Shown here one piece after another: positions 1-14,206 of a DNA stretch of 14,206 nucleotides; the stretch's first letter is position 1, and the number at the start of each line of letters is the position of its first letter. Origin of the DNA: Promethearchaeota archaeon (lineage in GTDB: Archaea; Asgardarchaeota; Lokiarchaeia; Sigyniarchaeales; SOKP01); contig SHMW01000096.1 of NCBI GenBank assembly GCA_008080735.1, positions 1 through 14,206 of the forward strand. The letters run 5' to 3'. Under the pieces are notes generated by a model that saw only the letters and a program-made list of their open reading frames with translations, was not told where the DNA came from and ran no database searches. The translations under genes and the position numbers were made by a program.

Positions 1-908
1 ATAAGATCTTTTATTTCTTCTAAGGAATGGATGGAGTTAAGTGTAATTAGTATTCTCAAACCTCGAATAGTTAAAAGACCCATTATCTTTTTTAATACCT
101 TTTTAGCAGCTATGCTATCGGGCGAGTCTTCTGCTCCATAAAGCCAACTGGAATCGAAAACCGTTTCATTCTCCTCCTCTGATTTTAAAAAAGACATGAT
201 TCTTTCAAAATCATCTATAAATATGATTGTACCCAATTTAGAATTTTCAATGAGTATCTTCAACATTGTAAAAGCATTCTCTTTCTTTCTTAAATCATTC
301 TCAACATTAAGCATTTTCAGCTCTCTAATATTCATCAGCTCACCGAGAATATAATTCTCCGCTTCAAGACGCTTATATGGATCTAATTGGTGGGCAGTTA
401 TGACATTAATGGAATCTTCGAGGGCAGAATTATCTTGATAAGTATACTTCCATTCATTGAAAGCATTATTTCTTGCTTTTTTGATATCCACTATCGGAAA
501 AAATCCATATCTTTTTTTATATGCTCCCCATTTATGGCATAATTTATTTGTAATTTTTCTTAGAGAAATAACGCCCAATTCGTCAATAAATTCAGAATAT
601 AAATTATAATAAAATTTTTTGTAAATATTATCCAAGGAAATATGGATTACGTTGAAATTTTTTTTCAATTTTCTTCTTAAAGTCCAGAATACATGAGTTT
701 TACCTATTCCAACATCTCCGATTAGTGGTAAAATACAATTTTCATTAAGTTTAATAACTTGATCGATATTATTAAGGAGTTCGACTCTTGAATCAACAAC
801 ACCCAGCGGTTCATTTATCTCTCCCGTAGCCACAAATCTTCTGAAAGGGTTTATTCCACTCTTTAAGATTCTTAAAAGCTTTTGCTCTTTATTTTCCCAT
901 AATAACAT
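1..908 (-). CDS. P-loop ATPase (STAND/BrxD-DUF2791-like), 3' end truncated by the window edge; not in the ORF track
   Basis: Manual translation from ATG at 908 is open for 302 codons to the edge: MLLWENKEQKLLRILKSGINPFRRF... It has Walker A ILPLIGDVGIGKT (G64-T71, nt ~719-696) and Walker B TIIFIDDFE (aa 227-235), with ~155 aa of helical-looking sequence between them. SD-like GGGGGT at 921-916. Confidence 0.88.
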   Translation of the reverse strand, partial: MLLWENKEQKLLRILKSGINPFRRFVATGEINEPLGVVDSRVELLNNIDQVIKLNENCILPLIGDVGIGKTHVFWTLRRKLKKNFNVIHISLDNIYKKFYYNLYSEFIDELGVISLRKITNKLCHKWGAYKKRYGFFPIVDIKKARNNAFNEWKYTYQDNSALEDSINVITAHQLDPYKRLEAENYILGELMNIRELKMLNVENDLRKKENAFTMLKILIENSKLGTIIFIDDFERIMSFLKSEEENETVFDSSWLYGAEDSPDSIAAKKVLKKIMGLLTIRGLRILITLNSIHSLEEIKDL

Positions 909-925
909 CAAAATTACCCCCTTTC

Positions 926-1552
926 TCAGTCCTTTATTGCTTCAATCCCTAAAATAATAATATAATCGATTAATTCATCATCCACGTTTACTATGGATTC
1001 ATAACTTACAGAAAGATCATTCTCTTCATTTCTTCCAATAATTAGAGCCCCGTAGAATATTGGGTCTCCTTGTTGGTCAATAACAACTCGATCAGCAAGA
1101 CAAATACCATTCCGAATTAATGCGACAGGATTTTTTAAAATTTCTCCTTTAAAAAAATTTAGATGGTTAATTTTAAAATTATTTTCGGACAAATATAATC
1201 CTGCGGAATGCAATAAATTTATAGCATAAGGAAATGTTTCTGAAAAGCGCTCTTGGTCAAATTGTTCAATTTCTTCTTCGGGTACTAATACAGAATAATC
1301 AATTTCTCCTTTTTTTATATCATATTCGTAGCGCGCACTCTTTGAAAAAGCCTCTTTTTTCTGTTCAGAAATCGATTCGAATCCTATCTTCAGCCCTTTT
1401 GGAATTTCTATAATATTTTCATTTGAATACAGTTTATCGGAGAATATGATTGTGTCATTTTTACATTTTGTGATACAAGAACCTTTAAATTCTCCTAATT
1501 CTCTGAAATTTTTTATTGAATCGTATATAATATAACGTTCTCTTAAGGTCAT
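926..1552 (-). CDS. Hypothetical protein (208 aa), probably co-transcribed with the ATPase
   Basis: 208-aa ORF in AT-rich DNA with a normal protein composition. Its stop lies 17 nt before the ATPase ATG. No recognisable motif. Confidence 0.75.
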   Translation of the reverse strand: MTLRERYIIYDSIKNFRELGEFKGSCITKCKNDTIIFSDKLYSNENIIEIPKGLKIGFESISEQKKEAFSKSARYEYDIKKGEIDYSVLVPEEEIEQFDQERFSETFPYAINLLHSAGLYLSENNFKINHLNFFKGEILKNPVALIRNGICLADRVVIDQQGDPIFYGALIIGRNEENDLSVSYESIVNVDDELIDYIIILGIEAIKD

Positions 1553-1750
1553 AACAGTTTGGTTCCCATTCTTTATTAGAGTTGATTGATTAAAATAATA
1601 ACAAAATCCAACTTGAGCATCAATAATCTGAGTATTATATTTAAATATAGTTCATTATTAAATAAAAGTTTAGAAAGTCCAGAAATAATAGTATGCCTCA
1701 ATAAATTCTAATGTCATACCATAATACTAAAATTTTTATCAATTTAGGAT

Positions 1751-2926
1751 TTGATTATAATGATGACGATAAGGTTATATTGGGATGAGCCCTATAAGAG
1801 GGAATTTAACGCAAGGATTGATGAGATTGTGAGGGATGGAATTATTTTGAGTAGAACCGTTTTTCATCCCGAAGGCGGAAACCAAGCGGGTGATAAAGGA
1901 ATTTTAGAAAAAGATAATCAAATTTTTAAAGTAGATAATACATCCTCTCTGAATGGTAATATCATTCATCATATCTCATCAGATTTACAAGGAAGGCTTA
2001 AAATTGGAGACAAAATAAAAGGGAAAATTGATTGGGATCATAGATATGGACTCATGAAGTCGCATTCCTCTCAACATCTATTGTCCGCAATATTAAAAAG
2101 AGAATTTGATATAAACACTAACAAGGTAAAAATTCGAGATGATTTTGTGGTATTAAATTTGTCTCAAAAAATAACCGATTCACAGCTATTAAAGGTTCTA
2201 TTAACTGCTAATGAATTCTTTATCCAAAAAAAATTAAGGATTTTTCAAAAATTGGTACCTTTTGAAGAGGCTCAAAATTATAAACCACAACTCAGAGGAA
2301 CAATTCCGAACAAAAAAAAAGTGCGGTTAGTTTTCACTGAGGATTATGACATAACCTGTTGTGGAGGTACTCATGTAAAATATTCCAATGAGATAGGACC
2401 CATATTAGTCTTTGAGTTTAAAAAAGGAAAGAAACTCAAATATTATACAGGCAAAAAAGCTATAGAATACATAGCAAAATATAATATAGATTTTCTAAAC
2501 ATCTCTGAAAAATTCCAGATCCCTCTAAGTGAAGTTAATGAACGTATCAATTGCCAAATTGAAAATTCAGAAAAATTAGTTGAAAATAATATATCCTTGA
2601 AAAAAGAACTTTTAGAATTAGTAGTAAGCAATCCATCTTTGATAAAAAATAATATAAAAATATCATATGTATCATTTCCAATAGAATTTGATATATTAAA
2701 CGAATTCTTTGATAGTTTAGCTGATAAAATATTGTTAATTTTAAAATTAGAAAATCAAGTCCTAAAAATAGTTACGAATTATGAGAATGTTAGCGCAGCA
2801 GAGATTTTGGATAAATTATTAAATAAATTTGGGGGAAAAGGAGGTGGAAGCTCATTTATTGCTCAAGGCAAAATTGAAAAATTTCCCGATGATATTCTAA
2901 ATATAATAGGACAAATGCTCCATTAA
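1751..2926 (+). CDS. alaX: AlaX-L type alanyl-tRNA editing protein (trans-editing deacylase with C-terminal C-Ala/DHHA1-like domain)
   Basis: N-terminal LYWDEPY..EF.A and TVFHPEGGNQAGDKG; Zn-binding HSSQH (HxxxH) and CGGTH (CxxxH); C-terminal GGKGGGSSFIAQG. No aminoacylation domain. The real start may be ATG 1760 or 1763 rather than TTG 1751. Confidence 0.92.
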   Translation: MIIMMTIRLYWDEPYKREFNARIDEIVRDGIILSRTVFHPEGGNQAGDKGILEKDNQIFKVDNTSSLNGNIIHHISSDLQGRLKIGDKIKGKIDWDHRYGLMKSHSSQHLLSAILKREFDINTNKVKIRDDFVVLNLSQKITDSQLLKVLLTANEFFIQKKLRIFQKLVPFEEAQNYKPQLRGTIPNKKKVRLVFTEDYDITCCGGTHVKYSNEIGPILVFEFKKGKKLKYYTGKKAIEYIAKYNIDFLNISEKFQIPLSEVNERINCQIENSEKLVENNISLKKELLELVVSNPSLIKNNIKISYVSFPIEFDILNEFFDSLADKILLILKLENQVLKIVTNYENVSAAEILDKLLNKFGGKGGGSSFIAQGKIEKFPDDILNIIGQMLH

Positions 2927-3025
2927 AGTCATTTTAGGTTTCTTTTCATGATTTATTGTTTTAAGCGTAAAAAAATATAAATGCAGATTTGATATTAATA
3001 ATATAAATCTACTGTTGGATATTCG

Positions 3026-4270
3026 ATGGAACCCAAAATTGTAAATAGAGAAGTCTCAGATCTGTCAAGAAAAGAATTACTTGCACGGAGTTCTGAGTTT
3101 ATTTTCTCTACGGGATTAAACGATGGTACCTCAAGTCTGTGTAAAGAAAATATGAAATATGGTCTAGCGCAAATGCACTTAATCCTAGAGAAGTATGGAT
3201 TCGAACCTAATGCTCTGTTTATATCTTCTCCAGATGAGACTATTTCTAGGAATAGATATCGATGGAATTCAGGTTATGGATATGGAGGTAAATTAGAATG
3301 GGGTGCTGGTGATGATAAAATTGTTTTCCTTAATACAAAACCGAATCATTGTGGTATCTTAGTCCTTGGACTTTGGGAGATGATGGATCCTTATGAAATC
3401 ATCAAGAAAATAGACGAAATAAAATCTAAAGAATTATATTTCGATGGTATTCGGTTAAATTGGGATTATGGCATAAGTAATCATTTCATAAGTTGTTTTA
3501 AAACCAATAATTTAACAGATATGGAATATCCGCCCTATATTTTCTTAATTCATGGCTCCGCTCCGGAATTGCGAGATGATACCTATGGTATAGGCGTATA
3601 TATTGATAAATCTGAAAATCTTAAAAATATGTCAATTAAGGAAGAAACCAAATTCGGAACTCAATATATTGTATTAGATTCAGATGCAGATGAATATATG
3701 GAAATAAATAAAAGAGCCTTAGAATTTTCTTGTAAAAAACGTGAAATAATTGCTCAACACCTATTTGAAAATGAATTTACAATTATTTGTAATCAACCTC
3801 ATCAATTTCTTAAAGATTACAATAGCATCTACTTAGGGAGTAACTGCACGGATATAGAATGTGATTTAATTAATTCGAGTACCTTTCCTATTGCGTTACG
3901 TTCTGATATTTCAGCATATTTGATGGAGGGTACAAATAACTTGACTAAACAGACTATGATGAATTTAGGCTTTTATGAAAGAGCGAAAAAATTGGAGGTG
4001 AATGATAGATTAGAAAATGCCAATATTACCCCACATGGAGCGGGCTATGCTTTTCCAGATATTAAAGATGTAATTAATGTGCTAGAATATAAGGACCAAC
4101 GATATTTTGTTTGTCGTTTGAAAAAAGGAAAAAATAGACTGAAAATTGTGAGAGTAGTATCCGATTTACAATATGAATATCGAAAACGTGAGGTAGTACT
4201 TAAAGCAGTTCAATTAAACTTGGGAAGATTAACGGCTCGTCTTACTCCAGTGTTTAGTTTAAAATTATAA
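3026..4270 (+). CDS. Highly diverged RtcB-family (3'-phosphate/5'-OH RNA ligase-like) protein
   Basis: RtcB-like motifs appear in the canonical order: PD70, GYGYGG, NHC109G, GISNH153F, LIH176GS, EY..I..RA.EF...KR.II helix, H259, PIALRSDISAYLMEG, TPH337GAG, EYRK.EVV and C-terminal ARLTPVFSLK413. Confidence 0.75.
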   Translation: MEPKIVNREVSDLSRKELLARSSEFIFSTGLNDGTSSLCKENMKYGLAQMHLILEKYGFEPNALFISSPDETISRNRYRWNSGYGYGGKLEWGAGDDKIVFLNTKPNHCGILVLGLWEMMDPYEIIKKIDEIKSKELYFDGIRLNWDYGISNHFISCFKTNNLTDMEYPPYIFLIHGSAPELRDDTYGIGVYIDKSENLKNMSIKEETKFGTQYIVLDSDADEYMEINKRALEFSCKKREIIAQHLFENEFTIICNQPHQFLKDYNSIYLGSNCTDIECDLINSSTFPIALRSDISAYLMEGTNNLTKQTMMNLGFYERAKKLEVNDRLENANITPHGAGYAFPDIKDVINVLEYKDQRYFVCRLKKGKNRLKIVRVVSDLQYEYRKREVVLKAVQLNLGRLTARLTPVFSLKL

Positions 4271-4321
4271 TCCATCAATAAAAATGGTTAAAATTAAAAA
4301 TTCAAAAAATTAGAATATTAT

Positions 4322-6373
4322 TTATTCTATTTTGGCTCCCGATTCAACATCCTTATCGGGTGTTAGAACAGAAACTTGATCTCCTTCTACAGCAGCTAAT
4401 AACATACCTTCACTTAGAACTCCCCTTAGCTTTTTTGGTTCGAGGTTTATCAAAACCGCTATCTTCTTTCCAATTAATTCTTCCGGTTTATAGTACTTTG
4501 CTAGTCCAGCAGCTAATGTTCGTAATTCATCACCCACGGATATCGTTAATTTGTATAGTTTATCTGCATTAGCTACCTCTTCAACTTTTTCTATATTTGC
4601 GACTCGAATATCTAATTTTTTAAAATCGTCATAAGAAATATAATCCATTTTTTTTCCTTCCTTTTTTTGTTTTTTGATATTTACCAGATTTTTTTTAATG
4701 TCCTCAATATCTAACTTTTGGAAAAGCGGTTGGGCCTTCTTAATTGATTGCCCAGTTTCTAATGCATTTTCTTTAATACTTTCCCATCCAAGATCATTAA
4801 GATTTTGTTCAATATTCAACAATTCAAGAATCTTTTCAGAAGTCTCGGGAATAAATGGACTGAGTAGAATCGCTAAGGCGTATACAAATTGCGCACATAA
4901 ATGAAACACATGACCTGCTGCTTTTTTATTCTTCTTAATAATATGCCAAGGTGCTTTTTCGTTTAGGTAAATGTTGCCTTCCCGTGCAAATTCAACAATT
5001 TCTCGAATAGCTTTTCTCATCTCAAAATTATCTAAAAAATGTCCTATTTTGTTTGATATTGAGTTGATTTTTGAAATAAAATTTATATCTGTCTCATCTA
5101 AATCTATCTTTTCAGGAATTTTACTCTTAAATTGTTTGTTAATAAAGGTTAGTGTTCTGTGAATAAAATTTCCAATCACATCGTTTAAGGTATTCATATT
5201 ATTTTCAAATTCCGACCATAAAAACGATGTATCACTTTTTTCTGGTCTATTATAGACTAAATTAAACCTCCAATAATCCAGTGGGGCGATTTCAAGAGCC
5301 TCATCAATCCAAATTCCCACACCACGAGATTTAGAAAATTTATCATTTTCATACATTAAGAATTCGGTTGAGGACACGTTATATGGAAGCACGAATTTTT
5401 CATCTTCCTTTTTATTATCATTATATGCCATAAGCAGACCCGGGAAAACAATAAGATGGAAGATAATATTGTCTTTTCCAATGAAATATACAGTTTTCGT
5501 TTCTTGATCTTTCCAATAATAATCGAATTTGGAAGATTCCTTTACTATCCTCTCTGACCACTCTTTTACAGCGGAAATGTACCCGAGAACTGCTTCAAAC
5601 CACACATATATAGACTTATTTTCCGCTCCTTTAAAGGGAGCTGGAATCCCCCATTCTAAATCTCTGGTTATTGCTCGCTCGGGCAATCCCTCATTAATAC
5701 TATTTAAACATACTTGTCGCGCGTTCTGGGGGATTATTTCATTATTTTGTATTATCTCTGCCAATCTTTTTTGTAATTGAGGAAAATCCATATACCAGTG
5801 TTTTGTTTTTTTTATTTCTGGTGTCTCTCCACATATAGCACAACGAGGTTCTTTTAATTCAAGTGGAGTCAAGAGTTTTTGACATTTATCACATTGATCT
5901 CCACGGGCATTTTCAAAACCACAATGAGGACATATTCCTTCTACGAATCGATCTGGTAAAAATAATGCATCATGACTACAATAAAGAGATTTTATTTCTT
6001 TTTCAAAAATATATCCGTTTTTTTGAACCTCTGAATAAAAATTTTGAGAAAACTCGATATGAACTGGATTGTGAGTTTGCGTGTAGTTATCATAGGAAAT
6101 TCTCCATTTTTCAAACAAATTTTTAATAATGGCATGATTTTTCATTGCTAAATCTTCCGCATCCATCCCTTCTCTCTTCGCTGCTACTGCTACCGGGGTT
6201 CCATGCATATCAGATCCTGATACAAACACCACCTCCTCTCCTTTTAATCTAAGATAACGAGCAAATATGTCAGCGGACAAAACACTCCCGATTAAGTTCC
6301 CTAAATGAGGAATGGCATTCACATAAGGCCAAGCTGAAGTGACAACCCATTTTCCTTTTTTTGACTTTGACAA
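4322..6373 (-). CDS. metG: Methionine--tRNA ligase with C-terminal Trbp111-like tRNA-binding domain
   Basis: TSAWPYVNAIPHLGN (HIGH), GSDMHG, Zn knuckles CPHC/CDKC/CAIC, YVWFEA, FIGKDNIIFH and KFSKS (KMSKS). C-terminal DDFKKLDIRV...LRGVLSEGMLLAA. TTG start preceded by GGAGGT. Confidence 0.98.
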   Translation of the reverse strand: MSKSKKGKWVVTSAWPYVNAIPHLGNLIGSVLSADIFARYLRLKGEEVVFVSGSDMHGTPVAVAAKREGMDAEDLAMKNHAIIKNLFEKWRISYDNYTQTHNPVHIEFSQNFYSEVQKNGYIFEKEIKSLYCSHDALFLPDRFVEGICPHCGFENARGDQCDKCQKLLTPLELKEPRCAICGETPEIKKTKHWYMDFPQLQKRLAEIIQNNEIIPQNARQVCLNSINEGLPERAITRDLEWGIPAPFKGAENKSIYVWFEAVLGYISAVKEWSERIVKESSKFDYYWKDQETKTVYFIGKDNIIFHLIVFPGLLMAYNDNKKEDEKFVLPYNVSSTEFLMYENDKFSKSRGVGIWIDEALEIAPLDYWRFNLVYNRPEKSDTSFLWSEFENNMNTLNDVIGNFIHRTLTFINKQFKSKIPEKIDLDETDINFISKINSISNKIGHFLDNFEMRKAIREIVEFAREGNIYLNEKAPWHIIKKNKKAAGHVFHLCAQFVYALAILLSPFIPETSEKILELLNIEQNLNDLGWESIKENALETGQSIKKAQPLFQKLDIEDIKKNLVNIKKQKKEGKKMDYISYDDFKKLDIRVANIEKVEEVANADKLYKLTISVGDELRTLAAGLAKYYKPEELIGKKIAVLINLEPKKLRGVLSEGMLLAAVEGDQVSVLTPDKDVESGAKIE

Positions 6374-6382
6374 TGTGAATAT

Positions 6383-6388
6383 ACCTCC
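6383..6388 (-). promoter_or_regulatory. Shine-Dalgarno site of metG
   Basis: GGAGGT on the minus strand, 9 nt upstream of the TTG at 6373. Confidence 0.7.
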
Positions 6389-6560
6389 GTTTATTACTTA
6401 AAATTCAATGATATAAGTATATAGAATAAGCTCCAATAAAATAAAGATTTATGGTAAATATTTTATAGGATATATGTTAATCCAATCAAATCTAAGAGAA
6501 ATTAGAGAATGGAATTAAAATTTATCTTTTTATTATAATTTTTTCTTAGATAGCTAAAAT

Positions 6561-7139
6561 TCAAAATATTTCAATGAATTTCACTGTTTTTCCATCATAT
6601 TTGACTGCAATGCCGCCAAATAATAAAAATTGGCGATAAAACCATTTTAATTTAGGATATCCGTTTCTGGATATTTCTAAGGTCTTTTCATCAAAAATTT
6701 CTGAAAGATAAATTTTATCTATAGTTAATGTAGAAAGTTTTTTTTCTTTCATTAATGATTTAATCTTTTGGTAGCCCGCTTTAAATTCTTGTGTTAAATT
6801 CTCAGATTTTTCCAGAAAGAGGAAATTCAAGGCTAATTCTTGTGAAGAAGAAATGGCTAAAATAACGCTTGGACCCAATTGTTTCAAAATTAACCATCCT
6901 TTAGCATAATGAATATTTACTTGATCGAAAAAACCCATATTCATCTCTTGAATTAAATTTTTGGAAAGAAATTGTATCACCGTTATAATCGCCGCGACTT
7001 TTACTATATCGGTATCAAGTTTAGAAGTAGAAGCAATTGGCATTCCTTCATTATTAACAATGAAGGCTGAATTCACTTCAGAATATTTCTCTAAAACAAT
7101 TTCTAAAAATTTATTGAGATTTCCTACAAAGGATTTCAT
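6561..7139 (-). CDS. Roadblock/LC7 (MglB-like) domain protein with a ~75-aa C-terminal extension
   Basis: EVNSAFIVNNEGMPIAS..., VAAIITVIQFLSKNLIQEMNMGFFDQVNIHYAKGWLILKQLGPSVILAI match the Roadblock pattern. SD-like GAGG upstream. Confidence 0.88.
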   Translation of the reverse strand: MKSFVGNLNKFLEIVLEKYSEVNSAFIVNNEGMPIASTSKLDTDIVKVAAIITVIQFLSKNLIQEMNMGFFDQVNIHYAKGWLILKQLGPSVILAISSSQELALNFLFLEKSENLTQEFKAGYQKIKSLMKEKKLSTLTIDKIYLSEIFDEKTLEISRNGYPKLKWFYRQFLLFGGIAVKYDGKTVKFIEIF

Positions 7140-7215
7140 ATAAATTGCCTCGAATTTTGAAATTTACTTCTCAAAAAAATTTATGATTAATTTTGTTTTT
7201 TTGAGTATAAATAAT

Positions 7216-8394
7216 TTATTCAAAAATAATTTGTGAACCGCAATATCGGCAAGCACCTATTTCTTTGTACATTTTTTCGAGACAAGGTTTATGATAATAA
7301 GAACCGCATTCTTCGCATTTAAAGACATTATAATCTCCCAAAAAAATACTATGGCAATAAGAGCAAGATGCATTTATATTTCTAATCTGATTATCCGGGA
7401 TTAAGAGCATCTTTGTTGTTTGATTGTCTTCCTCTCCCACAATTTCGACTTTCTTTTTCTGATCTATGTCATCTCCTACAATTTTTAATACCGAAGAGGG
7501 TACCCGCAGGAGAAAATAACAGAAAGGGCACCTAAATATATTTTTTTTGTATTCTGTCCTTTTAGACCAGAGAGCCGCACACGTAAGATGCATAGGACGA
7601 TCACATGATGGACAATAGCGACCCTCCGAGAAAAAATCTGAATTGGTGAGTGGAGACTTTACAGAATGACAAATCTGGCATTTCTCTTGTCCTGAGCCTT
7701 CATTGTTCATCATCATCCGTATTTCCATTATGGTAGGGCGTCTTAATGGTAAGGCAACTTCACTTATTAAAGGAGGCATCTCTTTTTTTTTCGCAGGGGA
7801 AAAATAATCTGATGTCTTTTTGAGGTTCTTTTTGGAGGCAAAAGACTTTCCCGCATTAATTACCGCTTTGGGGTTGGTAAAAAAACCATATTCCCCACCC
7901 GTGAGTTTGGAAATCTGCTTTAATGTATTTTCTCTTAAACTTTCTGCTAGCCCCAACTGACATGAATCTATAATAATTCCTAATCCTTTAGCGATATTGA
8001 CAATTTCCTCAAGCTTTTTTGACCTCCTAAAATTAGCATCGCTGATAATTATTATTCTTGGAATTTTTCCGCCAATTTTTCTCATCTCTTCAACAAGAAT
8101 TTGAAGGGCAAATGCTATCGCATCATGTAAATCGCCTCTTCCTGAAATTTGGGTCTTTTGCAGTGAATCAATTAGTTTATTTTCTTGATTTGAAAACCCA
8201 CATAATTTTGTGGTAATATCACCAAAACTCAAGATAGCTATTTGGTCCTTTGGATCAATCATTAATTTACTTTTTGTAAAGTTTTTGACCGATTTCAGAG
8301 CAATAGTTAAGCGATTAGGTTTAAAATCTCGCCGAAGCATAGAACGTGATGAATCTATTAAGACAACCGAATCTTCAATCTTTATCTCTTCCAA
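7216..8394 (-). CDS. vWA domain (Ssl1/p44-Rpn10 type) fused to two C4HC3 RING-like zinc fingers
   Basis: VVLIDSSRSM (MIDAS DxSxS), DFKPNRL, IIIISD and ISKLTGGEY. Finger 1: C239/C242/C261/C264/H269/C272/C289/C292. Finger 2: C344/C347/C360/C363/H368/C371/C382/C385. TTG start with AAGGA upstream. Confidence 0.9.
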   Translation of the reverse strand: MEEIKIEDSVVLIDSSRSMLRRDFKPNRLTIALKSVKNFTKSKLMIDPKDQIAILSFGDITTKLCGFSNQENKLIDSLQKTQISGRGDLHDAIAFALQILVEEMRKIGGKIPRIIIISDANFRRSKKLEEIVNIAKGLGIIIDSCQLGLAESLRENTLKQISKLTGGEYGFFTNPKAVINAGKSFASKKNLKKTSDYFSPAKKKEMPPLISEVALPLRRPTIMEIRMMMNNEGSGQEKCQICHSVKSPLTNSDFFSEGRYCPSCDRPMHLTCAALWSKRTEYKKNIFRCPFCYFLLRVPSSVLKIVGDDIDQKKKVEIVGEEDNQTTKMLLIPDNQIRNINASCSYCHSIFLGDYNVFKCEECGSYYHKPCLEKMYKEIGACRYCGSQIIFE

Positions 8395-8472
8395 TTTCTC
8401 TTTTCCTTTAGGTTAATTAAAATTTAGACCAAAATTTAACATATGTTTTGTTTTTTTAATAACTCTTAAAAT

Positions 8473-9834
8473 TTATTGATTTTGTTGGGGTTTTAGAAAA
8501 TTATAAGCAAATAGAGTATAGGTTTTTATTGCATTTATAAAATCTTCAATTTCGATATATTCATCGACAGAATGTGCTGTAGAAGCACTTCCAGGCCCAA
8601 ATAGTATGGTATCAGAACAAAAACCATTGTTTCGCAAATAATGTGCATCTGCACATGCAGGATATAAGATATAAAATGAATCTCTTTCATAAATTTTACC
8701 CACAATGTCATAAAACTGTTTTAATGTATCAGAATCTTTCCAATTTTCCCAATAAGAGCCCTCAGATTTATGTATAATTTCAAAGGTAAAATACGCATCA
8801 GCTTTTTCTTCCTCTGGTTCTTTGAATTCATATCCTAAATCTTTTATTAAACCTTTGAGAGCATTTAAGATTTGATTAGGATCTTGCTTTGGTAATAACC
8901 GAAAGTCTATAACCATTTCACATCGATCGGGAACCACATTTTCTTTTATCCCTCCTCCGATCATGGTCACACTCTTAGTGAACTTCGTTAATGATTCCAC
9001 AAGATGTTGTAGTAATTCTTGTTGCTGGTAAATATTTTCGAAAATATCCTTGCTTGGAAATGCCTCTGCTATCAAATCTTTTAGTTCTACAAATGATATG
9101 GGAGGTTCTATTTCTGGAATTTTACTATCTATTTGGTCAAGTTTATGCAAAAGTTCGTTGACCATAAGTATCGCATTTTTCCCCATAGACGGCATTGATG
9201 CGTGGCATGAAATTCCATGTGCAATTATTTTCAGTTGGAGATGGCCTCTTTCTCCTAGCACTATTGCTTTAGGTAAAGGACTCAATCCAGTAGGTTCACC
9301 AACTATCGCAAAATCGCACTTAATATCTGCAAGCTTATTCTCCAACACCCATTTTGTTCCCTTTTTTCCTCCCGTCTCCTCATCCGATACGGCCGTTAAA
9401 ATAAGATTACCTTCTATTTCTAAATCTAACTCCTTTAAAATTTGTAAAGAAATAACCATAGCTGTTAACCCCCCTTTCATATCGGCTGCCCCTCTTCCAT
9501 AAATATATTTATTACGCTTATTATAGGCAGATAAAGGAGGATATTTCCAATCTGACTCTGTACCTGCGGGAACTATGTCCATGTGACCATTAAAAAGTAA
9601 ATTCTTCTGTTTAAAATTATCATTCAAAAATGCAATAAGATTTGCTCTATTTTCATCATATTCAAATATTTGTACATCTATATTATGCTCTTTTAAATAC
9701 TGGGAAATAGTATTAGCTAAATTTAATTCATTTCCAGGTGGATTGTAAGAATCAGTCTTGACCATTTCCCGAAAATATTCAATAAATTCGTCTCTTTTTT
9801 TTTCTATATATTGAAGTATTATTTCTTCTGACAT
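8473..9834 (-). CDS. M20 family metallo-hydrolase (ArgE/DapE-like deacylase)
   Basis: DSYNPPGNE, FNGHMD, YGRGAADMKGG, SDEETGG, VGEPT, GISCHAS, ENVVPDRC..IDFR and AHSVDEYI. The substrate cannot be assigned from sequence. Confidence 0.95.
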   Translation of the reverse strand: MSEEIILQYIEKKRDEFIEYFREMVKTDSYNPPGNELNLANTISQYLKEHNIDVQIFEYDENRANLIAFLNDNFKQKNLLFNGHMDIVPAGTESDWKYPPLSAYNKRNKYIYGRGAADMKGGLTAMVISLQILKELDLEIEGNLILTAVSDEETGGKKGTKWVLENKLADIKCDFAIVGEPTGLSPLPKAIVLGERGHLQLKIIAHGISCHASMPSMGKNAILMVNELLHKLDQIDSKIPEIEPPISFVELKDLIAEAFPSKDIFENIYQQQELLQHLVESLTKFTKSVTMIGGGIKENVVPDRCEMVIDFRLLPKQDPNQILNALKGLIKDLGYEFKEPEEEKADAYFTFEIIHKSEGSYWENWKDSDTLKQFYDIVGKIYERDSFYILYPACADAHYLRNNGFCSDTILFGPGSASTAHSVDEYIEIEDFINAIKTYTLFAYNFLKPQQNQ

Positions 9835-9988
9835 ACAAGCCCATAAAGTTATAATTCTTAGACTAATTAATATATAGGATTGAGATAATTTAAAAACTAT
9901 TTTCTACTCTAACTTTTAATAAATTTTTAAAATTTGCAAATTTTACTTATAGTAATTATATATTAAATAGTATTCAACGGGTAATTTC

Positions 9989-12900
9989 TTGTCTCATCAA
10001 AAAAGATTTGTTAAAAAGCGTTTCTTAGCTTTAAGTGTTATTACGCTTATAATTTTCTCTGGTTTTCTATTTGTAGGAAATTTAAATTCGGAGTTTTATA
10101 ATTCTAATACTGATCACGACAATATCGGTCCTATATTACCTTCAAATTGGGATACTGAATTGGATAAAAATATATCAGGTCTAGGAAATAATCAGATTGT
10201 AAGAGTATATCTACAAAATCAATCGTCCTCTCTAGATAATACGGGAGGTAGTTTTGAATTGGAGGCGGTTGATGATACTTATCTTGATTCTGGAGATTTT
10301 TTATTTCAATTTGCGAACAATTTCACTACAAATCACACTATGGTATTTGATTCCACTGACTTGTATAATTTTACTTTTACTAATGAAACAAAACTCGGCT
10401 TAGAATTCGATATTAGAGGAAATAATACGATATTTCATGGATTTTATGCGCATTTGAATACCTCAAACGAAATAGCCGCAACAAACACTGAAATTAATAT
10501 ATCATTATATAGAGCCGATACTTCTACCCAAGACAGGGAGTCTTTAAGTTGTTGGCCTGAAAACTATGTTGATTCAGTTGTTATTACAGATGTAGTTGCT
10601 GACAGTCTTGCATATTACGATTTTCCAGATACCACTCTTGAACCTTTTAATTATTTTATTGTACTTAGCACAAATAATTCTTTAAATGCATATAGCCTTA
10701 TAGCTCATTGGAATGACGAAGGAGAAGGAGAAAATAACGAACATCTGTTAGAAATGGATATTGGACATGGTTGGGAACTAGCCGAAAGATCGATAAGCGG
10801 AGGAGGACAATCAAATGATTTTGATGCCAGTTCCTTTACGCTTAATGTAACTAGAGGATATATGCCAACCGATTTTGAGGTGGATTCAAATAGAACACTA
10901 AGGATTCAAAACATCCCCCTAAATGACACCAAAGAAGAATCATTCATTTACCAAAATATTTATCAATGGGGTGTTGGAAGCTGGGATGCTGAATTTCCCA
11001 ATCCGATATACGACGGAGCAGATGATGATTTTGATGTTACTCTTATGTGGAATCAGAGCGGGACGGGAATAAACGATTTCTTGTTTAATCTGTCGTATTC
11101 TGCCCTGAGCTATCATCAAGGAAATTCAGAGGCAACCTATTTCGCGGATTACAATGGAGATATCAAATGGTCATTAAATTATACCTTGAGCTCAAGCTGG
11201 CTAACTTTGCAGAACTGGAATTTTACTGAGATGTGGTTTTTATATCCTTGGTATCATAATAATCTCAGTTTGATAACTCCCAGTAAGGGATCATCAAATG
11301 TATTAGATATAACAGCCGGAGAAACCCGTTTACAAGAAAATAAGACTTTAGATAAACTAGTAATTCCATATAGTCTTTCCAATTTTAGTGGATTATATGA
11401 ACTTAATTTAACCAGTCCTAATGTGCTAAATCAAATTTACAGTTATATTAATTATAAAGGAAATCTTTTGGAAACCTCTGGATTTATGTTTGAAGATAAT
11501 ATGACCATCCAAGCAGATATCGCAGGCCCAAGTACTTTTGCGCCAACTGGAGGAACGGCGAATGCTAAATTGTTCGATCCAAATGAATTGGAATACGCCA
11601 CAGATACAGAATCGCCAGGTACATTAAGCTTTGATAAAACTCTGCTAACTTATGATTTTAATAATGATACCCTTTTGGAAATTGATGGATCAGTTCCCGA
11701 GGGTACCTATTATCTCGGAATAATATGGAAAAATGGGAGCTTGATTGGGATTGGAAATATTCCAATATATATCAACCATTATGATCTAACTTTTAGGGAA
11801 GTAAATGAACTTGAAGATGAGAATTCCTTTCTATTGACTGATATCTCCAGATTTAATGATAAAAATGATGAATATTATCCATATCAATTGCTTGGTGCTT
11901 CCATTAATGAAACAGATGAATTTCCAGAAAATTTCTATGCAATAAAACACGAACAAATGGCTCAAAAATTCCTTTATAAAAATGAAATCGAATTAGAATT
12001 GAGAAATTTCTTGCAGAATGAATCGATCATTAATCCGGGGGAAGAGATTAAGTTTAAAATTACACTAAAAAATAATCGTAGAGGAATAAGCTTAAATAAT
12101 GTAAAAGTTTCAGTTAAATTGGTATCGCCTATAAATGATAATTGGATTATGGCAACGGATGATTCGATTTTACAGACCTTGGAAGGAGCCGGGAATCCCA
12201 ATGGGAATGATCAAAAGAATTTCACTATTTCACTTCAGATACCAACTATTGAAGGACCTAATGGGTTTTGGCCAGGATATAATTCCCCGATTAGATTAGG
12301 TGGTGCGAAGACAATAGTAACTGTATATATAGATAATGAAGAAATTTATTCCTATAATTCTCAAGATTTAGGGCTTCTTGTAAATCAAACTGAAGATCTG
12401 TTTGAGGGCTATATTTTGTCATTATCAAACACACCCGATGGCACAGATAATGGGGCTTCCATACAAATACCTCGAGATAAATGTATTTACACCCCTGGAA
12501 CAACAACCCTTCTTATAAACATCCAAGATTATAACCACATAAGTAGCTATCAGTTGTATAGCAACACCTACCAGATGAATAAGTCAAGTAAATTTCAATC
12601 TATTACAACCACTCCTGAAACACCTGTTCAAGGTGAAAGTTTTAATTTGACTTCACAGTTAACCACCGAATTCGGAACGATTCTCACAGGAGAAACTGTC
12701 AATTGCGAATCCTATAATGGTACTGATTGGATTCTCATTACTGATTCTCCACAAGTGACGGATAGTGATGGAAAAACTTCATTCCAAGTAGATACGACCT
12801 CGATATCAGTTGAGAATGGAATTGTCCAACTTAGATTATTATGGGATGGAAAAGAAAATATTACCGGGATCATAAAGGAAATCAATGTCACTTTGTTTTC

Positions 12901-13516
12901 ATATAACAATGAACTATCTATTAGTGCTAATTTCCGAAATCCACCCATCTATAGAAATTCTGAAGCAATATTAGACATTACATTGACTAATATCGGCGAT
13001 TCTAATTTAAATATAACAAACATCCTTCTTAACTTTCCAGGAATATCACCATTTTATCAAATCGTTGGAAAGGATTCATATTCCTTACAATTCTTTGAAC
13101 CAGACAAATCTACAGAATTAGTATATAAAATATACTTTCAATCTATCCCAACTAATACGCTAAGCATAAATGTTTCTGTTATTGCAACTAATATTGATAC
13201 AAGTGAAATAATCACCGTTGAAACCACTACATCTGTCAGTGTGCTCGATTTCCCGATTTTTGAAAACTTTATGAATTTTTTCACCCTAATAATGGTGTCA
13301 ATTTTAGCGTTAATAATCGCAATCTCATTGTATTATTCATATATCCTAAAACGAAGAATTGAAACCCCCGTATCGAAACCTACAGCGAAAAAGAAAAGAA
13401 GAGGGGTATATAGAAAAGTCTCTGAAATAAAGGAAGAAACTGAAAAAGAAGAAAAGAAAAAGACTAAAAAGAAGAAAACTGATTTAGATTCATTATTAGA
13501 AGAAGAAGGGATTTAA
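9989..13516 (+). CDS. Large membrane-anchored cell-surface glycoprotein (N-terminal signal/TM, beta-rich Ig-like ectodomain, C-terminal TM, charged tail)
   Basis: Basic N-terminus plus hydrophobic FLALSVITLIIFSGFLFV. More than 30 N-x-S/T sequons by hand count. Ig/CARDB-like segments (INPGEEIKFKITLKN, PVQGESFNLTSQL, LDITLTNIGDSNL). TM FFTLIMVSILALIIAISLYYSYIL at 13277-13348, followed by a 55-aa K/E-rich tail. Confidence 0.88.
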   Translation: MSHQKRFVKKRFLALSVITLIIFSGFLFVGNLNSEFYNSNTDHDNIGPILPSNWDTELDKNISGLGNNQIVRVYLQNQSSSLDNTGGSFELEAVDDTYLDSGDFLFQFANNFTTNHTMVFDSTDLYNFTFTNETKLGLEFDIRGNNTIFHGFYAHLNTSNEIAATNTEINISLYRADTSTQDRESLSCWPENYVDSVVITDVVADSLAYYDFPDTTLEPFNYFIVLSTNNSLNAYSLIAHWNDEGEGENNEHLLEMDIGHGWELAERSISGGGQSNDFDASSFTLNVTRGYMPTDFEVDSNRTLRIQNIPLNDTKEESFIYQNIYQWGVGSWDAEFPNPIYDGADDDFDVTLMWNQSGTGINDFLFNLSYSALSYHQGNSEATYFADYNGDIKWSLNYTLSSSWLTLQNWNFTEMWFLYPWYHNNLSLITPSKGSSNVLDITAGETRLQENKTLDKLVIPYSLSNFSGLYELNLTSPNVLNQIYSYINYKGNLLETSGFMFEDNMTIQADIAGPSTFAPTGGTANAKLFDPNELEYATDTESPGTLSFDKTLLTYDFNNDTLLEIDGSVPEGTYYLGIIWKNGSLIGIGNIPIYINHYDLTFREVNELEDENSFLLTDISRFNDKNDEYYPYQLLGASINETDEFPENFYAIKHEQMAQKFLYKNEIELELRNFLQNESIINPGEEIKFKITLKNNRRGISLNNVKVSVKLVSPINDNWIMATDDSILQTLEGAGNPNGNDQKNFTISLQIPTIEGPNGFWPGYNSPIRLGGAKTIVTVYIDNEEIYSYNSQDLGLLVNQTEDLFEGYILSLSNTPDGTDNGASIQIPRDKCIYTPGTTTLLINIQDYNHISSYQLYSNTYQMNKSSKFQSITTTPETPVQGESFNLTSQLTTEFGTILTGETVNCESYNGTDWILITDSPQVTDSDGKTSFQVDTTSISVENGIVQLRLLWDGKENITGIIKEINVTLFSYNNELSISANFRNPPIYRNSEAILDITLTNIGDSNLNITNILLNFPGISPFYQIVGKDSYSLQFFEPDKSTELVYKIYFQSIPTNTLSINVSVIATNIDTSEIITVETTTSVSVLDFPIFENFMNFFTLIMVSILALIIAISLYYSYILKRRIETPVSKPTAKKKRRGVYRKVSEIKEETEKEEKKKTKKKKTDLDSLLEEEGI

Positions 13517-13578
13517 AGATAAAAATTTAAACCAATTAATTTTTTATCCACTTTTTATAAAAATAGAGAAAAATAAAA
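13517..13578. terminator. Putative bidirectional archaeal T-tract terminator between convergent genes
   Basis: T-runs on the + strand (tttttt, ttttt) and A-runs (T-runs on the - strand) in a 62-nt gap between convergent stop codons. Confidence 0.35.
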
Positions 13579-13929
13579 TTAAAGATTAGAAATCGATATC
13601 AAATTCCTTTTTAGTAGTCCTAATGATGCTCTTCCGTCTACACCAGCAAGAGCAATAAGTAACAGTTTCTCTGAACCCGCTAAAACCGCATATCCGCCTT
13701 CTAACTCGATGGTTGTATTTTTAACTGTACCTTTTCCAATATCATTTCCTAGTGTATTTGAATCACTTAAAATTTTCGCACATGCTTTCGCAATGCTTCC
13801 ATGATCCATCTCGGTTAAAGTTTGACCAACAATGACATTTCCATCTGTATCCGCAGCGATTAAGCCCTCACATTCGGGTACAAGGTCCATGAGTTGGGCT
13901 AATTTCGGCTCAATTGTTTCCTTACTCAT
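13579..13929 (-). CDS. Stand-alone Roadblock/LC7 domain protein
   Basis: 116 aa: VPECEGLIAADTDGNVIVG, helix SIAKACAKIL, DIGKGTVKNTTIELEGGYAVL and ASLGLL. SD AAGAGGA upstream. Confidence 0.9.
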   Translation of the reverse strand: MSKETIEPKLAQLMDLVPECEGLIAADTDGNVIVGQTLTEMDHGSIAKACAKILSDSNTLGNDIGKGTVKNTTIELEGGYAVLAGSEKLLLIALAGVDGRASLGLLKRNLISISNL

Positions 13930-14057
13930 ATTTCTTAGAATCCTCTTTTTACCAATTTAATTTCATAAGATAAATAGTGAAACTACTTTAAATATATATA
14001 TTTTTAGCAAAATAAATTTTTTTAAATTTTCGAACATAAAATTTAAAAAAAAAATTT

Positions 14058-14135
14058 GGGAAGCTTGTCGTTCCACCGACTCTGATCTGAAATATACGAT
14101 GATTATCAACGGAAAGACAAGCACTGTCGCCGAGA
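14058..14135 (+). ncRNA. Candidate structured ncRNA: hairpin with internal loop capped by a K-loop (H/ACA-guide-like)
   Basis: GC-richer island in AT-rich intergenic DNA. Lower stem GCTTGTC-G-TTCC (14063-14074) / GGAA-A-GACAAGC (14111-14122), 8x5-nt internal loop, upper stem TGATC/GATTA, and a CTGA-aatatac-GATGA K-loop motif. Boundaries are approximate. Confidence 0.5.
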
Positions 14136-14206
14136 GAAAGAAAATCTTGATTTGATAATTTGTTCTATTACTCCATGAATTAATAAAACTCTATGTATTT
14201 TGGCGT

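Follow-up and report, generated by a model that had tools for sequence, protein, structure and literature searches.

The locus analysed here raises the question of what a protein does that keeps the catalytic residues of RtcB but presents altered motifs around them. To our knowledge, RtcB is the sole known enzyme class that joins a 3′-phosphate to a 5′-OH through a His-GMP intermediate; its chemistry has so far been known only on polynucleotide ends, and we know of no second characterised family with its fold. The gene lies in a 14,206-nt stretch of lokiarchaeial DNA, referred to below as the window (Table 1). Its 414-aa translation contains KPNHCG (C109), SNHF (N152/H153), IHGS (H176), PHQ (H259), PHGAGY (H337) and a terminal SLKL (K413), and all of these residues, which an initial annotation had listed, are present at exactly these positions and in RtcB order.

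Table 1. Positions of the RtcB-like gene, its motifs and its neighbours in the window
Feature	Position	Strand	Remarks
Conserved hypothetical protein, 208 aa	926..1552	-	Lies divergently to the RtcB-like gene in 71/80 loci of this lineage
A/T-rich TATA-like box	2969..2982	+	About 45 bp upstream of the ATG; read by eye
ORF of the putative divergent RtcB-fold enzyme (P0001)	3026..4270	+	414 aa, single open frame
P69-D70 and basic insert I73-R79 (ISRNRYR; R75, N76, R79, then W80)	3230..3262	+	hhalign
K105-P-N-H-C109-G110	3338..3355	+	DxxCG counterpart; bridging Cys kept, Mn2 Asp replaced by Lys
N152-H153-F154-I-S156	3479..3493	+	GNHFxE counterpart; Asn and Mn2 His kept, guanine-binding Glu replaced
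H176-G-S-A-P180-E181	3551..3568	+	H(S/T)GSRG counterpart; Mn1 His kept, 5′-OH-strand Arg replaced by Pro
H259-Q260	3800..3805	+	HN counterpart (E. coli Mn1 His281); H in 62/62, Q in 48/62
P336-H337-G-A-G340-Y341...D345	4031..4060	+	Predicted loop of the nucleotidyl-His; Tyr and Asp take the place of the next two Arg of canonical RtcB
D380...Y385-R386	4163..4183	+	E-E-A-P-x-A-Y-K counterpart; base-stacking Tyr kept
K413	4262..4264	+	Counterpart of the near-terminal guanine-contacting Lys (E. coli K407, human K504)
Methionyl-tRNA synthetase (MetRS)	4322..6373	-	Convergent with the RtcB-like gene, 51-bp gap

Relationship of the protein to RtcB

The relationship is hidden at the level of the single sequence. 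The 414-aa protein gave no match to PF01139 at E≤10 in a Pfam search, and its score against PRK09588 of NCBIfam was 10.4 bits, far from the RtcB family-HMM cut-off of 407. Taken alone, it returned nothing, or sub-threshold noise only, from Pfam, NCBIfam and the PDB (phmmer). TyrRS_C was among this noise, and a sub-threshold match to RNase T2 (E 1e-3) was taken as chance. Only five of the 62 family members touched PF01139, the best with an E value of 0.007. When a profile of the family was searched against PDB sequences, RtcBs were the top four matches (E 0.0095-0.03), and hhalign of the family against 22 canonical RtcBs gave an E value of 3.7e-5 over 300 columns, at 12-17% identity to canonical RtcB. 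Residues were mapped with the local hhalign alignment, the global one having misaligned the N-terminal half. Canonical RtcB here refers to Pfam PF01139, E. coli RtcB, P. horikoshii PH1602 (1uc2/4dwq/4dwr/7lfq), T. thermophilus TTHA1785 (2epg) and human RTCB (7p3b/8odp).

The AF2 model of the protein (pLDDT 95.9) had as its top VIA match T. thermophilus RtcB (2epg_B; Z 21.2, rmsd 3.5 Å over 307 residues), with the next match after RtcB at Z 5.2, and its top 16 Foldseek matches were all RtcB (E 5e-9 to 1.5e-5). The modelled fold is that of RtcB, in agreement with the initial annotation, and from the fold match and the alignment we infer that the listed catalytic residues share one pocket.

A family apart from canonical RtcB

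In a tree of the RtcB-like proteins and canonical RtcB, the former made up a clade of their own with 100% SH-aLRT support, about 2.3 substitutions per site from canonical RtcB, and the family is therefore not nested within the latter. This clade, together with the failure of any RtcB sequence model to match, bears out the proposal of a distinct RtcB subfamily. The family occurs in 212 of 400 Asgard genomes, and clustering at 50% identity divides it into 231 clusters. All homologues that carry a name are called "hypothetical protein", as had been anticipated, and no description of the family was found in open-licence PMC papers or bioRxiv. The alignments and models thus place the gene in a large, unmodelled sister family of RtcB; because that family is invisible to Pfam and NCBIfam, thousands of its genes now carry the hypothetical label.

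Canonical RtcB was present in 41 of 41 Asgard genomes. On the question of whether the source genome also encodes the canonical system, we found two canonical RtcB genes and one archease; the latter (C1:51391-51810) adjoins canonical RtcB no. 2 (C1:51843-53150) on a contig other than that of the window, and this single archease of the genome shows no linkage to the RtcB-like gene.

Residues of the catalytic centre

In the local alignment, C109, N152/H153, H176, H259, H337 and K413 are equivalent to C78, N167/H168, H185, H281, H337 and K407 of E. coli RtcB. Across an alignment of 62 homologues, some with as little as 23% identity, invariance is restricted to G87, H153, F154, H176, H259, G271, H337 and G340; C109, N152 and D70 are conserved in at least 90%. 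The Mn1 ligands Cys/His/His (E. coli C78, H185 and H281) are accordingly all represented in the alignment, C109 in 58/62 members and H176 and H259 in 62/62; the Cys is missing in 4/62. The nucleophilic His of the HGAG loop (E. coli H337) is matched by H337 in PHGAG, which together with G340 is found in 62/62, followed by Y341 in 51/62. N152 is present in 60/62 and H153 and F154 in 62/62; the Asn counterpart of N152 positions the 5′-OH in RtcB (PMC8051266).

The roughly 45 residues after HGAG, which had appeared unrelated in the initial annotation, turned out to align with the C-terminal segment of RtcB, the sequence EEAPxAYK corresponding to SDLQYEYR and the terminal Lys being kept. Within this segment Y385 is conserved in 56/62 and R386 in 61/62 homologues, and position 413 is Lys in 42/62 and Arg in 7/62. 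Because the invariant columns comprise only catalytic His residues and their glycine neighbours at identities as low as 23%, the active site appears to be under selection, and the 414-aa protein probably still works as an enzyme.

Replacement of metal, guanine and RNA contacts

Residues that are invariant in the 22 canonical RtcBs, namely D75, E171, R189, N282, R298/K299, S320, R341 and R345, are replaced family-wide. The first of these is the Asp ligand of Mn2. In the local alignment K105 corresponds to D75 (22/22 canonical RtcBs) and C109 to C78, with N107 inserted; position 105 is Lys or Arg in 47/62 homologues and N107 is found in 55/62. The apparent loss of the Asp of DINCG is therefore real at the level of the alignment, and of the Mn2 ligand set Asp/Cys/His (E. 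coli D75, C78 and H168) only C109 and H153 are kept. Candidate spatial substitutes for the Asp are position 103 (D/N/E/Q), N107, D147, D33 and E181. In RtcB the metal at the Mn2 site contacts the γ-phosphate of GTP (PMC8051266), and loss of the Asp could impair NTP use.

The guanine-specific contacts of human RTCB are E230, S409 and K504 (PMC8668186). The Glu (E171 in E. coli, 22/22) aligns with S156 at a variable position and the Ser with A297, while the Lys aligns with K413 and the base-stacking Y385 is kept. A nucleotide pocket is thus plausible.

The contacts to nucleic acid are also altered. P. horikoshii R238, equivalent to E. coli R189, clamps the 5′-OH strand (PMC8051266); this Arg, present in 22/22 canonical RtcBs, aligns with P180, a position that is basic in 7/62 homologues. 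E. coli R341 and R345 align with Y341 and D345, and the segment carrying P. horikoshii R190/Q194 is deleted, although these contact residues (R238/R190/Q194 of P. horikoshii, R341 and R345 of E. coli) are present in 21-22 of the 22 canonical enzymes. The changes from HN to HQ (Q260 after H259, where H281 and N282 occur in 22/22 canonical RtcBs) and from HGAGR to HGAGY, and the absence of HRKGA, where RKGA has become YLGS, are likewise seen in the alignment as they had been read from the single sequence. The basic insert noted after PD proved to be seven residues long relative to canonical RtcB (ISRNRYR), next to P69-D70, which aligns with the E. coli MPDVH motif; R75 and R79 are each found in 54/62 homologues, N76 in 53/62 and W80 in 50/62. 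The conserved R75, R79 and W80, together with R/K183, R239 and R386, could provide a new mode of nucleic-acid binding.

As judged from the 62 homologues and the 22 canonical RtcBs, the RNA-strand contacts and the guanine-binding Glu and Ser have been replaced, so that the idea of rewired substrate motifs holds, and the alignments indicate a substrate-binding surface rebuilt through these losses. In summary, the protein shares with canonical RtcB its predicted fold and, in the same order and with the same identity, the Mn1 Cys/His/His, the Mn2 His with the Asn preceding it, the HGxG loop that carries the nucleophile, the Tyr that stacks on the base and the Lys close to the C terminus. It differs in its length, about 70 residues below that of the archaeal enzymes, in a deletion of about 27 residues before the NHF motif, in having Lys or Arg for the Mn2 Asp, in the replacement of the guanine-binding Glu and Ser and of Arg189, Arg341, Arg345 and RKGA, in its new 7-residue basic insert, in belonging to a separate clade, in lying away from archease and in being missed by the PF01139 and NCBIfam models. 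From these differences we infer a substrate or chemistry unlike that of canonical RtcB.

Gene neighbourhoods

The divergent 208-aa neighbour was modelled by AF2 (pLDDT 79.9) as two Sm/LSm-like β-barrels, and Sm/LSm/Hfq proteins made up most of its best 50 VIA matches for both halves (Z 5-6.2). It looks like a tandem Sm-like protein, at Z values of 5-6 that are middling and lie under the tool's reliability level. The Sm fold is typical of RNA binders. A remote relationship between this neighbour and the HD protein that adjoins the RtcB-like gene in other lineages was rejected (hhalign probability 0.3%). MetRS is a neighbour in 79/80 related loci, and AlaX, which also flanks the RtcB-like gene here, in 0/80. 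Linkage to the Sm-like and MetRS genes is confined to one GTDB family (f1) and is absent from 18/18 loci of other lineages; this neighbourhood reflects lineage synteny only. Within the same GTDB family no phosphoesterase or kinase gene adjoins the RtcB-like gene, and the Metallophos and HD homologues of the source genome are on other contigs. No tRNA or Rfam match was found in the 14,206-nt window. The TATA-like box upstream of the gene is possibly its own archaeal promoter.

A different picture was obtained from Asgard relatives, both paralogues and orthologues, that are 22-46% identical. Some of these lie next to HD, calcineurin-like (Metallophos) or GDPD phosphoesterases, and a fusion to an APH kinase occurs as well; HAD is also among the phosphoesterases in their fusions or gene rows. 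An HD protein occupies position −1 in 9/18 loci from four GTDB families, and the gene rows include Metallophos-HD-RtcB-like and one Metallophos-RtcB-like-GDPD. The phosphoesterase and kinase contexts come only from these relatives. The ESM Atlas lists a cluster of 936-aa Metallophos fusions with an RtcB-like domain, which weakens the result that no longer fused forms (810-2310 aa) were found. The NCBIfam names of the partners are generic (phosphohydrolase or phosphodiesterase). The phyletic pattern of a 530-aa Metallophos family does not track that of the RtcB-like family; because the former is multi-copy and present also where the latter is absent, this comparison is uninformative.

Discussion

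We propose, with a probability of about 60%, that the protein depends on an NTP and a metal, carries out phosphotransfer through a His-NMP, and acts on a non-canonical substrate that bears a phosphate. In outlining the chemical steps, the NTP and the substrate, we take RtcB as the analogy and reason from the fold, homology, conservation, contact losses, clade and gene contexts described above. A divalent metal would bind the NTP, with C109, H176 and H259 forming the Mn1 site and C109 and H153 a remodelled Mn2 site that lacks the Asp. H337 would then attack the α-phosphate to give a covalent His-NMP, and the NMP would be handed to a phosphate monoester of the substrate, possibly after opening of a cyclic phosphate. 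Finally, a hydroxyl positioned by N152 would displace the NMP to form a phosphodiester, or the reaction might halt at an NMP-capped product. The substrate would be something other than tRNA exons or broken RNA, which the two canonical RtcBs and archease already serve; another molecule that carries phosphate is most likely. Given the phosphoesterases and the kinase found with the relatives, we favour a small phosphoester or a compound resembling a nucleotide over a long RNA.

A more specific and tentative version is that the family consists of NTP-dependent phosphodiester synthases of the RtcB type that act on small molecules. His337-NMP would turn a phosphomonoester into an NMP-pyrophosphate, from which a second alcohol would displace the NMP; the substrate could be a phosphate of glycerol, inositol or a sugar, or else a 3′-nucleotide made by the HD, Metallophos or GDPD partners. 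If true, Asgard archaea would apply RtcB chemistry to metabolites or to the head groups of lipids as well.

One alternative is that the protein acts on nucleic acid, as an RNA or DNA 3′-phosphate ligase or a 3′-end-capping enzyme that recognises a special RNA by means of the basic insert in place of the canonical arginines, with the Sm-like neighbour as a possible partner. The RtcB fold with its complete nucleotidyl-His/Mn1 centre, the retention of the 5′-OH-positioning Asn as N152, the location of the conserved R75/N76/R79/W80 insert beside the active-site PD motif, the predicted Sm/LSm-like protein encoded divergently, and the flanking AlaX and MetRS genes would all fit such an activity. Since the healing of RNA ends is another known task of HD and Metallophos enzymes, these contexts are compatible with an RNA substrate as well. 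However, R189, R341, R345 and the R155/Q159 segment, 5′-OH-strand contacts among them, are absent here and invariant or nearly so in canonical RtcB. The suggestive neighbourhood belongs to a single GTDB family, AlaX is not conserved at all, the Sm-like assignment has the Z values noted above, and the GDPD and APH-type kinase partners are small-molecule enzymes. We regard a nucleic-acid substrate as less likely.

Alternatively, the protein might be a hydrolase only, for instance a cyclic phosphodiesterase or phosphoesterase, with the His functioning as a general base or phospho-His and no nucleotidylation taking place. This would be in keeping with the loss of the Mn2 Asp, whose metal reaches the GTP γ-phosphate in RtcB, and of the guanine-binding Glu and Ser, with recurrent partners that are all phosphoesterases, and with the cyclic phosphodiesterase step that exists in RtcB itself (PMC8668186). 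We think that this is improbable, since the conservation of the invariant HGxG loop, the backbone of which holds the ribose, and of Tyr385 and the base-contacting terminal Lys in most members is hard to explain unless a nucleotide is bound. A non-catalytic RtcB-fold pseudoenzyme with a structural or regulatory role, which might be suspected from the loss of several canonical invariant residues and from a family without a curated model, is scarcely credible given that invariance is confined to the catalytic His residues and the glycines next to them.

About half of the sampled Asgard genomes carry the family, which is very well conserved in this archaeal lineage, the one nearest to eukaryotes. 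With its catalytic centre kept but its RNA- and guanine-binding residues replaced, it would show which further uses RtcB chemistry has. Once its substrate is defined, Asgard biology would gain a new reaction of metabolism or else a new step in RNA processing.

Two known systems invite comparison. RtcB2 of the RtcB2-PrfH ribosome-repair module is described as an RNA ligase that repairs cleaved 16S rRNA (PMC9223846, PMC13166195). As far as those descriptions go, the resemblance lies in an extra RtcB-type gene that exists beside the housekeeping function and presumably has a specialised substrate; the RtcB-like family differs from RtcB2, as described, in having lost the RNA-contact arginines and in falling outside PF01139. 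No PrfH-type partner was found in any RtcB-like locus examined. Heal-and-seal RNA repair (Pnkp/Hen1, T4 Pnkp plus Rnl, Trl1) relies on a kinase together with a phosphoesterase and a ligase, the kinases being P-loop polynucleotide kinases and the ligases ATP-dependent adenylyltransferases. The relatives of the RtcB-like protein similarly bring together a kinase (APH) and phosphoesterases (HD, Metallophos, HAD, GDPD), but here the kinase is of a small-molecule type, one partner is a glycerophosphodiesterase, and the place of the ligase is taken by a protein with the predicted RtcB fold.

A large family of RtcB-fold proteins

The gene for the RtcB-like protein is one unbroken open reading frame of 414 codons in a window of approximately 31% GC, with an A/T-rich TATA-like box about 45 bp 5' of it. 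The start codon is sound, because homologues align from residue 1 onward, and the translated frame carries every residue named in the initial annotation at the position given there (KPNHC109G, SN152H153F, IH176GS, PH259Q, PH337GAGY and the terminal SLK413L). When the single sequence was used as the query, Pfam returned sub-threshold noise and no RtcB match, phmmer found no match in the PDB, and the RtcB equivalog of NCBIfam scored 10 bits (cut-off, 407). The protein is a member of a large, well-conserved family, in which homologues form 507 clusters at 90% identity (nearly all 407–418 aa) and 231 clusters at 50% identity, extending down to 24% identity. As had been anticipated, all of the 507 clusters, which come from Lokiarchaeia/Promethearchaeota-type MAGs, are labelled "hypothetical protein", and a search of open-licence PMC papers and bioRxiv found no description of the family.

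We searched all PDB sequences with a profile of A2, a diverse 62-member alignment of the family. The best four matches were RtcBs (E 0.0095–0.031), in an alignment that pairs sNHF with GNHF, HGS with HTGS and HGGGY with HGAGR, as well as the C-terminal Lys. An hhalign comparison of A2 with 22 canonical RtcBs (E. coli and 21 Asgard sequences) gave E 3.7e-5 over 300 columns. The AlphaFold2 model built on A2 was very confident (pLDDT 95.9, pTM 0.93), and its top 16 Foldseek matches in the PDB were all RtcB (E 5e-9 to 1.5e-5; next match, E 0.05), in keeping with the fold originally proposed. VIA, a structure search independent of Foldseek, agreed, aligning 307 residues with Thermus thermophilus RtcB (Z 21.2, rmsd 3.5 Å; next chain, Z 5.2). 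Judged by profile and predicted structure, the protein has the RtcB fold and its homology to RtcB is real.

Most catalytic residues are kept and many substrate contacts replaced

Eight columns are invariant in A2 (G87, H153, F154, H176, H259, G271, H337 and G340), and D33, P69, D70, C109, G110, N152, R239, P336, G338, Y385 and R386 are at least 90% conserved (n = 62 for both). Correspondences with canonical RtcB were taken from the hhalign alignment, and the roles of the canonical residues from PMC8051266 and PMC8668186.

Correspondence of RtcB-like and canonical RtcB residues (Eco, E. coli; Pho, P. horikoshii)
Status	RtcB-like	Canonical	Role
Kept	C109	Eco C78	bridge between both metals
Kept	H176, H259	Eco H185, H281	Mn1 ligands
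Kept	H153	Eco H168	Mn2 ligand
Kept	N152	Eco N167	contact to GMP phosphate and 5'-OH nucleophile
Kept	H337 in HGxG	Eco H337	guanylylated His
Kept	Y385	Tyr of AYK	base stacking
Kept	K413	Eco K407, human K504	base contact
Replaced	K105 (K/R in 47/62)	Eco D75	Mn2 Asp
Replaced	S156 (position variable)	Eco E171, human E230	guanine binding
Replaced	A297	human S409	guanine binding
Replaced	P180	Eco R189, Pho R238	5'-OH-strand clamp
Replaced	Q260	N282	
Replaced	YLGS	RKGA	
Replaced	Y341, D345	R341, R345	
Deleted		segment with Pho R190/Q194	

The replaced and deleted residues are all invariant, or present in 21 of 22, among the canonical RtcBs. The suspected loss of the Asp ligand of DxxCG is borne out by the alignment, from which we infer a replacement for the Mn2 Asp; the model and the alignment together suggest that the catalytic residues are clustered in one pocket. 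The region after HGAG, which had been thought unrelated-looking, instead aligns with the RtcB C-terminal segment. The family also has features of its own: a basic insert of 7 residues that follows the PD motif, with R75, N76, R79 and W80 each found in 50–54 of the 62 members, and the conserved residues D33, D147, E181, R/K183, R239 and R386.

Coexistence with canonical RtcB

The window's own assembly (4.1 Mb, 93% complete) also encodes two canonical RtcBs (570 and 556 bits) and a single archease gene, which adjoins the second of them. Canonical RtcB was present in all 41 Asgard genomes sampled. The RtcB-like family was found in 212 of 400 Asgard genomes, including 119 of 134 from the window's own GTDB family, with two or three paralogues in some genomes, and it was absent from several other GTDB families among the 400. 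Maximum-likelihood analysis of 98 sequences places a branch of about 2.3 substitutions per site (100% SH-aLRT) between the 22 canonical RtcBs and 76 divergent proteins, as expected of the distinct subfamily first suggested; the canonical side comprises E. coli and Asgard RtcBs, with bacterial RtcB2 and RtcB3 left out. Orthologues of the window's protein group in a tight clade; by source name, distant relatives in the family come from, among others, Thor-, Hod-, Heimdall- and Sif-archaea, one Bathyarchaeota and one Armatimonadota MAG. The ESM Atlas contains related clusters with bacterial members, among them a 366-aa cluster with PF01139 in 13% of its members.

In three Asgard genomes (G015, G011 and G302), the open frame around canonical RtcB is about 1000 aa long and the Pfam match is split (positions 1–50 and 44–426, 1.5–2.5 kb apart), a pattern consistent with an RtcB intein such as that of P. 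horikoshii.

Partners of more distant relatives

Among 18 loci drawn from seven Asgard families other than the window's (RtcB-like copies 37–46% identical), the recurrent neighbour is an HD-domain phosphohydrolase of 193–243 aa, encoded immediately upstream in 9 loci (four GTDB families), 2 of which have the row Metallophos (about 540 aa), HD, RtcB-like. Paralogues of about 22–30% identity occur in a Metallophos, RtcB-like, GDPD row in two genomes, overlap a GDPD gene or, in three congeneric genomes, follow a peptidase paired with gamma-glutamyltranspeptidase; others neighbour a methyltransferase, an SDR, SerB or a weak GalT-like HIT protein. In two clusters the RtcB-like domain is fused behind an N-terminal APH-type kinase, and a 936-aa Metallophos-containing ESM Atlas cluster matches the entire RtcB-like model (TM 0.72). 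Phosphoester metabolism is the theme common to these partners: GDPD and APH kinases work on small molecules, and HD and Metallophos domains can act on these or on RNA ends. Homologues of the Metallophos (41% identity) and HD (30% identity) proteins lie on other contigs of the window's own genome, and the phyletic pattern of the Metallophos family does not track that of the RtcB-like family.

The calcineurin-like phosphoesterase of about 530 aa (the copy at locus L175 and its relatives) ends in an unmodelled C-terminal extension of 280 aa. This multi-copy protein occurs in 288 of 400 Asgard genomes, and in one subgroup it is either co-linear with the RtcB-like enzyme or fused to it.

Possible functions

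The invariant Mn1 site, the nucleophile loop, the Asn, the stacking Tyr and the terminal Lys point to an active enzyme, one that would still form His-NMP and pass the NMP to a phosphate. The systematic loss of canonical RNA-strand and guanine contacts, with two canonical RtcBs and archease co-resident, argues against a standard tRNA or RNA-repair substrate. We favour, at a probability of about 0.6, a functional RtcB-type enzyme, a phosphotransferase or ligase, whose substrate would be non-canonical and probably non-polynucleotide. One could also envision a nucleic-acid enzyme whose RNA-binding surface has been rebuilt; the lost strand contacts make this the less likely reading, and the conserved basic insert is a caveat against excluding RNA. 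Given the residues retained for NMP transfer, a pure hydrolase is improbable and a pseudoenzyme more improbable still.

Neighbourhood in the window's lineage

Features discussed in the text (window coordinates unless a locus or contig is named)
Feature	Location	Description
hyp208	926-1552(-)	208 aa
AlaX-like trans-editing protein	1751-2926(+)	tRNA-synt_2c C-terminal part, tRNA_SAD and DHHA1 domains; TTG start
RtcB-like protein	3026-4270(+)	414 aa
MetRS	4322-6373(-)	
Roadblock/LC7 (MglB-like)	6561-7139(-)	192 aa; ~95-aa C-terminal extension without family match
vWA-RING	7216-8394(-)	392 aa; N-terminal vWA, C-terminal Cys-rich RING/PHD/C1-like zinc fingers
Putative surface protein	9989-13516(+)	1175 aa
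Roadblock/LC7 (MglB-like)	13579-13929(-)	
Calcineurin-like phosphoesterase	L175 8923-10536(-)	~530 aa
Calcineurin-like phosphoesterase, own genome	C56:6307-7848	

Across 80 related loci, divergent hyp208 (71/80) comes first, upstream, followed by the RtcB-like gene, convergent MetRS (79/80), vWA-RING (74/80, adjoining MetRS) and an M20 peptidase (67/80). Only in this window are the first two genes separated, by the AlaX-like gene (0/80 elsewhere). Domain-library searches found no family for hyp208. Its model (pLDDT 79.9) has two beta-barrels, each matching almost only Sm/LSm/Hfq in VIA (Z 5–6.2, a level that the tool calls middling), and Foldseek gave no match below E 1e-3; hyp208 may thus be a tandem Sm-like protein. 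None of the hyp208, MetRS, vWA and M20 neighbours was found in the 18 loci from other families. The neighbourhood is limited to one GTDB family, so the Sm-like/MetRS linkage is most simply read as synteny of the lineage and says little about function.

The domain pairing of the vWA-RING protein looks eukaryote-like. Roadblock/LC7 proteins are typical of Asgard genomes, and the 192-aa one recurs in 1 of the 80 loci. The 1175-aa protein, conserved in 56 of 80 loci and matching nothing in Pfam or NCBIfam, has a signal or anchor at its N-terminus, a transmembrane helix at its C-terminus, a tail rich in Lys and Glu, and many N-x-S/T sites; it is probably a surface protein. Finally, the Lokiarchaeial block of hyp208, RtcB-like, MetRS, vWA and M20 genes recurs at 48–71% identity on DATKTW010000029.1, a contig named "Candidatus Nanopelagicaceae bacterium" that is probably a mis-binned piece of an Asgard genome.

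Follow-up and report, generated by a model that had tools for sequence, protein, structure and literature searches.

Here, we report a strongly conserved Asgard protein that has the domain order of the TFIIH subunit p44 and is predicted to still resemble a working RING ligase. Its gene lies on the minus strand (positions 7216–8394) of the window, i.e., the whole 14,206-nucleotide stretch of a Promethearchaeota archaeon contig that was analyzed, and encodes a vWA-RING-RING protein of 392 amino acids. On balance, this protein is probably an adaptor of the RING-type ligase kind that is found in Lokiarchaeia only and works in the cytosol with ubiquitin or a Ubl; for it, we infer E2 binding, ligase activity, and partners. 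The same genome encodes the E1, E2, Ubl, and JAB proteins of a ubiquitin-like system.

The gene is one long open reading frame, present on the minus strand only, that begins with TTG at 8394 and ends in a stop codon at 7216–7218. Orthologues have a Met start at the matching conserved position in the family alignment, M-E-[ED]-I-K-I-E-D. The nearest public protein cluster is 95% identical to the target and homologues number in the hundreds; the protein is filed in public records under no more than 'VWA domain-containing protein'. In a family alignment of 33 sequences with identities down to 27%, 15 of the 16 zinc ligand positions of the two fingers are invariant, as are W276 and L295, and the remaining ligand, C371, is found in 90% of rows or more. 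Conservation of the ligand positions across such divergent sequences argues that the two fingers are not a product of chance. The preliminary description, made from the sequence alone, had recognized a vWA domain and two eight-ligand fingers in 392 amino acids, and reading frame, spacings, and ligand conservation all agree with it. The motifs quoted there, IDSSRSMLRRDFKPNRL (residues 13–29), SKLMIDP, KLIDSLQKTQISG, EGRYCPSC, and CPFCYFLL, are all present, the last two both inside the middle finger (finger 1).

AlphaFold2, given the family alignment, produced a model with a mean pLDDT of 82 and a pTM of 0.72 and with two stretches of low confidence, one past the vWA domain and one between the fingers. 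The vWA domain is followed by a conserved linker (residues 205–232; 7699–7782, minus strand) with the motif L-x-E-I-A-x-x-L-R-R-P, modeled at pLDDT 75–83, in which A214 and L217 are present in at least 90% of the 33 rows. The linker between the fingers (about residues 306–326; 7417–7479, minus strand) is variable, being poorly conserved in the alignment and modeled at pLDDT below 50 at residues 308–324.

Pfam, the AlphaFold2 model, and VIA structure comparisons identify residues 7–190 (7825–8376, minus strand) as a vWA domain of the Ssl1/Rpn10-like kind, modeled mostly at pLDDT 86–98. As read from sequence and alignment, it has a MIDAS-type motif, D14-x-S16-x-S18 (8341–8355, minus strand), which is a predicted metal site; D14 is found in at least 90% of the 33 rows and the MIDAS Asp D119 is retained, while the residue at the usual Thr position varies. 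Its Pfam matches are VWA_2 (55.6 bits), VWA (37.8 bits), and Ssl1 (PF04056; 35.1 bits, cut-off 27), the last spanning only profile positions 2–106 of 193.

These matches, together with the overall build of the protein, invite the explanation that it is a true archaeal p44 orthologue or precursor, i.e., a non-catalytic protein that stimulates XPD, with a paralogue in the role of p34. We consider this explanation quite unlikely, despite several results that speak for it. Foldseek comparison of the whole model, proposed in the preliminary description as a check against p44, returned p44/Ssl1 chains in all of its first 23 rows, with E values down to 8e-18 and alignments of about 380–400 columns that cover most of both proteins. 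Among ESM Atlas clusters, those of eukaryotic p44 are the nearest to the whole protein after the Asgard ones (0.91). A single-sequence search of the PDB retrieved human p44 (1.2e-6) ahead of Rpn10 (2e-4) and BatB (0.19), and the vWA domain taken alone has its best fit among p44 structures, both in Foldseek (TMt 0.85–0.87 for p44, about 0.8 for Rpn10, 0.72 for BatB) and in VIA (Ssl1, 4wfq: Z 25.6, rmsd 2.0 Å over 181 residues). The gradient that VIA draws from Ssl1 over Rpn10 (Z 24.2, rmsd 2.2 Å) and BatA/BatB (22.3–22.6, with BatB at 22.3 and 4jdu within this range) to p34 (about 21) is shallow.

Sequence comparison points elsewhere. Scored with the family vWA profile at equal database size, prokaryotic vWA-only proteins reach 80–113 bits, above Rpn10 (71 bits) and p44 (61 bits), with the vWA-only proteins having been drawn from a vastly larger pool. 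Among 1.84 billion representative proteins, 268 matched; the best 150 of these are family members, their fragments, and prokaryotic vWA-only proteins, with no p44-like sequence among them as far as they are readable. ESM Atlas places prokaryotic vWA clusters nearest to the vWA domain alone and the first eukaryotic Ssl1-like cluster at rank 8. Judged by sequence, the vWA domain thus has its nearer relatives among ordinary vWA-only proteins of prokaryotes, with p44 and Rpn10 more distant. The Ssl1 model is not fully specific: it matched two of ten vWA-only control proteins at E ≤ 1e-4 and one of the ten above cut-off. One of the vWA-only proteins is labeled Thermoplasmatota, and several others have no more than a functional label or no name.

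The family profile searched against the PDB ranked Rpn10 first (1.1e-18, 70.8 bits) and p44 second (1.3e-15, 60.6 bits), followed further down by a Vibrio vWA protein (9e-12), BatB (1.2e-8), and ArnB (8s05; 2e-8). Both this ranking and the structural match, which at Z 24.2 is almost as close as that of p44, could point to an Rpn10-like receptor that docks by its vWA domain on PAN/proteasome or on a lid-like assembly. We regard such a receptor as very improbable. No UIM family is among the Pfam matches of the target at E ≤ 0.01, nor is any other ubiquitin-binding motif found by Pfam, RING fingers make up the C-terminus, and Rpn10 is outscored by the prokaryotic vWA-only proteins.

Finger 1 (residues 239–292; 7519–7680, minus strand) binds zinc in the predicted C4HC3 pattern C239-x2-C242-x18-C261-x2-C264-x4-H269-x2-C272-x16-C289-x2-C292 and is a candidate E2-binding module according to alignment, VIA, and Pfam. 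All eight ligands and W276 are invariant in the family alignment, and I241, R288, and P290 occur in at least 90% of the 33 rows. Canonical RINGs hold their E2 through a hydrophobic Ile or Val at C1+2, a Trp at C6+4, and a Pro at C7+1, positions that we take to be occupied here by I241, W276, and P290. VIA aligns finger 1 with the RINGs of FANCL (Z 6.6, rmsd 1.8 Å, 62 residues) and listerin (Z 5.8, 28% identity), and Pfam matched FANCL_C to the C-termini of 23 of 28 family members. The model accordingly depicts a binuclear cross-brace RING, unlike the mononuclear C4 finger of p44. Scanned as part of the C-terminal half alone, finger 1 also matches Pfam PHD (26.9 bits, cut-off 24), and its C4HC3 pattern is compatible with a PHD finger too. 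The 'linchpin' Arg or Lys that follows the last ligand in many active RINGs is replaced in finger 1 by a Tyr.

Finger 2, the last finger (residues 344–385; 7240–7365, minus strand), is RING-like and of the C4HC3 type, and its ligands are spaced much as in p44, C344-x2-C347-x12-C360-x2-C363-x4-H368-x2-C371-x10-C382-x2-C385, as supported by alignment, VIA, profile, and Pfam. Apart from C371, its ligands are invariant; beyond the ligands, little is conserved, and both sequence and alignment lack the Pro and Trp that serve as E2-contact residues. The spacing of the p44 C-terminal RING given in the preliminary description was confirmed for the inner pairs, which human p44 contains as C360-x2-C363-x4-C368-x2-C371; the outer Cys pairs are presumably spaced as stated there.

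C-terminal structures were compared by use of a separate model of residues 205–392 (pLDDT 82). In VIA, which was run independently of Foldseek, the best match of finger 2 is the p44 C-terminal RING (5nus_B: Z 7.2, rmsd 2.5 Å, 63 residues; human p44 8ebs_E: Z 7.1; yeast: Z 6.4), which favors the p44 orthologue, as does the nearly identical ligand spacing. However, the RINGs of ZNRF1, RNF12, HRD1, and RNF165 follow at Z 6.0–6.3, which by the VIA rule counts as tied with Z 7.2. Foldseek with the C-terminal half alone returned nothing at E ≤ 0.001, its top rows mixing p44 chains (E 0.017) and RING E3s. The C-terminal profile found no p44 in the PDB at E ≤ 10, giving weak RING, PHD, and C1 matches, while the family profile matched the last finger to the RING-H2 E3s Arkadia and RNF165 at 1e-7 to 1e-6 and, with RLIM included, at 1e-7 to 1e-5. 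Superposition on the zinc domains of p44, a check named in the preliminary description, is seen in finger 2 at a level tied with E3s; the middle finger fits FANCL and listerin best.

In the target itself, zf-RING_2 (17.8 bits) stays below its Pfam cut-off, and so do the matches of finger 2 to Prok-RING_1 (24.6 bits, cut-off 29.1) and C1_1. Among the 28 family C-termini, zf-RING_2 was matched in all at E ≤ 1 (best 2.3e-8) and Prok-RING_1 in 26 (best 5.8e-10). When the profiles of the two fingers were compared with each other, the match was weak (E 0.0011, probability 21%); the fingers may or may not have arisen by internal duplication.

The two fingers are also central to an explanation that does without ubiquitin transfer, namely that the target is a non-catalytic scaffold whose PHD- or p44-RING-like fingers, as structural or peptide-binding modules, would put together a complex, perhaps in small-GTPase signaling. 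A RING need not be catalytic: in p44 and GATOR2 its role is purely structural, and RINGs of this kind from the SEA and GATOR2 complexes match the C-terminal model in VIA at Z 4.8–5.1. The above-threshold PHD match of finger 1 and the missing Pro and Trp of finger 2 are in agreement with such a scaffold. Finger 1, in contrast, has what we take to be the full E2-contact triad and finds its best fits among catalytic RINGs. We consider a scaffold doubtful on these grounds and on those of gene context described below.

The target occurs together with a paralogue and is confined to one class. In the host genome (4.1 Mb, 33.6% GC, 93% complete), contig C107 encodes a second full-length copy, 36% identical to the target; across the genomes examined, this paralogue is present at ~33% identity. 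A single-sequence search of 200 other genomes of the phylum returned full-length matches in all 40 genomes of the taxonomic family of the target and in all three of the sister family, and none elsewhere; among the matches listed, nearly all of these 43 genomes have both copies. Identity to the target is 51–75% within the taxonomic family and about 48% across the order. With the family profile, 159 of 160 genomes of one Asgard class, including that of the target, yielded a strong full-length match in a sample of 400 genomes (134/134, 1/1, 14/14, 4/4, 3/3, 2/2, and 1/2 in its seven families). The lone exception within the class (G243, 93% complete) has a best match of 2.5e-8, and no strong match was found in the other Asgard classes among the 400 sampled genomes, where values reached 1e-6 to 2e-13 at best. 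Homologues carry the source labels Lokiarchaeota or Promethearchaeota, whereas longer variants are labeled Helarchaeota. The 'Asgard family' of the preliminary description is hence a real family, restricted to one Asgard class among the sampled genomes.

In the paralogue, Prok-RING_1 (35.9 bits) and zf-RING_2 (27.5 bits) are both above their Pfam cut-offs, and Ssl1 scores 41.2 bits over positions 2–175. It also contains the single, sub-threshold Tfb4 match of the genome (20.7 bits), and two paralogues side by side parallel the pair of p44 and p34. However, further parts expected of a p44 orthologue were not found in the genome, as C1_4 (PF07975) had no match at E ≤ 1 in the whole genome and Tfb2 none at E ≤ 0.1. 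Thus, of the Pfam families listed for inspection in the preliminary description, Ssl1 and VWA_2 were recovered in the target and C1_4 was not. Its claim of a full p44 architecture is justified with regard to domain order, length, Ssl1 match, Foldseek result, and finger 2, but not with regard to C1_4 and the middle finger, which is binuclear. The genome encodes two XPD-like helicases, as a p44 orthologue would suggest, yet their genes are on contigs C111 and C36 and unlinked to the target, which leaves the proposed connection to XPD unsupported. Moreover, XPD is present in well-known archaea of other phyla according to our control list, outside the class of the target family, whereas the family was found in a single Asgard class of the sampled genomes.

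In most of the 19 loci of the same taxonomic family, but not in the one sister-family locus, the target lies between an M20 peptidase gene and MetRS. Limited in this way, this order is best taken as inherited synteny and not as a functional operon. A Roadblock/LC7 gene (6561–7139) directly downstream of the target in its own genome would suit a scaffold in GTPase signaling, but this neighbor was found in none of 20 related loci and is, therefore, not a conserved partner. The paralogue gene, in turn, is arranged head-to-head with a gene for a 400-aa Gtr1/RagA-Arf-like GTPase in 17 of 20 loci, including sister-family loci whose other neighbors differ. This linkage would suit the scaffold as well, although it belongs to the paralogue and not to the target gene.

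Components of a ubiquitin-type system are encoded in the genome by two UQ_con E2s (contigs C21 and C118), a ubiquitin-family match (37.9 bits), and several ThiF E1s, and contig C21 has a Ubl-E1-E2-JAB cluster. The target gene itself is not linked to Ubl, E1, or E2 genes. This lack of linkage, the scores of the target below the RING cut-offs, the PHD match above cut-off, and a Tyr in place of the linchpin residue are observations that run against an E3 function.

We nevertheless favor a RING E3-type adaptor because finger 1 keeps the E2-contact positions and best fits catalytic C4HC3 RINGs. In the proposed mechanism, the RING of finger 1 would dock a charged E2 of the eukaryote-like Ubl/E1/E2 system of the organism, while the N-terminal vWA domain, with its largely intact DxSxS...D metal site, might hold the substrate or a partner protein. 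Finger 2 resembles the non-catalytic C-terminal RING of p44 and could serve as a protein-protein contact; a possible partner of finger 2 would be the co-occurring paralogue. Its assignment as a contact module is suggested by the low conservation beyond the ligands and by its resemblance to the protein-binding p44 RING.

It is intriguing, if unlikely, that the paired lokiarchaeial paralogues are a surviving prokaryotic sister group of p44 and p34, and perhaps of Rpn10, that goes back to an ancestral vWA-RING-RING ligase which lost catalysis and joined TFIIH. If so, a contact of finger 2 with the vWA domain, made between the two paralogues, would be a forerunner of the one that joins the p44 RING to the p34 vWA domain. 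The linkage of the paralogue to a Rag-like GTPase suggests that, in this case, the ancestral protein may have served GTPase and ubiquitin signaling and not DNA repair.

A full-text literature search, which covered subscription journals in part, yielded no account of a vWA-RING or p44-like protein in Asgard archaea. Both Rpn10 and the TFIIH subunits other than the helicases are generally held to be eukaryotic inventions, and we know of no prokaryotic counterpart of like build. The target is a concrete candidate for the origin of TFIIH-type subunits from parts of the ubiquitin system, and it adds a likely, predicted E3 to the poorly understood ubiquitin system of Asgard archaea. Interest is tempered by its presence in one Asgard class among the sampled genomes and by generic vWA and RING domains being, as far as could be demonstrated, as close to p44 as those of the target.

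Among known systems, p44/GTF2H2/Ssl1 is like the target in length (395 vs. 392 amino acids) and in the order of vWA domain, zinc finger, and C-terminal RING-like finger. The last finger of p44 differs from finger 2 by one residue in spacing and by one Cys-to-His change at ligand 5. The differences are larger in the middle, where p44 has a mononuclear C4 finger and the target a two-zinc C4HC3 RING. Unlike p44, the target retains the DxSxS metal motif, and in the sampled genomes its family does not extend beyond one Asgard class. Rpn10/PSMD4 has a similar core and its vWA domain is the best profile match among solved structures, but past this domain Rpn10 carries UIM motifs where the target carries two RING fingers. 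The RINGs of FANCL and listerin superimpose on finger 1 with an rmsd of 1.7–1.9 Å over 57–62 residues at Z 5.8–6.6 and with a matching ligand pattern; as these Z values are below 8, they may reflect the common RING fold only. Finger 1 shares the hydrophobic E2-contact positions with FANCL and listerin, whose remaining architecture is wholly different.

Prok-RING_1 (PF14446) matches finger 2 in most family members, with the target itself below cut-off. According to their Pfam description, Prok-RING_1 members adjoin Ubl/E1/E2/JAB genes; unlike these, the target gene is not located beside such genes. Prokaryotic vWA-only proteins of the BatA/BatB-like type, some of which are named 'Ca-activated chloride channel family' in their sources, share the start D-x-S-x-S-M...D-[FY]-x-P-x-R-L with the target and are without zinc fingers. 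The target thus resembles p44 chiefly in which domains it combines and how they are arranged, and the resemblance does not depend on a specific p44 likeness of any single domain. The p44 likeness of the target is genuine yet non-specific, and its family may share descent with p44 or Rpn10. The shared layout of vWA domain, zinc finger, and RING may have arisen by distant common descent of the target family and p44 or by independent fusion of like domains.

The source genome of the window (G000) encodes a full-length paralogue of the vWA-RING protein (400 aa, 36% identity) on another contig (C107:6285-7460, corresponding to positions 4980-6182 of stretch L056), with the same vWA-RING-RING order as the protein encoded at window 7216-8394. 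The upstream neighbour of this paralogue, from which it is divergently transcribed, is a gene for a Gtr1/RagA-Arf-like GTPase (L056:3114-4319, 401 aa). The pairing is conserved in 17 of the 20 related loci; some of these belong to a second taxonomic family, and their remaining neighbours are different. The related genome G183 harbours ten matches to the vWA-RING protein on several contigs (e.g., C66:82727-86613, C85, and C24), among them two vWA-RING genes on either side of the same GTPase gene. The family is expanded in some lineages.

In the related genome G177, the orthologue of the vWA-RING gene, which is otherwise intact, seems to be split into two pieces (contig C1:171097-171816 and 177451-177774). 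These are separated by approximately 5.6 kb and each contain an in-frame TGA, a pattern suggesting that an insertion disrupted the gene.

In the window, a Roadblock/LC7-domain gene (6561-7139, minus strand, 192 aa) separates the vWA-RING gene from MetRS; because a counterpart is absent from all 20 related loci, it looks like an insertion specific to the source genome. A second Roadblock gene is located at 13579-13929 (116 aa). The AlaX-like gene at 1751-2926 (plus strand, 391 aa), whose product comprises an alanyl-tRNA synthetase C-terminal part with tRNA_SAD and a weak DHHA1 match, is without a homologue at any of the 20 related loci and is a further local insertion. The 1175-aa ORF at 9989-13516 (plus strand) yielded no Pfam or NCBIfam match; its counterpart adjoins the M20 peptidase gene in 18/20 related loci, and as these counterparts measure 1345-1460 aa, the window copy is about 200 aa shorter.

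On a further contig of the source genome (C21:19304-22300, stretch L079), genes for a Ubl, a ThiF-type E1 (408 aa), a UQ_con E2 (175 aa), and a JAB deubiquitinase (264 aa) form a compact, eukaryote-like ubiquitin cassette; the ORF that comes after them is unannotated and measures at least 212 aa.
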